This document shows, in pieces, positions 1-64,000 of a stretch of DNA of 64,000 bases. The notes beneath the pieces were generated by a model. That model was not told the DNA's origin, ran no database searches, and worked only from the letters and a program-made list of their open reading frames with translations. The position numbers were made by a program, and so were the translations under genes. Within the stretch, counting starts at the first letter, position 1, and the number at the start of each line of letters is the position of its first letter. Location: NCBI RefSeq assembly GCF_054482595.1, contig NZ_CM137008.1; one strand, written 5' to 3'.

Positions 1-190
1 CATTTTCTGCGCCGCCACAAATTTTGGCTGCATCAACAGTTTTCTGCTGTCCAATTCCCGAAACGAAGAAATGATGGGTGATGGTTTCCTTTGGTGTTAC
101 TGCTGTCGGTTTGTTTCCAACAGTAAACGTCTGTTGAGCACATCCTGTAATAAGCATTGCCAGAGCGGCAGAAAACAACATTTTTTTCAT
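1..190 (-). CDS. bor: Bor-family outer-membrane lipoprotein (lambda Bor/Iss-like); N-terminal part only, C-terminus outside window
   Basis: Reverse-strand translation from ATG at 188..190 reads MKKMLFSAALAMLITGCAQQTFTVGNKPTAVTPKETITHHFFVSGIGQQKTVDAAKICGGAEN, lipobox ITGC, matches lambda Bor as recalled. Confidence 0.8.
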   Translation of the reverse strand, partial: MKKMLFSAALAMLITGCAQQTFTVGNKPTAVTPKETITHHFFVSGIGQQKTVDAAKICGGAEN

Positions 191-714
191 CTTATTATCC
201 TGCATTGTTAAAAACGGCAGAATCCTATGTGACAACAATTAAACGATAGTTAAATGGATTGATGAAAATTAAAACTATATAGGTGTACGGTCAGACTATT
301 GGAGGTAGTCAGGATTTGAATGTCAGTCTGTTGTCGGCATTCTGGCAATGCAATTTGGATAAAGCGGGGATTAAAAAGATAGAGGCGAGCCGGTCAGGTA
401 GAAATGAATCAGGCTCAAATTGAAGCGGAAAAGGTCTGTGGCACAAACTGATGCTGCCATAATTACAGCCTGATGACTTGTGGAATGAAACATGTTGAAC
501 CTCCTTAATTGATGTGATTCGAGTGAGGAAGGCATTCTGTCCCTCTATAGTGTCCATTAAATCAAACGGGAAATTTGTCTCATGCGTGAGACAAGTCTCT
601 CCATTAGTGAGTTGTATTGATTGCGACTCTTCAAAGAATCCATTACTGCGTTGATGAAAAAGGTTTACTACGAATGAAGGCAGCTATTTCGCTGGTTTCT
701 TCATTGGAGTACAT

Positions 715-1065
715 ATGCCCCCACGAACCCCAAAAGCCTGCCGTGTTCGCGGCTGCCGCTTTACAACCACGGACCCTTCAGGCTACTGCGAAAGCCACAA
801 AAGCGAAGGCTGGAAGCAATACAAACCTGGACAATCCCGTCATCAGCGCGGCTACGGTTCGAAGTGGGACAGTATCCGCGCGCGTGTCCTGAAGCGTGAC
901 AAAGGCCTGTGTCAGTTATGTCTGCGTGCTGGTGTGGTGCGTGAGGCGAAGACCGTTGACCACATCATCCCTAAATCGCATGGCGGCACTGATGTCGACA
1001 GTAATCTGCAGAGTTTGTGCTGGCCGTGTCATAAGGCGAAGACGGCCCGTGAACGGCTGAAGTAA
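715..1065 (+). CDS. Phage HNH endonuclease (packaging-associated)
   Basis: 116 aa ORF with Cys pairs and DHIIPKSHGG...N motif (His-Me finger); sits immediately upstream of terminase genes as in HK97-like phages. Confidence 0.85.
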   Translation: MPPRTPKACRVRGCRFTTTDPSGYCESHKSEGWKQYKPGQSRHQRGYGSKWDSIRARVLKRDKGLCQLCLRAGVVREAKTVDHIIPKSHGGTDVDSNLQSLCWPCHKAKTARERLK

Positions 1066-1090
1066 GAACCAGTTCCCACTGCCAGAGGGG

Positions 1091-1151
1091 AGGGGCGGGT
1101 CAAATCCCTGTGACCTGACGTCTTCTGGACTGCCCGCCCCATCGTTTTTTT
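1091..1151 (+). terminator. GC-rich long hairpin followed by T-run in HNH-terS spacer
   Basis: ggggcggg ... cccgcccc inverted repeat then atcgttttttta. Confidence 0.35.
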
Positions 1152-1190
1152 ATACCCGCGAAAAATGAAATTTAACCAGGAGTGCCGCAT

Positions 1191-1685
1191 ATGGCTGGAA
1201 CGGCGGGGCGTTCCGGGCGTCGCCCCAAGCCAACGGCGCGCAAGGCGCTGGCCGGAAACCCCGGCAAGCGAGCCCTGAATAAAGATGAACCTGTTTTTAC
1301 GCCCATCAAAGGTGTTGAGCCACCGGAGTGGTTCGCTGAAGAAGATCTCCCTCTCGCCACGATCATGTGGCAACTGACAACCAAAGAACTCTGCGGTCAG
1401 GGCCTGCTGTGCGTGACTGACCTCGCGGTGCTTGAGCGGTGGTGTGTGGCCTATGAGTTCTGGCGACGTGCCGTGAAAAATATTGCCAGACAGGGCAACA
1501 CCATCACCGGTGCAATGGGCGGTATGGTCAAAAATCCTGAGCTGACCGCCAAAAAAGAACAGGAGTCCGAGATGAGCAGTACGGGGGCAATGCTCGGACT
1601 CGACCCCAGCAGCCGCCAGCGTCTGATTGGCCTGGCGGGGCAGAAGAAAGCCACTAACCCGTTTCTGAAAATTATCGAATCATGA
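1191..1685 (+). CDS. Terminase small subunit (P27 family)
   Basis: [14 protein letters not shown]... N-terminus typical of P27-family TerS; aggag SD at 1178..1182; ORF track start 1182 is a GTG three codons upstream. Confidence 0.85.
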
Positions 1686-3415
1686 GCCGGAAATCTTATC
1701 CCAACGTAAATGCTGCCAATCAGTATGCCCGGGATGTCGTTCGCGGAAAGATTGTGGCCTGCCAGTTTGTGATTCAGGCCTGCCAGCGCCATCTTGATGA
1801 CCTGATGGCGGAAAAAAGTAAGTCGTTTCGTTACCGCTTCGACAAGGACCTGGCTGAACGGGCCGCCAAATTTATTCAGCTGTTGCCGCATACCAAGGGT
1901 GAGTGGGCATTCAAACGGATGCCCATCACGCTGGAGCCGTGGCAGCTCTTTGTGATCTGCTGTGCGTTTGGCTGGGTCAATAAAGGTACCCGGCTGCGCC
2001 GCTTCCGGGAGGTGTATACCGAAATCCCCCGTAAGAACGGCAAATCGGCAATCTCTGCCGGTGTCGCCCTGTATTGTTTTGCCTGTGATAACGAGTTTGG
2101 CGCGGAAGTGTATTCCGGTGCCACGACAGAGAAACAGGCGTGGGAAGTCTTTCGCCCGGCGCGACTGATGTGTAAACGCACACCCATGCTGACGGAAGCG
2201 TTCGGGATTGAGGTTAACGCCTCAAACATGAACCGTCCGGAGGATGGCGCGCGGTTTGAGCCGCTGATCGGTAACCCCGGTGATGGTTCATCACCCCACT
2301 GTGCGGTGGTGGATGAATATCACGAGCATGCCACCGATGCACTTTACACCACGATGCTTACCGGGATGGGGGCGCGACGTCAGCCACTGATGTGGGCCAT
2401 CACCACCGCCGGGTACAACATTGAGGGGCCGTGCTACGACAAGCGGCGGGAAGTTCTCGAGATGCTCAACGGTTCGGTACCCAACGATGAACTGTTCGGG
2501 ATCATCTATACCGTTGACGAAGGCGATGACTGGACCGACCCGCAGGTGCTGGAAAAAGCCAATCCAAATATTGGCGTGTCGGTTTATCGCGAATTTTTGT
2601 TAAGTCAGCAGCAGCGTGCGAAAAATAACGCCCGTCTGGCAAACGTCTTTAAAACAAAACACCTCAATATCTGGGTGTCGGCGCGTTCGGCGTATTTCAA
2701 CCTGGTGAGCTGGCAGAGCTGCGAGGATAAATCACTGACCCTTGAGCAGTTCGAGGGGCAGCCGTGCATTCTGGCCTTTGACCTGGCGCGTAAGCTGGAT
2801 ATGAACAGCATGGCGCGACTTTATACCCGCGAGATTGACGGTAAAACGCATTACTACAGTGTGGCCCCGCGTTTCTGGGTACCGTATGACACGGTGTACA
2901 GCGTCGAGAAAAATGAAGATCGACGGACAGCCGAACGCTTTCAGAAATGGGTGGAAATGGGCGTTCTGACCGTTACCGATGGTGCGGAAGTGGATTATCG
3001 CTACATCCTCGAGGAGGCCAAAGCGGCGAACAAAATCAGCCCGGTCAGTGAGTCACCCATCGACCCCTTCGGGGCGACCGGGTTGTCACATGACCTTGCT
3101 GATGAAGACCTGAATCCCGTCACTATCGTCCAGAACTTCACCAATATGTCCGACCCGATGAAAGAGCTGGAAGCGGCGATTGAATCGGGACGTTTTCATC
3201 ATGACGGCAATCCCATCATGACCTGGTGTATCGGCAACGTGGTCGGCAAAACCATTCCGGGTAACGATGATGTGGTGAAGCCCGTCAAAGAGCAGGCGGA
3301 AAACAAAATCGATGGTGCAGTTGCGCTGATTATGGCGGTTGGCAGAGCCATGCTGTACGAGAAAGAAGACACGCTGTCTGACCACATTGAGTCCTATGGG
3401 ATCCGCTCGCTTTAA
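1682..3415 (+). CDS. Terminase large subunit
   Basis: 577 aa ORF directly after TerS with ATGA start/stop overlap; size and position typical of TerL. Confidence 0.9.
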
Positions 3416-3426
3416 CTGAGGTAATT

Positions 3427-3609
3427 ATGATCATGCTGATTCTCGCGCCTCTGGTGGGCGTGCTGGGGGCGCTTTTGCTGGCGTATGGTGCCTGGCTGAT
3501 TTATCCCCCGGCGGGGTTTGTTGTTGCCGGGGCGTTGTGCCTGTTCTGGTCGTGGCTGGTGGCGCGATATCTCGACCGTACACAGTCGTCTGCCGGCGGA
3601 GGTAAATAG
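3427..3609 (+). CDS. Small hydrophobic protein (two predicted TM helices) between terL and portal
   Basis: 60 aa [49 protein letters not shown]; gagg SD 6 nt upstream; tightly packed between terL and portal. Confidence 0.45.
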
Positions 3610-4850
3610 TGTTCTTTTCGGGATTATTTCAACGAAAAAGTGACGCACCGGTGACCACGCCAGCAGAGCTGGCGGATGCTATCGGGTTGTCCTACGACAC
3701 CTATACCGGAAAGCAGATCAGCAGCCAGCGGGCCATGCGACTGACGGCGGTTTTTTCCTGTGTCAGGGTGCTGGCGGAGTCGGTCGGGATGTTGCCCTGC
3801 AACCTGTATCACCTGAACGGCAGCCTGAAGCAGAGAGCCACTGGCGAACGTCTGCATAAGCTGATCTCCACGCATCCCAATGGCTATATGACGCCGCAGG
3901 AGTTCTGGGAGCTGGTGGTCACCTGTCTGTGCCTGCGGGGAAACTTTTACGCCTACAAAGTGAAAGCATTTGGCGAAGTGGCTGAACTGCTGCCCGTCGA
4001 TCCCGGCTGTGTGGTACCGAAGCTTAACAGTAGCTGGGAGCCGGTCTATCAGGTCACATTCCCGGATGGCTCCACGGATGTACTGAGCCAGGAGGATATC
4101 TGGCATGTGCGCACGCTGACGCTGGACGGACTGGTGGGGCTGAATCCCATCGCCTATGCCCGCGAGGCAATATCGCTGGCGGCAGCGACCGAAGAGCACG
4201 GGGCCAGACTGTTCAGCAATGGCGCGGTGACGTCGGGTGTGTTGCGTACAGAGCAGACGCTGTCAGATCAGGCTTATGAGCGCCTGAAGAAAGATTTTGA
4301 GGAGCGTCACACCGGGCTTGGCAATGCTCACCGCCCGATGATCCTTGAGATGGGGCTGGACTGGAAGTCGATGGCGCTGAACGCCGAGGACAGCCAGTTC
4401 CTGGAAACCCGCAGGTTTCAGCTTGAAGAAATCTGTCGTCTGTTCCGGGTGCCGTTGCACATGGTGCAGAACACCGATCGCGCCACCTTCAACAATATCG
4501 AAGAGCTGGGGCTGGGATTTATCAACTATTCACTGGTGCCGTATCTGACCCGCATCGAACAGCGGATCAACACCGGACTGGTACGAAAAAGTAAGCAGGG
4601 CGTTTATTACGCCAAATTTAACGCCGGGGCGTTACTGCGCGGGGATATGAAGTCCCGTTTTGAAGCCTACGCCACCGGGATCAACTGGGGAATTTACTCT
4701 CCCAATGACTGCCGCGACCTGGAAGATATGAATCCGCGTCCCGGTGGTGATGTCTATCTCACACCGATGAACATGACCACGAAACCCTCCGATGGCAGTA
4801 AAGCCGGTAAGCAGAAGGATAACGCCAATGCAGACGAAACAACGTCTTGA
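3609..4850 (+). CDS. Portal protein (HK97 family)
   Basis: 413 aa ORF, GTG start with ggagg SD, position after TerL. Confidence 0.85.
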   Translation: MFFSGLFQRKSDAPVTTPAELADAIGLSYDTYTGKQISSQRAMRLTAVFSCVRVLAESVGMLPCNLYHLNGSLKQRATGERLHKLISTHPNGYMTPQEFWELVVTCLCLRGNFYAYKVKAFGEVAELLPVDPGCVVPKLNSSWEPVYQVTFPDGSTDVLSQEDIWHVRTLTLDGLVGLNPIAYAREAISLAAATEEHGARLFSNGAVTSGVLRTEQTLSDQAYERLKKDFEERHTGLGNAHRPMILEMGLDWKSMALNAEDSQFLETRRFQLEEICRLFRVPLHMVQNTDRATFNNIEELGLGFINYSLVPYLTRIEQRINTGLVRKSKQGVYYAKFNAGALLRGDMKSRFEAYATGINWGIYSPNDCRDLEDMNPRPGGDVYLTPMNMTTKPSDGSKAGKQKDNANADETTS

Positions 4851-5478
4851 TGTACCGCTGAGTCTGAAATCTGTCAGTGACTCCGGTGAGTTTGAAGGGT
4901 ATGGCTCTGTCTTTGGTGTAAAGGACAGCCACGATGATGTGGTGATGTCCGGGGCATTTGCTGCTTCCCTGCGGGCGTGGAGTGACAGAAAAGCGTTACC
5001 TGCACTGCTCTGGCAGCACCGTATGGATGAGCCCATCGGTGTTTACACCGAAATGAAGGAAGACGATGTCGGGCTTTACGTCAGGGGGCGGTTGCTCATT
5101 GATGATGATCCCCTGGCAAAACGCGCACATGCACACATGAAGGCCGGTTCGCTAACCGGCCTTTCTATTGGGTACGTCCTGAAGGACTGGGAATACGACC
5201 GGACGAAAGAAGCCTTTCTGCTGAAAGAAATCGACCTCTGGGAAGTCAGTCTGGTGACGTTTCCGTCTAACGACGAGGCGCGGATCAGCGACGTCAAGAA
5301 CGCGCTGGCCCGCGGGGAAATCCCCGAACAGAAAAAAATCGAAAGAGTCCTGCGTGATGTCGGACTCTCCCGTACCCAGGCCAAAGCATTCATGGCCGGG
5401 GGCTATGGCGCACTGTCCCTGCGCGACGCTGAGGATGTGGGCTCTGCACTGAATGCACTGAAAAATCTGAACTTCTAA
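4828..5478 (+). CDS. Prohead maturation protease (HK97 family)
   Basis: ORF 4792..5478; likely start ATG 4828 (MQTKQRLDVPLSL...) after the portal; position between portal and capsid. Confidence 0.8.
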   Translation: MQTKQRLDVPLSLKSVSDSGEFEGYGSVFGVKDSHDDVVMSGAFAASLRAWSDRKALPALLWQHRMDEPIGVYTEMKEDDVGLYVRGRLLIDDDPLAKRAHAHMKAGSLTGLSIGYVLKDWEYDRTKEAFLLKEIDLWEVSLVTFPSNDEARISDVKNALARGEIPEQKKIERVLRDVGLSRTQAKAFMAGGYGALSLRDAEDVGSALNALKNLNF

Positions 5479-5492
5479 TCAGGAGAAATACG

Positions 5493-6698
5493 ATGGCGGT
5501 TGATATTAAAGATGTCGAACAGGTCGCGCAGGAGCTGCAGCAGAAGTTTGACGACTTCAAAGCAAAGAACGACAAGCGCGTGGATGCGATTGAGCAGGAA
5601 AAAGGCAAGCTTGCCGGGCAGGTGGAAACCCTGAACGGGAAACTCAGCGAGCTGGAAAATCTCAAAAGCGACCTTGAAAAAGAGCTGCTTGAGCTGAAAC
5701 GTCCGGCAGGTGGTGCGCAAAATAAACTGGCCACCGAGCATAAAGAAGCGTTTGTGGGCTTCCTGCGTAAAGGCCGTGAAGACGGTCTGCGCGATCTGGA
5801 GCGTAAGGCATTGCAGGTGGGCACCGATGAAGACGGTGGCTACGCCGTGCCGGAAGCGCTGGATCGCAACATTCTCAACCTGCTGAAAGATGAAGTGGTG
5901 ATGCGTCAGGAAGCCACGGTGATCACCGTTGGCGGTTCCGACTACAAAAAACTGGTGAATCTGGGCGGCACGGCTTCCGGATGGGTGGGGGAAACGGATA
6001 CGCGATCCCAGACTGCCACCTCCAGACTGGAGCTGATTGAACCTCTCATGGGGGAAATCTACGGCAACCCGCAGGCTACCCAGAAAATGCTGGACGATGC
6101 CTTCTTCAACGTGGAAGCATGGATCAACAGCGAGCTGGCAACCGAATTTGCCGAACAGGAAGAAATTGCCTTTACCACCGGCGATGGTACCAAGAAGCCG
6201 AAAGGGTTCCTGGCGTATGAATCCACGGATGAAACCGATAAGGTCCGGGCGTTCGGCAAACTTCAGCATATTGTATCCGGCGACGCGACTGCGGTGACCG
6301 CTGATGCCATTATCAAACTGATTTACACGCTGCGAAAGGCACACCGCACCGGCGCGAAGTTCATGATGAACAACAACAGCCTGTTTGCCATCCGTTTGCT
6401 GAAAGACACCGAGGGTAACTATCTGTGGCGTCCGGGGCTGGAACTGGGGCAGCCGTCCTCTCTGGCGGGTTACGGTATCGCTGAAAACGAACAGATGCCG
6501 GATATCGCCGCTGATGCGAAAGCCATTGCATTTGGTAACTTCAAACGGGGTTACACCATCGTTGACCGTATCGGCACCCGCATTCTGCGTGACCCGTACA
6601 CCAATAAACCGTTTGTCGGTTTTTATACCACCAAGCGCACCGGCGGGATGCTGGTCGATTCGCAGGCCATCAAACTGCTGAAGATTGCAGCGGCGTAA
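5493..6698 (+). CDS. Major capsid protein (HK97 fold)
   Basis: 401 aa ORF with aggag SD, N-terminal coiled-coil-like delta domain (EQVAQELQQKFDDFKAKNDKRV...) typical of HK97-type capsid precursors. Confidence 0.9.
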   Translation: MAVDIKDVEQVAQELQQKFDDFKAKNDKRVDAIEQEKGKLAGQVETLNGKLSELENLKSDLEKELLELKRPAGGAQNKLATEHKEAFVGFLRKGREDGLRDLERKALQVGTDEDGGYAVPEALDRNILNLLKDEVVMRQEATVITVGGSDYKKLVNLGGTASGWVGETDTRSQTATSRLELIEPLMGEIYGNPQATQKMLDDAFFNVEAWINSELATEFAEQEEIAFTTGDGTKKPKGFLAYESTDETDKVRAFGKLQHIVSGDATAVTADAIIKLIYTLRKAHRTGAKFMMNNNSLFAIRLLKDTEGNYLWRPGLELGQPSSLAGYGIAENEQMPDIAADAKAIAFGNFKRGYTIVDRIGTRILRDPYTNKPFVGFYTTKRTGGMLVDSQAIKLLKIAAA

Positions 6699-6701
6699 TC
6701 A

Positions 6702-6732
6702 TTCAGGGGCGCGGAACCGCGCCCCCTGTTCT
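6702..6732 (+). terminator. Hairpin after major capsid gene
   Basis: ggggcgcgg aacc gcgcccc followed by tgttct. Confidence 0.35.
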
Positions 6733-6747
6733 GACGGGTGAAGAATC

Positions 6748-6948
6748 ATGATCCTGAAACAAGATCTGAAATGGTCACCGGACGGTATGCGTGTTGAGGT
6801 CATTCGGGCCGGTGAGTATGACGACGGGGCGCTGCCTGCCCGGGTGCAGGAGATTGCACTTCAGGCCGGGTTAGCAGAGCGCGGAACCAGTGCAAAAAGC
6901 AGTAAAGCGGCAAAAGAGAAAAAAGCCACGACCAGTAAAGAGGGCTGA
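6748..6948 (+). CDS. Small hypothetical head-module protein
   Basis: 66 aa ORF in gene-dense head module, Lys-rich C-terminus. Confidence 0.4.
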   Translation: MILKQDLKWSPDGMRVEVIRAGEYDDGALPARVQEIALQAGLAERGTSAKSSKAAKEKKATTSKEG

Positions 6949-6950
6949 GT

Positions 6951-7274
6951 ATGCTTCTGACAATAGAAGAGATTAAAGCCCAACTCCGGCTGGATGAGGA
7001 TTTCGATACTGATGACCGTCATCTGCAACTGCTGGCCTGTGCGGCGCAAAAGCGGACGGAAACGTATCTGAACCGGAAGCTCTATGCACCGGATGAAACC
7101 ATTCCGGACAGCGATCCGGACGGACTACACCTGCCGGATGATATTCGTCTGGGGATGCTGATGCTTATCAGCCATTTTTACGAAAACCGCTCGTCGGTTA
7201 CGGAAGTGGAGAAACTCGACATGCCGCAGAGTTTTGGCTGGCTTGTCAGCCCGTACAGGTACTTTCCGCAATGA
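6951..7274 (+). CDS. Head-tail connector protein (gp6-like)
   Basis: 107 aa ORF after capsid gene; size, acidic character and position. Confidence 0.65.
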   Translation: MLLTIEEIKAQLRLDEDFDTDDRHLQLLACAAQKRTETYLNRKLYAPDETIPDSDPDGLHLPDDIRLGMLMLISHFYENRSSVTEVEKLDMPQSFGWLVSPYRYFPQ

Positions 7275-7681
7275 AAATTCGTCAGGCGCAGACCAGCGCA
7301 ACCTACATCCTGCCGGACCCCGGCGAACTGAATAAACGCGTCCTGATCCGCCAGCGGGTGGATATGCCCGCGGATAACTTTGGCGTGGAGCCTCAATACC
7401 CGGTTGCGTTCCGGGCATGGGCGAAGGTTATCCAGACCAGTGCCACCACCTGGCAGGAAACCGCGCAGACCGGAGACGCCATCACCCATTACATCACCAT
7501 TCGCTACCGCCGGGGGATCACTGCTGATTATGAGGTGGTCTGTGGTGACAGTGTGTACCGCGTGAAACGTCAGCGTGATCTGAACGGAGCGCGGCGCTTT
7601 CTGCTGCTGGAGTGTACGGAGCTGGGCGAATTTACGCAGAGTCACGGAGGCAACAATGGCGACTTCCTTTTTGCACGTTGA
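7271..7681 (+). CDS. Head closure / head-tail adaptor protein
   Basis: 136 aa ORF translationally coupled to upstream gene. Confidence 0.6.
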   Translation: MKIRQAQTSATYILPDPGELNKRVLIRQRVDMPADNFGVEPQYPVAFRAWAKVIQTSATTWQETAQTGDAITHYITIRYRRGITADYEVVCGDSVYRVKRQRDLNGARRFLLLECTELGEFTQSHGGNNGDFLFAR

Positions 7682-8162
7682 TTTTCAGCAGCCCGCGGAG
7701 ATGCGCTTTAACCGCGCCCGTGTCCGGCGGGCGTTTGTCACGATTGGTCAGCGTCATATGCGTGATGCCCGTCGGCTGGTGATGCGCCGTGTGCGGTCGG
7801 CACCGGGTGAAAACCCCGGTTATCAGACCGGACGCCTGGCTCGTTCGATTGGTTACATGGTACCCAGAGCCAGTAAACATCGCCCTGGTTTTATGGCACG
7901 TATAGCCCCTAACCAGCGTAATGGAGAGGGAAACCGCCGTATCACCGGTGATTTTTATCCGGCTTTTTTGTTCTATGGCGTGAGGCGAGGGGCAAAGCGT
8001 CGTCGCAGCCATCATCGTGGTGCATCCGGTGGCAGCGGCTGGCGACTGGCTCCACGTAATAACTTCATGGTGGAAACGCTTGAAAAGAACCGCAGTTGGA
8101 CACGCTATTTTCTGGCGCGGGAATTGCGTAAATCACTGAAGCCGGAGCGACGACACAGATGA
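7656..8162 (+). CDS. HK97 gp10-like head-tail joining protein
   Basis: 168 aa basic ORF, ggagg SD, position in connector block. Confidence 0.55.
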   Translation: MATSFLHVDFQQPAEMRFNRARVRRAFVTIGQRHMRDARRLVMRRVRSAPGENPGYQTGRLARSIGYMVPRASKHRPGFMARIAPNQRNGEGNRRITGDFYPAFLFYGVRRGAKRRRSHHRGASGGSGWRLAPRNNFMVETLEKNRSWTRYFLARELRKSLKPERRHR

Positions 8163-8719
8163 AACTGACGCCTGTTATTGCTGCACTGCGTGCCCGCTGT
8201 CCGTATTTTGAAAACCGGGTTGCAGGCGCGGCCCAGTTCAAAAATCTGCCGGAGGTCGGAAAGCTGAAACTCCCGGCGGCATATGTTGTACCGGGTGATG
8301 ATTCTCCGGGAGAAAACAAAAGCCAGACCGACTACTGGCAGGAGCTGAAAGAGGGTTTCTCCGTGGTTGTCATACTGAGTAACGGGCGTGATGAGCGCGG
8401 TCAGTTTGCCTCGTATGATGTGGTGGACGATGTCCGGCAGATGCTCTTTAAGGCTCTGCTGGGCTGGAACCCGGAGGCGTGCGGTAACCCGATTACCTAT
8501 GACGGCGGCACGCTGCTGGATCTGAATCGTCATGAGCTGATTTATCAGTTCGATTTTTCGGTCATCAGCGAGCTGACTGAAGACGATACCCGCCAGCAGG
8601 ATGATCTGAACAGTCTGGATGAACTGCAAACGCTGGCGATTGATGTTGATTATCTCGATCCCGGTAACGGGCCTGACGGCGATATCGAACATCACACCGA
8701 AATAACCCTTCCTTCCTGA
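8159..8719 (+). CDS. Tail completion/terminator-like protein (Mu gp37-like)
   Basis: 186 aa ORF immediately upstream of sheath gene. Confidence 0.5.
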   Translation: MKLTPVIAALRARCPYFENRVAGAAQFKNLPEVGKLKLPAAYVVPGDDSPGENKSQTDYWQELKEGFSVVVILSNGRDERGQFASYDVVDDVRQMLFKALLGWNPEACGNPITYDGGTLLDLNRHELIYQFDFSVISELTEDDTRQQDDLNSLDELQTLAIDVDYLDPGNGPDGDIEHHTEITLPS

Positions 8720-8727
8720 GAATCTTC

Positions 8728-8898
8728 ATGTTTGTGAAACCTGTTAAAGGGCGGTCAGTGCCTGACCCTGCCCGCGGTGACCTTTTGCCCACCGAAGGGC
8801 GAAATGTTGACGAGAACAACTACTGGCTGCGCCGTGAAGCAGCGGGTGATATCCGGCGCGTGAATAAAAAGGTGAACACCGATGACGATAAGCTTTAA
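8728..8898 (+). CDS. Small conserved-looking protein preceding the sheath gene (56 aa)
   Basis: Not in ORF track (below 60 aa); read by eye: MFVKPVKGRSVPDPARGDLLPTEGRNVDENNYWLRREAAGDIRRVNKKVNTDDDKL, ends overlapping sheath start. Confidence 0.4.
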   Translation: MFVKPVKGRSVPDPARGDLLPTEGRNVDENNYWLRREAAGDIRRVNKKVNTDDDKL

Positions 8899-19494: not shown

Positions 19495-19904
19495 TGAATG
19501 CGTCATATGCAGTTATTGAAAATGGGATGGTTGTGAATGTCATTGTCTGGGATGGCGAGGCTGAATTCACAGTGCCGGATAATCAGCAGCTCATTGATAT
19601 TTCTGATATCAGTGAGCATCCCGGAATCGGCTGGGGGTATTCAGACGGGGTATTTACTGCGCCGCTCCCTCCGGAACGTTCTCATGATGAACTGGTAGCT
19701 GACGCTGAACAGAAAAAACAGTCGCTGATAGACGCAGCAATGGCCAATATCAGCGTGATTCAGTTAAAGCTGCAGGCCGGGCGCAAACTGACGCAAGAAG
19801 AAACTACCCGACTTAACGTTGTGCTGGATTACATTGACGCGGTGACAGCAACTGATACCAGCACCGCGCCAGATGTCATCTGGCCTGAACTGCCGGAGGC
19901 GTAG
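19494..19904 (+). CDS. Tail fibre assembly protein (Tfa/U-like)
   Basis: Start ATG overlapping fibre stop (taATG); C-terminal ...LDYIDAVTATDTSTAPDVIWPELPEA typical Tfa tail. Confidence 0.75.
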   Translation: MNASYAVIENGMVVNVIVWDGEAEFTVPDNQQLIDISDISEHPGIGWGYSDGVFTAPLPPERSHDELVADAEQKKQSLIDAAMANISVIQLKLQAGRKLTQEETTRLNVVLDYIDAVTATDTSTAPDVIWPELPEA

Positions 19905-20316
19905 GCCATTCAATATCTGGCCCACTGGAAGTATCGACCAGCTCCAGTGCGTCCAGATAATCCAGCCACAAATTATATTGCGCCAGTTCCTCACCTTTCA
20001 GACGACCAATAGCCGCTTTACCAGCCCATTGTTTACTGTTCATATAATCGTTAGCCTGATTAATCAATTGCTGCTTTTCCAGTTCGGCTGCAGCAATCTG
20101 TTCCTCATGTGTTGGTGGTGGAATTTCAGACCATGCAGGAAAACCATTTTCTCCAGCGATACGGATTTTTCCTTTCGGCGGTAATCCGGAAAACTCAATA
20201 TACGCTTGCTCATCAACTTCAACAGCATCATCTGGCCATGAGTCAGCTTGAGTGTAATCCTCTTTCATTTCCAGTGGATAGAAAGAGTTTGTAGTCGCGG
20301 AATATATGTAATTCAT
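19876..20316 (-). CDS. Alternative tail fibre assembly protein (Tfa-prime), inverted orientation
   Basis: 146 aa, convergent with tfa, C-terminus ...WLDYLDALELVDTSSGPDIEWPTPP paralogous to Tfa. Confidence 0.7.
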   Translation of the reverse strand: MNYIYSATTNSFYPLEMKEDYTQADSWPDDAVEVDEQAYIEFSGLPPKGKIRIAGENGFPAWSEIPPPTHEEQIAAAELEKQQLINQANDYMNSKQWAGKAAIGRLKGEELAQYNLWLDYLDALELVDTSSGPDIEWPTPPAVQAR

Positions 20317-20337
20317 TTTTCACTCCATATAGCTAAA

Positions 20338-20730
20338 TTAACAGCCTAACGCTAAAAATGAAGCGCCGAGACCTGGAGTACTGGCTCTGGATATAAATTT
20401 AACCGGGTCGGAACTAAAACCTGCGCAGGCAATATAACCAACAGACCCGCTATCTGGTGTGTAGTCTTGTGAGACCAAAACACGCAGACATCGGTTTGGA
20501 AATGCAATCGGAAAATGGGTTACCACATCCTGTGCAATGCCTGGTGCGCCGATTGAGCCCCACTGAAGAATAAAACCAGATGGTAATTTTTGATATCCAG
20601 TACCTGAAACAGAAAGCGTGAAGCTACCCATATCAGGTATCTGATTCGTCCCTGTCCCCACATTCCTTTTTGCCGCTTCTCCCAAACCAACGTTTATGAA
20701 AATGCAGAAATAACAAGCAAATGGCATCAT
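20338..20730 (-). CDS. Alternative tail fibre variable C-terminal segment (Sv-prime), unexpressed in this orientation
   Basis: Minus-strand ORF upstream of tfa-prime; contains right crossover site and encodes ...FINVGLGE... matching the junction peptide of the expressed fibre. Confidence 0.55.
20678..20700. repeat. Right invertase crossover site (inverted copy)
   Basis: tctcccaaacc AA cgtttatgaa; reverse complement shares ggtttgggaga half-site with left site. Confidence 0.5.
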
Positions 20731-20756
20731 TCCTGCTTTTGTCAGGGAGATCTATC

Positions 20757-20885
20757 ATGCTTATTGGTTATGTACGCGTATCAACAAATGACCAGAATAC
20801 CGATCTACAACGCAATGCGCTGAACTGTGCAGGGTGTGAGCTGATTTTTGAAGACAAGATAAGCGGTACAAAGTCCGAGACCTAG
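20757..20885 (+). pseudogene. pin: Truncated DNA invertase gene (Pin/Gin/Hin family), only about 42 N-terminal codons
   Basis: MLIGYVRVSTNDQNTDLQRNALNCAGCELIFEDKISGTKSET then stop; serine-recombinase N-terminus with catalytic Ser in YVRVSTNDQ; full-length invertases are about 190 aa. Confidence 0.75.
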
Positions 20886-20980
20886 GGCTGACACTGCTGT
20901 TCTTGATGCAAATTAAAGGATTTAATAGTGAGTAGCGGCCTTACTAATGTAAGGCCGCTATAATCATTTTATTAATTGCA

Positions 20981-22870
20981 TTAATCGTGTTTTGGCCATA
21001 CTTTCAATGCAATTTCCCCCAACTTTTTACCCCGCTCCAGGATTTCATCCTCATCCCATTTATCCTTAACTATAAGTGGAATGTTCAGTCGTAGATTGGT
21101 GTGGACGATGAGAGCATCACGTTTTTTCAGAAATACAGCATTCTGAACAGAACGGTTTACGCTAAGGTTAAGCAAAGTTAGATTTCCCAACGTAGCTATC
21201 GCTTGTTGCCGTTTCCTTACCAGTAGCTGTTCAGGGGTAAGATCGGTTCCAGACAGAACAATTTGGTTCAATACCGTAGCATCTGAATTTGTCACCATAT
21301 GACCATTTTCGAGAGGCCAACAGGAAAACCAACTTTGAGGCATAAGATGATCGATATCGAGATTGGAAAGATTTGGACCATCAGGCTTCTCTGTCTTCAC
21401 TTGGCGACAAAGTTCTCTTTCAAGTTCCGTTAACATTGAGCGCATTTTCGGTGCGTCGAGCCTGCCAGGATAAAGTGGAGCATTGATGCAAGCATTGAGA
21501 AATTCTGAGTCACCAGGCCAACGTGAGGCTTCGCCATTTAAGCTATTGAGGATATTACGTAACTCAACACTGGAAATTTCCGTTTTAGACAAGTGCCGCA
21601 ATACATTCATAAATACATTGTTGTAATTCTTTGGCGTCAGGCCACATACGGCTCTTCGTACTACGTAGGAGACAAGATCATTATACATGGCTGCTTTCTC
21701 ATCATCAGCGATGTTAGCTATCGAAATGAACAAAGCAAGCGGATAAAGTGTCGTCACATCATAGTCTGCGATGCGATATCCAAAGTGTGAGATGGGGGTT
21801 GTGCCAAAACCATCAACCAATTCTTTATATTGTGATGCATATTGTTTGAGGCGCTTTACTTGCAGATCTGCTCGTTGTGAAGACAAGTCCTTACTTACAT
21901 AATCACGATACTCATTGTAAAGGCGAGACAGATCAATTTCACGCTGCCTTTCTGATTGCAATGTCGCATGTACTAGCCACTCCATGCGTGGTTTATTAAT
22001 ACGTCCACGGCGTTGCTTTTCCGACCAGTATTTATCTTCAAAGCTCTTCCACTCATTTTCATATAATTCAATAGCATTAATATTTTCATGCTCAGCGCAC
22101 ATAAAGATATAGTTGCGAATAAGATCCGTGGCATGAAGTTCCGCCCCTCGCCCATTTAATGTTTCAAAAATTATTTGGGCATCATCTTCAGCTTCGAGAA
22201 ATATGCTTACCAGTTTCAGATCTGTTAAGACAGCCTCAATTAGAGCTACAGCATTTTCTTGTGGTGAGTGGTTTTCTATTTTAATCCATTTTATAAAGGC
22301 TTCAGTAAAAAAACATAATGCTTCTAGTGATGGCGGGTGATTAAAATGCTTACGCAACGTACCATGCTGCGTGAAACTATCAGAGAATACGTCCCGGAGA
22401 TCGTCAATATTTTCAACATTAAAACTTTGAATAAAATGAGTTTGATCCCGAAAAGTTGGCCATAGTTTGAAGCGTTCTACTTCTTTATTTCGCATTGTGT
22501 CTTCGTTTGAGTTTTTCAGGCAAGGCGAAATGAGAGCCTCTAAGCTGAAAAGATCCGTAGCACGTAATGCTAATCGGATGGATGCCAGAACATATTGAAG
22601 AGTGGTCAATCGTTGCTGACCATCAATAATATGTATGGAATCTACACCTAATAATCCTTTTTTTGATTGAGGTTCCAGTACAACCGCACCAAGGAAATGG
22701 GGAGTTGGTTTTGTACCCGAGAGCCGGGATTGTGCTTTCTCTAGGATATCCTCCAGTAGAGCTGACCATTGGTCTTGCTGAGTCCATACATAGGCACGTT
22801 GATAGAATGGAACACAGTATTGTCGGCGGTCTTGAAAAAGTTGTTGGACAGTTAGCGTCTCGGATTTCAT
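20981..22870 (-). CDS. GmrSD-like type IV restriction endonuclease candidate (DUF262 N-terminal, DUF1524 C-terminal)
   Basis: ORF 20981..22930; motifs FYQRAYVW and IIDGQQRLTTL (DUF262) and NLDIDHLMPQSW (DUF1524 His-Me); probable start MKSETLTVQQ at 22870 with AGG SD; visibly AT-rich. Confidence 0.8.
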   Translation of the reverse strand: MKSETLTVQQLFQDRRQYCVPFYQRAYVWTQQDQWSALLEDILEKAQSRLSGTKPTPHFLGAVVLEPQSKKGLLGVDSIHIIDGQQRLTTLQYVLASIRLALRATDLFSLEALISPCLKNSNEDTMRNKEVERFKLWPTFRDQTHFIQSFNVENIDDLRDVFSDSFTQHGTLRKHFNHPPSLEALCFFTEAFIKWIKIENHSPQENAVALIEAVLTDLKLVSIFLEAEDDAQIIFETLNGRGAELHATDLIRNYIFMCAEHENINAIELYENEWKSFEDKYWSEKQRRGRINKPRMEWLVHATLQSERQREIDLSRLYNEYRDYVSKDLSSQRADLQVKRLKQYASQYKELVDGFGTTPISHFGYRIADYDVTTLYPLALFISIANIADDEKAAMYNDLVSYVVRRAVCGLTPKNYNNVFMNVLRHLSKTEISSVELRNILNSLNGEASRWPGDSEFLNACINAPLYPGRLDAPKMRSMLTELERELCRQVKTEKPDGPNLSNLDIDHLMPQSWFSCWPLENGHMVTNSDATVLNQIVLSGTDLTPEQLLVRKRQQAIATLGNLTLLNLSVNRSVQNAVFLKKRDALIVHTNLRLNIPLIVKDKWDEDEILERGKKLGEIALKVWPKHD

Positions 22871-23140
22871 GGTATACCTGTAAGCGACATTGTACAAAAG
22901 TGAGGAGTTAATCTGATTTAGAACAATCATTTTATTTTGCTATGATACAACGTATTTGTTACCGGTTAAGCAAAAAACGCGTCTGAACGCTGACGTTTTA
23001 GGGCTTTACTGGTTATTCTTTCTTATCTCTTCATCATCCCATCGGCATCCTGTCGAGGTTGTTGACTTGTTGTTATTTATTTTGTCTAGGCGCTGTTTAA
23101 TTATTATTGATAGAACTGATGGTGAGAGGTGATTGAAACC

Positions 23141-23170
23141 GTAGGCACGTCGTTTGCAAGGACGTGCTAC
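23141..23170. other. Stable hairpin in AT-rich spacer
   Basis: gtaggcacgtc gtttgcaag gacgtgctac, about 10 bp stem with one bulge. Confidence 0.3.
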
Positions 23171-23225
23171 GACTGGCTGGTGAATTTCCGATAGTGCGAG
23201 TATTGAATGATTTCCTACGTGCTAA

Positions 23226-23472
23226 CTAGTGAACAAACAACTCTTCAGTAGACTCTCAGGTATCATTCAGAGTTTCCTGAACGAAAGTTTTAGCTCAATC
23301 TTTATCTGCAGTATGTCTAACTGAAAAACTATCGTTGCTGGTGGCTTTTACGATCATCTCCACATCGTCATAACGCTTGCCAATGTGTTGGGTTAATTCT
23401 TCCTTTAACGCGTCCACAGCGCCGTTTGGCATTTGGTCATTTGTCTTTGGCTATGGAGATCTCAATACGCAT
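23226..23472 (-). pseudogene. dinI-family gene remnant disrupted by a frameshift and two in-frame TGA codons
   Basis: Minus strand reads [11 protein letters not shown] then, one nucleotide out of frame, [66 protein letters not shown]; resembles DinI (MRIEVTIAKTSPLPAGAIDALAGEL...SVRY...ILQETWESADDWFV) as recalled; length about 246 nt. Confidence 0.55.
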
Positions 23473-23677
23473 AACACTTCTTTTGTACTGCGTTTGTAGA
23501 CAGTATTATTCTTATCTGTGTAAATAAACAGTATCAAGACTTCGTTTTAGCTGCATAAGAAAAAAGAGATGGATACATTCGGAAAGCTTTTGATGGTGGT
23601 AGGCTAAGTGAATAGCCTAAAGGTGTTTTACCCCAATTATTCCCCGGTATTTCTCCGCATAAAAAACAATCATAAAA

Positions 23678-23710
23678 AAACCAGCCATAATAGGCTGGTT
23701 TTTAAGGGAT
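23678..23710 (-). terminator. proL terminator (hairpin flanked by A and T runs, bidirectional)
   Basis: aaaaaaa ccagcc ataata ggctgg ttttt just 3' of the tRNA on the minus strand. Confidence 0.5.
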
Positions 23711-23713
23711 TTT

Positions 23714-23790
23714 TGGTCGGCACGAGAGGATTTGAACCTCCGACCCCCGACACCCCATGACGGTGCGCTACCAGGCTGCGCTACGTGCCG
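23714..23790 (-). tRNA. proL: tRNA-Pro (anticodon GGG)
   Basis: Reverse complement cggcacgtagcgcagcctggtagcgcaccgtcatggggtgtcgggggtcggaggttcaaatcctctcgtgccgacca; cloverleaf with U33-GGG-G37 anticodon loop, TTCAAAT T-loop and CCA end. Confidence 0.92.
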
Positions 23791-23864
23791 ACTCGTGGCT
23801 GTTAATACTACCGTTTTCCACACCGATTGCAAGTAAGATATTTCGCTAACTGATTTATAATTAA

Positions 23865-25625
23865 TCAGTTAGCGATAAAACGCTTCTCGTCTGTCAGTAC
23901 TTGCAATAACAAACTTAACTGTGGTTTTTCATCTTTCACTCTTTCACCACGTAAGTTGTAAGTGCGGTATTTACCGTTATTGTTCAGCACCAGCGTCTTT
24001 TTCGGGGTGGTAATTGCCAGCGTATCGTTATCCGCTGCGGTAACCCAGTAATGACGGCGTTGAGGGTTGAACAAATCCTGACCTTGCGAATATTCGCTGG
24101 CAGGTGTGCTGACATGTAGCAGGCGTTGCATCAGCGTCGTCATCAGATCGGTATGATCAGTCAGCGCATTAATACGCTGCGCCGGCGTGCCTGGCCAGTG
24201 AATCACTAATGGCACCTGCAGATGACCGTGGGACCAGTCAAAGGTTTCTTCCTCTTCGCTCAGTGGAATACCCCGACCGGCAGTGATAATCACCACCGTG
24301 TTGTCCAGTTTGCCAGAATCACGCAGTGCATTGAGCACGCGGTTGATCTGGTCATCGACATTGCCTGCCGCCCGGCTATATTTCCGTGCAAATGCCTGCT
24401 GATTGCTGTCGTCAATGTTAGTGCCATTGAAAGAGACCCACGAGAACCAGCGGTTATCTTCTTGTGCGTAGCGGCCCAGCCAGTTGATCCACTGCGTGGC
24501 GGTCTGCTCGTCGGATTGGGTGCGTACGCTCGGCATCGAGAAATCTGACAACAATGCCTGGCGATACAGCGGGCTGGTAAAGCCATCTGATGAGAATAAC
24601 CCCAGCTGATAGCCTTGCTGATTAAGCGCAGTAATTAATGCCGCAGGCGTACGGGTCGACAGAATGCCGTCCATATAGCTCGGCGAGATGCCATAGAACA
24701 GGCCAAAGATGCCGTTGTCTGTAGTGTTGCCGGAGCTCATATGGCGCGTAAACGAAATATTTTGCTCAGCAAAACCTGCCAGCGCAGGCATCTGCTTCTC
24801 GAAGCGTGAGTAGTTCAGGCCATCGACAGTAATCAACAGCACATTCTGCCCAGTGCCCATATCGCGATAGCGCAGTTCGCTTAACGGATACTGAACGGAA
24901 ACGGCGTCTGGATTACCTTGCTCAATAAGACGGCGTTGATACTCCTGCGCATCAAGCAGGCCATGCTTCTCAAGAAAACGTCGCGCCGTCATCGGGTACG
25001 AAAGCGGCAGGTTAGCGCGCTGCATGGTGATCGGGCGATAGAAGTTGGCATCGGCCCAGATATACACCACATGCGAGGCGATAAAGGCGATAAATAAGAA
25101 TGCGGCCAGCGGGCGCGCGAAGCGCCGACGACGCGTCAGGCTGCGCAGCTTTTGCCAGCTCCACGTCGCAAACACCAGTTCAAGCAATAAAATAACCGGC
25201 ACGCTGATGAACATCAGCTGCCAGTCGCGCGCCATCTCATTTTCGTCTGGGTTGATAACCAGTTGCCAGACGATGGGATTAAGATGGAGATGGAAACGAG
25301 TAAAGACTTCGCTATCGATCAGTAATAGCGTCATTCCCGCCGTTGCCAGAATGACGGACAAAAACCTCATCAGCCTCTGGGAGCCGACGATAAAGGTCAG
25401 CGGGAAGAGGATCAGCAAGTAGGCGGCGAACACCAGGAAGCTGAAATGGCCGATAATGCTTACGTAGGAATAAATGCGACCAGCAAGCGTGGTCGGCCAG
25501 TCGGCGATAAACAGGTAACGGCTGCCAATGACGAGCGAAAGCAGAATATTGAACAGTGCAAACCAGTGCCCCCAACTGACCATCTGGGAGACTTTTTCAC
25601 GGTAGCGCTGACGATGAGTTACCAT
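23865..25625 (-). CDS. yejM: Inner-membrane cardiolipin/LPS homeostasis protein YejM (PbgA/LapC)
   Basis: 586 aa, N-terminal TM region then sulfatase-like domain; K-12 synteny next to proL. Confidence 0.9.
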   Translation of the reverse strand: MVTHRQRYREKVSQMVSWGHWFALFNILLSLVIGSRYLFIADWPTTLAGRIYSYVSIIGHFSFLVFAAYLLILFPLTFIVGSQRLMRFLSVILATAGMTLLLIDSEVFTRFHLHLNPIVWQLVINPDENEMARDWQLMFISVPVILLLELVFATWSWQKLRSLTRRRRFARPLAAFLFIAFIASHVVYIWADANFYRPITMQRANLPLSYPMTARRFLEKHGLLDAQEYQRRLIEQGNPDAVSVQYPLSELRYRDMGTGQNVLLITVDGLNYSRFEKQMPALAGFAEQNISFTRHMSSGNTTDNGIFGLFYGISPSYMDGILSTRTPAALITALNQQGYQLGLFSSDGFTSPLYRQALLSDFSMPSVRTQSDEQTATQWINWLGRYAQEDNRWFSWVSFNGTNIDDSNQQAFARKYSRAAGNVDDQINRVLNALRDSGKLDNTVVIITAGRGIPLSEEEETFDWSHGHLQVPLVIHWPGTPAQRINALTDHTDLMTTLMQRLLHVSTPASEYSQGQDLFNPQRRHYWVTAADNDTLAITTPKKTLVLNNNGKYRTYNLRGERVKDEKPQLSLLLQVLTDEKRFIAN

Positions 25626-25644
25626 AACCTGTTATCTGTTTCCC

Positions 25645-25872
25645 TTAGTGCGCTTTGTCTTCGTTGATAGAGGACTGTAAGGCGCGGGCAAAAGAGTTGG
25701 CAATTGCCTGGCGTTGGGCCGGGGCAATGCTGGTGTTGATAAGGTTAGTGACCATGTTGCCTAACACCATCAGGGAAAGGTCGGTCGGAGCCTTATGTTT
25801 TTCCAGTACGTTGAGCAGCTCTGCGAGCAATTGTTCAACCTGTTCATCACTGTAGCGGGAAATTTGTGGCAT
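25645..25872 (-). CDS. yejL: UPF0352 protein YejL
   Basis: 75 aa [26 protein letters not shown]... Confidence 0.9.
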
Positions 25873-26053
25873 AAATCGAAATCAGTTAGTTGATGAAAGG
25901 GCAACATATTACCGTAGCAACGGTTTTTTTTCTGCTTTTTTATGCGTTAAATCATTCTCGTTACGCCGCCTTCTGTAAAATGACCGCCATCTTTTATTGC
26001 GTCGCTTAACCGGCGGTGGTTGAATACCGCCCGGTCTTAAAGGAGAGTTTATC

Positions 26054-27061
26054 ATGAGTCTGGATATCAACCAGATTGCTCTGCACCAGCTTATCAAGCG
26101 TGATGAGCAGAACCTTGAGCTGGTGTTGCGCGATTCATTGCTGGAACCGACAGAAACCGTCGTTGAGATGGTGGCAGAACTGCATCGGGTCTATAGCGCC
26201 AAAAATAAAGCTTACGGCTTGTTTAGCGAAGAGAGTGAACTGGCGCAGACGCTGCGCTTACAGCGTCAGGGTGAAGAGGACTTTCTGGCATTTAGCCGCG
26301 CGGCAACCGGTCGCCTGCGTGACGAATTAGCGAAATATCCTTTTGCTGACGGTGGATTCGTGCTGTTTTGCCACTATCGCTATCTGGCGGTGGAGTATTT
26401 GCTGGTGGCAGTTCTGAGCAACCTGAGCAGTATGCGCGTTAACGAAAATCTCGACATCAACCCAACCCATTATCTTGATATCAATCATGCGGATATTGTT
26501 GCGCGTATCGATTTAACCGAATGGGAAACCAATCCAGAGTCCACCCGCTATCTCACTTTCCTGAAAGGGAGAGTAGGGCGCAAAGTGGCGGATTTCTTTA
26601 TGGATTTCCTCGGGGCCAGCGAAGGTTTAAACGCGAAAGCGCAAAACCGTGGGCTGTTGCAAGCGGTTGATGATTTCACTGCCGAAGCACAACTGGATAA
26701 AGCAGAGCGACAGAACGTGCGCCAGCAGGTTTATAGCTACTGTAATGAGCAGCTGCAGGCAGGCGAAGAGATCGAACTGGAATCGCTGTCGAAAGAGCTG
26801 GCAGGCGTAAGCGAAGTGAGCTTCACGGAGTTTGCGGCTGAAAAAGGCTACGAACTGGAAGAGAGCTTCCCGGCAGACCGTAGCACACTGCGTCAGTTGA
26901 CGAAGTTTGCCGGTAGCGGCGGTGGCTTGACTATTAACTTTGATGCGATGCTGTTAGGTGAACGCATCTTCTGGGATCCAGCAACCGATACCTTGACCAT
27001 TAAAGGCACGCCGCCGAATTTGCGCGACCAATTGCAGCGCCGGACGTCCGGCGGCAATTAA
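26054..27061 (+). CDS. yejK: Nucleoid-associated protein YejK (NdpA)
   Basis: 335 aa [19 protein letters not shown]... Confidence 0.9.
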
Positions 27062-27080
27062 TCGGTTTTGTGTTCTGAAT

Positions 27081-27114
27081 GCCAGATGCGGCGTGAACGC
27101 CTTATCTGGCCTGC
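27081..27114. repeat. REP (repetitive extragenic palindromic) element
   Basis: gccagatgcggcgtgaacgccttatctggcctgc, canonical REP consensus. Confidence 0.75.
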
Positions 27115-27155
27115 AAAAAATAGCAATACCGTAATCAGGCATAATCTGCAGATAC

Positions 27156-27184
27156 AAAAAACCCCGCCGGTGCGGGGTTTTTTA
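27156..27184. terminator. Bidirectional rho-independent terminator between yejK and rplY
   Basis: aaaaaa ccccgccggtgcgggg tttttt. Confidence 0.65.
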
Positions 27185-27199
27185 CAACTTATTCAGCAA

Positions 27200-27592
<393 letters not shown>

Positions 27593-27608
27593 TCAATCAA
27601 AACTACCA

Positions 27609-29369
27609 TTAACCGCGTAATTCGTGCGCCCGACGAAAACGACCTTCGTAATCGAACACTTTTTCACGCACTTGCCAGTACTGACCTTTCATGCGGGCAA
27701 CGACAAAATCCGGGTGTCGCAATAAGGCTTGCTGGGCGAGGATATCGGCGGCGGTGATCCAGCGCAGAGGGATGCCCGGTGTGCGCGTATGCGGGCGGAT
27801 AAAAAGCTGCTCGAAAGCAGTTCGCTGGGCGGGCGTTTGCAGACGGAAACGCTCACTCACATCCGCGCCGTCTTCATCGTAATAGGTGATTTTCAACCAT
27901 TCGCCTTTCTCGTCGTGCCCATGCTGCAAAGACATGCCGCTACAGCGTAATACCAGCGCATCTTTCAGTCGTAGCGCCGCTTTTAACATATCATCCGGAT
28001 CAACCAGTACCGTGTCACATTCGCGGCAGCGGCGAGCGGCAATATCATTTTCTGCGTTACATTGCGGGCAATTTTTAAAACGGAAACGGAAGTCACACTG
28101 TTCGCGATGACCGTCGTCATCTTCAAACCATCCCTGACAGCGGCGACCAAAGTGTTCAATCAATGTCCCGTCGGCGGTCGTTTTCCCCCAAAAGGTGTTG
28201 GCAAAACCGCAGGCAGGGCAGAAAACCTGTACCGGAACGTTGTCACTTTTGCCTTTCGGTGTACCAACTTCCGGCGCGTAGAGATCGTGAGGATTACCCG
28301 CATAATCAAGAATTAAACAATCAGTCTTGCCCGGAGCGAGACGCAGACCGCGCCCGACAATTTGTTGGTAAAGACTCACTGATTCGGTAGGGCGCAGAAT
28401 GGCGATAAGATCGACGTGCGGGGCGTCAAATCCGGTGGTCAGTACCGCGACGTTGACCAGATAGCGAAAACGCTGGGCTTTAAAATCTTCAATTAACACA
28501 TCGCGCTCAGCGCCGGGGGTGTCGCCAGTAATCAGTGCAGCATCTTCGGCGGGTAGTAATCCCACAATCTCTTTTGCGTGTTCAACGGTGGCGGCGAAAA
28601 TCATCACCCCTTTGCGCGTTGCAGCAAACTCCATAATCTGGCTGATGATGTGCGGGGTAATACGTTGTTGTTTTTTTAGCTCGCGGTTGAGATCGGCTTC
28701 GCTGAACAGCCCATTACTCTGTGCCTGCAAGCGGCTGAAATCGTATTGCACTACTGGCATATCCAGTCGTTCTGGCGGCGTCAGATAGCCGTGTTTAATC
28801 ATATAACGCAGCGGCAGTTCATAAATGCAGTCACGGAAAAGGGCTTTCTCATCGCCGCGTACCATGCCGTGATAATGGAACTGGTAGATCCAGCCTTTGC
28901 CCAGTCGAAAAGGCGTGGCAGTCAGCCCCAGCAGGCGTAAGTGGGGATTCACTTTTGTCAGGTGAGTGAGGATTTGCTGATACTGGCTCTCTTCATCGTC
29001 ACCAATACGGTGACATTCATCGACAATCAACAGCGAAAATTCACCCTGAAAGGCATCAAGATTACGGGCGACCGACTGCACACTGCCAAATACCACTTTA
29101 CCGTGGCTCTCTTTGCGCTTTAGCCCGGCGGCAAAAATATCGGCTTCCAGTCCCAGTGCCTGATATTTTGCATGGTTTTGCGCCACCAGTTCTTTAACGT
29201 GTGCCAGCACCAGCACGCGACCACGAGCCAGCCGTGCCAGTTCCGCTATCACCAGGCTTTTACCTGCGCCGGTGGGCAGCACGATAACGGCAGGGGTTTT
29301 ATGACGACGAAAATGGTTGAGCGTGGCATCCACGGCTTCTTGCTGATATGGGCGAAGTGTAAAAATCAT
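27609..29369 (-). CDS. radD: ATP-dependent helicase RadD (YejH)
   Basis: 586 aa, [15 protein letters not shown]..., Walker A GAGKS, DECH box, C-terminal zinc-finger cysteines. Confidence 0.9.
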
Positions 29370-29518
29370 GGTCTCGCGTAGGTAGATTATTCTGCTAATA
29401 GTATGCCACGGATCTTTTTCCCTTGAGGGATGTTATTAGACCGCTATACTGGGCAGACAACAGTTCAGATTTTCGGGTCATTACCCGACCTCCGTTTTTT
29501 ACAGGCAAAATCACACAC

Positions 29519-30214
29519 ATGCGACTTGATAAATTTATCGCACAGCAACTCGGTGTTAGCCGTGCTATTGCCGGGCGTGAAATCCGCGGCAATCGTGTCA
29601 CCGTTGATGGCGAAATCGTCCGTAATGCAGCGTTCAAACTGCTTCCTGAACATGATGTCGCTTACGATGGCAACCCGCTGGCGCAGCAACACGGTCCACG
29701 TTACTTCATGCTCAATAAGCCTCAGGGCTATGTTTGCTCCACGGACGACCCTGATCACCCAACGGTGCTCTATTTTCTTGATGAACCAGTGGCGTGGAAA
29801 CTGCACGCCGCAGGGCGGCTGGATATCGATACCACCGGTCTGGTGCTGATGACTGATGATGGTCAGTGGTCGCACCGCATTACTTCTCCGCGCCATCATT
29901 GCGAGAAGACCTATCTGGTGACGCTGGAATCACCCGTAGCTGACGATACGGCAGAGCAATTTGCTAAAGGCGTGCAGCTGCATAACGAAAAAGATCTCAC
30001 TAAGCCGGCGGTGCTGGAAGTGATTACCCCAACGCAGGTTCGTCTGACCATCAGCGAAGGGCGTTATCATCAGGTGAAACGCATGTTCGCCGCTGTGGGT
30101 AACCATGTGGTTGAGCTGCATCGTGAACGTATTGGCGGCATTACGCTGGATGCTGATTTAGCCCCCGGTGAATATCGTCCGTTAACTGAAGAAGAAATTG
30201 CCAGCGTCGTCTAA
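29519..30214 (+). CDS. rsuA: 16S rRNA pseudouridine(516) synthase RsuA
   Basis: [27 protein letters not shown]... S4 domain then pseudouridine synthase; start chosen at internal ATG 29519. Confidence 0.9.
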
Positions 30215-30241
30215 CTTTTCAATGACTTTCAGGAGCCCGTT

Positions 30242-31432
30242 GTGACCACCCGACAGCATTCGTCGTTTGCTATTGTTTTTATCCTTGGCCTGCTGGCCAT
30301 GTTGATGCCGCTGTCGATTGATATGTATCTGCCCGCGCTACCGGTAATTTCAGCGCAGTTTGGCGTACCGGCGGGCAGTACGCAGATGACCCTCAGTACT
30401 TATATTCTGGGCTTTGCGTTGGGGCAGTTAATCTACGGGCCGATGGCAGACAGCTTCGGGCGTAAGCCGGTGGTTCTTGGCGGTACGCTGGTGTTTGCCG
30501 CCGCCGCGGTGGCGTGTGCGTTGGCACAAACCATCGATCAGCTGATTGTGATGCGTTTCTTCCACGGGCTGGCGGCGGCTGCGGCCAGCGTGGTTATCAA
30601 CGCTTTGATGCGTGATATCTACCCGAAAGAAGAGTTCTCGCGGATGATGTCGTTTGTCATGCTGGTGACAACCATTGCACCGCTGATGGCACCGATAGTT
30701 GGCGGCTGGGTGCTGGTGTGGCTGAGCTGGCATTACATCTTCTGGATCCTCGCCGTGGCGGCGATTCTGGCTTCGGCAATGATCTTCTTTCTGATCAAAG
30801 AAACCTTACCACCGGAGCGTCGCCAGCCTTTTCACATTCGTACCACTATTGGTAACTTTGCGGCGCTGTTCCGTCATAAGCGTGTCCTGAGTTATATGCT
30901 GGCCAGTGGTTTCAGCTTTGCCGGGATGTTCTCGTTCTTAAGCGCCGGACCGTTTGTCTACATTGAAATTAACCACGTCGCGCCGGAAAACTTTGGTTAT
31001 TACTTTGCACTAAACATTGTTTTCCTGTTCGTGATGACCATTTTTAACAGCCGCTTCGTCCGCCGCATTGGCGCGTTAAATATGTTCCGCTCGGGGTTGT
31101 GGATACAATTTATTATGGCAGCGTGGATGGTCATCAGTGCGCTGCTGGGGCTGGGATTTTGGTCGCTGGTGGTTGGCGTTGCGGCGTTTGTGGGCTGCGT
31201 GTCGATGGTGTCATCCAATGCGATGGCGGTCATTCTTGATGAGTTTCCCCATATGGCGGGAACGGCATCTTCGCTGGCAGGAACCTTCCGTTTTGGCATA
31301 GGGGCAATTGTTGGCGCATTGCTTTCTCTTGCGACCTTTAACTCTGCATGGCCGATGATTTGGTCAATTGCATTCTGCGCAACCAGCTCCATTCTCTTCT
31401 GTCTGTACGCCAGTCGGCCGAAAAAACGGTGA
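30242..31432 (+). CDS. bcr: Bicyclomycin/multidrug efflux MFS transporter Bcr
   Basis: 396 aa, GTG start, [21 protein letters not shown]..., 12-TM MFS. Confidence 0.9.
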
Positions 31433-31446
31433 TCTATTGCACAACG

Positions 31447-31471
31447 AGGAAGCTAAAAGGCTTCCTTTGTT
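31447..31471 (+). terminator. bcr terminator
   Basis: aggaagc taaaag gcttcct ttgtt. Confidence 0.5.
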
Positions 31472-31764
31472 GATGCATGTCAACCACAAATCTATCATTC
31501 CCCCGATATATGTTTATTTTATGTAAAATCAATTTATGTAAAAAGTCACATCATTGTAGTTAAAAAGGTTGAGTTAGATCGCAGAAACGGGTACATATAG
31601 CCCCGCAAACGTGACCACGCCCGCAGATATTACTTAAATCAGAGCCATAGAGGCCACGCAGGCGAGGCATCAATCTTTACGATCTGTATAAAGACGGATT
31701 GTTGATGATGTGTTAAAATTGATGTAAACAAATTGTGAAGTAAATGTACTTCCGGGGAAAATAA

Positions 31765-32109
31765 GTGACTTCATTACAACTCTCAATCGTCCATCGACTG
31801 CCGCAGAACTATCGCTGGTCTGCTGGTTTCGCAGGTTCGAAGGTTGAACCGATTCCGCAAAATGGACCGTGCGGTGACAACAGCCTGGTGGCGCTTAAAT
31901 TGCTTAGCCCGGATGGTGATAATGCATGGTCGGTGATGTACAAACTAAGCCAGGCGTTAAGCGACATCGAAGTTCCATGTTCGGTGCTGGAGTGTGAAGG
32001 TGAGCCGTGCCTGTTTGTAAATCGCCAGGACGAGTTTGCTGCAACATGCCGATTGAAAAATTTTGGTGTGGCAATTGCCGAACCCTTTTCAAACTACAAT
32101 CCTTTTTAA
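31765..32109 (+). CDS. yejG: Uncharacterized protein YejG
   Basis: 114 aa, GTG start, [18 protein letters not shown]... Confidence 0.85.
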
Positions 32110-32112
32110 GCG

Positions 32113-33702
32113 TCAGCTCAACGCCAGTAGCCGACGCGTATACTCCTGCTGCGGTGTGGCAAACACGCGCGCGCACGGTCCTTGTTCCACTACTTCCCCT
32201 TGTCGCAGTACGATAACCTGATGACATAACGCGCGGACAACGTGCAAATCATGGCTGATAAACAAATAGGCCAGTTGATGCTTTTGTTGCAATGATTTCA
32301 GTAACGTCAATATTTGCGCCTGTACCGTTTTGTCGAGTGATGATGTCGGTTCATCAAGTATGATCAGCGAGGGCTTAAGAATTAATGCCCTGGCAATCGC
32401 AATACGTTGTCGCTGACCACCAGAGAACTCCGCCGGATAACGGTGGCGTGTTTCAGGATCTAATCCCACTTCATGCATCACGGCTATCACTTGTTGTTCG
32501 CGTTGTGCGGCAGAAAGCGTCGGCTGGTGAACCCGTAAGCCTTCCTCAATAATCTGCAAAACGTTGAGTCGTGGGTTGAGCGAGGAGTTTGGATCCTGAA
32601 ATACCACCTGAATGCGATGACGAATAGGTAACAGCTGGCGGCGATTTAAATTTTGCAGTGGCTGACCGTCAAAGATGATGCTGCCCTGAGAATTAATCAG
32701 TCGCAGCAGCGCCAGTCCCGTCGTGCTTTTCCCGGAACCGGACTCGCCCACTAAACCCAGTGTTTCACCCGCCCGTAGCGTAAAACTGATGTTTTTCACC
32801 ACCACATTATGATCCACAATGCGCTTCAAAATCCCTTTGCGAATGGGGAAGGCAACCTGAAGCTGTTCAACATCCAGCAACGTTGGGGCAGGTTCTGGCA
32901 ACGGCACTGGATCGCCTGACGGTTCACTGTTGAGTAGCTTTTGTGTGTAAGGATGAGTGGGTGAGGCAAATAGCGTAGCGGCGTAATTTTGCTCGACACA
33001 GCGACCGTTTTGCATTACCGCCACGCGGTGGGCCAGTTTTCTGACAATGCTGAGGTTATGAGTAATAAACAGCATGCCCATATTCAACTCGCCTTGCAGT
33101 TCGCGCAACAGCTGTAAAATCTGCGCCTGGACAGAGACGTCCAGTGCGGTGGTCGGTTCATCGGCAATTAATAATTCCGGTCGCGTTAACAGCGCCATCG
33201 CAATCATCACCCGCTGGCGTTCGCCGCCGGAGAGCTGATGCGGATAATCTGTCAGCCGTTTTGCCGCCTGGCGGATACCAACGCGATCAAGGCAGTTAAG
33301 AATTTCGCCACGAGCCGCTTCCCGACGCATCCCGCGGTGGAGTGAAAGCACTTCATAAAGCTGTTTTTCCAGGGTATGCAATGGATTTAACGACACCATC
33401 GGCTCTTGAAAAATCATGGCGATCTTATTACCACGTACGCCGCGCAACGTTTGATCGCTGGCATGAAGCAGCGATTCGCCATGAAAACGAATATCGCCGG
33501 AGAGATATTCAACCGGCGGGGAAGGGAGCAGGCGTAAAATTGACAGCGCGGTAACGCTTTTGCCTGAACCAGACTCACCCACCAGCGCCAGCGTTTCGCC
33601 AGCCTCAATCTGTAGTGAAACATCATTTACTACTGTACGTACGGTTTGCTGATGGCGAAAACCCACCGACAAATTTTCAATCGCTAACAGAGTTTGCGTC
33701 AT
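32113..33702 (-). CDS. yejF: Microcin C/oligopeptide ABC transporter ATP-binding protein YejF (two ABC domains)
   Basis: MTQTLLAIENLSVGF..., two Walker A motifs GESGSGKS; start at internal ATG rather than ORF-track 33750. Confidence 0.9.
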   Translation of the reverse strand: MTQTLLAIENLSVGFRHQQTVRTVVNDVSLQIEAGETLALVGESGSGKSVTALSILRLLPSPPVEYLSGDIRFHGESLLHASDQTLRGVRGNKIAMIFQEPMVSLNPLHTLEKQLYEVLSLHRGMRREAARGEILNCLDRVGIRQAAKRLTDYPHQLSGGERQRVMIAMALLTRPELLIADEPTTALDVSVQAQILQLLRELQGELNMGMLFITHNLSIVRKLAHRVAVMQNGRCVEQNYAATLFASPTHPYTQKLLNSEPSGDPVPLPEPAPTLLDVEQLQVAFPIRKGILKRIVDHNVVVKNISFTLRAGETLGLVGESGSGKSTTGLALLRLINSQGSIIFDGQPLQNLNRRQLLPIRHRIQVVFQDPNSSLNPRLNVLQIIEEGLRVHQPTLSAAQREQQVIAVMHEVGLDPETRHRYPAEFSGGQRQRIAIARALILKPSLIILDEPTSSLDKTVQAQILTLLKSLQQKHQLAYLFISHDLHVVRALCHQVIVLRQGEVVEQGPCARVFATPQQEYTRRLLALS

Positions 33703-33703
33703 G

Positions 33704-34729
33704 CTACACCGCCTTATTAGGATCAAATGCGTCGCGGACGGCTTCACCAATAAAGATCAGCAAAGACAACAATATCGCCACCGACAAGAAGGCGGTGATC
33801 CCAAGCCAAGGGGCCTGAAGGTTATTTTTCCCTTGTAACAGCAGTTCGCCGAGTGACGGTGAACCGAGCGGCAGACCGAAGCCGAGGAAATCGAGCGAGG
33901 TCAGGGTGGTTATCGAACTACATAAAATAAACGGTAAAAAGGTGAGGGTCGCGACCATGGCATTAGGCAACATATGACGCAGGATGATACTGCGATCGCT
34001 GACGCCAAGCGCCTGTGCCGCACGAATGTAGTCGAAATTACGAGTACGTAAAAACTCCGCCCGCACCACGCCGACCAGACTCATCCAGCCAAACAAGACA
34101 GTAATTGCCAGCAGCCACCAGAAGTCAGGCTGTACGACGCTGGAAAGTAAAATAATCAAAAACAGCGTCGGCATCCCCGACCATACTTCAATAAAGCGTT
34201 GCCCCCAGAGATCGACTTTACCGCCGTAATAGCCTTGTAGCGCCCCCGCCAGCACGCCCATCACGCTGGAACAGAGAGTCAGCATCAGGCCAAACAGAAC
34301 CGAGATCCGCGTGCCATAGAGAATACGTGCCAGCACATCGCCGCCGTTGGCATCCGTTCCCAGCCAGTTTTGCCGGGAGGGTGGAGAAGGGAAGGGCTTA
34401 TCGGTAGCAAAGTTGATACTGGTAGCACCAAAGCGAATCGGTGCCCACAGTACCCAGCCATTATTTTCCAGCCGTTGTTTCAGCCACGGGTCCTGATAAT
34501 CAGCCTGACTTGCCAGCGGGCCGCCAAAATCGCTTTCGCTGTAGTTTTTCAACAACGGGAAATACCAACTGCCGTCATAACGCACCAGCAACGGTTTATC
34601 GTTGGCGATAAGTTCAGAACACAAACTCAAACCAAACAAAACGAGGAAAATCCATAACGACCAGTAGCCGCGACGGTTATGGCGAAAACGCGCCCAACGG
34701 GCCTGATTGACGGGGCTGAGTCGCGACAT
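33704..34729 (-). CDS. yejE: ABC transporter permease YejE
   Basis: 341 aa, operon position. Confidence 0.9.
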   Translation of the reverse strand: MSRLSPVNQARWARFRHNRRGYWSLWIFLVLFGLSLCSELIANDKPLLVRYDGSWYFPLLKNYSESDFGGPLASQADYQDPWLKQRLENNGWVLWAPIRFGATSINFATDKPFPSPPSRQNWLGTDANGGDVLARILYGTRISVLFGLMLTLCSSVMGVLAGALQGYYGGKVDLWGQRFIEVWSGMPTLFLIILLSSVVQPDFWWLLAITVLFGWMSLVGVVRAEFLRTRNFDYIRAAQALGVSDRSIILRHMLPNAMVATLTFLPFILCSSITTLTSLDFLGFGLPLGSPSLGELLLQGKNNLQAPWLGITAFLSVAILLSLLIFIGEAVRDAFDPNKAV

Positions 34730-35823
34730 TAACGTCCCTCAAAATCTATACGCGGATCGACCAGCGTATAGCTGATATCACTGACAATATTCAGCAGCAG
34801 GCCAATCAGGGTGAAAATATACAAGGTACCAAACATTACAGGATAATCGCGCGAGACGGTCGCTTCGTAGCCCAGTAAGCCAAGACCATTGAGTGAAAAC
34901 ATCACCTCAATCAGCAGCGAGCCGGTAAAAAACATGCTGATAAACGTCGCCGGAAAACCGGCAATCACCAGCAGCATGGCGTTGCGGAACACATGTTTCC
35001 AGAGAATATTTTTTTCACTTACCCCTTTCGCACGCGCGGTCACCACGTATTGCTTGCGCACTTCATCAAGGAATGAGTTTTTGGTCAGCATGGTCAGCGC
35101 CGCAAAGCCACCAATCACTGTCGCCAGCACCGGCAGCGTGATATGCCACAGATAATCGGTGATTTTCTGATACCACGGCAGCGAATCAAAGTTAGCGGAA
35201 ACCAGGCCGCGTAGAGGGAACAGATCGAAATAGCTGCCGCCTGCGAAGAAGACAATCAGCAGGATGGCAAACAAAAAGGCCGGAATGGCGTAGCCGATGA
35301 TGATAAATGCGCTACTCCAGACGTCAAAGCGGCTCCCATTATAAACAGCTTTGCGAATGCCTAACGGAATCGACACCAGATAGATAATCAGCGTGCTCCA
35401 CAATCCGAGGGTGATGGAAACCGGTAGACTGTCTTTAATCAGCGTCAGCACCGAGGCGCTGCGAAACAGGCTATCGCCAAAATCAAAGCGGATGTAGTCC
35501 CAGAGCATTTTGAAGTAACGTTCGTGGATCGGCTTATCGAAACCGTAGCGATGAGTGATCTCAGCGATCACTTCTGGATCTAATCCGCGTCCGCCACGGT
35601 AATTACTGTCGCTGATATTGCCGACACCCGTTTGCGCATGGCTGGCACGAACACCTTCACCGCCTGCGCCGGGTAATACTCCGGCATTACCAAACTCAAT
35701 GGCGGCGATGGCCTGGTCGACCGGACCGCCAGGCGCAATTTGCACGATGAAAAAGTTGATGGTGATAATCGCCCATAATGTTGGGATCACCAGCAACAGA
35801 CGGCGAATCAGGTAAGCGCCCAT
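34729..35823 (-). CDS. yejB: ABC transporter permease YejB
   Basis: 364 aa, operon position. Confidence 0.9.
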
Positions 35824-37638
35824 CTACTCTTCCTGTTGTCTGGCTGACGGCAGTTTGGCCGCTTTATTAACGTCATACCACCAGGTATCGATACCCAGGC
35901 TGTAAACAGGGCGCACAGCAGGTTGGGAGAATTTATCCCACCAGGCGAGACGGTCTTCCGCCATGTACCACATTGGCAGCATGTAATAATTCCACGTTAA
36001 TACGCGATCCAGTGCTCGCCCTAACGGCAGTAATTTTTCTTTATTTCCCTGCGCGGCAATAATTTGGTTGATCAGCGAGTCGATAACCGGGCTTTGCACG
36101 CCGGGGGCATTATAAGTGGAATTGATATATTCCGATGACCAGGAAATCTGTAAATCGGAACTGGGCCACGGCATCGCCCGCCATAGGCGCGGCATCATGT
36201 CATAGTCGCGACTGCGCATGCGGTTAGTGATTTGCGAGTTATCCACCTTGCGAATGTCCATGTTGATACCCAGCCGTTGCAGGCTGTGCTGGAACGGCAA
36301 TACCCACTGACTATTGCTGCTTGCGGGAAGCAATAATTCAAAGCTGAGTGGCTGACCCGTTGTGGCATTAACGCGTTGCTGACCCTTCAGCACCCAGCCC
36401 GCTTCGTTGAGAAGTTTGTCGGCTTTTAACAGGTTGTCACGATCGTAGCCATCGCCTTTAGATACCGGCGGCTGGTAGATTTGTGTGAAGACTTCTGACG
36501 GTAGATCTTTTTTCATTAGTGCCAGAAGCACCAGCTCCGCGGCGTCGGGGTAATTTCTGGCCGCGTATTCGGTATTCTGAAAATAACTGTTCGTGCGACT
36601 CCAGGCATTGTAAAACAACGCCTTGTTCATCCATTCAAAGTCAAAGGCGAGGGTGATTGCTTCCCGGACCCGGCGATCGCTGAATACCGGACGTTGGATA
36701 TTAAACGCCAGCCAGCGCGTATCCTGGGCTGATTCGTTCTTTTGCTCATCTTTGATGATGTATTTTTTATCGAAATTTTTACCGGTATAACGCGTGGCCC
36801 AGTTTTTAGCGTCGTTTTCCATACGCAAATCAAAGGCACCTGCTTTAAACGCTTCAAAGGCGACGTTATCATCGAGGTAATAATCGTAGCGAATGGTGTC
36901 GAAATTCCAGCGTCCACGGTTTACCGGTAAGTTTGCTGCCCAGTAATCTTTCACGCGGGAATAGACAATATTTTGCCCCATTTTCCAGGACGTAATGCGG
37001 TACGGACCACTGGCAAGCGGAGGCGTGGCGAGCGGATCGCTAAGTTTGTGATCCTTCCAGTACTTTTCTGGAAATACCGGCAGCGAAAACAGACTCAACA
37101 TATCTTCTTTGCCGGGTTTAGCTAACTCAATGCGCACGGTTAACGGCGCAATGGCTTTGACGGTGGTGCCTTTGTAGACCAGACGAAATTGCGGCACGCC
37201 TTCGGTCATAAATTTTTGAAAAGTAAACTCTACATCGCGGGCAGTAATGGGCGAACCATCATGAAAACGGGCGCGCGGATTAATAGCGACCTCCACCCAG
37301 GAATAATCGTCAGCATAGCGTGCACTTTCAGCAATCAGCGGGTAATAACTGCCTGGTTCGTCATCGGAAGTCGTAAATAGCGTGTCGTACAACTGCTCGG
37401 TGCGTGCGCCCGGGTTGCCGCGCAGTGCATAGCGGTTGAAATTATCGAAGGTGCCGAGGGCTGACAACGTTATCTGCCCACCTTTTGGCGCGGCGGGGTT
37501 CACATAATCAAAATGGTTGAAATTAAACGCGTACCGGGGTTCGCCCAGCACGGCAAAGGCATAGCTTTCCTTGATAGCCTGCGCCTGCGCACCAAAGGTG
37601 AACAGAGCGATAAACAGCAGCAGTATGCGCACAATCAT
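35824..37638 (-). CDS. yejA: Periplasmic oligopeptide-binding protein YejA
   Basis: about 604 aa with signal peptide [21 protein letters not shown]. Confidence 0.9.
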
Positions 37639-37719
37639 CTGCAACGGATTTCCTTTTACTCATCATTAGCCGCAATCCGGCATGCTTTCACTATGAATAA
37701 TAAGGGACGTAAGCACACC

Positions 37720-39276
37720 TTACCACTGCGGCGTATACGGTTTCTTCAGCCAGCGGACAAAATCGTCCAGCGGTAACGGGCGACTAATCCAGTAGCCTTG
37801 CATGAAATTAACGCCGCGTTCGCTTAGCCATCGCGCCTGTTCCGGCGTTTCGACCCCTTCAGCAACCGTCAGCATATTGAGGCGTTTCGCCAGCGTCAGC
37901 ACCGCGTCAAGTACGGGTGAAGTGATCGTTTCCGTACCGATGGCGTTGATAAATCCACGGTCAATTTTCAGATAATCGAGCGTAAAACGCTCAAGATAGA
38001 TAAGCGCGCTGTGCCCGGTGCCGAAGTCATCAATAGCAATTTCTATGCCGACCGAGTGCAGCCAGGCGAAGAGTTTTGTGGCTTCTTGCTCTTTCAGCAT
38101 ATCGCGCTCGGTAATTTCCAGCACAATCTGGAAATGGTGTGCGGGTAGGGAGGTGAGCAGTTTCTGGATATCTGCTTTAAAGCTTTCGCTGTGCAGATGG
38201 TCCGGCGCAATGTTAATGCCAAATTTGACGCCTACCGGCAGCACTTTTTCTAATTCTGCGGCATCGCGGGCAATTAACTCAAACAGGTGCTGAGTCAGCG
38301 GTACAATCATCTTTTGCGATTCGGCAAAGTTAATGAAGGCATCCGGGGGAATTTCTCCCGCGACAGGATGCCGCCAGCGTAGCAGTACTTCCAGGCCCGT
38401 TACTCGCAAAGCTTGTGTATCCACCACCGGTTGATACGCCACGTAAAATTGTTCGCGCTTGATGGCGGTCATGATTTCTCTGCCGGGGCGCATACGTACG
38501 CTCATCAGGTAATAGCAGAGCAGGCCAACGACAGTTCCACTCATGCCGCCCAGTAAAAATGCGTACCACACATCGTTCCATGTCCAGTCATCTGCATAAA
38601 GCCGAACGGTCAGAGGAATGCCCGCAATTTTAGTTTCACGGACTGGCATGTCGGTTAATTCGTTAACGTTCATCAAACGTGAAGAAAAGGTAGATAGCGC
38701 AGTATTGCCAATAATGAGGGCGACGCCATCGTAATCTTCCTGCCGTGAACTATAAAAGAGTGAAGGCGTCAGGTTGAGATTCAGAGCGGCAAAGACGCCG
38801 CTATTTTTCAGCAAAGGGTTGCGATACCAGATGACGATTGCGGGTTTGTTCGGCACCATCGGCGTGCCGGGTAAGATCGCCATATCGACATTTTTATTAA
38901 TGTCGAGCGCCGGAATCAATTCATTGAGTGGAATGTCCATCTCACCGGTCGCAGATGAACAGAATGTTTTTTTATCTTTCACCAGCACAAACGTTCGGAC
39001 ATTCATGCTAAACGCCGCGCGGGCGGTCAGTTCGGGGTTAGCTTGCTGGCAGGTATCTAAGGTCAGCGGCTGGAGCCGGTCAGTAGTGGATTTCAGGTCG
39101 GCAAAATAGGTATCGAGATACTTTTGTACGTCGGTAATCAGTGTGTCGTATTTGACTTCGTGCTTATGCCAGGCCACTAAAAACTGAAGGCAACTCACCA
39201 GTATCGCAATCATTACGCCTGCAACAATGCAGGTAAGCAGGAGCTTACGTCCAGAATTGGGAGCGCGTATGAACAT
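37720..39276 (-). CDS. rtn: EAL-domain c-di-GMP phosphodiesterase Rtn (PdeN)
   Basis: 518 aa MFIRAPNSGRKLLLTCIVAGVMIAILVSCLQF...; K-12 synteny. Confidence 0.9.
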   Translation of the reverse strand: MFIRAPNSGRKLLLTCIVAGVMIAILVSCLQFLVAWHKHEVKYDTLITDVQKYLDTYFADLKSTTDRLQPLTLDTCQQANPELTARAAFSMNVRTFVLVKDKKTFCSSATGEMDIPLNELIPALDINKNVDMAILPGTPMVPNKPAIVIWYRNPLLKNSGVFAALNLNLTPSLFYSSRQEDYDGVALIIGNTALSTFSSRLMNVNELTDMPVRETKIAGIPLTVRLYADDWTWNDVWYAFLLGGMSGTVVGLLCYYLMSVRMRPGREIMTAIKREQFYVAYQPVVDTQALRVTGLEVLLRWRHPVAGEIPPDAFINFAESQKMIVPLTQHLFELIARDAAELEKVLPVGVKFGINIAPDHLHSESFKADIQKLLTSLPAHHFQIVLEITERDMLKEQEATKLFAWLHSVGIEIAIDDFGTGHSALIYLERFTLDYLKIDRGFINAIGTETITSPVLDAVLTLAKRLNMLTVAEGVETPEQARWLSERGVNFMQGYWISRPLPLDDFVRWLKKPYTPQW

Positions 39277-39384
39277 GATTCCGTTAATTTCCTGAAATTA
39301 CGACAACATTTAAAAGATAACAATGACCGGACTATAGCCTGGATCAAGACGCGGAAACATCATTTTCTCTGATGAATGAAAACA

Positions 39385-39412
39385 AAAAAGCACTGCCTAA
39401 GCAGTGCTTTCA
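39385..39412 (-). terminator. mepS terminator (bidirectional hairpin)
   Basis: aaaaaa gcactgc ctaa gcagtgc ttt. Confidence 0.55.
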
Positions 39413-39456
39413 GTTAACTCGTCAGGATAGCCAAGGGATTGCATCCAAACGGTTTA

Positions 39457-40023
39457 TTAGCTGCGGCTGAGAACCCGGCGTGCTTCGTTGTAACGCTTCT
39501 TCCAGTACGGTTCATTCATGCTGGAAATAATAACACCACTGCTGGTGGAAGCATGGACAAACTGATTGTTGCCGATATAAATACCGACATGGCGTCCCGT
39601 TGAACCGGCACGGAACAGAACTAAATCACCCGTACGCAAATTACTGCGGGAAACAGATTTACCCATTTCCTGCTGTTCGTAAGTCGAACGCGGAAGTTCT
39701 AAGCCAAATTGCTCACGGAATGTACGCTGTACGAAACCAGAACAATCGATACCTTTTTTAGTGCTGCCGCCCAGACGATAACGTACGCCTTTCCAGTCAG
39801 CATACTGATCCATAATTCGCGATTTTACGTCGACATTACGAACCAGGTTTTCAAATTCATCCTGAGAAGCTTGCAGTGATGATGTTTCACTACCCACTGC
39901 ACGTGTCTCAGGATGCATATTCTTTGCGGTGTTATTTGCACTACATGCAGAAAGCAGAACCGCTACTGCAATCGCGGGGATCCCGCGCAAGATATATCTC
40001 AAAATCGGTTGAGATTTGACCAT
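39457..40023 (-). CDS. mepS: Peptidoglycan DD-endopeptidase/LD-carboxypeptidase MepS (Spr), NlpC/P60 lipoprotein
   Basis: 188 aa, lipobox LSAC, catalytic DCSGFV motif. Confidence 0.9.
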
Positions 40024-40434
40024 GTTGTTTGTTTTCCCTTGAAGTCCTTAACGACAAATATCGTTATAAAAAAATGCCAAGCGACACGAGACTAATTACC
40101 TGGGCATGTTGAAACAATTCCTTAAGGCCAAATCTGTGGACTAACGCACAAAATTATATGCTGTGAGGATAATCTACCGCCGAGGCAAAACGAGTTCGAG
40201 ATTACCCGATTGGTGCGGTCTTGGCGAGCGGTTTTACATGATTTTTTATAAGAAAAAGTGATACAGAAAGTTAATAAGCGGGATTGCTCAATTAAAGTAC
40301 GATTGAGTGAAACGCATGCAATCCATTCATTTACTTAGAGAATGATTTTTGCTTTCGATGCATGAAAGCACGGTGCGCATCATCAGGATTATCCTCACTA
40401 TAAAAATAAACCTGATGATGTTAATTACTGTGAG

Positions 40435-41148
40435 TTATTTGTTTTGGAAATGTTTGTTTTTTCCCGGTAGTGATTTGTCAAAAAAGGTGATTAATCGATC
40501 ACTTAATGGCGTCAGCAACACCCAGGGCAAACCGATCAATATCACGGTCATCGAACCGACAATGATGTCAGTAAACCAGTGTGCGCCAATCATTACTCTG
40601 GGAAACGCAAAAATCACAAAAATAATAAGGGCGATAAGACCTGCAACTTTGCCGAAATAACGCCACATGAATGCCGAAAAAATAAGCAGCATCATGCCGT
40701 GATCGCCGGGAAAGCTATCTCGTGAGGCATCTTTCGTGGGGACAGAAAGCAGTTCGCTGACGCGGTTAATATCGGTAAAAGTCAATGTTGGGCTGGCCCG
40801 TTTTACAGGAATTAATGCCTGACCCAGCTGGTTTAATACCACTGCAGTTAATAGCATGACCAGACCAATAATCACGATACGTCGTCTGCCTGGGGCGTTT
40901 TCTTTCAGCCAGAAACTCAGCATCAACATTCCCATCGCCAGCAGTGAACAACCGTCGAAAGCGCGATTGTTGGTCAATGCAACCAGCCACAAAAAGGCCT
41001 TACTTTCGACCAGTTTCTGATTAAAGAAATAAAAAATATCCGCATCAATCGGCAACCAGAATCCATGATTAACGGGAATATACCAGGAAAGAAACAGCGC
41101 GAGGCCGACAATATTCAACAACACTATTTGCGGCAAATTTTTAATCAT
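40435..41148 (-). CDS. lpxT: Lipid A 1-diphosphate synthase LpxT (YeiU), PAP2 family
   Basis: MIKNLPQIVLLNIVGLALFLSWYIP...; start at internal ATG (237 aa). Confidence 0.9.
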   Translation of the reverse strand: MIKNLPQIVLLNIVGLALFLSWYIPVNHGFWLPIDADIFYFFNQKLVESKAFLWLVALTNNRAFDGCSLLAMGMLMLSFWLKENAPGRRRIVIIGLVMLLTAVVLNQLGQALIPVKRASPTLTFTDINRVSELLSVPTKDASRDSFPGDHGMMLLIFSAFMWRYFGKVAGLIALIIFVIFAFPRVMIGAHWFTDIIVGSMTVILIGLPWVLLTPLSDRLITFFDKSLPGKNKHFQNK

Positions 41149-41186
41149 ATTTTCTCTAATTATCTTACTGAAAAACGCAGGCAACC

Positions 41187-42173
41187 TTACGCGGTAGTCG
41201 CTAAACGAAGCTTCAACAGCGCGCTCTGCAAGGCATTCCAGTCAGCTTCGCTGCTGGAAATCAGCTCAATACGGCTGTCCGGTGGCGCAACGTTTTGCGT
41301 TTCAATGTGCAGGTCATCGCCCTGACGGTTGATTCGCACCAGCCCTTCGGGAATACGCAGCACGCCTTTGACGCGTTCCACCGGTGCAAGTCGCGCCCAT
41401 TCCAGAATGCCAATGGTGTCGAATACCGTATCAGCGTCGAATATCCAGCCGCAGGCCTGATGTCCTTGTCCACTGTTCAGACTGCGACGCCAGCGTTGAT
41501 GCTCTGGCAGGCTTAACGCTGCTAACCCTTTTTTCACGACATGCTGATGAGAATGCGCGGCGCTGGCGGGCAACTCGGCTAAATTGCGACGCGGCAAATC
41601 CAGAAGATGACCGTCAACTTTCCCATGCTCACTGTGAATTAATTGTCGATCGCCACCATTTTGCTGCCACCAACGCTGTAGCGCTTGCTCACTTTCGGGC
41701 GTCGCACGGTCGGATTTATTGGCGACAATGATGTCTGCGGCAGCCAGCTGGTCACGGAAGTTTTCATTGCTGGCGCTTTTTTCGTCCAGCAGCAGGCGTG
41801 GATCGAGAATGCACAACGTGGCGCGCAGATCTATCCACGGTTCATAGACTGGTGCGGTTAAGAGATCGAGGATCTGTTTCGGATGGCCCAGCCCGGTCGG
41901 CTCTATCAACAAGCGGTCTGGTTTTCCCTGACGCAGTAAGGTATTCAACCCTACCTGCATGGGTAAACCATTAACGCAGCACATGCAGCCGCCGGGGATC
42001 TCTTTCAGCAATGCGCCGCTGTCGGCGAGCAAAGCACCATCAATTCCGACTTCCCCAAATTCATTAACCAGTACCGCCCATTTTTCGTTGGGATCTTTAT
42101 GGGCTAACAGATGAAGAATCGACGTGGTTTTCCCGCTGCCGAGAAAACCGGTGATGAGGTTGGTCCTGGTCAC
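41187..42173 (-). CDS. yeiR: CobW/COG0523-family zinc-binding GTPase YeiR
   Basis: 328 aa, MTRTNLITGFLGSGKTT Walker A, CxCC motif GGCMCCV. Confidence 0.9.
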   Translation of the reverse strand: MTRTNLITGFLGSGKTTSILHLLAHKDPNEKWAVLVNEFGEVGIDGALLADSGALLKEIPGGCMCCVNGLPMQVGLNTLLRQGKPDRLLIEPTGLGHPKQILDLLTAPVYEPWIDLRATLCILDPRLLLDEKSASNENFRDQLAAADIIVANKSDRATPESEQALQRWWQQNGGDRQLIHSEHGKVDGHLLDLPRRNLAELPASAAHSHQHVVKKGLAALSLPEHQRWRRSLNSGQGHQACGWIFDADTVFDTIGILEWARLAPVERVKGVLRIPEGLVRINRQGDDLHIETQNVAPPDSRIELISSSEADWNALQSALLKLRLATTA

Positions 42174-42290
42174 AACGGCTCCGCAATACTCTGGTAAGTT
42201 AACTGAGCGTTAATCCTGGCTAAAAAAGGCAGAAAAGAGAAGGGGAGAGCGGACGAAGGTGAGCTTCATCCGCTTTAACCGCAGAAATCG

Positions 42291-43757
42291 TTAAATTTTG
42301 AGGGTGTTTAATAGCGCCTGATGTGCGCCGAATTGTACGATTTGTTGCCAGGCTTGTTCGATGGCCTGCACAAAATGCGGGTTATCTGGCAGATCATCAC
42401 CGAAAACTTCACGCAGGGAAAGCAGGGCGGTGACGCGTTGTTCACTGCTGCTGCCCGCAACAAGTTCGCGAATTTTATCGCTAAGCGGATCGCGAACATC
42501 AATGGCATTTCCGGCATCATCAACGCCGCTGACGTAACGCATCCAGCCTGCAACGCCTAATGCCAGCAACGACCAGTCCGTTTCGCGCCCCAGATGTATG
42601 CGAATACCTGCCAGCATGCGTTGCGGTAATTTCTGGCTGCCATCCATCGCGATTTGCCAGGTCTTATGTTTCAGCGCCGGATTAGCAAAACGTGCAATTA
42701 ACTTATCCGCATATTGTGTTAAATCGACATCTTTAATCCGCAGTGTCGGCGCTTGCTCATCCAGCATTAATGTTCTGGCGGCATGGCGAAATGCGCGATC
42801 CTGCATGCAATCACTGATATGGGCGAATCCTGAGAGGTAACCCAGATAAGCGAGAAAAGAGTGGCTGCCATTAAGCATCCGCAGTTTCATCTCTTCCCAT
42901 GGCAGGACATCATTCACCATTTGTACACCTGCGACTTCCCAGGCAGGACGCCCAGCGACGAAGTTATCTTCCACCACCCACTGGATAAACGGTTCGCAGC
43001 TAATCGCGCAGGGATCATTCACCCCCAGATGCTGGCTGATTTCCGCCAGTGATTCGTTGGTTGCTGCCGGAACAATGCGGTCGACCATAGTTCCCGGAAA
43101 ACTGACGTGCTCTTTTATCCACCCGGCGAGTTCTGGCGAACGTTTTTCTGCCATTCCCAGCACCGCGTTTTTCACCACATGGCCATTGTCGGGAATATTG
43201 TCACAGGAGAGCACGGTAAACGGTGTAAGGCCGCGCTCACGGCGGCGTTTCAGTGCTTCGACGAGAATACCCGGTGCGGAGTGAGGTTCTTCAGGGGTTT
43301 GTAGATCGTGAATAATCCGCGGATTGCTGGTGTCGAGTGCACCGGTGGCCGGGTCAATACAATAGCCTTTTTCGGTAATCGTCAGGGAAACAATTGCCAC
43401 CTGTGGCTCGCAAAATTTCTCAATAATTGCCGCTAAGGAATCCAGTTTTGCATTCAGGCATTCGTGAACGGCACCGACAATTATCGCCTGATTGCCGTCC
43501 GCCCCTTTCTCCAGCACGGTGTATAAATGGTTCTGTGCGCGGAGCTGGCTCATCAGTTGATCACCGCTGAACAAGCTGATTTCACAGATCCCCCAGTCAC
43601 CGCCCTGGGCATTCAGCACACGATCGGTCAGTAACGCCTGATGTGCGCGGTGAAAGGCTCCAAAGCCAAAATGAACGATACGTGATTGCAACTGCTGGCG
43701 ATCGTAGCGTGGAGCGTGTACATGATGCGGGAGCGTAACGGAGGCGATTGTATTCAT
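42291..43757 (-). CDS. yeiQ: Mannitol/fructuronate-type dehydrogenase-family oxidoreductase YeiQ
   Basis: about 488 aa, K-12 synteny. Confidence 0.85.
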   Translation of the reverse strand: MNTIASVTLPHHVHAPRYDRQQLQSRIVHFGFGAFHRAHQALLTDRVLNAQGGDWGICEISLFSGDQLMSQLRAQNHLYTVLEKGADGNQAIIVGAVHECLNAKLDSLAAIIEKFCEPQVAIVSLTITEKGYCIDPATGALDTSNPRIIHDLQTPEEPHSAPGILVEALKRRRERGLTPFTVLSCDNIPDNGHVVKNAVLGMAEKRSPELAGWIKEHVSFPGTMVDRIVPAATNESLAEISQHLGVNDPCAISCEPFIQWVVEDNFVAGRPAWEVAGVQMVNDVLPWEEMKLRMLNGSHSFLAYLGYLSGFAHISDCMQDRAFRHAARTLMLDEQAPTLRIKDVDLTQYADKLIARFANPALKHKTWQIAMDGSQKLPQRMLAGIRIHLGRETDWSLLALGVAGWMRYVSGVDDAGNAIDVRDPLSDKIRELVAGSSSEQRVTALLSLREVFGDDLPDNPHFVQAIEQAWQQIVQFGAHQALLNTLKI

Positions 43758-43978
43758 AGGAGTCACGTCTTAGTAACGATTAATTAACAATGACAGTGTA
43801 AAGTTATATGACAGCAATTGAAATTGGTCTGGATTGTTAATGCGATGAAGTGTGAGGGCGATCAATCAACGAGTGAAAATTGAGGGCGTAAGGTGTTCAG
43901 GAAGCGCAAAATAGAAGATTGGTATAATAAATAAAAAAGGGACAGCCTGAGCTATCCCTTTTCTGCATGCGGCTGAAG

Positions 43979-44551
43979 TTAGTCAGCACGCCCCATATAA
44001 CGGCGTTCTTCGATATGGATACGAATTTTTTCGCCCGGGCTTAAGTATTCTGGTACCTGAATCACCAGACCAGTGCTCAATGTCGCCGGTTTGTTACGGG
44101 CGCTGGCAGATGCCCCTTTGATGCCTGGTGCGGTTTCAACGATTTCCAGATCAACGGTCTGCGGCAGCTCAAGCGCCAGCAGTTGACCGTCCCAGGTCAG
44201 CACCTGCATGTCCGGCATGCCGCCTTCTGGCATAAACAGCAACTCTTCTTCAATCTGATCTTTGGTGAAGGTATACGGGGTATAGTCTTCTTTATCCATA
44301 AAGACATATTCGTTACCATCGACATAGGAGAAGTCAACGTAACGGCGGGTCAGCGTCACGGTGTCAACGATATCATCACCTTTGAAACGCTCTTCTACTT
44401 TCAGCCCGGTACGGACATCAGAAAAACGCATTTTGTACAGCGTAGCGGCACCGCGGGCAGTGGGCGACTGAATATCAATGTCCTTAACCAGCAGCAGTTT
44501 GCCGTTGTAATTCAGTACCATACCTTTTTTAATTTCGTTCGCTCTTGGCAT
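43979..44551 (-). CDS. yeiP: Elongation factor P-like protein YeiP (EfpL)
   Basis: [24 protein letters not shown]...; 190 aa; ORF track shows a spurious N-terminal extension to 44806. Confidence 0.9.
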
Positions 44552-44705
44552 CGAAAAATTCCTGTAGTCGAAAATGTCAAAAATATCGCGACAAAGTACT
44601 CGCGACGGGCCTTTCGGGCAAGTGGTATTCGCACTTTTGCTGGTGCAAAAAAGGTGGTACTGTGCGCGCTCATCAATCCGGTGGTTAACCTTAAGAGAAC
44701 AACGT

Positions 44706-44960
44706 ATGGAATGCCGTCCGGGTTGCGGGGCGTGTTGCACTGCCCCTTCAATTTCCAGCCCTATTCCCGGTATGCCAGATGGCAAGCCCGCCAATACGCC
44801 CTGCATTCAGCTTGATGAACAGCAACGCTGTAAAATTTTCACCTCGCCACTGCGGCCGAAAGTCTGTGCAGGCTTACAAGCCAGCGCTGAAATGTGCGGT
44901 AACTCGCGTCAGCAGGCAATGACCTGGCTTATCGATCTGGAAATGCTGACCGCGCCTTAA
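44706..44960 (+). CDS. yeiW: UPF0153 cysteine-rich protein YeiW
   Basis: [45 protein letters not shown]...; 84 aa from internal ATG. Confidence 0.85.
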
Positions 44961-46138
44961 ACATCTTTAATCCGCAGTAAGCAAAACAGAGTGGCGATAA
45001 TCATCACCATCGCAAACCAGAACACAGCGTGATAATTCCAGATCTCGGCGACGATGCCCGCCACTGATCCTGCGATGATCCAGCCCACGCGCGACGTGTT
45101 GGTATAGAGCGTGGTGGCTGAACCTGCCTGACCGGGCATCAAATCCTGAAAATAGAGCATCCCGATGCCGCCCAGAATGCCAATAAAAATAGCATTTAGC
45201 AGCTGCAAGCCCAACAGAATGGCAGGTGAATGCGCCATCAGCATTCCTGCGTAAAAACAGACGCCACCCACGGCAGCAACGCGCATTAAGAAACGCTTAC
45301 CCAGACGTTTGGCAAAATATCCGGCAATCAACATCGTCGGGATTTCCAGCCCGGCGGCGGTCCCCATCATTACGCCTGCCAGTTTCTCGGGAAGATGCAG
45401 TTCGTTGATTATAAATAGCGGCATGTTGATGATGTACAGACTGTTCGAGCCCCACATCAATGTACAAATGACAAACAGCAGCAGCGTATCGCGACGGTTA
45501 CGGCGCGGCGCTTCAAGCGTGCCGGTCGCTAGCGGAAGCTCTTTTTGCATCGACGGTAAAAACAGCCACACCATCACGCCGCAAACAATAAACGCTACCG
45601 CTGCGCTCAGATACATTACCGTAAAGCTAAAACCCATCGCTAAGGCATAAGCCAGCGGCGGGCCAATGACCCATGCCAGTGAAACCTGAGCGCGTAAAAA
45701 AGAGCTGAACATCACCGCTTCACGTCCGGTTTTGTCGGCATGTTCACGGGCAAGGGCAAACATTTGCGGGTTAGCGGTCGAGCCAAAGCTGCTAAGAAAG
45801 ACGCCAACGAATAGCAACACAAAGTAGTTGCGATTCCAGGCAAAAAGGGTGCAGGCCAGCACGCCTAACAGGCAGCAAAAGACAATCAGCGATTTGCGAT
45901 CGCCGCGCTTATCAGAGCACCCGGCGAGAAACTGACTTACCAGAATCCCAATGACAGCGCTGCCGGTAAAGAAGAATCCCACCATCGCCGGACGGGCATG
46001 TACTTCATCGGTAAGAAAAATACTGAGTGTCGGGGTTTGCAGAGCGCCCGCAATACCGGTGAGAAAGGCAACGATTAAAAACGCCGTCGAGGTCAGGTCA
46101 AACGATTTCGCGCTGGAGACTGCGGGGGAGTTATGCAT
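44957..46138 (-). CDS. setB: Sugar efflux transporter SetB (MFS)
   Basis: 393 aa, 12-TM MFS, synteny next to fru operon. Confidence 0.9.
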
Positions 46139-46404
46139 GCTGGTCGATCACTGGAAGAGGAAGACGCGGAGTTTACGCTGCTTGTCAGAAAATAAACAGA
46201 CAGCGAAATCAAAAGCGCCACGAATAATCAAAATGCCATTTCACTGTTGCTGATTGGCTGCTGACGCTGCTGAAATGACATTGCTGATAACGGATTTTCC
46301 CGTCAGCAATTAGGAAAAATGACAAAAAATTGTGCAGCACATCAAACTTTTGCTCATAACTTTACGGCTTTCCTTGCGTGCTGAAACAGAAGTATTATGC
46401 TTTC

Positions 46405-46418
46405 TTGAAACGTTTCAG
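46405..46418. promoter_or_regulatory. Cra (FruR) operator-like palindrome upstream of fruB
   Basis: ttgaaacgtttcag, matches the Cra half-site pattern TGAAWC... Confidence 0.6.
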
Positions 46419-46470
46419 CGCGATCTTGTCTTTAACCCTAAGCCAGGTTGGCGCTTTTTTTCTCATAGAA

Positions 46471-46491
46471 GCTGAATCGTTTCAATTCAGC
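46471..46491. promoter_or_regulatory. Second Cra (FruR) operator-like palindrome upstream of fruB
   Basis: gctgaatcgtttcaattcagc, imperfect palindrome 15 nt before the fruB start. Confidence 0.65.
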
Positions 46492-46505
46492 AAGAGAGGA
46501 GAACT

Positions 46506-47636
46506 ATGTTCCAGTTATCCGTACAGGACATCCATCCGGGCGAAAAGGCCGGAGACAAAGAAGAGGCGATTCGCCAGGTCGCTGCGGCGCTGGTGCAGGC
46601 CGGTAATGTAGCAGAAGGCTACGTCAATGGCATGCTGGCGCGCGAACAGCAAACCTCAACGTTCCTCGGCAATGGTATTGCTATTCCACACGGCACTACC
46701 GACACCCGCGATCAGGTGCTGAAAACCGGCGTTCAGGTATTTCAGTTCCCGGAAGGCGTCACCTGGGGTGACGGTCAGGTAGCGTACGTAGCGATCGGTA
46801 TTGCTGCCAGCTCGGATGAGCATCTGGGCCTGCTACGCCAGCTGACCCACGTACTGAGCGATGATTCCGTTGCTGAACAACTGAAGTCAGCAACAACAGC
46901 AGAAGAACTTCGCGCATTGCTGATGGGCGAAAAGCAGAGTGAGCAGCTGAAGCTCGACAACGAAATGCTGACGCTGGATATCGTCGCCAGCGATCTGCTG
47001 ACTCTTCAGGCGCTGAACGCTGCGCGTCTGAAAGAGGCGGGGGCAGTTGACGCCACTTTCGTCACCAAAGCCATCAATGAACAACCGCTGAATCTCGGAC
47101 AGGGTATCTGGCTGAGCGATAGCGCCGAAGGCAATCTGCGTAGCGCGATTGCGGTAAGCCGTGCGGCAAATGCTTTTTATGTGGACGGCGAAACGGCAGC
47201 CATGCTGGTGAGTGTGGCGATGAATGACGATCAGCCCATTGCGGTTCTTAAGCGTCTCGCTGATTTGTTGCTCGACAATAAAGCTGACCGCTTGCTGAAA
47301 GCGGATGCGGCAACGTTGCTGGCGCTGCTGACCAGCGATGATGCGCCGACCGACGACGTGTTAAGCGCGGAGTTTGTGGTGCGCAATGAACACGGCCTGC
47401 ATGCTCGTCCAGGTACCATGCTGGTCAACACCATTAAACAATTTAGCAGTGATATTACCGTGACAAACCTTGATGGCACCGGCAAACCGGCAAACGGACG
47501 TAGTCTGATGAAAGTTGTGGCACTTGGCGTTAAGAAAGGTCATCGCCTACGCTTTACCGCCCAGGGTGCAGATGCTGAACAGGCGCTGAAAGCAATCGGC
47601 GACGCTATCGCTGCTGGTCTTGGGGAGGGCGCATAA
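46506..47636 (+). CDS. fruB: Fructose PTS diphosphoryl transfer protein FruB (EIIA-M-FPr)
   Basis: 376 aa, [29 protein letters not shown]... Confidence 0.92.
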
Positions 47637-48574
47637 TGAGCAGACGTGTTGCTACTATCACCCTTAATCCGGCTTATGACCTTGTTGGTTTCTGCCCGGA
47701 AATTGAACGCGGCGAAGTGAACCTGGTGAAAACCACCGGTCTGCATGCGGCGGGTAAAGGCATCAACGTGGCCAAAGTATTAAAAGACCTGGGAATTGAT
47801 GTCACCGTTGGCGGCTTCCTGGGTAAAGACAATCAGGATGGTTTTCAGCAACTGTTCAGCGAGCTGGGCATTGCCAACCGTTTCCAGGTTGTACAGGGGC
47901 GCACCCGAATTAACGTTAAGCTGACGGAAAAAGACGGCGAAGTGACCGACTTCAACTTCTCGGGTTTTGAAGTCACTCCCGCCGACTGGGAACGCTTTGT
48001 GACTGATTCTCTGAGCTGGCTCGGTCAGTTCGATATGGTCTGTGTCAGCGGAAGCTTACCGTCAGGCGTCAGCCCGGAAGCGTTCACCGACTGGATGACT
48101 CGCCTGCGTAGTCAGTGCCCTTGCATTATCTTTGATAGTAGCCGTGAAGCGTTAGTAGCAGGTTTGAAAGCGGCACCGTGGCTGGTGAAACCTAACCGCC
48201 GCGAGCTGGAAATCTGGGCAGGCCGTAAACTGCCTGAAATGAAAGATGTGATTGAAGCTGCGCATGCGCTGCGTGAACAAGGTATTGCGCATGTCGTTAT
48301 TTCACTGGGTGCCGAAGGCGCGCTTTGGGTTAATGCCTCCGGCGAATGGATCGCCAAACCACCGTCAGTCGATGTCGTAAGCACCGTTGGCGCAGGGGAT
48401 TCTATGGTTGGTGGCCTGATTTATGGCTTGCTAATGCGTGAATCCAGTGAACACACACTGCGTCTGGCGACTGCTGTTGCAGCCCTGGCGGTAAGTCAAA
48501 GCAATGTGGGTATTACCGATCGTCCGCAGTTGGCCGCAATGATGGCGCGGGTCGACTTACAACCTTTTAACTGA
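47636..48574 (+). CDS. fruK: 1-phosphofructokinase
   Basis: 312 aa, pfkB-family, [18 protein letters not shown]... Confidence 0.92.
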   Translation: MSRRVATITLNPAYDLVGFCPEIERGEVNLVKTTGLHAAGKGINVAKVLKDLGIDVTVGGFLGKDNQDGFQQLFSELGIANRFQVVQGRTRINVKLTEKDGEVTDFNFSGFEVTPADWERFVTDSLSWLGQFDMVCVSGSLPSGVSPEAFTDWMTRLRSQCPCIIFDSSREALVAGLKAAPWLVKPNRRELEIWAGRKLPEMKDVIEAAHALREQGIAHVVISLGAEGALWVNASGEWIAKPPSVDVVSTVGAGDSMVGGLIYGLLMRESSEHTLRLATAVAALAVSQSNVGITDRPQLAAMMARVDLQPFN

Positions 48575-48590
48575 CAGCAGGAGAGGCATA

Positions 48591-50282
48591 ATGAAAACGC
48601 TGCTGATTATTGACGCTAATCTCGGTCAGGCACGCGCCTATATGGCGAAGACCCTGCTGGGCGCGGCGGCGCGAAAAGCAAAACTGGAAATCATCGACAA
48701 TCCGAACGACGCAGAAATGGCGATTGTTCTCGGTGATTCCATCCCGAATGACAGCGCGCTGAACGGTAAAAATGTCTGGCTGGGCGATATTTCCCGGGCA
48801 GTTGCGCACCCTGAGCTGTTCCTGAGTGAAGCCAAAGGCCATGCGAAACCTTACACTGCGCCGGTCGCTGCGACAGCACCGGTTGCCGCCAGCGGTCCGA
48901 AACGCGTAGTTGCGGTGACTGCTTGCCCGACAGGCGTAGCACACACCTTTATGGCGGCTGAAGCCATTGAAACCGAAGCGAAAAAACGTGGCTGGTGGGT
49001 GAAAGTTGAAACCCGTGGTTCTGTTGGTGCGGGTAATGCAATCACCCCCGAAGAAGTAGCCGCAGCGGATCTGGTGATTGTGGCGGCAGATATCGAAGTG
49101 GATCTGGCGAAATTTGCTGGTAAACCGATGTATCGTACCTCTACCGGTCTGGCGCTGAAGAAAACCGCGCAGGAACTGGATAAAGCGGTTGCTGAAGCAA
49201 CGCCGTATGAACCGGCGGGCAAAGCTCAAACGGCGACCTCTGAAGGTAAGAAAGAGAGTGCAGGCGCATACCGTCACTTGCTGACGGGCGTCTCTTACAT
49301 GCTGCCGATGGTCGTTGCAGGTGGTCTGTGTATCGCGCTTTCTTTTGCTTTTGGTATCGAAGCGTTTAAAGAGCCGGGTACGTTGGCAGCGGCGCTGATG
49401 CAGATTGGTGGTGGTTCAGCCTTTGCGCTGATGGTGCCGGTACTGGCAGGTTATATTGCCTTCTCCATTGCCGATCGTCCGGGTCTCACGCCGGGTCTGA
49501 TTGGCGGTATGCTGGCGGTCAGCACCGGTTCTGGCTTCATTGGCGGTATTATTGCGGGCTTCCTGGCTGGTTACATTGCGAAGTTAATCAGTACGCAACT
49601 GAAACTGCCACAGAGTATGGAGGCGCTGAAACCGATCCTGATCATTCCGCTAATTTCCAGTCTGGTGGTCGGTCTGGCGATGATCTACCTGATCGGTAAA
49701 CCGGTTGCTGGCATTCTCGAAGGGTTGACTCACTGGCTGCAGACCATGGGGACTGCGAATGCGGTTCTGCTGGGGGCGATCCTCGGTGGCATGATGTGTA
49801 CTGACATGGGCGGTCCGGTAAATAAAGCAGCGTACGCATTCGGTGTGGGTCTGCTGAGTACTCAAACCTATGGCCCGATGGCGGCGATTATGGCGGCAGG
49901 TATGGTGCCACCGCTGGCAATGGGTCTGGCAACAATGGTGGCGCGTCGCAAATTTGACAAAGCGCAGCAGGAAGGTGGCAAAGCCGCTCTGGTTCTTGGT
50001 CTGTGCTTTATTTCGGAAGGTGCAATTCCGTTTGCTGCTCGTGATCCGATGCGTGTGCTGCCGTGCTGTATCGTGGGTGGGGCGCTGACTGGCGCAATCT
50101 CAATGGCGATTGGTGCGAAACTGATGGCACCGCACGGTGGTCTGTTTGTTCTGCTGATCCCTGGCGCTATTACGCCGGTACTGGGTTACCTGGTAGCAAT
50201 TATTGCCGGTACGCTGGTGGCGGGTTTGGCCTATGCCTTCCTGAAACGTCCGGAAGTGGACGCAGTAGCGAAAGCCGCGTAA
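48591..50282 (+). CDS. fruA: Fructose PTS EIIB-prime/BC permease
   Basis: 563 aa, MKTLLIIDANLGQARAYMAKTLL... Confidence 0.92.
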   Translation: MKTLLIIDANLGQARAYMAKTLLGAAARKAKLEIIDNPNDAEMAIVLGDSIPNDSALNGKNVWLGDISRAVAHPELFLSEAKGHAKPYTAPVAATAPVAASGPKRVVAVTACPTGVAHTFMAAEAIETEAKKRGWWVKVETRGSVGAGNAITPEEVAAADLVIVAADIEVDLAKFAGKPMYRTSTGLALKKTAQELDKAVAEATPYEPAGKAQTATSEGKKESAGAYRHLLTGVSYMLPMVVAGGLCIALSFAFGIEAFKEPGTLAAALMQIGGGSAFALMVPVLAGYIAFSIADRPGLTPGLIGGMLAVSTGSGFIGGIIAGFLAGYIAKLISTQLKLPQSMEALKPILIIPLISSLVVGLAMIYLIGKPVAGILEGLTHWLQTMGTANAVLLGAILGGMMCTDMGGPVNKAAYAFGVGLLSTQTYGPMAAIMAAGMVPPLAMGLATMVARRKFDKAQQEGGKAALVLGLCFISEGAIPFAARDPMRVLPCCIVGGALTGAISMAIGAKLMAPHGGLFVLLIPGAITPVLGYLVAIIAGTLVAGLAYAFLKRPEVDAVAKAA

Positions 50283-50436
50283 TAAAAGGTGTGTTACAGG
50301 GCAGAAATTTACTGCCCTGTATCATTGGATGAGCGCAAAGAGAATGACCGGTTTGTGAATGTAATTTTATGAATTTAAATGGTTTTATCTTTCAGTAGAA
50401 ACCTGAAACGTTCATCAAACACTAAGGTTATTTCCT

Positions 50437-50466
50437 CAAGGGCAGATTCTTTTTTGCCCTTTTTTA
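50437..50466 (+). terminator. fruA operon terminator
   Basis: aagggca gattctttttt tgccctt ttttt. Confidence 0.5.
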
Positions 50467-50705
50467 GTGTTCATGTTCTGTGCATCCCGTCACAAATTCC
50501 TCGCTTTTGTAATTCAGGCATTTAATCGCATTTTGTGAGCCTGCTCAAATCTGCCCGCTTTGCCTCTCTGGCGGCAATTTACTTTACGTAAAACATGCAT
50601 ACTATGAGCACATGTTTAAATATGAACACATGTTTAAACCGTCTTTGCAGTATCTATATCCTTGTGGATTGACAGGGTTGGTAATTTTTTACCAGAGGAC
50701 GTGCT

Positions 50706-51647
50706 ATGCGCGAAAAGGATTATGTCGTAATTATAGGTTCGGCGAATATTGATGTCGCCGGATATTCACATGAATCATTAAATTATGCGGATTCAAATCC
50801 AGGTAAAATAAAATTTACACCTGGTGGAGTAGGGCGAAATATTGCACAAAACCTGGCGTTGCTGGGTAACAAAGCCTGGTTACTGAGCGCAGTAGGTAGT
50901 GATTTTTATGGTCAATCGCTGCTAACGCAAACCAATCAATCTGGCGTTTATGTCGATAAATGCCTGATTGTGCCGGGAGAAAATACGTCGAGTTATTTAT
51001 CATTACTCGATAATACCGGTGAAATGCTGGTTGCTATAAATGACATGAATATTAGCAACGCTATTACAGCTGAATATCTCGCACAGCACCGTGAATTTAT
51101 TCAGAGGGCAAAGGTCATTGTCGCGGACTGTAATATCAGTGAAGAGGCACTGGCATGGATTCTGGATAATGCTGCCAACGTACCCGTATTTGTCGATCCG
51201 GTTTCAGCGTGGAAATGTGTCAAAGTGCGCGACCGTCTAAATCAGATCCACACTCTGAAGCCAAACCGCCTTGAAGCGGAAACACTGAGTGGGATTGCGC
51301 TGTCAGGGCGTGAAGATGTGGCAAAAGTTGCTGCCTGGTTCCATCAACATGGCCTGAACCGACTGGTATTGAGCATGGGCGGCGATGGCGTTTATTACAG
51401 TGATATCAGCGGTGAAAGTGGCTGGTCTGCCCCGATCAAAACCAATGTTATTAATGTTACCGGAGCGGGCGATGCCATGATGGCGGGACTTGCTTCGTGT
51501 TGGGTAGACGGAATGCCGTTTGCCGAATCTGTTCGTTTCGCACAGGGATGTTCGTCAATGGCGCTCTCCTGTGAATACACCAATAACCCCGATTTATCGA
51601 TTGCCAACGTTATATCGTTAGTGGAGAACGCAGAATGTCTGAATTAA
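50706..51647 (+). CDS. psuK: Pseudouridine kinase
   Basis: 313 aa, pfkB-family carbohydrate kinase, MREKDYVVIIGSANIDVAGY... Confidence 0.9.
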   Translation: MREKDYVVIIGSANIDVAGYSHESLNYADSNPGKIKFTPGGVGRNIAQNLALLGNKAWLLSAVGSDFYGQSLLTQTNQSGVYVDKCLIVPGENTSSYLSLLDNTGEMLVAINDMNISNAITAEYLAQHREFIQRAKVIVADCNISEEALAWILDNAANVPVFVDPVSAWKCVKVRDRLNQIHTLKPNRLEAETLSGIALSGREDVAKVAAWFHQHGLNRLVLSMGGDGVYYSDISGESGWSAPIKTNVINVTGAGDAMMAGLASCWVDGMPFAESVRFAQGCSSMALSCEYTNNPDLSIANVISLVENAECLN

Positions 51648-52573
51648 AAATTTCCCCTGAATTATTACAAATTTCCCCGGAAGTGCAGGACGCTTTAAAA
51701 AACAAAAAACCGGTTGTGGCGCTGGAATCGACCATTATTTCTCACGGGATGCCGTTCCCACAAAATGCCCAGACCGCAATTGAAGTTGAAGAAACTATTC
51801 GTAAACAGGGCGCTGTACCTGCCACTATCGCCATTATTGGCGGCGTGATGAAAGTTGGTTTAAGCAAAGAAGAAATTGAATTACTGGGTCGTGAAGGGCA
51901 TAACGTGACCAAAGTTAGTCGTCGCGATTTACCTTTTGTTGTTGCCGCCGGAAAAAATGGCGCAACCACTGTAGCTTCAACGATGATTATTGCGGCGCTT
52001 GCCGGAATTAAAGTATTTGCCACCGGGGGAATTGGTGGTGTGCATCGCGGGGCGGAACATACCTTCGATATTTCTGCCGATTTGCAAGAACTGGCAAATA
52101 CTAATGTCACCGTTGTTTGTGCCGGGGCGAAATCTATTCTCGATTTAGGATTAACCACTGAGTATTTAGAAACCTTCGGTGTGCCGTTAATTGGCTATCA
52201 GACTAAAGCGCTGCCTGCGTTTTTCTGCCGTACCAGCCCGTTTGACGTCAGCATTCGTCTCGACAGCGCCAGTGAAATTGCCCGTGCAATGGCGGTGAAA
52301 TGGCAAAGCGGGCTGAACGGTGGCCTCGTGGTAGCGAACCCGATCCCGGAACAGTTTGCGATGCCAGAACACACTATCAATGCGGCGATCGATCAGGCGG
52401 TAGCTGAAGCTGAAGCGCAGGGTGTTATTGGTAAAGAAAGTACGCCATTCCTGCTGGCGCGCGTTGCTGAACTGACCGGCGGTGACAGCCTGAAATCCAA
52501 CATCCAACTGGTGTTCAACAACGCCATTCTGGCGAGTGAAATTGCCAAAGAATACCAGCGTCTCGCGGGTTAA
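51635..52573 (+). CDS. psuG: Pseudouridine-5-prime-phosphate glycosidase
   Basis: 312 aa, [44 protein letters not shown]... Confidence 0.9.
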   Translation: [312 protein letters not shown]

Positions 52574-52666
52574 TTTCTGACGGGCAGAAAGCCGTCGCCC
52601 GTACTCATCAAACATACTAAAACCTGGCGCTGACGCCGGGTTTACTGGCATGAAGGGAAAATCATT

Positions 52667-53917
52667 ATGGACATAATGAGAAGTGTTGTGGGGATGGTGG
52701 TGTTACTGGCAATAGCATTTCTGTTGTCGGTAAATAAAAAGAGCATCAGTTTGCGCACGGTTGGAGCCGCACTGCTGCTGCAAATCGCTATTGGTGGCAT
52801 CATGCTCTATTTTCCGCCGGGAAAATGGGCAGTAGAACAGGCGGCATTAGGCGTTCATAAAGTGATGTCTTACAGTGATGCCGGTAGCGCCTTCATTTTT
52901 GGTTCGCTGGTCGGGCCGAAAATGGATGTCCTCTTTGACGGTGCGGGTTTTATCTTCGCCTTTCGCGTACTCCCGGCGATTATCTTCGTCACTGCGCTCA
53001 TTAGTCTGCTGTACTACATTGGCGTGATGGGGCTGCTGATTCGCATCCTTGGCAGCATTTTCCAGAAAGCCCTCAACATCAGCAAAATCGAATCTTTTGT
53101 TGCGGTTACCACTATTTTCCTCGGGCAAAATGAGATCCCGGCGATCGTTAAACCGTTTATCGATCGCATGAATCGCAACGAGTTGTTTACCGCAATTTGT
53201 AGCGGGATGGCGTCCATTGCGGGTTCGATGATGATTGGTTATGCCGGAATGGGCGTACCAATTGACTACCTGTTGGCGGCATCGCTGATGGCGATCCCCG
53301 GCGGTATTTTGTTTGCACGTATTCTTAGTCCGGCAACCGAGCCTTCGCAGGTCACATTTGAAAATCTGTCGTTCAGTGAAACGCCGCCAAAAAGCTTTAT
53401 CGAAGCGGCGGCGAGCGGTGCGATGACCGGGTTGAAAATCGCCGCCGGTGTGGCGACGGTGGTAATGGCGTTTGTCGCAATTATTGCGCTGATTAATGGC
53501 ATTATCGGCGGAATTGGCGGCTGGTTTGGTTTTACCAATGCTTCTCTGGAAAGTATTTTTGGCTATGTGCTGGCACCGCTGGCGTGGATCATGGGTGTGG
53601 ACTGGAGTGATGCCAACCTTGCGGGTAGCCTGATTGGGCAGAAACTGGCGATTAACGAATTCGTCGCTTACCTGAGTTTCTCCCCATACCTGCAAACGGG
53701 CGGCACGCTGGAAGTGAAAACCATTGCGATTATCTCCTTTGCGCTTTGTGGTTTTGCTAACTTTGGTTCTATCGGTGTTGTCGTTGGGGCATTTTCGGCT
53801 ATTTCGCCAAAACGTGCACCGGAAATCGCTCAGCTTGGTTTACGGGCGCTGGCAGCAGCAACGCTTTCCAACCTGATGAGCGCGACCATTGCCGGGTTCT
53901 TTATTGGTTTAGCTTGA
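52667..53917 (+). CDS. psuT: NupC-family nucleoside transporter (putative pseudouridine transporter)
   Basis: 416 aa, MDIMRSVVGMVVLLAIAFLLSVNKK...; close paralogue of nupX at 55854. Confidence 0.9.
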   Translation: MDIMRSVVGMVVLLAIAFLLSVNKKSISLRTVGAALLLQIAIGGIMLYFPPGKWAVEQAALGVHKVMSYSDAGSAFIFGSLVGPKMDVLFDGAGFIFAFRVLPAIIFVTALISLLYYIGVMGLLIRILGSIFQKALNISKIESFVAVTTIFLGQNEIPAIVKPFIDRMNRNELFTAICSGMASIAGSMMIGYAGMGVPIDYLLAASLMAIPGGILFARILSPATEPSQVTFENLSFSETPPKSFIEAAASGAMTGLKIAAGVATVVMAFVAIIALINGIIGGIGGWFGFTNASLESIFGYVLAPLAWIMGVDWSDANLAGSLIGQKLAINEFVAYLSFSPYLQTGGTLEVKTIAIISFALCGFANFGSIGVVVGAFSAISPKRAPEIAQLGLRALAAATLSNLMSATIAGFFIGLA

Positions 53918-53923
53918 GTTTCA

Positions 53924-53961
53924 TTGCCGGATGTACTCGCTTATTAAGCGTTGCATCCGGC
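53924..53961. repeat. REP-like palindromic element between convergent psuT and yeiL
   Basis: tgccggatgtactcgcttattaagcgttgcatccggca. Confidence 0.55.
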
Positions 53962-53984
53962 AATCGCGCTATTGCAAATAATTT

Positions 53985-54644
53985 TTACTGCATCATCCCG
54001 GAGAATTTATTCTCCGGGTCCATCTCCAGCGCCAGTCCTGACAACTGCTTTCTGTTTTTAATGAGATACCCTTTCTTGCTTTTAATTAATAAACCGTCGT
54101 GAATGAATTGCGCGAGAACATATAAAAGATGTCGATAAGAAACGCCTAAATACTCTGCCGCTTGCGTATGCTTTTCGTGATAAAGATCACCTTCTTGTGA
54201 GAGTAATATAAATGCTGCCAGGCGATTCACTAACGGAAATGATTGATTCTGAGTTAAAGAAACAATATTACGATAATTTTTATGACTTAAGGTGACGCAA
54301 AGTTTTCGTAAAAATAGGGTGTCGTTTAATAACAGCGGACGGTAATGTTTCATAGGGAGCGCAAGGCACCAACACTCTTCAATAGCCTGTACCGCACGCG
54401 GTTCATGGTCTTTATCGATTAACTCAATCTCACCAATAAAACAGGGGGCGGCAAAGAAATCGATCAGCGACACGCGACCATTAGCTAGCGTGGCGTAAAG
54501 CCTGGCGCGGCCTCGCGTCAGGTAAAACAGCCAGGACGGCTGTTGCCCTTCCTGCACAATGTAGTCACGCGCTAAAAAATGAAACAGCCGCGTATCGGCT
54601 GAAACATCCGTTAAAAAGCAATCCTTAAACGCGGATTCACTCAT
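53985..54644 (-). CDS. yeiL: CRP/FNR-family transcriptional regulator YeiL
   Basis: [23 protein letters not shown]...; cNMP-binding and HTH regions; 219 aa from internal ATG. Confidence 0.85.
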
Positions 54645-54812
54645 CAATTGCTGCTTAAGATCATTATTGTGGATTTCTTTCACGATGTTTATCCGCTATG
54701 AGATTTCTCATATTTAGCATACGTACGCTGTTGTTAAGATTCAATCATCGGCCCGATCGAAATTTCTTTGCTGTAGAAAAAATAACGCAACTGGAAACAG
54801 AGGAAATAAACA

Positions 54813-55754
54813 ATGGAAAAGAGAAAAATTATTCTGGATTGTGATCCGGGTCATGATGATGCTATTGCTATAATGATGGCGGCGAAACATCCGGCAATAG
54901 ATTTATTAGGCATCACTATTGTAGCGGGTAATCAGACGCTTGATAAAACATTAATTAATGGCCTGAATGTTTGCCAGAAACTGGAGATTAATGTTCCGGT
55001 TTATGCGGGGATGCCACAACCCATTATGCGGCAACAAATCGTTGCCGATAATATTCACGGTGATACCGGACTGGATGGCCCGGTATTCGAGCCGCTGACC
55101 CGCCAGGCAGAAAGCACTCATGCGGTGAAATACATCATTGATACCCTGATGGCAAGCGATGGCGATATCACTCTGGTGCCGGTTGGTCCGCTTTCAAATA
55201 TCGCGGTGGCAATGCGTATGCAACCCGCGATCCTGCCCAAAATCCGTGAAATTGTGCTAATGGGCGGCGCTTACGGTACAGGCAACTTCACGCCATCTGC
55301 CGAGTTCAACATCTTTGCTGACCCGGAAGCCGCACGCGTGGTGTTCACCTCTGGCGTTCCATTAGTGATGATGGGCCTCGATCTCACCAACCAGACCGTT
55401 TGCACCCCGGACGTGATTGCACGAATGGAAAGGGCAGGCGGCCCTGCCGGAGAGCTGTTCAGCGACATCATGAACTTCACTCTCAAAACCCAGTTCGAAA
55501 ACTACGGCCTGGCTGGCGGCCCGGTGCACGACGCCACCTGCATCGGTTATCTGATTAACCCTGATGGCATTAAAACCCAGGAGATGTACGTCGAAGTGGA
55601 CGTCAACAGTGGCCCTTGTTATGGGCGTACCGTCTGCGACGAGCTGGGCGTTCTTGGCAAGCCCGCTAATACCAAAGTCGGCATCACTATTGATACCGAC
55701 TGGTTCTGGGGCTTAGTCGAAGAGTGCGTGCGCGGCTACATCAAAACCCATTAA
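54813..55754 (+). CDS. rihB: Pyrimidine-specific ribonucleoside hydrolase RihB
   Basis: 313 aa, [23 protein letters not shown] (nucleoside hydrolase DXDXXXDD motif). Confidence 0.9.
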
Positions 55755-55853
55755 GTGTTGATAACAAGCCGGGCCGGTATCGCAAGATGCAGGCCTGGCT
55801 ATTTCTGATGGGCAGAAAGCCGTCGCCCAATATGACATGAAGAGATAATCACT

Positions 55854-57104
55854 ATGGATGTCATGAGAAGTGTTCTGGGAATGGTGGTATTGCTGACGAT
55901 TGCGTTTTTACTGTCAGTAAACAAGAAGAAGATCAGCCTGCGCACCGTTGGCGCGGCGTTAGTGTTACAGGTCGTGATTGGCGGCATTATGCTTTGGTTA
56001 CCGCCAGGGCGTTGGGTCGCTGAAAAAGTCGCTTTTGGCGTGCATAAAGTGATGGCGTACAGCGACGCGGGTAGCGCATTTATCTTCGGTTCTCTGGTCG
56101 GACCGAAAATGGACACCTTATTTGATGGCGCAGGATTTATCTTTGGTTTCAGAGTATTACCGGCAATTATCTTCGTCACCGCGCTGGTGAGTATTCTCTA
56201 TTACATCGGTGTGATGGGGATCTTAATTCGCATTCTCGGCGGTATCTTCCAGAAAGCATTAAATATCAGCAAGATCGAGTCATTCGTCGCGGTCACTACC
56301 ATTTTCCTCGGGCAAAACGAAATTCCGGCAATCGTCAAACCCTTTATCGATCGGCTGAATCGCAATGAATTATTTACAGCGATTTGTAGTGGCATGGCCT
56401 CAATTGCCGGTTCGACAATGATTGGTTACGCCGCACTGGGCGTACCTGTGGAATATTTGCTGGCGGCATCGTTAATGGCGATCCCAGGCGGGATCTTGTT
56501 TGCCCGCCTGCTAAGCCCGGCTACGGAATCTTCGCAGGTTTCTTTTAATAACCTCTCTTTCACCGAAACACCGCCAAAAAGCATTATTGAAGCCGCCGCG
56601 ACAGGGGCAATGACCGGGCTGAAAATCGCCGCAGGTGTGGCGACAGTAGTGATGGCATTCGTCGCCATCATTGCGTTAATTAACGGTATTATCGGCGGCG
56701 TTGGCGGCTGGTTTGGTTTTGAACATGCCTCGCTGGAGTCCATTGTAGGTTATCTGCTGGCCCCACTGGCGTGGGTAATGGGTGTTGACTGGAGTGATGC
56801 GAATCTTGCCGGGAGTTTGATTGGACAGAAACTGGCAATAAATGAATTTGTCGCTTATCTCAATTTCTCACCTTATCTGCAAACGGCTGGCACTCTGGAT
56901 GCTAAAACCGTGGCGATTATTTCCTTCGCGTTGTGCGGTTTCGCTAACTTTGGTTCTATCGGGGTGGTGGTGGGGGCGTTTTCTGCGGTTGCGCCACACC
57001 GTGCGCCGGAAATCGCCCAGCTTGGTTTACGCGCGCTGGCGGCGGCGACACTTTCTAACCTGATGAGTGCCACCATTGCCGGGTTCTTTATTGGTTTAGC
57101 GTAG
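55854..57104 (+). CDS. nupX: NupC-family nucleoside transporter NupX
   Basis: 416 aa, MDVMRSVLGMVVLLTIAFLLSVNKK..., paralogue of psuT. Confidence 0.9.
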   Translation: MDVMRSVLGMVVLLTIAFLLSVNKKKISLRTVGAALVLQVVIGGIMLWLPPGRWVAEKVAFGVHKVMAYSDAGSAFIFGSLVGPKMDTLFDGAGFIFGFRVLPAIIFVTALVSILYYIGVMGILIRILGGIFQKALNISKIESFVAVTTIFLGQNEIPAIVKPFIDRLNRNELFTAICSGMASIAGSTMIGYAALGVPVEYLLAASLMAIPGGILFARLLSPATESSQVSFNNLSFTETPPKSIIEAAATGAMTGLKIAAGVATVVMAFVAIIALINGIIGGVGGWFGFEHASLESIVGYLLAPLAWVMGVDWSDANLAGSLIGQKLAINEFVAYLNFSPYLQTAGTLDAKTVAIISFALCGFANFGSIGVVVGAFSAVAPHRAPEIAQLGLRALAAATLSNLMSATIAGFFIGLA

Positions 57105-57118
57105 TGTGCGATTTATGA

Positions 57119-57152
57119 GCCGGATAAGATGCGGTCAAGCGTCGAATCCGGC
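57119..57152. repeat. REP-like palindromic element between nupX and yeiI
   Basis: gccggataagatgcggtcaagcgtcgaatccggc. Confidence 0.55.
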
Positions 57153-57159
57153 AACATTG

Positions 57160-58248
57160 TTACACCATTGGCACTAATGAAAGCGCGTTATCGGCAGACA
57201 GGGTAGGGTTGTTTAAGCTGCCGCTGGCGCGTGAAATTGCCGCGCAGGCCATCGCAAAACGGGCGCTGTCACGGAAATTGTTTCCTTCCAGAAAGCTATA
57301 TACCAGGCCCGCCATAAAACCATCGTCAGCACCAAAACTGTCTACTGTCGTATGCGCTGGTGCGGTCAGCAAAAATTGTTCTCCATCCTTTTCGCTGCAA
57401 TAAACTGACTCATCGGGCAAATAAACAAACAGTTGCTGAACACCTTGCTGATGCAACGCATTCACTGCAGCATTACGGTCAGCATCGCTGGTGATCGCCT
57501 GTCCCCATAAAATTTCCAGCTCCGGTAAAGTGGGTTTCAGGGTGTGAATATGCGCCAGCCAGTGTTTGATTTTGCCCGCTTTGAATTCTGAAACGGTATC
57601 GACAAACACCGGGATCTCACCAGCGAGGGTAAAGACCCATTCCAGCGCCTCGGCTGTCAGGTTGCAATCAGCCAGTACCACGCCCGCATGACGAAGTAAA
57701 TCGCGCGACCCGTTCAATAATTGCGGCGATAACTGTTCCAGCAGATGGGTATCGTTAATCGCCAGCACGGTTTCATCGTCTCGATTGGCAATTGCCAGAT
57801 ACGTCGATGTGCTTTGACCATGTAAACGAACGCAGCCGGAGACATTCACGCCGGCGCGGCGCGTTTCTTCCAGGAGCATTTCGCCATAAAAGTCATCGCC
57901 AATCACTGAAAGCAAATGGACGTCACGGCCTAACAGCGCCAGATTGTGGGCGATGTTGCGTCCCACGCCGCCCGCTGAGCAATGAATTGTACCGGGATGA
58001 GAAGCCGATTGCGGGTAACGGATATCCGCCATCCCGCGAATATCCATATTGATTGTCCCCACCACTACGCAGTATTCCTGCTCGGTGAGAATGTAACCTT
58101 TGCCTTTAATCCGGCCTTTGCGCATTAAATCCATAATATGCGCCGCAACGCGCGAACGACTGATTTGCAGCATGTCCGCAATTTCGTTCTGCTGAATCAG
58201 CGGGTTACGCCGTAAAATTGCAAGGATCTCCTTTTCCCGGTTATTCAT
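57160..58248 (-). CDS. yeiI: Sugar kinase with N-terminal HTH (YeiI)
   Basis: 362 aa, MNNREKEILAILRRNPLIQQNEIADMLQISRSRV... then pfkB-like kinase. Confidence 0.85.
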   Translation of the reverse strand: MNNREKEILAILRRNPLIQQNEIADMLQISRSRVAAHIMDLMRKGRIKGKGYILTEQEYCVVVGTINMDIRGMADIRYPQSASHPGTIHCSAGGVGRNIAHNLALLGRDVHLLSVIGDDFYGEMLLEETRRAGVNVSGCVRLHGQSTSTYLAIANRDDETVLAINDTHLLEQLSPQLLNGSRDLLRHAGVVLADCNLTAEALEWVFTLAGEIPVFVDTVSEFKAGKIKHWLAHIHTLKPTLPELEILWGQAITSDADRNAAVNALHQQGVQQLFVYLPDESVYCSEKDGEQFLLTAPAHTTVDSFGADDGFMAGLVYSFLEGNNFRDSARFAMACAAISRASGSLNNPTLSADNALSLVPMV

Positions 58249-58250
58249 CT

Positions 58251-59108
58251 TCAGGCTACCGCTTTTTCAGTTTGTTGCGCTTTCAGCCAGGCGATCTCTT
58301 CTGCCCAGATATCCGGGTTGATGGTTTCGAGGATCAGCGGAATGCCGTCGAAACGGTCGTCCTGCATGATCCAGCGGAACGCATCATGACCGATATTGCC
58401 TTCACCGAGGCTATGATGGCGGTCAACGCGGCTGCCAAAGGTGCTTTTCGCATCGTTAAGGTGCATCCCGCGCAGATACTTAAAGCCAACAATACGGGCA
58501 AAATCCGCGAACGTTTTCTCGCATTCGGCTGGAGTACGCAAATCATACCCGGCAGCGAAAGCATGGCAGGTATCAATGCAGACGCCGACACGGGATTTAT
58601 CTTCCACGCCGTCGATAATCGCCGCGAGATGTTCGAATTTAAACCCTAAGTTACTGCCCTGACCGGCGGTATTTTCAATCACCGCGGTCACACCTTGAGT
58701 TTTATCCAGCGCAATGTTGATGGATTCGGCAATACGCGCAAGGCAATCCTCTTCTGAAATCTGCATCAGATGGCTGCCAGGGTGGAAGTTGAGCAAAGAA
58801 AGCCCCAGCTGTTCGCAACGCTGCATTTCATCTATAAAGGCATCGCGCGATTTTTCCAGAGCTTCAGTGACCGGATGTCCGAGGTTAATCAGATAGCTGT
58901 CGTGGGGAAGAATTTGCGCCGATGTGTAGTGATATTTTTCACAGGCGGCTTTGAATTCATCGATGGTTTGCGTCGTGAGCGGCGCGGCACGCCACTGACG
59001 TTGGTTTTTGGTGAACAAGGCAAACGCGGTTGCGTCGATTTCGGCGGCGCGAATTGCGGCATTTGCCAGACCGCCAGCAGCACTAACGTGCGCTCCAATG
59101 TATTTCAT
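58251..59108 (-). CDS. nfo: Endonuclease IV
   Basis: 285 aa, [39 protein letters not shown]... Confidence 0.92.
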
Positions 59109-59181
59109 GCGAGGACTCCTGTTAAACCCGCTGGAGGAAAACGGTAATGATAGCGGGTTAACAGGAGCAAGATGTAGTGGT

Positions 59182-60231
59182 TTATGCGATGACGCTTTGA
59201 ATCACATAGTTAATCGCACCACCACCAACAATCAGCCAGGCAAACAGTACCAGTGCCATCAGCAGAGGTTTCGCCCCGGCTTTTTTCAGCGCGCTGACGT
59301 GAGTGGTCAGACCCAGCGCCGCCATCGCCATTGCCAGCAGGAAGGTATCCAGCGTTACCAGCATGTTCACCACGCTCTGCGGTAACAGGTGGAACGAGTT
59401 AAAGATGGCAACTACGATGAACAAGATGGCAAACCACGGAATAGTGATTTTGCTTTTCTCGCCGCTGTTCGCCCCAGACAGCTGTTTAACACGCGCCGCC
59501 AGCAGGATGAGGAACGGAGCCAGCATCATCACGCGCAGCATTTTGGAAATAACTGCTGCGTTTTCCGCATCCGGGCTGATGGCATGACCTGCCGCCACCA
59601 CCTGCGCCACTTCGTGCACAGTAGAACCAATGTAGATACCGAAAGTTTCCGGACTAAACCATTGAGACATCAGCGGATATATCGCCGGGTAGAGGAAAAT
59701 CGCGACGGTCCCGAAGATAACAACGGTTGCAACAGCCACGGTTACTTTACTGGCTTCCGCTTTCACTACCGGCTCAGTCGCCAGTACCGCTGCAGCACCA
59801 CAGATACTGCTACCGGCACCGATCAACCAGCTGGTGTGCTTATCCAGACCAAACACTTTCTGCCCCAGGAAGCAAGCCAGCAGGAAGGTACTGGACAGCG
59901 TCAACACGTCAATGATGATCCCACTGATACCGACATCGGCAATTTGCGAGAACGTCAGACGGAAGCCATAAAGAATGATACCCAGACGTAATAAATATTG
60001 CTTGGCAAACAGCACACCACCGTCACAGCTTTTCCAGATGTGCGGATAGATGGTGTTGCCTAAAACCATCCCCAACAAGATTGCGAGGGTGAGGGCACTA
60101 AACCCGGCACCCGCAACCGCGGGAATGGAACCACCCCACAGGGCGACCCCGGTGATAACTGCACTCAGGGCTAACCCCGGAATAAAATGCCACAGTGTAC
60201 GATGTTGTTTCTGTAAGGTGATATTCGTCAT
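59182..60231 (-). CDS. yeiH: UPF0324 inner membrane protein YeiH
   Basis: 349 aa polytopic membrane protein, divergent from yeiE. Confidence 0.85.
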
Positions 60232-60329
60232 AACCCTCTCCTTTAACCGGGCATAAGGTTACGACTAACTGGTTTAAAAATAAAATTGATTATATATTTA
60301 TAATTAATCTTTATAAGTGGTAAGCGACT

Positions 60330-61211
60330 ATGCACATCACCCTCCGGCAGTTGGAAGTTTTTGCAGAAGTATTGAAAAGTGGATCAACCACCCAGGCGTC
60401 GGTGATGCTGGCGTTGTCGCAATCAGCAGTGAGCGCAGCCTTGACCGACCTGGAAGGGCAGCTTGGCGTGCAACTGTTTGATCGCGTGGGGAAAAGACTG
60501 GTTGTTAATGAACACGGGCGGCTGCTCTATCCGCGTGCGTTGGCATTGCTTGAACAGGCGGTTGAAATCGAACAACTGTTTCGCGAAGACAACGGCGCGA
60601 TTCGTATCTATGCCAGTAGTACCATCGGTAACTACATTCTGCCTGCAGTTATCGCCCGTTATCGCCATGATTATCCGCAGTTGCCGATTGAACTTAGCGT
60701 TGGGAACAGCCAGGACGTGATGCAAGCGGTGCTGGATTTCCGCGTTGATATTGGCTTTATTGAAGGACCGTGCCACAGCACTGAAATCATTTCTGAACCG
60801 TGGCTGGAAGACGAGCTGGTGGTTTTCGCCGCGCCGACTTCGCCATTGGCTCGTGGTCCGGTCACCTTAGAACAGCTGGCCGCTGCGCCGTGGATCCTGC
60901 GTGAACGCGGCTCCGGCACGCGGGAGATTGTCGATTATCTGTTGCTGTCACATTTACCGAAGTTTGAGATGGCGATGGAATTAGGTAACTCCGAGGCAAT
61001 CAAACATGCGGTGCGTCATGGGTTGGGAATTAGTTGCCTGTCGCGACGGGTGATTGAAGACCAATTGCAGGCAGGCACATTAAGTGAAGTTGCGGTCCCT
61101 CTGCCGCGCCTGATGCGTACGTTGTGGCGTATACATCATCGGCAAAAACACCTTTCCAACGCGCTACGGCGCTTTCTGGACTATTGCGATCCCGCGAATG
61201 TCCCGCGTTAA
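60330..61211 (+). CDS. yeiE: LysR-family transcriptional regulator YeiE
   Basis: 293 aa, [24 protein letters not shown]... HTH then LysR substrate domain. Confidence 0.88.
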
Positions 61212-61415
61212 GTTGCTGTACAAGAACATGCTGGTGCTGTGTCGATTTCGTGACGCAGCGCCTTCAGCATGCATTCGCCAGAAAAGAGATTGGCTGCTTT
61301 ACTTATAATCCCTGGGCGATCATGAAGGTGTCTTATAACCGTGTATTTCTGCCGGAAGGATTGCCAATCGTCTGCTACAATCGCGCCTCATTTTTTAGAT
61401 GGATAGCATTTTTGT

Positions 61416-62885
61416 ATGGTTTCGGAAACTAAAACCACAGAAGCGCCGGGCTTACGCCGTGAATTAAAGGCGCGTCACCTGACGATGATTGCCATTGGTG
61501 GTTCCATCGGTACAGGTCTTTTTGTTGCCTCTGGCGCAACGATTTCTCAGGCAGGTCCGGGCGGGGCATTGCTCTCGTATATGTTGATTGGCCTGATGGT
61601 TTACTTCCTGATGACCAGTCTCGGTGAACTGGCTGCATATATGCCGGTTTCCGGTTCGTTTGCCACTTACGGTCAGAACTATGTCGAAGAAGGCTTTGGC
61701 TTCGCGCTGGGCTGGAACTACTGGTACAACTGGGCGGTGACTATTGCCGTTGACCTGGTTGCAGCTCAGCTGGTCATGAGCTGGTGGTTCCCGGATACAC
61801 CGGGCTGGATCTGGAGTGCGTTGTTCCTCGGCGTTATCTTCCTGCTGAACTACATCTCTGTTCGCGGCTTTGGTGAAGCGGAATACTGGTTCTCACTGAT
61901 CAAAGTCACGACAGTTATTGTCTTTATCATCGTTGGCGTGCTGATGATTATCGGTATCTTCAAAGGCGCGCAGCCTGCGGGCTGGAGCAACTGGACAATC
62001 GGCGAAGCGCCGTTTGCTGGTGGTTTTGCGGCGATGATCGGCGTAGCTATGATTGTCGGCTTCTCTTTCCAGGGAACCGAGCTGATCGGTATTGCTGCAG
62101 GCGAGTCCGAAGATCCGGCGAAAAACATTCCACGCGCGGTACGTCAGGTGTTCTGGCGAATCCTGTTGTTCTATGTGTTCGCGATCCTGATTATCAGCCT
62201 GATTATTCCGTACACCGATCCGAGCCTGCTGCGTAACGATGTTAAAGACATCAGCGTTAGTCCGTTCACCCTGGTGTTCCAGCACGCGGGTCTGCTCTCT
62301 GCGGCGGCGGTGATGAACGCAGTTATTCTGACGGCGGTGCTGTCAGCGGGTAACTCCGGTATGTATGCGTCTACTCGTATGCTGTACACCCTGGCGTGTG
62401 ACGGTAAAGCGCCGCGCATTTTCGCTAAACTGTCGCGTGGTGGCGTGCCGCGTAATGCGCTGTATGCGACGACGGTGATTGCCGGTCTGTGCTTCCTGAC
62501 CTCCATGTTTGGCAACCAGACGGTATACCTGTGGCTGCTGAACACCTCCGGGATGACCGGTTTTATCGCCTGGCTGGGGATTGCCATTAGCCACTATCGC
62601 TTCCGTCGCGGTTACGTATTGCAGGGACACGACATTAACGATCTGCCGTACCGTTCAGGTTTCTTCCCACTGGGTCCGATCTTCGCATTCATTCTGTGTC
62701 TGATTATCACTTTGGGCCAGAACTACGAAGCATTCCTGAAAGATACCATTGACTGGGGCGGCGTAGCGGCAACGTATATTGGTATCCCGCTGTTCCTGAT
62801 TATTTGGTTCGGCTACAAGCTGATTAAAGGAACCCACTTCGTACGCTACAGCGAAATGAAGTTCCCGCAGAACGATAAGAAATAA
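61416..62885 (+). CDS. lysP: Lysine-specific permease (APC family)
   Basis: 489 aa, MVSETKTTEAPGLRRELKARHLTMIAIGGSIGTGLFVASG... Confidence 0.92.
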   Translation: MVSETKTTEAPGLRRELKARHLTMIAIGGSIGTGLFVASGATISQAGPGGALLSYMLIGLMVYFLMTSLGELAAYMPVSGSFATYGQNYVEEGFGFALGWNYWYNWAVTIAVDLVAAQLVMSWWFPDTPGWIWSALFLGVIFLLNYISVRGFGEAEYWFSLIKVTTVIVFIIVGVLMIIGIFKGAQPAGWSNWTIGEAPFAGGFAAMIGVAMIVGFSFQGTELIGIAAGESEDPAKNIPRAVRQVFWRILLFYVFAILIISLIIPYTDPSLLRNDVKDISVSPFTLVFQHAGLLSAAAVMNAVILTAVLSAGNSGMYASTRMLYTLACDGKAPRIFAKLSRGGVPRNALYATTVIAGLCFLTSMFGNQTVYLWLLNTSGMTGFIAWLGIAISHYRFRRGYVLQGHDINDLPYRSGFFPLGPIFAFILCLIITLGQNYEAFLKDTIDWGGVAATYIGIPLFLIIWFGYKLIKGTHFVRYSEMKFPQNDKK

Positions 62886-62904
62886 GTTTCTCCCTTCCTT
62901 GCTA

Positions 62905-62931
62905 AGCCCTCTCAACCGAGAGGGCTTTTTC
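62905..62931 (+). terminator. lysP rho-independent terminator
   Basis: agccctctc aacc gagagggct ttttt. Confidence 0.7.
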
Positions 62932-62977
62932 AATTCCATTTCCCTGACAAATCATGCGGATATAAAATTTAACATTT

Positions 62978-63012
62978 GGATTGATAATTGTTATCGTTTG
63001 CATTATCGTTAC
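62978..63012. promoter_or_regulatory. Fur box(es) in cirA promoter
   Basis: ttggattgataattgttatcgtttgcattatcgtta contains overlapping GATAAT/ATTATC hexamers matching the Fur consensus GATAATGATAATCATTATC. Confidence 0.6.
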
Positions 63013-63177
63013 GCCGCAATCAAAAAAGGCTGACAAATCAGAGGCTGTTCCGGCTTTCTGGGATGATCACCTGCATACAAATAAGTCCACCGCGATGCTG
63101 CCGTACGCAAGGGGACGTGAAGAAGATGTGAGCGATAACCCATTTTATTTTCGTAGTTACCTCATGGAGATATGGAA

Positions 63178-64000
63178 TGTTTAGGTTGAACCCTTTCGTA
63201 CGGGTCGGGCTGTGTTTGTCCGCTATTTCTTGTGCATGGCCTGTGTTAGCGGTCGATGACGATGGCGAAACGATGGTTGTCACTGCATCTTCCGTTGAAC
63301 AAAACCTTAAAGATGCACCCGCCAGTATCAGCGTCATTACCCAGGAAGACCTGCAGCGAAAACCGGTACAGAATCTGAAGGATGTCCTCAAAGAAGTGCC
63401 TGGCGTACAACTGACGAACGAAGGGGATAACCGTAAGGGCGTTAGTATTCGTGGTCTGGACAGCAGCTACACCCTGATTCTCGTCGACGGTAAACGCGTT
63501 AACTCCCGCAATGCCGTCTTCCGCCACAATGATTTCGATCTGAACTGGATCCCGGTCGATTCCATCGAACGTATTGAAGTGGTTCGTGGCCCGATGTCGT
63601 CGCTGTACGGCTCCGATGCGCTCGGCGGTGTAGTGAATATCATCACCAAAAAAATCGGTCAGAAATGGTCGGGTACCGTTACCGTCGATACCACCATTCA
63701 GGAACATCGCGATCGCGGTGATACCTATAACGGTCAGTTCTTTACCAGTGGACCATTAATTGATGGTGTGCTGGGAATGAAAGCTTACGGCAGCCTGGCA
63801 AAACGTGAAAAGGATGACCCGCAAAACTCAACGACCACCGATACCGGAGATACGCCGCGTATTGAAGGATTCTCCAGCCGCGACGGCAATGTCGAATTTG
63901 CCTGGACACCGAATCAAAATCACGATTTTACTGCCGGATACGGTTTCGACCGTCAGGATCGTGATTCCGACTCGCTGGACAAAAACCGCCTGGAACGCCA
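63178..64000 (+). CDS. cirA: Colicin I receptor / catecholate siderophore TonB-dependent receptor CirA (N-terminal part, continues beyond window)
   Basis: [62 protein letters not shown]... signal peptide, TonB box ETMVVTA, plug domain; runs off window end. Confidence 0.9.

Follow-up and report, generated by a model that had tools for sequence, protein, structure and literature searches.

Positions 1-23761 of the window (the whole 64,000-nucleotide stretch of DNA that was analysed) appear to hold the right-hand part (~60%, the late genes) of an SfV-like temperate myophage of ~40 kb that was put into the 3′ end of proL by a lambda-type tyrosine integrase, a reading to which we assign a probability of roughly 0.9 from sequence comparison. 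The prophage type at proL is an ordinary, well-known E. coli kind, with an HK97-style head and a Mu-style contractile tail, and the finding has little weight beyond annotation. The puzzling layout, in which the tail end lies at the tRNA with no integrase nearby, appears to have a simple cause, namely which way the attP core points in the integration module that this member of a common E. coli prophage family has swapped in. Features are collected in Table 1.

Table 1. Features of the prophage and its chromosomal flank (positions are those of the window)
Feature	Position	Strand	Basis or remark
bor/iss lipoprotein gene	1-190	-	First 63 codons, cut at window edge; "iss" at equivalent position in 50EVA and MLI107
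HNH endonuclease, terminase-associated, directly upstream of cos	715-1065	+	phrog_144, E=9e-46
cos, approximate, inferred only	1124		Base 1 of deposited linear SfV and SfIV genomes aligns there
Terminase small subunit, P27 family	1182-1685	+	phrog_83; RefSeq name in 50EVA
Terminase large subunit	1682-3415	+	phrog_9; 26% identity to HK97 gp2; RefSeq name in 50EVA
Portal, HK97-type	3609-4850	+	phrog_12; BLASTP to HK97 gp3, E=3e-57
Prohead protease	4792-5478	+	phrog_80; BLASTP to HK97 gp4, E=6e-26
Major capsid protein	5493-6698	+	phrog_10; BLASTP to HK97 gp5, E=3e-8
Head-tail joining: 66-aa protein, Ad1 adaptor, Hc1 head closure, Neck1/tail completion	6748-8162	+	PHROGs 1020, 40, 25, 879
Tail terminator, Mu gp37 position	8159-8719	+	phrog_209; RefSeq name
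DUF2635 protein, Mu gp38 homologue	8728-8898	+	42% identity to Mu gp38; RefSeq name
Tail sheath	8882-10378	+	36% identity to Mu L over 502 aa, E=6e-91
Tail tube	10378-10734	+	phrog_185, common to Mu M
Tail assembly chaperone	10734-11152	+	Matches Mu by position only
Tape measure	11145-12977	+	Tape measure PHROGs
Moron, 148-aa OB-fold/Sie-like, low-GC insert between tape measure gene and N	13010-13456	-	phrog_8545 "superinfection exclusion Sie-like", E=7e-49
Baseplate genes N/DNA circularisation, P, gp45, gp46, gp47, gp48	13519-18564	+	BLASTP to Mu gp43-gp48, 29-42%, E 2e-14 to 2e-57; PHROGs
Tail fibre S, expressed: constant N-terminus and glycine-rich variable C-terminus	18568-19494	+	PHROG tail fibre families
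Invertible tail-fibre segment, 1808 bp	18870-20677		Crossover sites 18852-18869 and 20678-20695
Fibre assembly protein U	19470-19904	+	PHROG tail fibre assembly families
Silent U′	19876-20316	-	phrog_188
Silent gp53-like Sv′ fibre tip	20338-20677	-	Upstream ORF read-through to 20730; phrog_2557/1396
Din-family serine invertase, 42-codon stub	20757-20885	+	35/41 identical to Mu Gin residues 1-41
GmrSD-family type IV (modification-dependent) restriction enzyme, predicted, 649 aa	20981-22930	-	Pfam GmrSD_N + GmrSD_C; PADLOC mREase_IV
DinI-like pseudogene (frameshift and internal stop)	23255-23472	-	RefSeq annotation at equivalent positions in EC20-4B-2 and 50EVA
Intrinsic terminator, phage-supplied, replaces native proL terminator	23676-23703	-	Terminator scan
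attR core, 51 bp (3 bp + proL 3′ 48 nt)	23711-23761		Exact repeat in 50EVA, EC20-4B-2, MLI107; four-way att alignment
proL, intact tRNA-Pro(GGG), 3′ 48 nt now phage-derived	23714-23790	-	ARAGORN; Rfam tRNA, 54.9 bits
yejM, chromosomal flank	23865-25625	-	RefSeq annotation of matching genomes

Membership in the SfV-like group is indicated by high nucleotide identity across the structural module, at 96.9-97.3% to SfII, SfI, SfIV, and SfV over positions 1078-18869 (17.8 kb), and by the combination of an HK97-type head and packaging module with a Mu-type contractile tail, which is evident from BLASTP to HK97 gp2-5 and Mu gp38-48 and from PHROG assignments. All structural ORFs in the window are intact and PHROG-assigned, and the late genes there are full length (~27/27). 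The mosaic of HK97-type head and Mu-type contractile tail that the earlier note had described is real and is supported by BLASTP, PHROGs, and DNA identity alike, and the comparison with SfV-like and Mu-like genomes that it had proposed placed the element at 97% DNA identity to the SfV group, with Mu tail homologues in the same order at 29-42%. The claimed succession of Bor, HNH, P27-type TerS, TerL, and HK97-type portal, protease, and capsid genes is present in full, with 26-36% identity to HK97 gp2-gp5 in BLASTP. Packaging would proceed via the module formed by the HNH endonuclease, cos, and the P27-TerS/TerL pair.

In the tail region, homologues of Mu gp38, L, N, P, gp45, gp46, gp47, gp48, and U′ were found by BLASTP with the Mu order kept, while the likeness to Mu of the terminator (in gp37 position), chaperone, tape measure, and S is positional only. 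The one-for-one match to the Mu tail genes was overstated, since the invertase gene counted in the series is a dead stub. The moron at 13010-13456 (GC 0.44; absent from PCN061 and EC20-4B-2) breaks the Mu order. The sheath, which had been placed at 8159, begins at 8882; what begins at 8159 is the tail-terminator gene, and after it comes the gene for the DUF2635 protein (Mu gp38). Ten tail and baseplate proteins homologous to those of Mu, in conserved order, are what a Mu-like transposable phage or a domesticated tailocin would also contain, but it is scarcely conceivable that the element is either of these rather than a lambdoid prophage. Neither transposase A nor B, which together with transpositional integration mark Mu-like transposable phages, has any similarity in the window, the head and packaging genes are complete and of HK97/P27 type, and in the relatives a tRNA att repeat bounds the element, which there has a tyrosine integrase.

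The tail-fibre genes have the layout of a Din-family switch, with inverted sites (18852-18869 and 20678-20695, an 18-nt inverted repeat that is 94% complementary and Mu gix-like) flanking alternative tip and assembly genes and the constant N-terminus lying outside. Both orientations are found: the 50EVA segment is the exact reverse complement of the 1808-bp segment of the window (0 mismatches), so placed that U′/Sv′ form an in-frame fusion with the constant S portion, and among genomes 28 have the orientation of the window and three are flipped. The adjacent intact serine invertase (~190 aa) of such switches is reduced here to 42 codons. What the earlier note had called a "gin-like" gene is just this stub, which matches the Gin N-terminus at 35 of 41 residues, loses DNA homology to gin at ~20871, and is labeled "recombinase family protein, incomplete" in RefSeq. 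The phage vB_EcoM-611R5 was dropped as an intact-invertase reference, its invertase being likewise short and its record containing host DNA. Host range would be set by this Mu-G-like invertible cassette. The exact inversion of the segment between the window and 50EVA, despite the dead invertase, suggests inversion in trans, and it is somewhat short of an even bet that the fibre switch, having lost its own invertase to the insertion of a defence gene, owes its continued flipping to a Din-family invertase that acts in trans from another resident element. If true, receptor choice by the prophage would depend on other elements in the cell. It is of minor interest that the cassette seems to go on switching without its own invertase.

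The interval from stub to tRNA had been listed without the GmrSD gene and the DinI-like pseudogene, which fill 20.9-23.5 kb. The predicted GmrSD protein combines GmrSD_N (DUF262) and GmrSD_C (DUF1524) in one polypeptide (Pfam E=7e-34 and 2e-19, respectively) and gives a full-length PADLOC mREase_IV match of 1418 bits; the GC content of its gene is 0.40-0.43. Within a cargo slot near att, the GmrSD cassette probably took the place of the 3′ part of the invertase gene, alongside a decayed dinI. An intact DinI occupies the corresponding slot of phage Eeyore. The att-proximal slot of the Shigella relatives carries the O-antigen genes gtr/oac (PMC3851460), and it is of minor interest that the defence gene GmrSD sits where those relatives have O-antigen-modifying genes. 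With invertase and dinI both pseudogenes, some decay of the prophage is apparent. Could the low-GC stretch at 20.9-23.7 kb, with GmrSD and dinI, be a separate small tandem island between the phage end and proL? GC falls over this stretch from ~0.55 to ~0.40-0.43, the cassette starts at an abrupt break within the invertase gene, and tandem islands occur at proL in 50EVA. We nevertheless regard a separate island as very improbable: neither an integrase nor an extra att core was found in 20.9-23.7 kb, the block of stub, GmrSD, and dinI recurs at an equivalent internal position within the thrW-integrated cousin PCN061, the free phage Eeyore has the order invertase, dinI, attP, int, and the sequence arm on the left of the core agrees with the one at attP in Eeyore.

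At the chromosomal junction, the intact tRNA-Pro(GGG) faces the tail end of the prophage with its 3′ end, and no integrase lies on the tRNA side, both as the earlier note had it: tblastn with four tyrosine integrases, and likewise with Mu A and Mu B, returned no match anywhere in the 64-kb window. The possibility that an integrase or att repeat had been overlooked inside the window was also pursued, and the 24-nt att core was present there once, with no second copy. The full att repeat of 51 bp has the sequence TTTGGTCGGCACGAG...CATGACG. The hairpin of the phage-supplied terminator also occurs in the Eeyore attP arm, while the native hairpin stands at attB and attL. Of 5426 complete E. coli genomes, 102 contain the attR junction of the window.

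The integrase and second att copy that had been predicted beyond the left edge are seen in the related genomes 50EVA, MLI107, and EC20-4B-2, in all three of which an exact 51-bp direct repeat bounds a prophage with a lambda-type integrase. In 50EVA, the best prophage match among the 5426 complete E. coli genomes (99.9% identical, with an inversion and an IS insertion), the repeat lies 15.8 kb and int 12-13 kb left of the equivalent of window base 1, and the lambdoid order is attL, cargo, int, early genes, cI/cro-like, Q, lysis, iss, HNH, and onward. MLI107 holds a complete prophage with the same gene order, and in both the late genes are preceded by a lambda-like series of int, early, immunity, Q, and lysis genes. 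Neither NCBIfam nor PADLOC gave a match for the variable genes that relatives carry between attL and int. Of the pattern of tRNA integration, the window shows the intact tRNA and attR, and the three relatives show the displaced 3′ fragment and int. EC20-4B-2 carries an internally deleted copy with unchanged ends, and this deletion (from yfdR to the tail tube gene), together with the invertase and dinI having already become pseudogenes, is in line with the alternative named in the earlier note, in which the prophage of the window genome would be a defective remnant, here one that lacks integrase and early region. We consider such a remnant unlikely, given that the ~27 late genes in the window are all full length, that the window begins within bor/iss exactly like the complete prophages of 50EVA and MLI107, and that even the deleted EC20-4B-2 copy retains int and attL. 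In the temperate prophage that we favor, int would lie ~12-16 kb to the left of base 1 of the window, beside the displaced tRNA fragment of 51 bp that adjoins yejO.

The integration event can be laid out from four sites. Strain XH990 has an empty yejO-proL-yejM site (attB), and the chromosomal sequence around it is 100% identical to the window; a four-way alignment of attB (XH990), attL, attR, and attP (Eeyore) gives the expected exchange of arms. In the free phage Eeyore, whose Int is 77% identical, the proL core has the orientation of int and lies directly downstream of it, followed by dinI, invertase, and tail fibres. In PCN061, a cousin integrated at thrW, an unrelated Int lies directly against tRNA-Thr, and the invertase stub and GmrSD cargo are shared. 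The phage attP would carry the last 48 nt of proL and its own terminator, so that integration rebuilds a working tRNA. As the tRNA-derived core of the int/attP module shares the orientation of int, the attP arm that completes the tRNA would be the one on the tail-fibre/cargo end, and consequently the intact tRNA would meet the tail end, with int ~40 kb away. This would be why the tail end abuts the tRNA. When the int/att region and the cargo end were compared with 50,697 phage records by megablast, neither the int/att module nor the GmrSD cassette turned up in any phage; a literature search on prophage integration at proL/yejM gave nothing relevant, and the Islander paper gives no rule on the distance of int from the tRNA. 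A weaker version of the trans-flipping proposal would hold simply that the proL int/attP module, with its core oriented like int, is undescribed and places a variable cargo slot, rather than int, beside the tRNA.

Compared with known systems, the prophage shares with HK97 the homologous TerL, portal, protease, and capsid genes in the same order and an HNH gene directly upstream of cos and TerS, but identities are low (26-36%) and the HK97 tail is non-contractile and lambda-like. With Mu it shares homologues of gp38, L, M, N, P, gp45-48, and U′ in the same order, whereas it has no transposase, its head and packaging genes are unrelated to those of Mu, and identities are just 29-42%. The Mu G segment has the same invertible Sc-Sv-U/U′-Sv′ layout, in which gix-like sites are present and a gin-like gene follows directly; unlike Mu Gin, the invertase here is truncated to 42 codons. 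The restriction enzyme resembles GmrSD/BrxU-type enzymes in its GmrSD_N + GmrSD_C architecture and full-length mREase_IV match, and its sole sequence-detectable solved relative is the DUF262 protein 9jfl (E=6e-8, N-terminal domain). Phages Eeyore and Flotzy have a 77% identical Int, an attP with the proL 3′ core oriented like int, and the order invertase, dinI, attP, int, but differ in their structural genes and invertase (no megablast match) and lack the GmrSD cargo. In PCN061, the thrW-integrating cousin, the arrangement is opposite to that of the proL module. The match to SfV, SfII, SfI, and SfIV (1078-18869) takes in cos, terminase, the HK97-type head, and the Mu-type tail with its baseplate, and reaches as far as the constant tail-fibre part; SfV-like phages also share the lambdoid overall order, as read in complete relatives, and some early genes. 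In the Shigella SfV-like phages, integration is at thrW and the O-antigen genes gtr/oac lie beside attP (PMC3851460). The prophage at proL departs from this subgroup in its integration site and unrelated Int, in carrying GmrSD and a dinI pseudogene instead of gtr/oac, and in having an invertible fibre cassette and an extra Sie-like moron.

Within the window, the 24-nt proL core occurs once, with no second copy, and tblastn searches of the 64 kb with four tyrosine integrases and Mu A and B returned no match. The window thus holds neither an integrase nor an att repeat, as the earlier note had claimed, and its placement of both beyond the left edge is borne out in the related E. coli genomes 50EVA, MLI107, and EC20-4B-2. 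In 50EVA, whose prophage is 99.9% identical, a 51-bp proL fragment, an unknown gene (583 aa) and a 392-aa Arm-domain integrase come first, followed by early genes, cI/cro-like genes, replication, Q, lysis, iss, and HNH, and onward to proL. Counted leftward from the position equivalent to window base 1, int in 50EVA is 12-13 kb away and the repeat 15.8 kb. MLI107 carries a complete prophage of the same layout, directly flanked by yejO, while the EC20-4B-2 copy has an internal deletion and the same ends. All three genomes carry an exact copy of the repeat (TTTGGTCGGCACGAG...CATGACG), whose counterpart in the window is 23711-23761.

Outside the window, the interval between attL and int is a variable gene slot in these relatives. 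It encodes a 583-aa protein in 50EVA (locus L002, 7879-9630) and unrelated proteins of ~285 aa in EC20-4B-2 (locus L001, 31249-32100) and MLI107 (locus L008, 9216-10085), with no NCBIfam or PADLOC match for the slot proteins of the three genomes. 50EVA also has a second integrase-bearing island in tandem just past the prophage attL at proL (L002, 1-7254); an "ABC-three component system protein" is among the proteins it encodes.

Integration at proL could be reconstructed from an empty site and a free phage. Strain XH990 has the unoccupied arrangement yejO, 100 bp, proL, yejM, and its chromosome around the site is identical to the window. The Int of the free phage Eeyore is 77% identical to the proL-type Int, and the same proL core lies ~160 bp downstream of its int, ahead of dinI, an invertase, and tail fibers. 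A four-way alignment of attB (XH990), attL (MLI107), attR (window), and attP (Eeyore) gave the expected pattern: the attL left arm equals that of attB, the attR right arm equals that of attB, and the attR left arm matches one Eeyore attP arm, with a replacement terminator hairpin (23676-23703) in the shared sequence. The attR junction is also present in 102 of 5426 genomes. The sequence that the phage contributes downstream of proL (23672-23713) resembles the native sequence and has a similar terminator hairpin, so that empty-site genomes align to the window from 23672 and not from the att core.

The tail-end-at-tRNA layout is a matter of geometry, not of gene loss. In tRNA-integrated elements the integrase usually adjoins the tRNA; PCN061, a thrW-integrated cousin prophage, was the only contrast tested here. 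Its integrase lies 14 bp from the tRNA-Thr 3' end, in convergent orientation, with the tail/cargo end on the far side. The Int of PCN061 and the proL-type Int are unrelated, indicating that the integration module was swapped. The core derived from the tRNA has the same direction as int in the proL module, and therefore the attP arm on the tail-fiber/cargo side supplies the tRNA 3' end and terminator. Since this arm is joined to the cargo end, integration sets the rebuilt tRNA beside the cargo and tail genes, and int beside the displaced tRNA fragment.

A plus-strand gene block with a GC content of ~0.55 occupies 715-19904 (ORF listing, composition), and after it a low-GC stretch (0.40-0.43, composition) reaches up to tRNA-Pro(GGG). 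Beyond the tRNA come yejM and the usual E. coli core genes (fruBKA, setB, yeiQ, others), and several E. coli strains match this core region at 100% identity. In it, rplY is preceded by an ordinary chromosomal feature, the L25 ribosomal protein leader of Rfam (27506-27531, minus). At the other end, relatives have no annotated gene in the ~520 bp between bor/iss and HNH (191-714), and an 82-aa ORF in this gap (309-557, minus) is without support.

Features of the prophage and its attachment site
Feature	Coordinates	Strand	Basis or remark
bor/iss	1-190	minus	5' two-thirds of gene, at window start
Packaging/head: HNH endonuclease, P27-family TerS, TerL, portal, prohead protease, major capsid			PHROG
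Head-tail joining: Ad1, Hc1, Neck1 connectors			PHROG
Tail: tail terminator, DUF2635, sheath, tube, chaperone, tape measure			PHROG
Baseplate/fibers: N/DNA circularization, P, gp45-48 equivalents, tail fiber, fiber assembly protein			PHROG
Moron, Sie-like (superinfection exclusion)/OB-fold, 148 aa	13010-13456	minus	low-GC; tape measure/DNA circularization gap
Tail fiber S	18568-19494	plus	
U, fiber assembly protein	19470-19904	plus	
Inverted U'	19876-20316		
gp53-like fiber tip	20338-20677		
18-nt inverted repeats	18852-18869, 20678-20695		bound fiber segment; resemble Mu gix
"gin-like" stub, 42 codons	20757-20885		matches Gin residues 1-41 at 35/41 positions
GmrSD-family type IV restriction enzyme, 649 aa	20981-22930	minus	Pfam GmrSD_N + GmrSD_C; full-length PADLOC mREase_IV
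tRNA-Pro(GGG)	23714-23790	minus	tRNA scan; single tRNA-Pro(GGG)

The earlier note had read the cargo end as an invertible segment with a gin-like gene. The segment stands, but the gene is only a stub, in the window and in 50EVA alike. DNA homology of the stub to gin ends at about 20871-20879, and the low-GC GmrSD cassette starts exactly at the break-off point of the invertase gene. A frameshifted DinI-like gene is next after GmrSD toward the tRNA. The same stub, GmrSD, and dinI block is found inside the thrW-integrated PCN061, so it belongs to the phage; its presence there rules out a separate island. In 50EVA, an IS3-family element is inserted at the 5' end of the GmrSD gene. Window positions 18870-20677 (1808 bp) are the exact reverse complement of the 50EVA segment, with 0 mismatches and both flanks identical, and among genomes with the same stub/GmrSD junction the orientation is that of the window in 28 and flipped in 3. 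The invertase truncation is common to prophages ~3% divergent at two different att sites, while the flipped pair is near-identical; hence the inversion post-dates invertase loss. Gin, Pin, Cin, and Hin are established to cross-complement. These sequence comparisons suggest, as the simplest reading, that the segment may have been inverted in trans by another Din-family invertase.

PHROG searches assigned all sizeable prophage ORFs. BLASTP matched Mu gp38, L, N, P, gp45, gp46, gp47, gp48, and U' at 29-42% identity with their order kept, and the HK97 proteins TerL, portal, protease, and capsid with 26-36% identity; Mu M and the window tube protein fall in one common PHROG. The gene list and head/tail mosaic described from sequence at the outset are therefore real. 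Mu gene order is broken by the Sie-like moron, which is present in 50EVA and absent from PCN061 and EC20-4B-2. At the DNA level, the Shigella phages SfII, SfI, SfIV, and SfV are 96.9-97.3% identical over 1078-18869, and at least 80% of a 24.9-kb query is present in 170 of 5426 complete E. coli genomes. "SfV-like" phages have already been grouped as lambdoid phages whose tail is that of a myovirus (PMC3603311, citing Allison 2002), and those of Shigella use thrW as their integration site, with O-antigen genes adjoining int-attP (PMC3851460). The evidence supports placing the element in this well-known SfV-like family, as a member with a proL-specific integration module and defense cargo.

Follow-up and report, generated by a model that had tools for sequence, protein, structure and literature searches.

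The inverted repeat at 575-594 is a real and conserved copy of a stem-loop that is repeated between the genes of virulent phages of the SP6/K1E type. Judging from homology and architecture, it very probably belongs to a cassette which combines a T7-like promoter, this SP6-group stem-loop and a K1E/SP6-type promoter. The earlier note, made on the letters of the window (the whole stretch of 64,000 nucleotides that was analysed), placed the hairpin upstream of the HNH gene, in an otherwise gene-free stretch of 520 bp. This context has to be corrected. The spacer of 524 bp between bor and the HNH gene contains the remnant of a spanin gene (304-423) followed by a conserved cassette (424-714) with a possible ORF of 40 codons on the minus strand, and the hairpin appears as one module of this cassette derived from virulent phages rather than as a stand-alone site. 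On the minus strand, the order of the elements in the ~130-bp cassette is T7-like promoter, stem-loop, K1E/SP6-type promoter, leader similar to the phi4.3 leader with its Shine-Dalgarno sequence (SD), and ORF (Table 1). The cassette occupies the moron slot of a lambdoid (SfIV/HK97-like) prophage, with the lysis genes on one side and the HNH/terminase genes on the other. The HNH gene is followed by the genes of the small and then of the large subunit of the terminase; in this mosaic, the cassette is followed on its own strand by bor/iss. The cassette is missing from most phages whose HNH is at least 94% identical, and therefore represents an insertion.

Table 1. Elements of the cassette and neighbouring genes, with their positions in the window.
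Feature	Position	Strand	Remarks
bor/iss, 5' part	1..190	-	start at 190, remainder outside the window
SfIV-type LysC/Rz1-like spanin gene, 3' remnant	304..423	+	left end of the segment travelling with the cassette and HNH
Putative 40-codon ORF (MFHSTSHQAVIMAASVCATDLFRFNLSLIHFYLTGSPLSF)	371..493	-	open in all variants
Leader	494..545	-	homologous to the Berlinvirus phi4.3 leader
SP6/K1E-type promoter-like sequence ATTTAATGGACACTATAGAGGGA	540..562	-	-17 = A562, +1 = G545
Extended stem-loop GGAGAGAC-TTGTCTCA-CGCA-TGAGACAA-ATTTCCC	568..602	-	begins at +1 of the predicted transcript of the T7-like promoter
Core inverted repeat TTGTCTCA-TGCG-TGAGACAA	575..594	.	perfect arms of 8 bp, loop of 4 nt
T7-group promoter-like sequence	597..622	-	-17 = C619, +1 = G602
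HK97 gp74-type HNH endonuclease gene	715..1065	+	right-hand neighbour of the cassette

The sequence, the perfect arms and the loop of the core repeat are exactly as described in the earlier note, and the arms can be extended imperfectly to 13 nt (570-582/587-599, 85%). By its sequence alone, an 8-bp hairpin is unremarkable in 64 kb and not rare by chance. The window contains 29 perfect hairpins (arms of 8 bp or more, loops of 3 to 8 nt, nested hits included), versus a mean of 7.4 in dinucleotide shuffles; the exact pattern of the core repeat is expected 0.01 times. The hairpin is considered as more than a product of chance because its pairing is conserved in related sequences. The note had also observed that no T-run follows the hairpin and had judged a terminator less likely for this reason. 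The observation holds on the two strands, and the hairpin is not a terminator: an intrinsic terminator associates a G+C-rich stem-loop with an immediate U/T tract, and here the plus strand continues with GTCTCTCC and the minus strand with ATTTCCCG, neither of which provides a U-tract. The terminator scan of positions 1-1400 was likewise empty at the hairpin. A scan of the same positions with Rfam 15 at a permissive threshold gave only matches at the level of chance, none of them at the hairpin.

Comparison with homologous prophages had been proposed as a check, and it reveals that the hairpin is conserved. Relatives with preserved pairing were detected in the Shigella phage SfIV and, among 5426 E. 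coli genomes, in about 620; about 11% of the complete E. coli genomes carry the cassette. Four distinct pairs of arms are observed, all complementary (TTGTCTCA/TGAGACAA, CTTGTCCAAC/GTTGGACAAG, GTCCAACG/CGTTGGAC and CTTGCCTCACG/CGTGAGGCAAG). In the alignment of the family, 94.9% of the cells of the 15-pair helix are paired, three base pairs display compensatory changes on the two sides, and the covariation score of the helix was reached by 0 of 500 shuffles. The extended stem is composed of 12 pairs in the variant of the window and of 15 pairs in the commonest variant.

Concerning the strand, the folding of 51 nt gave -18.4 kcal/mol (z -4.6) for the minus strand versus -15.9 kcal/mol (z -3.0) for the plus strand. 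The minus-strand RNA is the more stable one in 11 of 14 variants, and in the variant of the window both strands fold about equally well. In the outer stem, where the pairs are mostly G·U, 94.5% of the cells are paired on the minus strand versus 64.8% on the plus strand. As these G·U pairs form on the minus strand only, an RNA structure on this strand is favoured, and this strand, which is antisense to the HNH gene and to the late operon, is probably the relevant one. The earlier note had hesitated between a protein-binding site and an RNA structural element; the 15-pair helix and its strand-specific G·U pairs speak for the second possibility, and the first one, a palindrome in the DNA, is less well supported. 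It is very improbable that the element acts instead in the plus-strand RNA, as a part of the late transcript of the prophage (a signal for processing or stability ahead of HNH/terminase, for instance). Such a role would agree with the expected reading of the late operon through the region on the plus strand, with the stability of the plus-strand hairpin, which is also appreciable, and with the variant L005, where the single mismatch is a wobble on the plus strand only. However, the outer-stem pairing and the 11 of 14 variants cited above both point to the minus strand, the orientation of the hairpin agrees with the sense strand of the source phages, and the element is absent from most prophages with the same HNH.

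The minus-strand reading of 575..594, TTGTCTCA-CGCA-TGAGACAA, is a variant of the K1E palindrome GTCTCAC-NN-GTGAGAC. The same palindrome of 16 bp is present in 8 copies in K1E and in 9 copies in SP6, with a half-site that is specific to the lineage and repeated at all 8-9 loci (GTCTCAC in K1E and GTCYAAC in SP6). The prophage family conforms to the 16-bp core GTC-YM-AC-NN-GT-KR-GAC and to these lineage-specific half-sites. Its variants GTCTCACACGTGAGAC and GTCCAACACGTTGGAC correspond to the K1E-type core (GTCTCAC-NN-GTGAGAC) and to the SP6-type core (GTCYAAC-NN-GTTGGAC), respectively, and in the variant of the window, GTCTCACGCATGAGAC, the innermost C-G pair is the sole loss. The phage and prophage copies also have in common the right flank AA and the orientation relative to an SP6-type promoter located 2-16 nt downstream. 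Among the phage copies, 3 of 8 in K1E and 2 of 9 in SP6 are placed directly upstream of promoters or promoter-like sequences, at a spacing of 2-16 nt. The prophage hairpin has the same sense-strand placement and ends 12 nt before the -17 position of the SP6-type promoter of the same strand. In both SP6 and K1E, one copy of the palindrome with a promoter is found just after the RNA polymerase gene. Most of the phage copies are not beside promoters; they are situated just after stop codons and form long stems in which the G·U pairs belong to the sense strand alone. Three K1E copies fold into a hairpin with two tiers and about 24 bp (z -5 to -8), an asymmetric internal loop separating the upper from the lower stem. 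The prophage element differs from these copies, which mostly follow a stop codon and in some cases form the top of the two-tier hairpin of about 24 bp, in that its stem is lengthened by a new flanking complementarity and starts at the +1 position of the T7-like promoter. The Rfam scan of the K1E genome recovered the known group I intron and nothing else, and our literature search found no paper on the repeated stem-loop of the SP6-like phages (Zindervirus SP6, Vectrevirus K1E/K1-5).

These phage copies also bear on the possibility that the element is a DNA palindrome bound by a dimeric protein (a factor of SP6-like phages or a host protein) and acts as an operator or a decoy beside the promoter. 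The symmetry is perfect to the centre in some variants (GTCCAACGCGTTGGAC and CTTGCCTCACGCGTGAGGCAAG), and a half-site that changes in a concerted manner at all 8-9 loci of a lineage is the pattern expected from a sequence-specific trans-acting factor. Against this explanation, which we regard as improbable, the phages place the palindrome at variable distances (2 to 16 nt) from the promoter, most phage copies are away from promoters with their G·U stems on the sense strand after stop codons, and the outer stem of the prophage also depends on G·U pairs; to our knowledge, there is no candidate protein for the binding of this palindrome. The chances that the hairpin acts as a 5' stem-loop of a minus-strand RNA, the reading that we retain, are in our opinion about even.

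The first promoter-like sequence of the cassette (AATCAATACAACTCACTAATGG, 622..601 on the minus strand) is identical at 22/22 positions to the phi4.3 promoter of Berlinvirus-type phages (285P, PhiV-1, BSP161 and others), and this identical promoter is present in about 85 named T7-like phages. Promoters of the type CACTAATGGGAGA occur in multiple copies in T7-like contigs of 38-41 kb, those of the type TAATACGACTCACTAATGGGAGA are recurrent in such contigs, and the prophage sequence agrees with the T7-group consensus from -17 to +2. The second promoter-like sequence matches the consensus ATTTA-NNN-GACACTATAGAAG (-17 to +4) used for the SP6/K1E type. In the window it displays 19/23 matches to the K1E consensus with the core GACACTATAGA intact, and its A at -12 was found in no phage contig examined. 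The commonest variant of the family, ATTTACTGGACACTATAGAAGGA, reproduces the K1E promoter at 13925 at 23/23 positions. The variant of SfIV contains ATTTAGGTGACACT, which is of the SP6 type (GGT at -12 to -10) but has a T at -3. The +1 positions of both putative promoters are 57 nt apart. Some variants are changed at positions that are expected to matter, namely -3 A>T in SfIV, -2 T>C in L083, -5 C>G in L086 and, in the T7-like promoter, -6 A>G in L042. A third promoter, proposed from a decayed repeat at 653..639, was rejected, with matches to the T7-like consensus at just 5 of 11 upstream positions.

No sigma-70-like promoter was found by the promoter scan on either strand of positions 1-1400. 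A candidate built by hand (extended -10 TGATTTAAT, with its -35 inside the hairpin) was dropped since a T of the -10 is lost in most variants. The window encodes no RNA polymerase of the phage type, and no ORF of at least 650 aa was detected in its 64 kb.

The homology with the Berlinvirus phi4.3 region continues in the leader, which matches GGGACAGA...TTCC.CACT...ATCA.AT...TTAAGGAG...ATGTTT with an alignment score of 18, versus -4.4 +/- 3.6 (maximum 8.5) for shuffled sequences. It contains a perfect Shine-Dalgarno sequence (AAGGAGG, 506..500), 6 nt ahead of the ATG (493). This sequence could pair with CCUUCC; the z-score of the folded leader is just -0.45. The ancestry in phage gene 4.3 is limited to the first two codons of the 40-codon ORF, the remainder being unrelated sequence, and its 17 C-terminal codons are antisense to the spanin remnant. 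In the N-terminal half, the changes among variants are almost all nonsynonymous. From these features the ORF looks accidental, with an N-terminal half evolving as if neutral, and it is uncertain whether it represents a real gene. It belongs to no Pfam or PHROG family. A type I toxin-antitoxin locus, which would require a small hydrophobic toxin of the membrane, a promoter of its own and an antisense RNA overlapping it, was considered for this SD-led ORF and is unsupported: no sigma-70-like promoter exists on either strand, no family was assigned, and the hydropathy is modest (1.35 for the best window of 17 aa versus 2.35 for TisB and 3.0 for HokB). Downstream of the cassette, there is only this ORF, followed by antisense lysis genes or by bor.

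The mean pairwise diversity is 0.012 in the T7-like promoter, the least variable segment of the family, 0.028 in the leader with its SD, 0.097 in the HNH coding sequence and 0.121 in the hairpin. The low diversity of promoter and leader could result from a recent horizontal spread rather than from selection. The strict architecture with two promoters is essentially confined to one family of E. coli/Shigella and to a different enterobacterial prophage (L169), which contains two cassettes of like design in the same slot of the genome, accompanied by different small ORFs, one of which has 39 codons. The L169 cassette has no match in the E. coli genomes, and its cassette part has none in the phage collection. 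With one genome per other species, the search for the dual-promoter cassette gave 0 hits, and the pattern of hairpin plus promoter gave a single match due to chance. In metagenomes, 22 of 23 matches belong to the same E. coli family and the remaining one is chance-like.

According to an unlikely explanation, the cassette is a recombination scar devoid of function: short pieces of virulent-phage DNA, namely the phi4.3 promoter-leader and an SP6-group hairpin-promoter module, would have been captured by the prophage during failed infections and spread with the HNH/terminase module. A scar would agree with the fusion of two gene 4.3 codons to unrelated sequence, with the lack of purifying selection in the N-terminal half of the ORF, with the mutated core promoter positions of several variants, with the truncation of the L232 copy right at +4 of the SP6-type promoter and with the nearly monophyletic nature of the strict architecture. 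However, the diversity of the T7-like promoter and of the leader with its SD is 3-8 times below that of the adjacent HNH coding sequence, compensatory changes maintain the pairing of a stem that is longer than in the phage copies, the independent prophage L169 has two such cassettes in the same slot, and the cassette is carried by about 11% of the complete E. coli genomes.

Rather than a scar, we favour a functional unit assembled from sequences of virulent phages of the T7 supergroup, in which the stem-loop (602..568) would be the central module. On the basis of its promoter sequences, it is somewhat probable that transcription of the unit depends entirely on the RNA polymerase of a T7-like or SP6-like phage that infects the cell: the unit would be silent in the lysogen and switched on once such a phage supplies the enzyme. 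In a transcript of the T7 type, the hairpin would constitute the 5'-terminal stem-loop and could act as a stability or processing signal, in the manner of the 5' stem-loops and RNase III signals of T7-group mRNAs; at the DNA level, it would stand just upstream of the SP6-type promoter, as in K1E and SP6. T7 mRNAs possess RNase III processing signals and 5' stem-loops (e.g. R1.1 and the phi10 leader), and a GGGAGA... stem-loop is typically found at the start of T7-type transcripts, as would be the case for the transcript of the cassette. Like the T7 signals, the repeated stem-loops of the SP6-like phages are located between genes, on the sense strand of members of the T7 supergroup; K1E copies also show the two-tier stems described above. 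In contrast, the T7 R-sites have no sequence homology with the prophage and K1E hairpins, and canonical RNase III substrates (about two helical turns of dsRNA) are longer than the prophage stem of 12-15 bp.

The cassette might serve defence or parasitism, or be a relic; among these purposes, which we infer, defence is put forward tentatively and with rather low probability. In the most speculative step, its output, which may be a small peptide or simply a massive transcription with translation initiation, would serve an infection-triggered defence by abortive infection or interference. With the same reserve, the cassette may be imagined as a minimal infection sensor of temperate E. coli/Shigella phages, based on transcription. 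In this sensor, a phage-derived RNA stem-loop would join promoters for two unrelated lineages of virulent-phage RNA polymerases (Berlinvirus-type T7-like and K1E/SP6-type), the downstream unit would be expressed only once a lytic podophage has produced its polymerase, and the variants would be updated by recombination with the attackers, the lysogen population being protected by abortive infection or interference. Infection-triggered suicide designs provide a comparison, such as the phage-inducible-promoter suicide cassette reportedly engineered in Lactococcus by Djordjevic et al. in 1997. Such designs and type I toxin-like peptides share with the cassette a phage-specific promoter before a payload encoded by the host, and a small ORF with a strong ribosome-binding site; here, in contrast, the system is natural, there is no antitoxin RNA, and the putative peptide is not clearly membrane-active.

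The nearest known precedent is represented by the tandem T7-like promoter clusters of enterobacterial genomes attributed to Chen and Schneider in 2006. They are said to comprise 12 clusters in integrase-bearing islands of 4-13 kb, flanked by direct repeats and driving 2-5 phage-related genes, for which a satellite nature was reportedly proposed. The resemblance lies in two heterotypic promoters for single-subunit RNA polymerases within 150 bp, in a chromosomal or prophage-like region of an enterobacterium, without a cognate polymerase gene nearby, and the window agrees with the description of 2-3 T7-like promoters within ~150 bp. An island of the reported kind (4-13 kb, integrase, terminal direct repeats, 2-5 genes) was not found, the cassette being inside full-size lambdoid prophages. 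Here, in contrast to these clusters, ~130 bp are inserted among the late genes of a full lambdoid prophage, in antisense orientation to the late operon, and would drive at most an ORF of 40 codons. Our literature search found no relevant later work on such promoters.

By analogy with these islands, the prophage could exploit the RNA polymerase of the infecting phage like a satellite, for its own transcription or to prime a DNA replication of the phage type, which we consider extremely improbable. The primary origin of T7 is located at phi1.1A/B, just after the RNA polymerase gene, and T7 origins are promoter-dependent; the palindrome and promoter that follow the RNA polymerase gene of SP6 and K1E occupy this same position, and the satellite proposal mentioned above goes in the same direction. 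However, the predicted transcription leads away from the packaging genes and, relative to the lysis genes, is antisense. No T7-like packaging signal was detected, and the prophage that carries the cassette is itself a complete lambdoid phage following a life cycle of its own.

Two other kinds of element can be compared with the cassette. Classical lambdoid morons (bor, lom; Hendrix and colleagues) combine a sigma-70 promoter with a terminator and are expressed in the prophage state. Like them, the cassette is an autonomous insert between genes of the late operon, variably present among relatives and placed in the same post-lysis slot as bor; in contrast, it has neither a sigma-70 promoter nor a terminator and displays promoters for the RNA polymerases of virulent phages instead. 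The PeSL ("promoter-early stem-loop") of T4-type phages are described, reportedly by Arbiol et al. in 2010, as mobile regulatory cassettes. Both systems show a repeated promoter plus stem-loop flanking small variable ORFs and an apparent modular exchange by recombination. The PeSL belong to another phage group with sigma-70 early promoters and another sequence, whereas the module described here has entered a temperate prophage.

If the cassette is fired by the RNA polymerase of the infecting phage, it would represent a natural use of the promoter specificity of virulent phages as a trigger, a logic that has so far been mainly engineered. It would also offer a cheap and directly testable system, with lysogens that differ by 130 bp. 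Phages of the K1E/K1-5, SP6 and 285P types are therapeutic candidates against K1 E. coli and Salmonella, and the cassette is present in ~11% of the complete E. coli genomes. Short regulatory modules have moved between virulent podophages and lambdoid prophages, which bears on the exchange of DNA between gene pools supposed to be separate. Independently of any function in the prophage, the SP6-like phages are found to hold a lineage-specific palindromic stem-loop in 8-9 copies per genome.

The hairpin between bor and the HNH gene, which the earlier note had treated as a lone element, is one module of a minus-strand promoter cassette, flanked by sequences of the T7-group and SP6-group promoter types. 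Its arms and loop were confirmed in the sequence, as was the view that it is unlikely to be a terminator: neither strand carries a T-run and a terminator scan found no site there. The arms extend imperfectly to 13 nt. Taken alone, the hairpin is unremarkable: the window contains 29 perfect hairpins with arms of at least 8 bp (nested hits included), where dinucleotide shuffles average 7.4. Its significance must rest on comparison with relatives, and it gains in interest over a lone hairpin because it is the entry point to the whole cassette.

Features of the bor-HNH spacer (window coordinates) and related palindromes of SP6-like phages (phage coordinates). Diversity is the mean pairwise diversity among 40 unique sequences of the E. 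coli/Shigella cassette family.
Feature	Position	Strand	Sequence or remark	Diversity
bor/iss	starts 190	minus
Spanin gene remnant, LysC/Rz1-type	304-423	plus	3' remnant, SfIV type
ATG of 40-codon ORF	493	minus		0.081 (ORF N-terminal half)
Shine-Dalgarno (SD) sequence	506..500	minus	AAGGAGG
Leader		minus	52-nt, after SP6-type promoter	0.028 (leader + SD)
SP6-group promoter-like sequence	562..540	minus	ATTTAATGGACACTATAGAGGGA	0.053 (variation concentrated at -12..-10)
Hairpin, core inverted repeat	575-594		TTGTCTCA-TGCG-TGAGACAA; perfect 8-bp arms, 4-nt loop	0.121 (still paired)
Extended stem-loop	602..568	minus
T7-group promoter-like sequence	622..601	minus	AATCAATACAACTCACTAATGG	0.012
HNH gene, HK97 gp74-type	starts 715		followed by terminase small and large subunits	0.097 (coding sequence)
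K1E (L294) palindrome, 8 copies	632, 6805, 6987, 8005, 9573, 10750, 15901, 32586		GTCTCAC-NN-GTKAGAC
SP6 (L208+L209) palindrome, 9 copies	493, 6093, 6264, 7071, 8547, 9383, 14255, 17752, 30569		GTCYAAC-NN-GTTRGAC

The surrounding spacer, previously described as 520 gene-free bp, is a 524-bp mosaic that holds a spanin gene remnant. Lambda, 21 and 434 share its stretch from 190 to about 305 in their bor regions; the sequence from 304 onward has matches in Shigella phage SfIV and in about 620 of the 5426 complete E. coli genomes. In SfIV-type prophages the remnant is the 3' end of the spanin gene; here it has a complete lambda-type Rz and bor upstream of it and meets the lambda-like bor segment at about 304-309 in a clear recombination seam. 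Only 424-714 is truly intergenic, and this unit is an insertion. Only a handful of 80 viral contigs encoding an HNH protein at least 94% identical contain this unit, the remaining ones carrying 40-odd unrelated sequences upstream of HNH, often a plain terminator. A perfect 11-nt inverted repeat (GCATTGCCAGA / TCTGGCAATGC) at 154-164 and 341-351, with one arm within the bor coding sequence and the other within the spanin remnant, may be due to chance.

The sequence upstream of the stem-loop is identical at 22/22 positions to the gene 4.3 promoter (phi4.3) of 285P, PhiV-1, BSP161, Yersinia Berlin-group phages and others (85 records), and is most probably a T7-group promoter. In the SfIV variant, AATACGACTCACTA reproduces 14 consecutive nt of the T7 consensus without a change. 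Promoters ending in CACTAATGG(G)AGA occur in several copies in 38-41-kb T7-like contigs, and this ending marks a genuine promoter class. The downstream sequence is a predicted SP6-group promoter: its commonest prophage form (ATTTACTGGACACTATAGAAGGA) matches the K1E promoter at 13925 in 23/23 positions, SfIV carries the SP6-type ATTTAGGTGACACT, and the form in the window shows 4/23 differences from the K1E consensus. The rest of the 64-kb window contains no other sequence resembling either class. The leader, too, is phage-derived: past the SP6-type +1, GGGACAGA...TTAAGGAG...ATGTTT shows homology to the leader of phi4.3 (alignment score 18; shuffles -4.4 +/- 3.6, maximum 8.5). On this homology, the cassette resembles a phi4.3 unit of promoter, leader and start codon with the hairpin and the SP6-type promoter inserted just after +2. 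A direct repeat (TCCATTAGTGAGTTG / TCCATTACTGCGTTG) links 600-614, the T7-like promoter core read on the plus strand, to 639-653, which looks like a decayed duplicate of this core where only 5/11 upstream positions fit the consensus. In the relative L232 (IMGVR_UViG_2778261354_000001), the minus-strand cassette homology breaks off precisely at position +4 of this SP6-type promoter (…CACTATAGAAG|TAAGCGTGCAG…), a rearrangement breakpoint at its transcription start.

Conservation in homologous prophages, proposed earlier as a check, was found: among SfIV and the E. coli genomes matching from 304 onward the hairpin is kept with compensatory changes. Four arm sequences exist, all complementary: that of the window, the commonest variant (CTTGTCCAAC / GTTGGACAAG), SfIV (GTCCAACG / CGTTGGAC) and a second copy in E. 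coli XH993 (CTTGCCTCACG / CGTGAGGCAAG). When a 15-pair helix was imposed on 13 aligned distinct variants, standard pairs filled 94.9% of cells, against only 40-55% in slid controls; three pairs showed both-sided changes, and the observed covariation score was reached by 0/500 shuffles. In XH993 (L084, NZ_CP019361, 1201-1909), the cassette and the first ~60 nt of HNH are tandemly duplicated, one hairpin copy having a U·G wobble and the other, with the arms CTTGCCTCACG / CGTGAGGCAAG, being fully compensated.

A scan for SP6-type promoters recovered the same palindrome in genuine SP6-like phages, directly upstream of some promoters. The whole K1E and SP6 genomes each contain a lineage-specific 16-bp version in 8-9 copies, the majority directly after a stop codon. 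K1E copies 6805 and 15901 lie 2-15 nt before promoters and copy 6987 precedes a degenerate promoter-like sequence; SP6 copies 6093 and 14255 also precede promoters. Three K1E copies fold in two tiers, into hairpins of ~24 bp (z -4.9 to -7.9) that contain an asymmetric internal loop. Such an anatomy is that of T7 RNase III processing signals, which these predicted folds would resemble. Read directly, the flanks of orthologous K1E and SP6 sites differ by compensatory changes (for example K1E GGGCUU...AGGCUC to SP6 GGGUUU...AAACUC). The lineage-specific cores of K1E and of SP6 both recur among the prophage variants, for which import by recombination with attacking phages would be a simpler explanation than stepwise mutation. 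Other promoters in SP6-like phages are preceded by different conserved hairpins, e.g. ATACATAGCTTTATGTAT and AGAAATACCATTTCT; no description of these or of the palindromes was found in the searchable literature.

The earlier note had left the choice between a protein-binding site and an RNA structural element. The prophage stem is longer than that of the promoter-adjacent phage copies, its outer seven pairs, rich in G·U, form in 94.5% of minus-strand cells but in only 64.8% of plus-strand cells, and in 11/14 variants the minus-strand RNA folds more stably (window: -18.4 kcal/mol, z -4.6, against -15.9, z -3.0, for plus). A minus-strand RNA structure is therefore favoured; a plus-strand late-mRNA element ranks fourth of the five accounts considered for the cassette. 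By folding, RNA starting at the T7-like +1 (GGAGAGG...) forms a 15-pair stem-loop from its first or second nucleotide, which would be analogous to the 5' stem-loops of T7-type transcripts (phage examples have GGGAGAGACAC...GTCCTCCC after the promoter). A DNA-level protein-binding palindrome is possible and ranks third: several variants keep perfect symmetry up to the centre, and each phage lineage has a single half-site across all its copies.

The non-coding promoter and leader are less variable than the neighbouring HNH gene, which argues for function and against the second-ranked account, a functionless recombination scar; recent horizontal spread is the alternative explanation of this low diversity. 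The 40-codon ORF is open in all variants, and between the SfIV and window types the differences in its N-terminal half are almost all nonsynonymous. The last 17 codons, at the C-terminal end, overlap the spanin remnant in antisense orientation. The product, of only moderate hydrophobicity, belongs to no Pfam or PHROG family and has only E. coli "hypothetical" proteins as relatives, so that it is weakly indicated as a payload.

The same design occurs twice in a different enterobacterial lambdoid prophage (L169, IMGVR_UViG_2938147185_000003, ~8560-9500), which is not E. coli since it has no match in E. coli genomes. Its cassettes occupy the same slot as in the window, after the lysis genes and before the small terminase gene, in antisense orientation and with an Rz-like remnant between them; one comprises a T7-type promoter (ATTAACGACTCACTATAGGGGGA), a hairpin GTCCAACACGTTGGAC, an SP6-type promoter, an SD and a 39-codon ORF (MFMPEMISLATALVELAKPIVEVICHWLKLEINKRYGVN) encoding an amphipathic peptide. 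This prophage aside, the strict two-promoter pattern was found only in a single E. coli/Shigella family (viral contigs, metagenomes) and is absent from one-genome-per-species representatives.

With no sigma-70-like promoter at the cassette and no single-subunit RNA polymerase gene in the window, the cassette should stay silent until infection by a T7-like or SP6-like phage brings in the polymerase of that phage. The hairpin would then act as a 5' stem-loop or processing signal of the T7-type transcript; at the DNA level it is the usual upstream companion of the SP6-type promoter. Infection-triggered defence ranks first among the possible reasons why the prophage keeps the cassette, and satellite-like exploitation last. 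The nearest described phenomenon is the tandem T7-like promoter clusters of enterobacterial genomes (Chen & Schneider 2006), reportedly found in small islands that carry an integrase and were proposed as satellites of T7-like phages. Tandem heterotypic promoters are common to both, whereas the cassette differs in context (it runs antisense to the late operon within a complete lambdoid prophage), in size and payload, and in having an SP6-group stem-loop.

In L087 (E. coli O157:H7, NZ_CP038309, 1617-2817) and L086, the cassette-adjacent HNH gene is defective: it is truncated by an IS1203 element in O157:H7 strains and is also a pseudogene in FDAARGOS_1300, beside a different terminase type. In L085 (NZ_OZ392464), cassette and HNH are separated at 1695-1889 by an additional hypothetical gene of 64 aa that has a terminator-like hairpin of its own, showing that this slot is a hotspot of small insertions. 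In the window, a G+C-rich inverted repeat at 1092-1150 (GGGGCGGG...CCCGCCCC, then TTTTTTT), situated after HNH and before the small terminase gene, probably belongs to the cos/terminator region of the HK97-like packaging module.

Follow-up and report, generated by a model that had tools for sequence, protein, structure and literature searches.

The closest described relatives of the locus analysed here are the Shigella serotype-converting phages. For one of these, SfI, run-off sequencing on virion DNA by Sun et al. revealed that 5′-TGCCCGCCCC-3′ is missing in comparison to the prophage, from which the authors concluded that the phage is packaged from a cos site; the cos site of SfV was called 'postulated' in the same work (PMC3636060). 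In Burkholderia, the phages phi644-2 and phiE125 carry 10-base 3′ extensions, and that of phi644-2 has the sequence CGCCCGCTTC (PMC2920897). The 3′ overhangs of HK97 are also 10 nt in length, and the HNH protein gp74 of this phage is needed for efficient cos cleavage and stimulates the reaction in vitro (PMC9410871, PMC11331095). The small terminase (TerS) of HK97 is a nonamer that binds at +15 to +29. An arginine contacts the CCCG core of this site base-specifically, the N-terminal arm lies in the minor groove and an essential A-tract is held in the channel (PMC11331095).

The DNA examined is a stretch of 64,000 nucleotides (hereafter, the window) from NCBI RefSeq assembly GCF_054482595.1, contig NZ_CM137008.1, and its start lies within a lambdoid, e14/SfV-like prophage of E. 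coli. A first-pass annotation had suggested that the spacer between the HNH endonuclease and small terminase genes holds the cohesive-end site. As a whole, the spacer (1066–1190) is best explained, and with high probability, as the cos site of a temperate, SfV/SfI/e14-like phage that has integrated into an E. coli genome. It is one more copy of the already mapped SfI/SfV/P27-type cos, and as such is ordinary and already known.

Gene context of the spacer

The spacer comprises 125 bp, as had been stated, between the end of the HNH endonuclease gene (715–1065, plus strand) and the terS start codon at 1191. The HNH product matches the Pfam HNH profile (PF01844, E 7.8e-17) and is 45% identical to HK97 gp74 over 42 amino acids, and the corresponding ORF of E. 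coli strain 50EVA bears the RefSeq label 'HNH endonuclease'. A cysteine-rich segment at the N-terminus can be read as a putative zinc ribbon, and by analogy the protein is presumed to be an accessory nuclease for cos cleavage. On the other side of the spacer, a ribosome-binding site (AGGAG, 1178–1182, plus strand) precedes terS, which extends on the plus strand from the ATG at 1191 to a stop at 1685 and encodes a small terminase of the P27 family (Pfam Terminase_4). The large terminase gene, terL (1682–3415, plus strand), encodes a protein of the HK97 type with ATPase and nuclease domains (Pfam TerL_ATPase, TerL_nuclease) that is 26% identical to HK97 gp2 (E 2e-30). Genes for the portal, an S78 protease and an HK97-fold capsid protein were identified 3′ of terL from their ORFs and Pfam matches. 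With a TerL homologous to gp2 and the HNH, portal, protease and capsid genes all found, the proposal of an HK97-type setting was borne out, and the spacer occupies the position of an HK97/P27-type cos site, between HNH and terS and upstream of the terL-portal-protease-capsid series. Between terL and the portal gene there is also a 60-residue hydrophobic ORF (3427–3609, plus strand), named ymfR in RefSeq.

One correction to this HK97-type picture concerns the small terminase, which is a member of the P27 family (Terminase_4) and is not similar in sequence to HK97 gp1. Comparison of the two gave a BLASTP E of 7 and an hhalign probability of 0.5%, a profile search of the PDB showed no homology between them, and HK97 gp1 does not match Pfam Terminase_4. 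A Foldseek search of the PDB with a model of the P27-family TerS yielded no significant match; the N- and C-terminal arms of this model are of low confidence. In the related TerS of the Edwardsiella phage EPP-1 (L006:48-653), a stretch of roughly 37 residues just after the N-terminal arm is duplicated in tandem.

Positions 1040–1260 (221 bases) match E. coli strain 50EVA exactly, and among 5426 complete E. coli genomes this 221-bp region was found in 1152. The 50EVA prophage is ordered integrase, LexA-like repressor, Q antiterminator, holin, lysozyme, Rz and, on the opposite strand, iss, and continues with HNH, TerS, TerL, portal, HK97-family protease, major capsid and contractile tail. The window begins inside the iss/bor gene, part of which ('increased serum survival' lipoprotein) occupies 1–190 on the minus strand. 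This gene is prophage cargo, situated between Rz and HNH on the strand opposite to the late operon. Past the tail-fibre genes, the 50EVA record (2784366–2788715, corresponding to about 20,750–24,000 of the window) contains incomplete pieces of tail-fibre assembly and invertase genes, together with a DUF262 gene and an element of the IS3 type, and this annotation suggests that the right end of the prophage is rearranged.

The cohesive end and predicted nicks

The 10-nt gap at the virion-mapped ends of SfI is identical at all bases to positions 1131–1140 of the window. The SfI record ends with the same 10-mer, and over the 80 nt up to and including the right end of SfI only two differences from the window were seen. 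Of the primers used for SfI, cos-R has an exact match at 1212–1231 of the window and cos-F matches 715–736 with one mismatch. The 10-nt 'cos-site' feature of the P27 record, CGCCCGCCCC, aligns exactly to 1131–1140. The records of phi644-2 and EPP-1 have the equivalent of 1141 as first base and their 10-mer as last bases, and the equivalent of 1141 is likewise the start of two contigs in IMG/VR that share this left-end sequence and are presumably phiE125 and phi1026b. With the SfI end identical and the P27, phi644-2 and EPP-1 ends in register, the suggested placing of cos in this spacer is upheld, and homology to the mapped sites shows TGCCCGCCCC at 1131–1140 (plus strand) to be the predicted cohesive end of the prophage.

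In run-off reads, 3′ overhangs give rise to a gap and not an overlap. As the SfI paper gives the gap without polarity, we infer the 3′ polarity of the ends from this logic and by analogy to phi644-2 and HK97. Given 3′ overhangs, and judging from the relatives, the nicks are predicted at 1130/1131 on the bottom strand and at 1140/1141 on the top strand, which would leave 10-nt 3′ cohesive ends.

Such an end is at odds with packaging by the headful (pac) mechanism, for which the spacer would be merely intergenic. SfI has defined ends with a 10-nt gap (PMC3636060), cos packaging has been described for the group in the SfIV paper, the large terminase is of the kind that HK97 uses with its cos, and it is accompanied by an HNH gene. 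We found no point in favour of headful packaging, and its probability here is close to nil.

The predicted nick frame, GAC/TGCCCGCCCC/ATC (1128–1143; slashes mark the nicks), was assigned by homology and occurs once within the window. It follows the conserved frame GAC/N10/GTC of the family, with ATC as its right flank. The GAC triplet, at 1128–1130 in the window, precedes the overhang in 82 of the 84 distinct relatives; GTC follows it in 64 of the 84, and the ATC of the window, which weighs somewhat against the assignment, is shared with four. The overhang itself is far from constant, with 27 different sequences among the same 84 relatives.

Several smaller observations were made around the cut. 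Position 1126, five nucleotides before the bottom-strand nick, is T in the window (TCTGGAC) and C (TCCGGAC) in nearly all close relatives, in SfI and in most E. coli genomes; it is a variable position across the family. The SfV (U82619.2) and SfIV (NC_022749) records begin 7 nt to the left of the end mapped for SfI, at the equivalent of 1124, a point to be set against the assignment. Because the SfV record is numbered from this point, the junction of its ends (…GACGTCT/TCCGGACTGCCCGCCCC…) is not the physical end. A hybrid cos was encountered in the contig IMGVR_UViG_2896595138_000008 (L192). In its left half, to which the overhang TGCCCGCCCC belongs, this contig follows the SfV/window type, and in its right half (GTCAAATTTTTACACCCGCGAAATTAAAAATTT) and at the beginning of TerS it follows P27, placing the recombination joint at the cohesive end. 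The TerS reading frame of this contig is broken after 24 codons.

Conserved architecture of the cos region

Spacers were gathered upstream of TerS genes related to those of the window (80 loci), phi644-2 (80 loci) and P27 (23 loci) and to HK97 gp1 (80 loci). The loci found with the window's TerS are near-identical copies and of no use for covariation, and the diversity comes from the searches seeded with the phi644-2, P27 and HK97 proteins. The layout described below was drawn from more than 150 distinct relatives.

In the P27 family, the left side of the region consists of a G-rich box, GGGGAGGGGNGGG (hereafter, G-box), followed by TCAAATC or a variant of it and by about 20 variable bases. 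Next come GAC/N10/GTC and then, counted from the top-strand nick, a T-rich run (+5 to +11), CCCGCG (+15 to +20) and an A/T tract (to +35). Between the nick and the TerS-proximal block, the P27-family sequences align without any gap. In a set of 70 distinct close relatives, positions 1155–1175 are invariant and 1128–1154 near-invariant, and 1069–1086 differs at 42% of sites on average; these relatives were chosen for near-identical terS, so part of the block invariance reflects linkage. The same blocks are nevertheless kept where TerS is only 40–60% identical. Within the cos region, the most variable part in the close relatives is the segment between the G-box element and the nick (1107–1127), with a mean difference of 0.14 per site.

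In the window, the G-box GGGGAGGGGCGGG occupies 1087–1099 on the plus strand and is followed by TCAAATC at 1100–1106, and the combined element (1087–1106) is conserved in P27-family and HK97-like cos regions. In both groups the distance from the last G of the box to the bottom-strand nick is most often 31–32 nt; it is 32 nt in 49 of 62 distinct HK97-like sequences. The start of TCAAATC and the right genome end are 41 nt apart, as counted by eye, in the window as well as in HK97. The HK97-like loci share the left half of the layout, with a G-run and ATCAAATC, GAC/CG at the nick and GAC before the overhang in 61 of 62 loci, but differ in the right half (AACGCTAACCCGATTTTTTT). As the G-box is common to families that have homologous TerL and HNH proteins and TerS proteins unrelated in sequence, TerL or HNH is suggested, speculatively, as its reader. 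Together with TCAAATC, the G-box could serve as a contact for TerL/HNH or signal termination in the manner of cosQ. A G-quadruplex in the G-box was considered and set aside, as only three G-runs are present there in the window.

In the Burkholderia relatives (L090–L144), the segment approximately 6–20 nt ahead of the bottom-strand nick contains a palindrome whose centre is always 13 nt from that nick. Its arms show paired substitutions (GGAGGC..GCCTCC, GAAGGC..GCCTTC, AGAAGCG.CGCTTCT and GAGGGC..GCCCTC), and palindromes with arms of at least 5 bp are present in 27% of the distinct spacers versus 11% of shuffles. It could be the site of a dimeric protein or a hairpin. The spacer of the window has no clear equivalent of this palindrome, only GAC..GTC with 3-bp arms.

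The state of these blocks bears on whether the site, although a cos by descent, might be unused, being the relic of a defective prophage or one mobilised only by a helper. The prophage of 50EVA, which is identical, does contain pseudogene fragments near the integrase and in the tail-fibre/invertase region. All conserved cos blocks are intact in the window, however; the ORFs of the packaging, head and tail modules are complete, and the same cos recurs in the 1152 E. coli genomes counted above (of 5426) and in phages that have genome records of their own. We consider disuse unlikely, if worth bearing in mind, and favour a cos site that is probably still usable.

The inverted repeat and T-run

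The first-pass annotation had described the spacer as GC-rich, with a long inverted repeat followed by a T-run. The first description fits the left part of the spacer (1066–1144, 65% GC) but not 1145–1190 (37%) or the spacer as a whole (54%); for comparison, the GC content is 57% in the HNH gene, 58% in terS and 51% in the window. The repeat and the T-run both exist. The repeat is perfect over 8 nt, GGGGCGGG (1092–1099) pairing with CCCGCCCC (1133–1140) across 33 nt, and a run of seven T (1145–1151, plus strand) starts 4 nt past the right arm. To call it long was an overstatement, since a perfect inverted repeat of at least 8 nt arises in 9.3% of 2000 dinucleotide-preserving shuffles of the spacer.

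A GC-rich repeat that precedes a T-run could be the rho-independent terminator of the lysis/HNH transcript, instead of or besides a cos site. An all-G/C stem of 8 bp is possible, the minimum-free-energy fold adds further inner pairs and a U7 run comes after. A terminator of this kind would have a short loop, an immediate U-tract and conserved pairing, whereas here the stem encloses 33 nt and the U-run lies 4 nt beyond it. The pairing is not maintained either: in close relatives the left arm GGGGCGGG changes to GGGGGAGG and the right arm shows no compensating change, and complementarity of 8 nt between overhang and G-box occurs in only 3 of the 84 distinct relatives, most having 3–6 nt. The T-rich run at +5 to +11 persists throughout the family, also in members that cannot form a stem upstream of it, and is near-invariant in close relatives. 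The predicted RNA fold of the spacer is not more stable than that of shuffles (z = -0.96), and scans for terminators and promoters called nothing in it, the terminator scan accepting loops of 3–8 nt only. No match was returned by a search of Rfam with a permissive E-value or by a tRNA search; the same empty searches rule out GGGTCAAATCCC as a tRNA T-arm remnant or att site. Finally, the late operon, comprising Q, holin, lysozyme, Rz, HNH, terS and the head genes, must be transcribed through this point. A role as hairpin or terminator is rejected because the pairing is not kept, the T-run persists regardless of the stem and the operon is read through; whatever chance a terminator retains is slight. 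The T7 tract is better seen as a conserved A/T-rich segment, presumably flexible or bent, and not as the tail of a terminator.

The repeat might alternatively act in the form of a hairpin or cruciform whose structure is recognised by terminase, an idea that gains some appeal from the coincidence of its right arm with the cut site and from the presence in HK97, too, of an upstream G-run and a C-rich overhang. Its symmetry centre (about 1116) is nonetheless well away from the centre of the overhang (1135/1136), and a repeat as good is found in the 9.3% of shuffles noted above. The G-box is also retained alongside the 27 overhang sequences, to which it is mostly complementary over 3–6 nt, and the symmetry that is conserved is that of GAC/N10/GTC around the overhang. 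We regard a structural signal in the repeat as very improbable. The right arm belongs to the cohesive end and the left arm to the separately conserved G-box, and on the alignments the repeat is an incidental coincidence of these two elements, with no role of its own. The signal beyond chance in this spacer is conservation, not the repeat.

A putative TerS-binding site

The downstream block of the spacer (1155–1175, plus strand) consists of CCCGCG at +15 to +20 and the A/T tract AAAAATGAAATTTAA at +21 to +35. It is unique in the window, and in all relatives it stands at a fixed distance from the nick in an ungapped alignment. By position, by conservation, by the covariation described below and by the precedent of HK97, this block is likely to be the TerS-binding site and would be the counterpart of cosB. 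The expectation that the spacer contains terminase-binding elements thereby finds a candidate, which by analogy lies at the place where the HK97 TerS binds.

Two alleles of the block were recognised, and each is paired with one form of the TerS N-terminal arm. The allele AAAAATGAAATTT, to which the window belongs, accompanies the arm GRSGR[RK]PKP in 31 of 31 loci, and the allele AAATTAAAAATT accompanies GRGRKPKP in 70 of 70. This concordance, 101 of 101 loci, represents 61 distinct combinations, and three further phage records agree with it. TerS bodies with opposite arm types can be up to 82% identical, and those with the same arm type as little as 40%. The association thus cuts across the TerS phylogeny, which implies that site and arm move together as a module. 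As the site is only 30–100 bp from the start codon, linkage alone could explain the covariation, which is suggestive and not proof.

These patterns suggest, tentatively and with somewhat less than even confidence on our part, a two-part recognition logic for HNH-associated cos sites. The upstream half, common to HK97-like and P27-like sites, would consist of the G-box and TCAAATC about three helical turns before the bottom-strand nick together with GAC/N10/GTC, and would be read by TerL/HNH. The downstream half would be specific to TerS, the allele AAAAATGAAATTT or AAATTAAAAATT being matched to a one-residue difference in the N-terminal arm. No description of such a logic was found in the literature; neither cosB allele string was found in the 8 million papers covered, and searches with the motif strings gave no additional phage paper. 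If true, it would amount to a simple, swappable code for packaging specificity.

Proposed mechanism and significance

In the mechanism that we propose, a ring of the P27-family TerS would bind CCCGCG and the A/T tract at 1155–1175, 15–35 bp to the right of the cut, as the HK97 model, the position of the block and its covariation indicate. The flanking A/T tracts, including the T7 run, could provide deformable DNA. The large terminase, aided by the adjacent HNH protein, would then make staggered nicks at 1140/1141 on the top strand and 1130/1131 on the bottom strand, and packaging would proceed rightwards with the terS end first, as far as the next cos. Three helical turns upstream of the bottom-strand nick, the G-box and TCAAATC (1087–1106) might be read by TerL/HNH, perhaps in the manner of lambda cosQ, which is speculative.

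The assignment would fix the physical ends of a very common type of E. coli prophage, present in approximately a fifth of complete genomes, and should be of use for prophage genome maps, for the prediction of cos-type versus headful packaging and for judging the transduction potential of this prophage type. With it, the HK97 packaging model can be put to the test in another small-terminase family, one that is unrelated in sequence, through predictions of where TerS binds, which arm reads which DNA tract and what role the upstream G-box has. The family-wide layout and the pairing of arm and site are modest by-products of the comparison.

Comparison with known cos systems

The Shigella serotype-converting phages SfI, SfV, SfII and SfIV are closest to the window, the host here being E. 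coli. Their flanking genes are 96–98% identical (megablast), they have the same cohesive end, TGCCCGCCCC, and the same order of lysis genes, HNH, cos and terS, and between the G-box and terS the sequences are near-identical. The two differ upstream of HNH, where iss/bor is found in the window and Rz/Rz1 lies directly upstream in SfV.

The Stx2e phage P27 (AJ298298) has the same architecture and spacing as the window, the same G-box with TCAAATCCC, and a TerS of the P27 family. One of the 10 bases in its overhang, CGCCCGCCCC, is different. The A/T tract of P27 is of the other allele, CGCGAAATTAAAAATTT, and goes with the arm GRGRKPKP, whereas the arm in the window is GRSGRRPKP.

In the Burkholderia phages phiE125, phi1026b and phi644-2, 10-base 3′ extensions occur at the homologous position in the frame GAC/CGCCCGCTTC/GTC. 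Their TerS is about 54% identical to that of the window, their G-box is followed by TGAAAAAGTC and their spacer contains the covarying palindrome. The block CCCGCGAAAAATGAAATTTAA and the arm GRSGRRPKP of phi644-2 are identical to those of the window; the contigs presumed to be phiE125 and phi1026b carry an A/T-tract allele other than the window's.

In lambda, the nick site lies between an upstream element and a downstream region bound by the small terminase, and adjoins the terminase genes. This functional layout (cosQ, cosN, cosB) resembles that of the window. The overhangs of lambda are 5′ and 12 nt long, its cosB contains IHF and R sites, its terminase is gpNu1/gpA and it has no HNH gene. 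No site matching the IHF consensus was found in the spacer (1066–1190), and with this, its HNH gene and its predicted 10-nt 3′ ends the cos of the window is not of the lambda type.

The TerS proteins of HK97 and the window have no detectable sequence similarity and may at most share a predicted fold, and the TerS site of HK97 differs in sequence, with its GC core at +19 and not +15. In other respects the two agree: HNH lies at the right genome end, a 10-nt 3′ overhang, predicted for the window, follows GAC (in HK97 the frame is GAC/CGCCGCCAAA/GTT), a G-run and ATCAAATC stand at equal distance from the cut, and TerL and HNH are homologous. In both, the TerS site, which in the window is putative, lies approximately 15–30 bp to the right of the cut, where a CCCG core is followed by an A/T tract.

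Follow-up and report, generated by a model that had tools for sequence, protein, structure and literature searches.

The 60-codon open reading frame (ORF) at positions 3427-3609 on the plus strand of the window (the whole stretch of DNA analysed here, 64,000 nucleotides in length) belongs to the portal/head-assembly module of its phage group as a resident accessory gene and is not an insertion: it lies directly upstream of the portal gene, overlaps the portal start, carries the Shine-Dalgarno (SD) sequence of the portal in its last codons and, judging from the pattern of identities, is inherited with the portal. Our best overall explanation, to which we assign a probability of roughly 0.4, is that this resident gene encodes a small hairpin protein of the inner membrane, for which a partnership with the portal is proposed more tentatively. 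The gene is already catalogued (as ymfR, as phrog_502 and as 'putative integral membrane protein'), and the window adds nothing on its existence. What has perhaps been under-appreciated is that three PHROG families, Orf3 of Pseudomonas phage D3 and gp3 of a Burkholderia phage make up one superfamily of about 1000 clusters, and that its genes nearly always run directly into the start of an HK97-family portal gene and follow the portal, not the terminase, in inheritance.

Read from the sequence, the ORF begins with ATG and ends with TAG. Eleven nucleotides separate its start codon from the stop codon of the upstream gene (3413-3415), and within them lies a GAGG Shine-Dalgarno motif (ctGAGGtaattATG; 3418-3421, plus strand), 5 nt upstream of the ATG; the same GAGG/ATG layout is found in phiP27 and phi467. 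The upstream neighbour is the large terminase gene terL (1682-3415, plus strand), recognised by the Pfam models PF03354 (TerL_ATPase, 8.7e-26) and PF20441 (TerL_nuclease, 1.2e-34), and Pfam further places HNH at 715-1065 and a P27-type terS at 1182-1685. Downstream follows the HK97-family portal gene (3609-4850, plus strand; PF04860, E = 1e-107), after which come the ORFs for protease and major capsid, assigned from their collinear counterparts in the annotated phiP27 and SfII records. The SD of the portal, GGAGG (ggcGGAGGtaaaTAGTG; 3598-3602, plus strand), is embedded in the last codons of ymfR, which explains the conserved Gly-Gly at the C-terminus of the protein, and the two genes share a TAGTG stop/start overlap (3607-3611, plus strand), in which G3609 belongs both to the ymfR stop (3607-3609) and to the portal GTG (3609-3611). 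From this arrangement ymfR is predicted to be translationally coupled to the portal. An antisense ORF at 3412-3648 (minus strand) found no support.

The encoded protein is identical in 59 of 60 residues (98 %) to YmfR of the e14 prophage of Escherichia coli K-12, it matches phrog_502 ('membrane protein') with E = 2.7e-28 over residues 1-55, and the RefSeq annotation at 3427-3609 reads 'ymfR: protein YmfR'. Together with the ORF itself and the dN/dS values given below, these matches identify the gene as an orthologue of e14 ymfR, SfII_03, phiP27 L37 and ST64B Sb3, encoding a 60-aa small membrane hairpin of the YmfR/phrog_502 family. Among 5426 complete E. coli genomes, 1372 contain the region. 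Its identity is 96-99.6 % to E. coli phage vB_EcoM-720R4, to the Shigella phages SfII, SfIV and SfI and to Salmonella ST64B, 86 % to phiP27 and 70 % to a Klebsiella phage. The records of SfII, phiP27 and 118970_sal3 label the ORF 'putative integral membrane protein', and the SfIV genome paper passes over it. In e14, too, the intact ymfR is flanked by terL and portal sequences, upstream and downstream respectively, but both are remnants (truncated pseudogenes), whereas the head module of the window is intact; a portal-related role is therefore moot in e14.

Searches of Pfam, NCBIfam, PADLOC and PDB sequences returned no significant family for the YmfR hairpin. The window protein has 164 homologues at E <= 1e-3, and a profile run against 1.84 billion representatives of clusters (50 % identity) yielded 1044 clusters at E <= 1e-3, nearly all of whose representatives are 47-84 aa long and match end to end. 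Named hosts of the family members are Proteobacteria only, and the source names are all 'hypothetical', 'putative membrane' or 'prophage protein'. PHROG cross-matches with E = 1e-4 to 1e-7 link phrog_502, phrog_7105 and phrog_4810 (and with them the SfV, Burkholderia and Vibrio types), and Orf3 of Pseudomonas D3 was placed in the superfamily by sequence inspection against members of the Vibrio/L089 type. An alignment of the subfamilies is nearly gap-free; G14 and G21 do not vary in it and G35 hardly does, and a core of the form YG-x-W-L-I-Y-x-P-A-G-F, including the Y-x-P-A-G turn motif, is retained in remote members. On these grounds we assign YmfR to a large superfamily of two-helix membrane hairpins of 47-84 aa, whose genes lie in the HK97-type head modules of proteobacterial phages.

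The hairpin was present in every named relative that was fetched (phiP27, SfII, ST64B, Klebsiella, Yersinia, Edwardsiella, Burkholderia, Vibrio and Pseudomonas D3). Specifically, the ORF was also found in Yersinia YeP1, Edwardsiella EPP-1, Salmonella F1055, Burkholderia phi644-2 (gp3), Vibrio VPBES and D3 (Orf3), SfV has an unannotated 53-codon hairpin ORF in the same slot, and Halomonas QHHSV-1 carries a truncated copy. These subfamilies share their size, the two-helix hairpin, the conserved glycines and the slot between terL and portal, but the identity between them falls to 25-40 %, and the junction with the portal differs: the overlap is 1 nt in the window type and 7-11 nt in the SfV type (which also comprises EPP-1 and F1055; phrog_7105), while a short gap is found in the Burkholderia and Vibrio types (the latter corresponding to phrog_4810).

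The YmfR peptide is strongly hydrophobic (GRAVY = 1.18), with residues 1-46 hydrophobic and the last 14 polar or basic, and in the window peptide two hydrophobic stretches are parted by a Y-P-P-A-G turn. AlphaFold2, run on a family alignment of 25 sequences, likewise predicts a helix-turn-helix hairpin (helices at residues 2-23 and 27-56, mean pLDDT 70.9). Helix 1 (residues 1-23; 3427-3495, plus strand) is delimited by hydropathy, by the first AlphaFold2 helix and by the 25-member alignment, and it carries the family-invariant G14 and G21, whose i, i+7 spacing puts them on the same helical face. A turn with the sequence L-I-Y-P-P (residues 24-28; 3496-3510, plus strand) is predicted to be periplasmic from the break in the AlphaFold2 model at residues 24-26 and from the charges of the loops in the family. 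Helix 2 (residues 29-46; 3511-3564, plus strand), with the nearly invariant G35, is again indicated by hydropathy, alignment and AlphaFold2, and the polar/basic C-terminal tail from R47 to K60 (3565-3606, plus strand) is predicted to be cytoplasmic from the K/R content of the family. Among 126 two-TM representatives, the N-tail carries 1.27 K+R on average and the C-tail 2.60, against 0.21 for the loop; 82 % of the loops are free of K/R, and 98 % of the C-tails contain at least one. Under the positive-inside rule, this asymmetry points to an inner-membrane hairpin in N-in/C-in orientation, with a very short periplasmic turn (3-5 residues) and a basic cytoplasmic tail.

Codon-level comparison speaks for selection on the protein. 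Mean dN/dS is 0.33 for 34 unique type-A and 0.28 for 16 unique type-B sequences, with values of 0.235 (type A) and 0.265 (type B) in the TM core, and the most variable codon position in the hairpin genes is the third. These values indicate that ymfR is under purifying selection, which is weaker on the hairpin (0.24-0.33) than on the flanking terL and portal (0.06-0.09). Since relatives with as little as about 25 % identity retain the frame, the length and the hairpin, and dN/dS is 0.24-0.33, we regard 3427-3609 as a genuine protein-coding gene and more than a chance ORF. The earlier note, made from the sequence alone, had described a small two-TM protein with its own gagg ribosome-binding site between terL and portal, and had named loss of the coding frame in related phages as what would speak against it; the ORF, its GAGG and a predicted hairpin fold were all recovered, and the frame is conserved. 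We rejected nucleotide-level constraint (an RNA element) as the cause of an anomalously low dS against phiP27, in favour of a mosaic tract at about 3382-3781 with 93-96 % identity in a background of 65-79 %. Comparisons with Klebsiella and Yersinia gave no excess of nucleotide conservation in ymfR.

The slot of the gene is fixed. We surveyed 80 IMG/VR loci that encode relatives of the window's terL (67-100 % identity), of which 4 were not evaluable, and searched their 5342 ORFs with an HMM of the family. All 67 matches lay directly after terL on the coding strand, with none elsewhere among the 5342 ORFs, and one further member was recognised by eye (locus L088), so that 68 of the 76 evaluable loci carry the hairpin. 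In the other 8, terL leads straight into a different portal subtype, to which it is joined by an ATGA overlap; absence of the hairpin thus coincides with a change of portal. HK97 itself also lacks the hairpin gene, and its terL is directly followed by the portal. Because the gene is missing from HK97 and from these 8 loci, it is accessory and, on evolutionary timescales, dispensable. Among remote metagenomic members, 7 of 8 lie directly upstream of a PF04860 portal, in loci that include another terS/terL family, one ClpP-type protease and one case without terL upstream. Two surveyed loci (L081 and L085) have a Bro-N/ORF11CD3 gene between terL and the hairpin, while the hairpin stays joined to the portal; this gene is a genuine moron-type insertion at the terL-hairpin junction.

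Linkage to the portal is also apparent where terL has been exchanged. Relative to the window, phi467 has 39 % identity in terL, 90 % in the hairpin and 99 % in the portal; the reverse is seen in SfV, where terL is 96 % identical and the portal is a different one (hairpin 29 %, portal 29 %), and in EPP-1 (terL 90 %, hairpin 25 %, portal 28 %). A mirror-tree comparison of 70 unique loci (2415 pairs) gave r = 0.90 between hairpin and portal and r = 0.41 between hairpin and terL; the corresponding partial correlations are 0.88 (terL controlled) and 0.04 (portal controlled). Similarly, where terL identity exceeds 90 % but portal identity is under 40 % (119 pairs), the hairpins are on average 27 % identical; where terL is under 50 % and the portal over 90 % (22 pairs), the hairpin mean is 90 %. 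In 70 of 70 unique loci, the inferred portal start (taken as the first in-frame start codon from 25 nt before the hairpin stop) falls between -10 and +5 nt from the hairpin stop. This pattern of identities indicates that ymfR stays with the portal when recombination exchanges terL. The recombination joints with other phages lie at the conserved 3' end of terL, and the co-inheritance of hairpin and portal may partly be a by-product of their adjacency and of a recombination hotspot at this end.

These results bear directly on how the ORF had been interpreted. The earlier note considered a membrane peptide at this position unexpected, but 68 of the 76 evaluable loci of terL relatives encode one there; the underlying premise, that terL is followed directly by the portal, holds for HK97 itself and fails for the phage group of the window. 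The proposed moron-type insertion is contradicted by the missing promoter, an insignificant terminator, a GC3 like that of the neighbours, the coupling to the portal and the co-inheritance with it. In short, ymfR is ordinary for this phage group and had been correctly seen but wrongly interpreted. As an explanation of its function, the moron reading would make YmfR a superinfection-exclusion or lysogenic-conversion membrane protein that was acquired independently, is expressed from the prophage and alters the envelope or blocks the entry of phage DNA, which we consider quite improbable. Exclusion morons can indeed be small membrane proteins, and small inner-membrane phage proteins like HK97 gp15 or T4 Imm are sometimes located inside structural operons, but morons of this type have their own expression signals and a sporadic distribution, and ymfR has neither. 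A scan found no promoter-like (sigma-70-like) site upstream of ymfR. It yielded a terminator-like stem-loop inside the ORF (3445-3472, plus strand; a 'putative rho-independent terminator' in SfII), whose folding energy of -22.8 kcal/mol, against -22.1 +/- 2.2 kcal/mol for shuffled sequences (z = -0.30), was judged not significant, and an intragenic terminator was rejected. GC3 is 0.705 in ymfR, 0.688 in the portal and 0.649 in terL; moreover, the slot is fixed, phages of different genera retain the start/stop overlaps, hairpin and portal evolve together, and the presence of the gene in the large majority of relatives is not sporadic. PHROGs does assign phrog_502 to the category 'moron, auxiliary metabolic gene and host takeover', but this category seems to be given by default to a 'membrane protein', and a PADLOC search gave no hits. 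Finally, e14 ymfR of K-12 is transcribed under SOS-inducing stress (log2FC 4.52 with an SOS-inducing antibiotic conjugate), but this induction hits the e14 genes all together (PMC10012262). Deletion of ymfR by replacement is without host phenotype, and the gene serves as a neutral integration site (PMC9145139); e14 excision always removes it (PMC11541549, PMC12956098).

Three further explanations have to be weighed against a partnership with the portal. It is unlikely that YmfR is a holin- or antiholin-like protein of class II architecture, which would modulate membrane energisation or the timing of late lysis. Size and predicted topology do fit class II holins and pinholins such as S21 of phage 21, which have about 50-70 aa, two TMDs in N-in/C-in orientation, a basic cytoplasmic C-tail and small-residue helix faces, the last resembling the glycine-based packing faces of YmfR. 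The two-TMD N-in/C-in architecture predicted for YmfR is not specific to holins, however, and YmfR differs from them in being without holin homology (no holin-family match with E < 0.1 in Pfam or PHROGs, the best being PF07332 with E = 0.2 in one member), in lying outside the lysis cassette and in its coupling to the portal. The S/R/Rz/Rz1 cassette of SfII is complete and lies elsewhere, upstream of HNH and terS at a distance of about 6 kb on the circular map; in the surveyed loci the hairpin gene is never beside an endolysin and always beside the portal, and a hole-former would be badly timed if expressed from the beginning of the late operon. The ASKA clone of ymfR released D-alanine in a bioassay, with a halo in the first-round screen only that was gone in the second (PMC10299036). 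Many ASKA halos were put down by the authors to leakage or lysis on over-expression (PMC10299036), for which reason we also rejected this result as a sign of non-toxicity.

Improbable, too, is a role as a mere translational-coupling spacer, in which ribosomes ending ymfR would re-initiate on the portal and so set its dosage relative to terL, with little or no function for the peptide. The nearly universal stop/start overlap with its embedded portal SD, a protein-level constraint below that of the neighbours, and the ATGA overlap by which hairpin-less lineages couple terL to the portal are all in keeping with such a spacer; yet a two-TM hairpin with G14/G21/G35, positive-inside asymmetry and a length of 50-68 aa has been kept over more than 1000 clusters, down to about 20 % identity, the dN/dS is well under 1, and the Y-x-P-A-G turn motif persists in remote members. 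Least probable, and in our opinion hardly credible, is a virion-associated or ejection protein that would be packaged together with the portal or attached to it, enter the inner membrane of the recipient and help DNA entry. Ejection and tape-measure proteins have hydrophobic segments, and the location in the head module and the coupling to the portal would suit such a protein, but no structural or proteomic record was found (a PDB profile search was empty, as was the literature in this respect), a hydrophobic hairpin of 46 residues is unlikely to stay soluble in the capsid, and the phages concerned are contractile-tailed with a tail machinery of their own.

Set against these alternatives, we tentatively propose that YmfR is a late inner-membrane partner of the portal, in N-in/C-in orientation, that provides attachment or nucleation, i.e. 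a role like that of T4 gp40 in a protein that is not homologous to it. In T4, assembly of the gp20 portal is initiated at the membrane with the aid of gp40 and YidC (PMC9958956, PMC9026906). Like YmfR in this proposal, gp40 is a small phage-encoded membrane-associated protein, required for gp20 initiator assembly at the inner membrane (PMC9958956), but it differs in its length of 114 aa and in its location far from gene 20, beside uvsX and gene 41 (T4 record). Homology between the two was tried and rejected, with an hhalign probability of 0.07 % and E = 0.69.

In all probability, ymfR is transcribed only within the late operon and translated just ahead of the portal on one mRNA, and its product is predicted to enter the inner membrane with both termini in the cytoplasm. 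Tight helix packing or self-association would be mediated by G14/G21/G35, the invariant small residues. More speculatively, YmfR could give new portal subunits a site of membrane attachment or nucleation, with the consequence that formation of the portal ring and initiation of the procapsid would take place at the membrane. Its effect would be helpful but dispensable, because several lineages have lost the gene. No membrane requirement is known for HK97-type procapsids, which counts against the portal-partner model. Repeated loss of the gene and a constraint weaker than that of its neighbours likewise speak against it.

A more specific version is doubtful, namely that YmfR hairpins self-associate through their glycine faces while their cytoplasmic tails bind a hydrophobic N-terminal peptide of the cognate portal, and that nucleation of the portal ring and initiation of the procapsid are thereby membrane-bound in a very large group of HK97-type phages. 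A weak hint in favour of the portal partnership comes from the portal N-termini: portals in phages with the hairpin mostly open with a short hydrophobic peptide (MFFSGLF, MLLDALF, MGLFNSL and similar) and portals in hairpin-less phages open polar or charged, in a small and phylogenetically non-independent sample with D3 and VPBES as exceptions. The portals of D3 and VPBES, where the hairpin is present, resemble those of two surveyed loci in which it is absent (L062 and L087), and the hairpin is thus not obligatory for that portal type. If the proposed role were true, membrane-initiated head assembly, so far a peculiarity of T4 and jumbo phages, would be widespread in HK97-type phages and would be carried out there by an unrecognised and non-homologous small protein. 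In any case, this 'y-gene' of K-12 offers a tractable handle on whether initiation of the HK97-type portal or procapsid uses the membrane, and on the reason for which a membrane peptide is retained in the head operon of so many phages.

The literature that mentions ymfR contains no study of its function, and a search on membrane proteins between terminase and portal, phrog_502, ST64B and SfII/SfIV gave nothing functional. Papers on SPP1 and on a Microbacterium phage also describe genes between terminase and portal, which are unrelated to the hairpin.

The position of the gene also seems to have influenced its naming. Some GenBank records call the hairpin ORF 'head-tail joining protein W', after gpW of lambda, which is encoded at the equivalent position between A/terL and B/portal and is of similar length. 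Lambda gpW is a soluble head-completion protein with an alpha/beta fold, however, whereas the protein described here is a hydrophobic membrane hairpin, and YmfR matches no gpW family in Pfam or PHROG; the label looks like a positional mis-annotation. These findings are of practical use for annotation: the ORF is absent from the records of SfV and SfIV, appears as 'gpW' in several others and is placed in the 'moron' category by PHROGs.

The boundary between the packaging and head modules looks like a recombination hotspot. Within the terL 3' end (window 3200-3415), DNA identity over the last ~155 nt of the gene amounts to 75-90 % across phages of Vibrio, Burkholderia, Halomonas and Edwardsiella and SfV, and the mosaic joints of the window with the related phages phi467, SfV and phiP27 are located in this region. 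A tract of 93-96 % identity to phiP27 (~3382-3781) covers ymfR, the gene of a small predicted two-helix membrane protein (hairpin), and extends ~170 nt into the portal gene. In two of the surveyed loci with related terL genes, an antirepressor-like gene with Bro-N and ORF11CD3 domains (Pfam, 2.3e-11 and 3.4e-14) is inserted at the junction of terL and the hairpin gene (4308-4982 in L085 and at the same position in L081), leaving the coupling of hairpin stop and portal start undisturbed; at this junction, the Bro-N/ORF11CD3 gene is a genuine moron-type insertion. In the e14 prophage of Escherichia coli K-12 MG1655 (L105, 7900-9637), ymfR is intact, while terL is devoid of its N-terminus and the portal of its C-terminus, the latter being fused to a baseplate J remnant. 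Therefore, e14 has arisen by deletion from an SfII/ST64B-like myovirus prophage.

Portals located 3' of a hairpin gene, in the window (3609-3640) and in the compared loci, mostly begin with a hydrophobic start peptide of the form M-(F/L)-(F/L)-x-x-(L/M)-F; those of loci without hairpin (HK97, L062, L080, L082, L087 and L090) have a polar or charged start. Exceptions to this pattern are the Pseudomonas phage D3 and the Vibrio phage VPBES, the portals of which share an N-region 'SLTDGxFW' with the portal type of the hairpin-less loci L062, L082 and L087.

The hairpin gene is missing from some phage records and mislabelled in others. In SfV (U82619.2), a hairpin ORF of 53 aa (MKSLIADVIGLAGFGLL...) at 2289-2450 is absent from the annotation, and the portal as annotated starts at GTG 2392 and reads through this ORF in a different frame. 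The true portal start is likely GTG 2440, which gives an 11-nt overlap with the hairpin stop, an arrangement also present in the Edwardsiella phage EPP-1. The hairpin ORF of SfIV is likewise not annotated. Four records matching the window region (vB_EcoM-720R4, -689R6, -606R7 and Salmonella As1; H1, H7, H8 and H25) carry the ymfR-type ORF as 'head-tail joining protein W'. Because its product is a predicted membrane hairpin, this label appears to be a mis-annotation by position, taken from the A-W-B order of lambda. YmfR has also been wrongly described as 'terminase protein A family' (PMC9145139). On the minus strand, an antisense ORF of 78 codons (window 3412-3648) fully overlaps ymfR; its translation is of low complexity and rich in R, Q and P, conservation analysis gave no support for it, and it is probably a by-product of G+C-rich sense codons.

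The sole hairpin context found without an adjoining portal is a compact element in a metagenomic contig (L099, JGI 3300023213, 3095-6495), where an 80-aa homologue (P0150) occurs in the order Rep_O/HTH ... terS (Terminase_4), 198-aa ORF, hairpin, major capsid and S78 protease, with a TIR/DUF4062 gene downstream. Neither terL nor portal was seen in this element, which could be capsid-forming and satellite-like. In the Halomonas phage QHHSV-1 (L009), an annotated 30-aa ORF (2222-2314) is separated from the portal by a 95-nt gap. Its similarity to the SfV-type hairpin is confined to helix 1, probably owing to a frameshift or sequencing error or to decay of this copy. Other odd forms include an in-frame fusion of hairpin and portal N-terminus (P0172), a 71-aa hairpin with frameshifted C-terminus (L037), and tandem double hairpins with four TM helices (P0219 and P0265, 114-122 aa). 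Errors of assembly may account for some of these forms; the double hairpins would fit self-association of the hairpin.

What the first reader, a model, noticed from the sequence alone, without database searches (positions are those of the whole stretch)
8728..8898. Unlisted 56-codon ORF immediately before the sheath gene
MFVKPVKGRSVPDPARGDLLPTEGRNVDENNYWLRREAAGDIRRVNKKVNTDDDKL fills the gap between the 8159..8719 gene and the sheath gene and overlaps the sheath start. Small genes at this position are conserved in Mu-like tail modules. It falls below the 60-codon cutoff of the ORF track.
Basis: partly seen in the sequence, partly recalled or inferred. Interest (0 to 1): 0.25.

Follow-up and report, generated by a model that had tools for sequence, protein, structure and literature searches.

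The report
Small conserved gene before tail sheath
This is a real 56-codon gene of an SfV-like prophage of E. coli, already annotated in public genomes as a DUF2635 (phage Mu gp38-like) protein; it always sits between the tail-terminator and tail-sheath genes of Mu-type contractile tails, and its role, probably a helper in building the tail, has never been tested.

Summary
The ORF at 8728..8898 (+) exists as described and is a real gene. It matches Pfam DUF2635 (E 4e-16) and PHROG 208. It is 98% identical to SfV orf10 and 42% identical to Mu gp38. Its core evolves under strong purifying selection (dN/dS 0.03-0.2). NCBI's pipeline annotates the identical CDS in E. coli as WP_000497757.1, so the finding is correct but already known.

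The gene lies directly upstream of the sheath gene in 79 of 79 assessable loci chosen only by their sheath. It is found with three different head types. Headless Pseudomonas tailocin clusters also keep it, so it belongs to the tail.

AlphaFold gives a confident 45-residue alpha/beta core plus a disordered tail. No solved structure is a significant relative.

No experiment addresses function. Mu cryo-EM did not resolve gp38, and its terminator gp37 caps both tube and sheath. The homologue was not reported in the virion proteome of phage 7-7-1. It is abundant in crude tailocin preparations.

My best reading (about 0.45) is an abundant tail-assembly accessory factor that is not kept, or not ordered, in the finished virion. 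The main rival is a particle-bound cap at the head-proximal tail end. Interest is low.

The parts
8728..8898 (+). 56-codon gene for a DUF2635 / PHROG 208 / Mu gp38-like protein (stop codon included)
   Evidence: ORF and translation; Pfam and PHROG matches; same CDS annotated as WP_000497757.1 in E. coli 50EVA; dN/dS 0.03-0.2
8728..8862 (+). Codons 1-45: conserved folded core (short beta strands, helix at residues 31-39, final strand at 42-45). P14, G24 and W33 are invariant; P5, L20, R35, R36, G40, D41 and position 42 (V in at least 90% of sequences, I in this protein) are nearly invariant.
   Evidence: 150-sequence alignment; AlphaFold2 pLDDT above 90 for 45 residues
8863..8895 (+). Codons 46-56: variable, predicted-disordered C-terminal tail. 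In relatives it is 7-91 residues long and rich in A, K, P and E.
   Evidence: pLDDT falls to 47-78; tail length and composition across 150 sequences
8718..8722 (+). Weak Shine-Dalgarno-like GAGAA, 5 nt upstream of the ATG and overlapping the terminator gene's stop codon. Translational coupling to the terminator gene is an inference.
   Evidence: read from the sequence; the terminator-to-small-gene junction is tight in most loci, from a 14-nt overlap to a 12-nt gap in 16 of the 18 listed (17-nt overlap in KS10, 27-nt gap in PPF1)
8869..8874 (+). Shine-Dalgarno-like AAGGTG of the sheath gene, embedded in the 3' end of the small gene, 7 nt before the sheath ATG at 8882
   Evidence: read from the sequence
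8159..8719 (+). Upstream neighbour: tail terminator (Mu gp37/K-like), 186 aa
   Evidence: Pfam PF23840 Phage_tail_terminator E 4e-26; annotated as 'phage tail terminator protein' in RefSeq
8882..10378 (+). Downstream neighbour: tail sheath (Mu gpL-like), 498 aa; its start overlaps the small gene by 17 nt
   Evidence: Pfam sheath domains and PHROG 165 E 3e-233

Best explanation
The gene encodes a small (6.4 kDa) accessory protein of tail morphogenesis that is specific to Mu/SfV-type contractile tails. It is made from the late tail operon together with the terminator and the sheath. It accumulates to roughly terminator-like or higher molar levels. I propose that it acts while the tube-sheath polymer is being built and capped, for example by handling sheath subunits or the terminator hexamer at the head-proximal end. 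I also propose that it is not retained as an ordered component of the finished virion, in the way tail assembly chaperones are not.

Shown here: it is a real, conserved, translated gene, it is tail-linked rather than head-linked, and it has a 45-residue folded core with a disordered tail. Inferred: that it acts in assembly, which partner it binds, and that it leaves the particle.
For: Position: the gene lies between terminator and sheath in all 14 annotated phage and tailocin loci first inspected. These carry three head types: HK97-like, lambda E/D-like and Mu T-like. It is also there in 79 of 79 assessable IMG/VR loci chosen only by sheath similarity.

Distant relatives: phages whose sheaths are only 27-30% identical still have a homologue at this position. 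PPF1_12 and RR1-A_00010 match PHROG 208 at about 1e-7. 7-7-1 gp125 matches at 6e-7. The Curvibacter TJ1 protein aligns by hhalign at E 6.5e-6.

Tail-linked, not head-linked: the headless tailocin cluster of P. fluorescens Q8r1-96 starts its structural module with the terminator (PF23840, E 8e-29), then DUF2635 (E 1e-18), then the sheath. In the supplementary tables of PMC8319346, all 12 strains that carry an Rp4 cluster have these three orthogroups.

Expression: in 30% ammonium-sulfate tailocin preparations, the Pse04 homologue has 93% coverage, 69 spectra and NSAF 0.026. The terminator has NSAF 0.018 and the sheath 0.051. In Pse05 the homologue has 88% coverage and NSAF 0.0106, against 0.0059 for the terminator.

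Not seen in virions: Mu cryo-EM at 3.4-3.8 A modelled gp37 capping both tube and sheath and could not resolve gp38. The 7-7-1 virion proteome lists gp124, gp126, gp127 and even a 3.2-kDa protein, but not gp125.

The tailocin preparations that contain the protein also contain a very abundant tail-assembly-chaperone-like protein (NSAF 0.054). Such preparations therefore carry non-virion assembly factors.
Confidence: 0.45

Rival explanations
1. It is a stable structural component of the tail's head-proximal end: a cap or collar bound to the terminator or the last sheath ring. The Mu GenBank record's label 'putative sheath terminator' expresses this idea. In one variant it occupies the head-joining face of free tails and is displaced when the head joins, so it persists only on tailocins and free tails.
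For: AF083977.1 labels Mu_38 'putative sheath terminator protein'. The gene is tightly packed against the terminator gene. In tailocin preparations its NSAF is 1.5-1.8 times that of the terminator, which is compatible with a similar copy number. A small soluble protein precipitating at 30% ammonium sulfate suggests it is bound to large particles. The displacement variant fits all three observations: absent from Mu virions, absent from 7-7-1 virions, and present in headless particles.
Against: The Mu record gives no evidence for the label. Mu cryo-EM shows the gp37 C-terminal hairpin capping the sheath in both the extended and contracted states, and gp38 was not resolved. The tailocin preparations are crude, with hundreds of host proteins and an abundant chaperone-like protein, so co-fractionation does not show incorporation.
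Confidence: 0.3
2. It is mainly a regulatory device. One version is a short coupling ORF whose translation sets the large step in output from terminator (6 copies per tail) to sheath (about 180 copies). Another is a small nucleic-acid-binding protein (L9 N-domain-like fold, conserved Arg-Arg) that tunes late tail-gene translation.
Against: The amino-acid sequence itself is under strong purifying selection. It is conserved across 4282 clusters at 50% identity, which a mere coupling ORF would not need. In TJ1 and KS10 the small gene is 43-58 nt from the sheath. The fold matches are not significant. The protein accumulates to structural-protein levels, which is unusual for a regulator.
Confidence: 0.08
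3. It is not a gene: a chance ORF in the spacer between two real genes.
For: ORFs of this size are common in all six frames. The Shine-Dalgarno-like sequence before the ATG is weak. Some phage records (phiP27, SfIV) do not annotate it.
Against: Pfam and PHROG matches. dN/dS of 0.03-0.2 at saturating synonymous divergence. 4282 homologous clusters. Peptides covering 88-93% of Pseudomonas homologues in two proteomes.
Confidence: 0.01

Closest known systems
Shigella phage SfV orf10 (AAL89419) and its copies in SfI, SfII, SfIV and E. coli prophages (WP_000497757.1)
   Same: Same gene: 98.2% identical over all 56 residues, with the same neighbours, the same 17-nt overlap with the sheath start and the same length.
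   Different: One amino-acid difference (T22 in the window, A22 in SfV).
Phage Mu gp38 (Mup38, AAF01116; FluMu gp38); Pfam DUF2635 (PF10948); PHROG 208
   Same: Homologous core (42% identity, tblastn E 8e-7). Same position between K/gp37 and L/gp39. Same design of a roughly 45-residue core plus a variable tail.
   Different: Mu gp38 is 67 aa with a longer acidic-then-basic tail. It overlaps gene K by 14 nt and gene L by 4 nt. Function is unknown in both.
Tail assembly chaperones (lambda gpG/GT, P2 gpE/E', Mu gp41; Pfam Phage_TAC_7)
   Same: My proposed mode of action is similar: a small protein encoded in the tail operon, abundant, needed during assembly and absent from the virion. Both co-fractionate with crude tailocin preparations.
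   Different: There is no sequence or fold relation. The window has its own chaperone gene at 10734..11003 with a frameshift site. Chaperones lie between the tube and tape-measure genes and act on the tape measure; this gene lies between terminator and sheath.
Tail and sheath terminators (Mu gp37, T4 gp15 and gp3, XM1 gp5)
   Same: Adjacent gene. The Mu record's label implies a role at the same end of the tail.
   Different: Terminators are 160-270-residue hexamer-forming proteins whose C-terminus augments a sheath beta-sheet. This protein has 45 folded residues with an unrelated predicted fold and was not resolved at that site in Mu.
Small alpha/beta domains of the ribosomal L9 N-domain / GINS B-domain / B. 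subtilis YqbF N-domain / lambda gpFI C-domain type
   Different: None of the matches is statistically significant (Foldseek E above 0.01; identity 5-23%). There is no sequence relation. These are resemblances only.

Membership tests
Pfam DUF2635 (PF10948) | Whole-protein score above Pfam's gathering threshold (26.6 bits) over the full model | tested here: met
   58.8 bits, E 4.2e-16, residues 3-47 on model positions 1-45 of 46
PHROG 208 (phage proteins of unknown function) | Significant full-length match to the family profile | tested here: met
   E 2.7e-26, residues 1-55 on profile positions 4-59 of 64
Mu gp38 / SfV orf10 positional orthologues | Sequence homology to Mu gp38 and SfV orf10 | tested here: met
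   98.2% identity to SfV orf10; 42.3% identity to Mu gp38, E 8e-7
Mu gp38 / SfV orf10 positional orthologues | Located between the tail-terminator gene and the tail-sheath gene, on the same strand and tightly packed | tested here: met
   8-nt gap after the terminator and 17-nt overlap with the sheath. Same order in 14 annotated loci and 79 of 79 IMG/VR loci
Tail/sheath terminator proteins (as labelled for Mu_38 in AF083977.1) | Homology to a terminator family (PF23840, Phage_Mu_Gp37, T4 gp15-like) | tested here: not met
   No terminator family is matched at E up to 0.1. The neighbouring gene 8159..8719 is the PF23840 member.
Tail/sheath terminator proteins (as labelled for Mu_38 in AF083977.1) | Seen capping the last sheath ring in a virion structure | not testable with these tools
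   Published Mu cryo-EM assigns this role to gp37 and could not resolve gp38 (PMC11915804). No structure of an SfV-like tail or Rp4 tailocin was found.
Tail assembly chaperones (Phage_TAC families) | Homology to a chaperone family, position between tube and tape-measure genes, and a programmed frameshift product | tested here: not met
   No chaperone family is matched. The window's chaperone is 10734..11003 (PF10109, E 2e-16), with slippery T_TTT_TTC at 10985-10991.
Ribosomal L9 N-domain-like / YqbF N-domain fold | Significant structural match of a confident model | tested here: inconclusive

The most novel reading that the evidence does not exclude
DUF2635 proteins are an unrecognised, near-universal component of the assembly pathway of Mu/SfV-type contractile tails and of the Pseudomonas Rp4 and R-syringacin tailocins derived from them. 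In this reading the protein is a small removable cap or chaperone. It binds the terminator end of the free tail and is lost or displaced when the head joins. That would explain why it is abundant in tailocin preparations yet invisible in Mu and 7-7-1 virions.
Probability: 0.3. Interest if true: 0.45.

Novelty: already known. Interest (0 to 1): 0.15.

Why it matters
For the genome scan, this is a correct call of a real gene that a 60-codon cut-off hides. The gene is already in Pfam, PHROGs and RefSeq, so nothing new is discovered.

The wider point is modest. A very large family (4282 clusters at 50% identity) sits at one fixed place in every Mu-type contractile tail and in tailocins being developed as precision antibacterials. 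It is made in large amounts, yet it has no assigned role and was not resolved in the one Mu virion structure read here. Knowing whether it is required would matter for engineering or heterologous production of such tailocins.

Tried and rejected
- PDB relatives by sequence: searching with the protein and with a 150-sequence profile found none.
- Domain fusions that could hint at function: the best 150 of 4282 representative clusters are all stand-alone proteins of 49-137 aa with the domain at or near the N-terminus.
- NCBIfam: no model matches.
- Literature searches for DUF2635, Mup38, gp38 with Mu, tailocin locus tags and tailocin cryo-EM: no functional study found.
- The search for related loci with the DUF2635 alignment failed because the alignment is too short and variable. 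I used the sheath as bait instead.
- A frameshift fusion to the terminator or the sheath: rejected. Homologues start with their own Met-Phe-Val-Lys-Pro, the overlap length varies (a 17-nt overlap to a 58-nt gap), and Pseudomonas homologues are identified as separate 60-aa proteins.
- Electrostatic pairing of a basic core with the acidic terminator C-terminus: rejected. The mean net core charge across the family is only +0.9 with sd 2.5.
- A paralogous relation to the other small ORF after the capsid gene (6748..6948): rejected (hhalign E 0.42).
- AlphaFold modelling of a complex: not attempted, because the tool returns no coordinates, so an interface could not be read.

Full report
**Observation.** The window holds an ATG at 8728 that opens a 56-codon frame ending with TAA at 8896-8898. 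The upstream gene (8159..8719) stops 8 nt before the ATG. The sheath gene starts at 8882, 17 nt inside the small ORF, and the sheath's Shine-Dalgarno-like AAGGTG (8869-8874) is embedded in the ORF. By itself an ORF of this size means little, because 77 ORFs of at least 30 aa overlap 6000-13000. The evidence that it is a gene comes from elsewhere.

**It is a real gene, and a known one.** The protein matches Pfam DUF2635 at 58.8 bits against a cut-off of 26.6 (E 4e-16). It matches PHROG 208, 'unknown function', at E 3e-26. NCBIfam has no model for it. It is 98.2% identical to SfV orf10, whose GenBank note reads 'similar to phage Mu GP38'. It is 85% identical to ST64B Sb12 and 42% identical to Mu gp38. 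Over the 42-codon core, dN/dS is 0.045 against ST64B and 0.032 against Edwardsiella phage EPP-1 at synonymous divergence above 1. Against more distant enterobacterial phages it is 0.15-0.26. The 1-kb region is 100% identical to two E. coli chromosomes and is present in 1079 of 5426 complete E. coli genomes. PGAP annotates the identical 171-nt CDS as WP_000497757.1, 'DUF2635 domain-containing protein'. The window is therefore an SfV-like prophage of E. coli, and the ORF was 'unlisted' only because of the 60-codon cut-off.

**Surroundings.** The neighbouring genes, in order, are:
- a major capsid protein, named by RefSeq (5493..6698);
- a 66-aa protein of unknown function (6748..6948);
- a head-tail adaptor, a head-closure protein and a tail-completion/Neck1 protein;
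- the tail terminator (8159..8719; PF23840, E 4e-26);
- the small gene;
- the sheath, the tube, the tail assembly chaperone and a 610-aa ORF (11145..12977) at the tape-measure position of the related phage records.

**Anatomy of the family.** A profile search of 1.84 billion representative proteins found 4282 clusters at E up to 1e-3. The best 150 are all 49-137 aa, with the domain at or near the N-terminus and no fused domains. In a 150-sequence alignment P14, G24 and W33 are invariant. P5, L20, R35, R36, G40, D41 and position 42 (V in at least 90% of sequences, I in this protein) are nearly invariant. After residue 45 the sequences turn into a tail of 7-91 residues rich in A, K, P and E, with no consistent charge.

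**Synteny.** The order terminator, small gene, sheath, tube, chaperone, tape measure holds in Mu, SfV, ST64B, phiP27, AH07, YeP1, EPP-1, phiNP, BZS1, PG1, phiAP1, PY223 and BgVeeders33. These phages carry three different kinds of head module. I then selected 80 IMG/VR loci by sheath similarity alone (63-99% identity). In 79 of them a DUF2635 ORF ends at or just inside the sheath start. The one exception has no upstream DNA.

Phages whose sheaths are only 27-30% identical still have a small gene at this position. PPF1_12, RR1-A_00010 and 7-7-1 gp125 match PHROG 208 at about 1e-7. The Curvibacter TJ1 protein aligns to the profile through its C-terminal half (hhalign probability 85%, E 6.5e-6). 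KS10 gp36 is not significantly similar. By contrast, in the paper on the myophage XM1 the terminator gp5 is numbered directly before the sheath gp6. I did not inspect that genome, but the numbering suggests the small gene is specific to the Mu/SfV lineage of tails.

**The gene belongs to the tail.** The headless tailocin cluster of P. fluorescens Q8r1-96 (EU982300) has no head or connector genes. Its structural module begins with Orf9 (PF23840, E 8e-29), then Orf10 (DUF2635, E 1e-18), then the sheath. In the supplementary tables of Carim et al. 2021 (PMC8319346), all 12 Pseudomonas strains with an Rp4 tailocin cluster carry three consecutive orthogroups: OG18 (584 bp), OG19 (182 bp, 'SfV' hypothetical) and OG20 (sheath). 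In the one cluster whose upstream rows I read (Pse01), OG18 follows directly after the holin. Retention in particles that never join a head or hold DNA argues against a role in head-tail joining or DNA handling.

**Protein-level evidence from the literature.** The same paper's MudPIT data on mitomycin-induced, 30% ammonium-sulfate-precipitated tailocins give these values:

| Sample | Protein | Coverage | Spectra | NSAF |
|---|---|---|---|---|
| Pse04 | OG19 (DUF2635 homologue) | 93.3% | 69 | 0.026 |
| Pse04 | terminator | 79.4% | 152 | 0.018 |
| Pse04 | sheath | 68.1% | 1115 | 0.051 |
| Pse04 | tube | 56.5% | 40 | 0.008 |
| Pse04 | chaperone-like OG22 | 32.7% | 233 | 0.054 |
| Pse05 | OG19 (DUF2635 homologue) | 88.3% | 38 | 0.0106 |
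| Pse05 | terminator | 78.9% | 68 | 0.0059 |
| Pse05 | sheath | 80.1% | 1638 | 0.055 |
| Pse05 | tube | 86.1% | 37 | 0.0054 |

The Pse06 locus tag occurs a third time in the supplementary file, which probably means it was detected, but I did not read that row. So the protein is made in quantity and co-fractionates with tail particles. The preparations are crude, with hundreds of host proteins and an abundant chaperone-like protein.

Purified virions tell the opposite story. [quoted passage not shown] The 7-7-1 virion proteome lists 24 proteins, including gp124, gp126, gp127 and a 3.2-kDa peptide, but not gp125. No paper in the searched library contains 'DUF2635' or 'Mup38'.

**Mechanism.** I commit to the following reading at about 0.45 confidence. 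The protein is an abundant accessory factor of tail morphogenesis, co-expressed with terminator and sheath. It acts while the sheath polymerises and is capped, and it is not kept as an ordered part of the virion, in the way tail assembly chaperones are not.

The main rival, at about 0.3, is that it is particle-bound at the head-proximal end. This is the idea behind the Mu record's unsupported label 'putative sheath terminator'. An attractive variant is that it sits on free tails and tailocins and is displaced when the head joins, which would reconcile all three datasets. A regulatory or coupling role (about 0.08) is unlikely given the strong selection on the peptide and its abundance. A chance ORF is excluded. 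The decisive experiments are a clean knockout with complementation, and quantitative detection in purified virions, free tails and tailocins.

**Comparison and novelty.** The window's gene passes every membership test for DUF2635, PHROG 208 and the Mu gp38 / SfV orf10 positional orthologues. It fails the sequence test for terminator and chaperone families. The finding is therefore already known as a gene and as a family; only its function remains open. Interest is low (0.15).

Noticed in passing
window 10985-10991 and 10970-11152: The tail assembly chaperone gene (10734..11003, PF10109) contains a slippery T_TTT_TTC heptamer just before its stop. The -1 frame stays open to 11152 and overlaps the start at 11145 of the 610-aa ORF at the tape-measure position. 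This looks like the usual programmed -1 frameshift product (gpG/GT or E/E' type), which is not a separate ORF on a simple track.
   Followed up: partly
L010:3001-3162 (phiP27, AJ298298 / NC_003356); SfIV KC814930 / NC_022749; VIT_AJPSC OR799564: Several deposited phage genomes do not annotate this small gene although the intact ORF is there. In phiP27 it reads MFVKPLKGRSVPDPARGDLLPSDGRNVEESSYWLRRIAAGDVVRVKQDKAKES and ends in an ATGA overlap with the sheath start.
   Followed up: yes
window 8159-8719; Mu gp37 in NC_000929; KS10 gp35: PHROG 209, which the tail terminator matches at E 3e-62, is labelled 'portal protein'. The same wrong label appears on Mu gp37, D108 gp37, SfMu and KS10 gp35 in RefSeq phage records. 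Pfam PF23840 and the Mu cryo-EM structure identify these proteins as the tail terminator.
   Followed up: partly
window 6748-6948: Another small gene (66 aa; PHROG 1020, unknown function; ST64B Sb7 position) lies directly after the major capsid gene. It also ends in a K/A/E/S-rich tail. It is not related to DUF2635 (hhalign E 0.42).
   Followed up: partly
L099:2218-2442 (Curvibacter phage TJ1); L095:2188-2466 (Burkholderia phage KS10 gp36): In the most distant Mu-type tail modules the small protein at this position has a low-complexity N-terminal extension and carries the DUF2635-like motif at its C-terminus. This is the reverse of the usual core-then-tail order. TJ1 aligns at hhalign E 6.5e-6; KS10 gp36 is unresolved.
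   Followed up: partly
PMC8319346 Table S4 (Pse04 sample), orthogroup OG22: The tail-assembly-chaperone-like protein (Pseudo4_contig_3_1018) has the highest NSAF (0.054) of the Rp4 tailocin-cluster proteins in the Pse04 preparation, above the sheath. The tube protein is far below the sheath. These spectral-count ratios are therefore poor guides to particle stoichiometry.
   Followed up: no
PMC8319346 Table S2, strain Pse11 (Pseudo11_contig_1_496): The terminator orthologue in the Pse11 Rp4 cluster is listed as 350 bp instead of 584 bp. The DUF2635 orthologue's tag appears only twice in the stored file, so it was either not detected in that sample or the file was cut.
   Followed up: no

Follow-up and report, generated by a model that had tools for sequence, protein, structure and literature searches.

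A truncated pin invertase gene joined to gmrSD in Escherichia coli prophages, beside a tail-fibre segment found in both orientations

Here we describe a 42-codon remnant of a Pin-family invertase gene (hereafter the stub) that lies between a tail-fibre switch and a gmrSD restriction gene near the right end of a prophage. The best explanation of this arrangement, to which we give a probability of roughly 0.7, is that the 3' part of pin was replaced by gmrSD and that the neighbouring switch is still flipped in trans, using an enhancer retained in the stub. The stub and the GmrSD gene had already been annotated, and the location of GmrSD has been published. What is added here is that the junction between the two is old and widely shared, that the event was a replacement, and that the switch still changes orientation, most likely because invertases from other prophages act on cis elements in the stub or next to it. 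Since the action of Pin enzymes in trans, the 5' position of the enhancer and the presence of GmrSD in SfII-like prophages were all established before, we regard this as refining what was known and not as a discovery. An invertase called as a pseudogene does not imply that the phase-variable segment next to it is frozen, and the locus provides a natural test case of an enhancer working outside its gene and of cross-talk from one prophage to another.

The stub and its prophage

The window (the whole 64-kb stretch of contig NZ_CM137008.1 that was analysed) contains a prophage's late and tail region, with baseplate genes of the Mu type, followed by the tail-fibre region, the stub, gmrSD, tRNA-Pro(GGG) and yejM. 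It is the right end of a prophage of the SfV/SfII/e14 type, with a Mu-type tail, integrated at the tRNA-Pro gene proL (Table 1). The prophage ends inside this tRNA gene, and genomes without this insert at proL match the window only from 23672 or 23712 rightwards. The same right end (window 23672-23764) is found in the ssrA-adjacent prophage of WP2-S18-ESBL-07 (L002 about 6997-7089), where it includes the last 51 nt of tRNA-Pro (23714-23764) and the terminator before similarity stops at 23764. This suggests either that a proL-type attachment region has been kept at another site or that the island there is tandem or composite.

Table 1. Features of the tail-fibre switch, the stub and the gmrSD region (window coordinates)
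Feature	Position	Strand	Remarks
Expressed tail-fibre gene	18568-19494	+	Constant N-terminal part up to pixL; glycine-rich variable C-terminal part in the segment
pixL, left 26-bp crossover site	18845-18870		Core 18857-18858; within the tail-fibre gene; inverted repeat with pixR
Invertible P-type segment, 1.83 kb	18857-20690		Two alternative tail-fibre tips and two assembly genes
Tail-fibre assembly gene, expressed orientation	19470-19904	+	ORF; homologues annotated as tail fiber assembly protein
Alternative tail-fibre assembly gene, yfdK-like, silent orientation	19876-20316	-	RefSeq yfdK / tail fiber assembly protein
Alternative tail-fibre tip, gp53-like domain	20338-20730	-	Without its own start; joins the constant part upon inversion
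pixR, right 26-bp crossover site, TTCTCCCAAACCAACGTTTATGAAAA	20677-20702		Core AA at 20689-20690; 55 bp upstream of the stub
Pin invertase stub	20757-20885	+	ATG at 20757, TAG at 20883-20885; 42 codons plus stop
Putative Fis-dependent enhancer block	20779-20841		Homologous to the hin/gin enhancer; assigned by homology
gmrSD cassette	20879-23135		Limits from comparison with prophages carrying other cargo
Decayed invertase continuation	20879-20920	+	About pin nt 123-165; out of frame here through a 1-nt deletion
Hairpin	20933-20960		Perfect 12-bp stem, 4-nt loop; between the convergent stub and gmrSD
gmrSD, single-chain type IV (modification-dependent) restriction endonuclease	20981-22870	-	629 aa; PADLOC, Pfam and residues
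DinI-like pseudogene, frameshifted with internal stop	23256-23473	-	RefSeq annotation from L001; kept at the prophage end in many relatives
tRNA-Pro(GGG) proL, integration site	23714-23790	-	ARAGORN

The ORF of the stub translates as MLIGYVRVSTNDQNTDLQRNALNCAGCELIFEDKISGTKSET followed by the stop. Its residues 1-41 are all identical to those of intact PinE (41/41; tblastn, E 1e-23), and nucleotide identity to pinE nt 1-122 is about 97%. The N-terminal catalytic motif of Din-family invertases, with its serine nucleophile (YVRVST...), is present, and the Pfam Resolvase model matches residues 3-45 of a frame-corrected sister allele (E 2.7e-8). With the stop after codon 42, the complete resolvase catalytic domain and the C-terminal helix-turn-helix (about 180-200 aa) are absent. 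The stub is a gene remnant and not a member of the Din family of serine invertases (Pin/Gin/Cin/Hin); its homologues already carry the RefSeq label 'recombinase family protein, incomplete, missing C-terminus', which is a pseudogene call. The first-pass annotation, made from the letters of the window, had also considered a full-length enzyme encoded by a spliced or shifted frame. This is excluded, because tblastn with intact PinE detected no second pin-like sequence in any frame of the whole 64-kb window.

Much of that annotation is borne out. It had described a Pin-family 5' remnant of about 42 codons, ending after GTKSET, that abuts the 3' end of a GmrSD-like gene across a hairpin and an AT-rich flank, at the edge of an island. 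The cargo region lies between the tail-fibre switch and the end of the prophage, with the stub indeed at its left edge. The gmrSD gene is convergent with the stub, GC content falls to 0.38-0.41 downstream of the stub, and the hairpin between the two genes is probably a bidirectional terminator.

The K-12 element e14 has the same gene order as the window (ymfQ, stfP, tfaP, tfaE, stfE, pinE, mcrA, icd'), with the stub in the place of pinE and gmrSD in the place of mcrA, and its pix sites and the first 122 nt of its pin gene are near-identical to those of the window. The two differ in that pinE of e14 is intact and mcrA lies on the same strand, whereas the window has a 42-codon stub with gmrSD on the opposite strand; e14 is moreover cryptic, while the prophage at proL looks structurally complete within the window. 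One copy of the stub and gmrSD is found at icd, the site of e14 itself. The slot that mcrA takes in K-12 e14 (L037 4242-5075) is filled in NCTC9041 by a LEM-3-like GIY-YIG nuclease gene, which follows an intact pinE (L004 4702-5475). In PMV-1 and UTI89 a gene of the LEM-3-like GIY-YIG nuclease type lies beyond gmrSD (L013 8044-8817). In e14/SfV-type prophages, restriction or nuclease cargo (mcrA, gmrSD, GIY-YIG) thus recurs in the slot that separates the tail-fibre switch from the attachment site.

The gmrSD cassette and the loss of the pin 3' part

Homology and the RefSeq annotation set the start of gmrSD at 22870, giving a protein of 629 aa in place of the 649 aa of the mechanical ORF. This protein matches the PADLOC model mREase_IV (type IV methyl-directed restriction enzyme) over the full model length (1418 bits). 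It comprises an N-terminal GmrSD_N domain (PF03235, DUF262; residues 8-256, E 7e-34), with DGQQR at residue 83, and a C-terminal GmrSD_C domain (PF07510, DUF1524, HNH-type nuclease; residues 451-619). The domains, the catalytic residue numbers and the length of 629 aa are those of the Eco94GmrSD, UTI89_C2960 and CT596 GmrS-GmrD group (He et al. 2015, PMC4437046). Residues D507, H508, C517, N522, N528 and N535 have the numbers of those mutated in Eco94GmrSD, in which D507, H508 and N522 are essential (PMC4437046). Judged by its sequence, the gene downstream of the stub is an allele of the characterised Eco94GmrSD/UTI89 GmrSD. Its specificity is not necessarily identical to that of Eco94GmrSD; cleavage of glucosylated-5hmC or 5hmC DNA and restriction of T-even phages have been shown for the close alleles Eco94GmrSD and CT596 GmrSD, and the UTI89 and STEC_94C enzymes are unlike in phage restriction and in sensitivity to IPI* (PMC4437046).

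The published location of Eco94GmrSD is an SfII-like prophage, directly after the tail-fibre genes, as here, and Eco94GmrSD, the UTI89 enzyme and APECO1_3911 were all placed 'immediately downstream' of prophage tail-fibre genes (PMC4437046). The UTI89 copy belongs to the ssrA lineage that we analyse below. Since that paper describes the UTI89 and APEC O1 homologues in this place, both the defence gene and its position were already published; the invertase remnant and the invertible segment go unmentioned in it (PMC4437046).

Similarity to the NCTC9041 locus with intact pinE (L004) ends at 20878 and resumes at 23136, and it is at 23136, 3' of the DinI-like pseudogene, that right-side similarity to prophages with other cargo begins again. 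The cassette so delimited (20879-23135) is found in 311 of 5426 complete E. coli genomes, with matches that always begin at its first 1-3 bases, and at every locus inspected it is preceded by the stub. The junction between the stub and gmrSD occurs at no fewer than five chromosomal sites, at least (proL, ssrA, icd, which is the e14 site, a ydfV-adjacent site, and others), and the copies of the cassette are 92-100% identical to one another. Of the 20 IMG/VR contigs with the downstream flank, 19 also carry this stub. None of the 311 E. coli genomes, of the phages in the collection or of the 20 IMG/VR contigs has an intact pin before this gmrSD. A single scan of species-representative genomes likewise returned none with an intact pin before gmrSD; it did return a 78% gmrSD homologue outside any prophage in 'Enterobacteriaceae bacterium B14', with similarity limited to the ORF, and a 47% homologue in a Nitrospira MAG. 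Because the junction is widespread and a version with intact pin was not found, the truncation is old and the stub and gmrSD travel together, as an old module that moves between related prophages as a unit.

These results bear on the claim of the first-pass annotation that the defence gene arrived in this prophage by an event that destroyed its invertase. In its strongest form, this would be a recent local insertion that killed the invertase and froze the switch, with the stub as inert boundary debris. Such an account agrees with a stub that cannot encode a recombinase, with its position at the left edge of the cargo and with the single orientation seen in 26 of 27 genomes of the proL lineage. 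It is contradicted by the same junction in 311 genomes, at five or more sites and with up to 8% divergence, by the lack of a target-site duplication and of a pin 3' part beyond gmrSD, and by the occurrence of both orientations beside an identical stub in three lineages (see below). The shared junction, as read from sequence comparison, largely refutes a recent local insertion, and we consider it very unlikely. The annotation had named as a counter-case the same ORF and downstream sequence without a defence gene; no such copy, with the stub and flank but entirely lacking gmrSD, turned up, and where gmrSD is damaged it is interrupted by an IS element.

In sister strains gmrSD has been hit by IS elements repeatedly. 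An IS2 with a 5-bp duplication lies about 165 bp upstream of the gmrSD start in ACN001, NC22 and CH4790 (corresponding to window 23033-23037; compare L001 5738/7070). In 50EVA an IS3-family element (L008 about 8512-9752) has removed the 5' end of the gene, and in AHM8C160RI only the C-terminal nuclease part is left, beside IS3.

The end of the stub ORF does not coincide with the end of pin-derived DNA. High identity to pinE stops at 20877/20878, which is pin nt 121/122. From pin nt 120 to 165, reaching about 20920, the sequence still aligns in register with three invertase genes at 51-58% identity (shuffle p <= 2e-4), and past pin nt 165 the match to invertase genes is random. Sister alleles have one G more (GAGAGCC versus GAGACC; GAGAGCCTAGGG), and their reading frame continues as ...GTKSESLGLTVLFLMQIKG... 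to a total of 48 codons. The stop after GTKSET is therefore a lineage-specific 1-nt deletion and not the breakpoint, which had first been put near 20885. Since both the decayed match and the Pfam Resolvase alignment (to residue 45 of the sister allele) run past the stop, pin-derived DNA ends near 20920, and after the stop of the stub about 14 more decayed pin codons follow.

As to the kind of event, tblastn over the 64 kb found no pin 3' part beyond gmrSD. No target-site duplication surrounds the cassette, and the flanking repeats, which the annotation had suggested looking for, are short and at chance level. An invertase-mediated deletion at a secondary pix-like site was considered and rejected, as no site scores 15/24 or more apart from pixL and pixR. 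With no pin 3' part, no duplication and no secondary site, the event was a replacement or deletion by illegitimate recombination rather than a simple insertion, so that of the two alternatives offered earlier, insertion or replacement, it is replacement that stands. In an ancestor of the module, pin beyond about codon 55 was replaced by a cassette carrying gmrSD. Retained were pixR, the promoter region of pin and its first 122 nt, and after these come about 45 nt of pin that have decayed. The arrival of gmrSD and the truncation of pin may or may not have been one and the same event. The best flanking repeat, a perfect 12-nt direct repeat, AATCATTTTATT, brackets the gmrSD ORF (20962-20973 and 22925-22936) and is probably due to chance, being about what is expected in 3 kb of AT-rich DNA.

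Orientation of the tail-fibre segment

Upstream of the stub, the tail-fibre region has the layout of the Mu G and e14 P switches, with a constant 5' part and two oppositely oriented sets of a tip and an assembly gene. The cognate invertase that lies adjacent to the segment in those switches is represented here by the 42-codon stub alone. Homologues of the expressed tail-fibre gene are named stfP or glycine-rich domain protein in RefSeq, and its 5' end is 96% identical to a tail gene of phage SfV. pixL and pixR are the only two sites in the region that score 20/24 against the pix consensus, and their core dinucleotides are the same. The right site is unchanged across the aligned loci and is also the mosaic boundary with other prophages, and the left one is an inversion junction in 50EVA (L008).

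To look for inverted copies, we assembled the predicted product of inversion and used its right-hand junction (450 nt of the interior plus 400 nt of the stub and gmrSD flank) as the query. In the proL lineage, 26 genomes have the orientation of the window (99.8-100% identity), and one, 50EVA, has the flipped junction (850/850 nt) at the same proL site. The alignment of 50EVA to the window gives 99.98% identity in the left flank, 99.8% in the inverted interior (window 18848-20700) and 100% in the right flank, with both joints in the pix sites, and the flipped form is a complete gp53-like tail-fibre gene of 213 aa. Given the ratio of 26:1, flipping in the proL lineage may be rare. In the ydfV-adjacent lineage, strains 127 and T2 differ by a clean inversion. 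The ssrA lineage is divided between 24 genomes in one orientation (including PMV-1, IHE3034 and APEC O1) and 79 in the other (including UTI89, S88, NU14 and ATCC 11775); PMV-1 and UTI89 again differ by a clean inversion, with 100% identity over a right flank of 4915 nt and 97.5% in the left flank.

Flipped and unflipped copies all share the truncated stub, and the inversions therefore postdate the loss of the invertase. The switch is not dead, for in three lineages the segment occurs either way round next to one and the same stub, with its joints at the pix sites. The truncation described in the first-pass annotation is real, and its consequence was overstated. Differences between assemblies are a record that flips occurred rather than of their frequency or of the enzyme responsible, as far as sequence comparison goes.

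The same differences might also arise by RecA recombination between short inverted repeats, or by replacement of the tail-fibre region from a prophage with the opposite orientation. Tail-fibre cassettes are in fact mosaic between prophages, with a boundary at pixR, and the left flanks of PMV-1 and UTI89 are merely 97.5% identical; the joints would fall in the repeats under either mechanism, and sequence alone cannot separate the two. However, the shared repeats are only about 22-24 bp long and contain mismatches, about as little as RecA recombination can use, and import is difficult to reconcile with 50EVA and T2, whose flanks and interior are 99.8-100% identical to those of an unflipped relative. 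The same event would also have had to occur in three lineages, while Pin enzymes are documented to invert P segments in trans (PMC12529663). We therefore hold RecA recombination or import to be distinctly unlikely and favour site-specific inversion at the pix sites by an invertase.

Probable inversion in trans and the retained 5' end of pin

Because a product of 42 residues cannot recombine DNA, the invertase must come from elsewhere. We propose that the segment is inverted in trans by Pin/Gin-type invertases of co-resident prophages. The e14 P segment is inverted in trans by PinQ and PinR, and PinE works on Mu G and on the H segment of Salmonella, the latter being also a target of Fin of Fels-2 (PMC12529663). 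As in the complementation of a Mu gin mutant by e14 pin, and in the action of PinQ/PinR on P and of Fin on H, the enzyme would be encoded elsewhere than beside its target. Those cases concern laboratory mutants or segments with their own invertase, whereas here a natural and widespread lineage is without a cognate enzyme; and the trans action proposed here is deduced from an orientation polymorphism, in contrast to those cases.

As for candidate enzymes, pin-like DNA that covers at least 80% of the gene is present in 1524 of 5426 genomes, at the sensitivity of megablast. A P2-like prophage of UTI89 encodes an intact Gin-like invertase of 199 aa (L014 5037-5636) that shares 79% identity with PinE and has an invertible segment of its own next to it. 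The gix-type site there, TTCCTGTAAACCGAGGTTTTAAATAA (L014 4958-4983), has the core GA, in contrast to the pix core AA of the stub-bearing prophage, and we assume, by analogy with known cross-complementation, that this enzyme could act on pix sites. In 50EVA a megablast query with the pin 5' region matched one place, so that a close pinE is absent from this genome; distant invertases would fall below this level of detection.

The stub also contains a block homologous to the Fis-dependent enhancer of hin and gin. Within it we place two candidate Fis sites, TATCAACAAATGACC (20779-20793) and GTGCAGGGTGTGAGC (20827-20841), by homology, presumably as the counterparts of the hin sites. The centres of the two candidates are 48 bp apart, with about 96 bp between the pixR core and the first of them. 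In Hin the enhancer spans 65 bp, lies about 100 bp from hixL and is located in the N-terminal coding region, and wild-type Hin is inactive without Fis or the enhancer (PMC3798978, PMC2724282); the gin coding region contains Fis sites as well (PMC3378877). The homologous block in the stub thus lies at the native distance from the crossover site. The Hin/Gin enhancer (sis) sits in an intact gene, whereas the candidate block would, by analogy, work without the surrounding gene. We infer that the retained 5' part of pin may supply in cis the Fis-dependent enhancer for enzymes acting in trans.

A further step would be that the stub is maintained as a cis module, consisting of pixR and the Fis enhancer, in a prophage that has dropped its own invertase, used the slot for a defence gene and flips its switch with the invertases of co-resident prophages. 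This reading is tentative, and we would put it somewhat short of even odds. Over its first 122 nt the stub has kept about 97% identity to live pinE, in contrast to the decayed 45 nt that follow. This fits a retained cis function, as does the independent truncation described below, although repeated recombination with intact pin genes would also explain the identity. Retention of the enhancer is itself weak evidence of selection, because the enhancer is 5' in the gene and most random 3' truncations keep it.

It may also be that inversion in trans is real and the stub irrelevant to it, its length being accidental and the enhancer either not needed or its function supplied by Fis sites elsewhere. 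Pin nt 1-90 would survive in about 84% of random 3' truncations. Extra synonymous-site conservation, looked for as a mark of the enhancer, is confined to codons 1-15, and the stub has diverged between lineages about as much as the neighbouring DNA; E. coli also has pin remnants that lack the 5' end. Against this, wild-type Din invertases require the enhancer in cis (PMC3798978), and identity to live pinE drops from 97% over nt 1-122 to the 51-58% of the next 45 nt. In addition, an independent truncation of pin (L010) ends at about pin nt 106, just past the enhancer block, where an ORF of the XF1762 family takes over. On balance we regard an irrelevant stub as rather unlikely, though a serious alternative, and we prefer the reading in which trans enzymes use its enhancer.

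The start codon and the upstream region of the stub are kept in the aligned copies, with the exception of one IMG/VR contig, as would be the case if the 42-residue peptide itself were functional, for example as a regulator or as a dominant-negative partner of other invertases. However, sister lineages differ after codon 41 (42 versus 48 codons), one copy lacks the first 54 nt, and nothing else points to a function of the peptide, which makes this extremely unlikely. The exceptional contig, UViG_2671181100_000008 (L019 about 1465-1547), is the one remaining among the 20 in IMG/VR, and its stub lacks pixR as well as pin nt 1-54. If inversion in trans at the pix sites is the correct model, the tail-fibre segment of this contig should be locked.

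The net effect of the proposed arrangement would be that the prophage keeps its tail-fibre variation with a defence gene in the place of its own invertase. If, in addition, the stub is maintained as a cis module, then in about 6% of E. coli genomes the switching of tail fibres would depend on which other prophages are present.

In the independently truncated copy (NZ_CM148343.1, in a prophage beside torT; L010 4517-5221), about 35 pin codons are fused in frame to a 234-aa 'XF1762 family protein'. The real start of the XF1762 protein is probably internal, and the annotated product looks like an annotation chimera.
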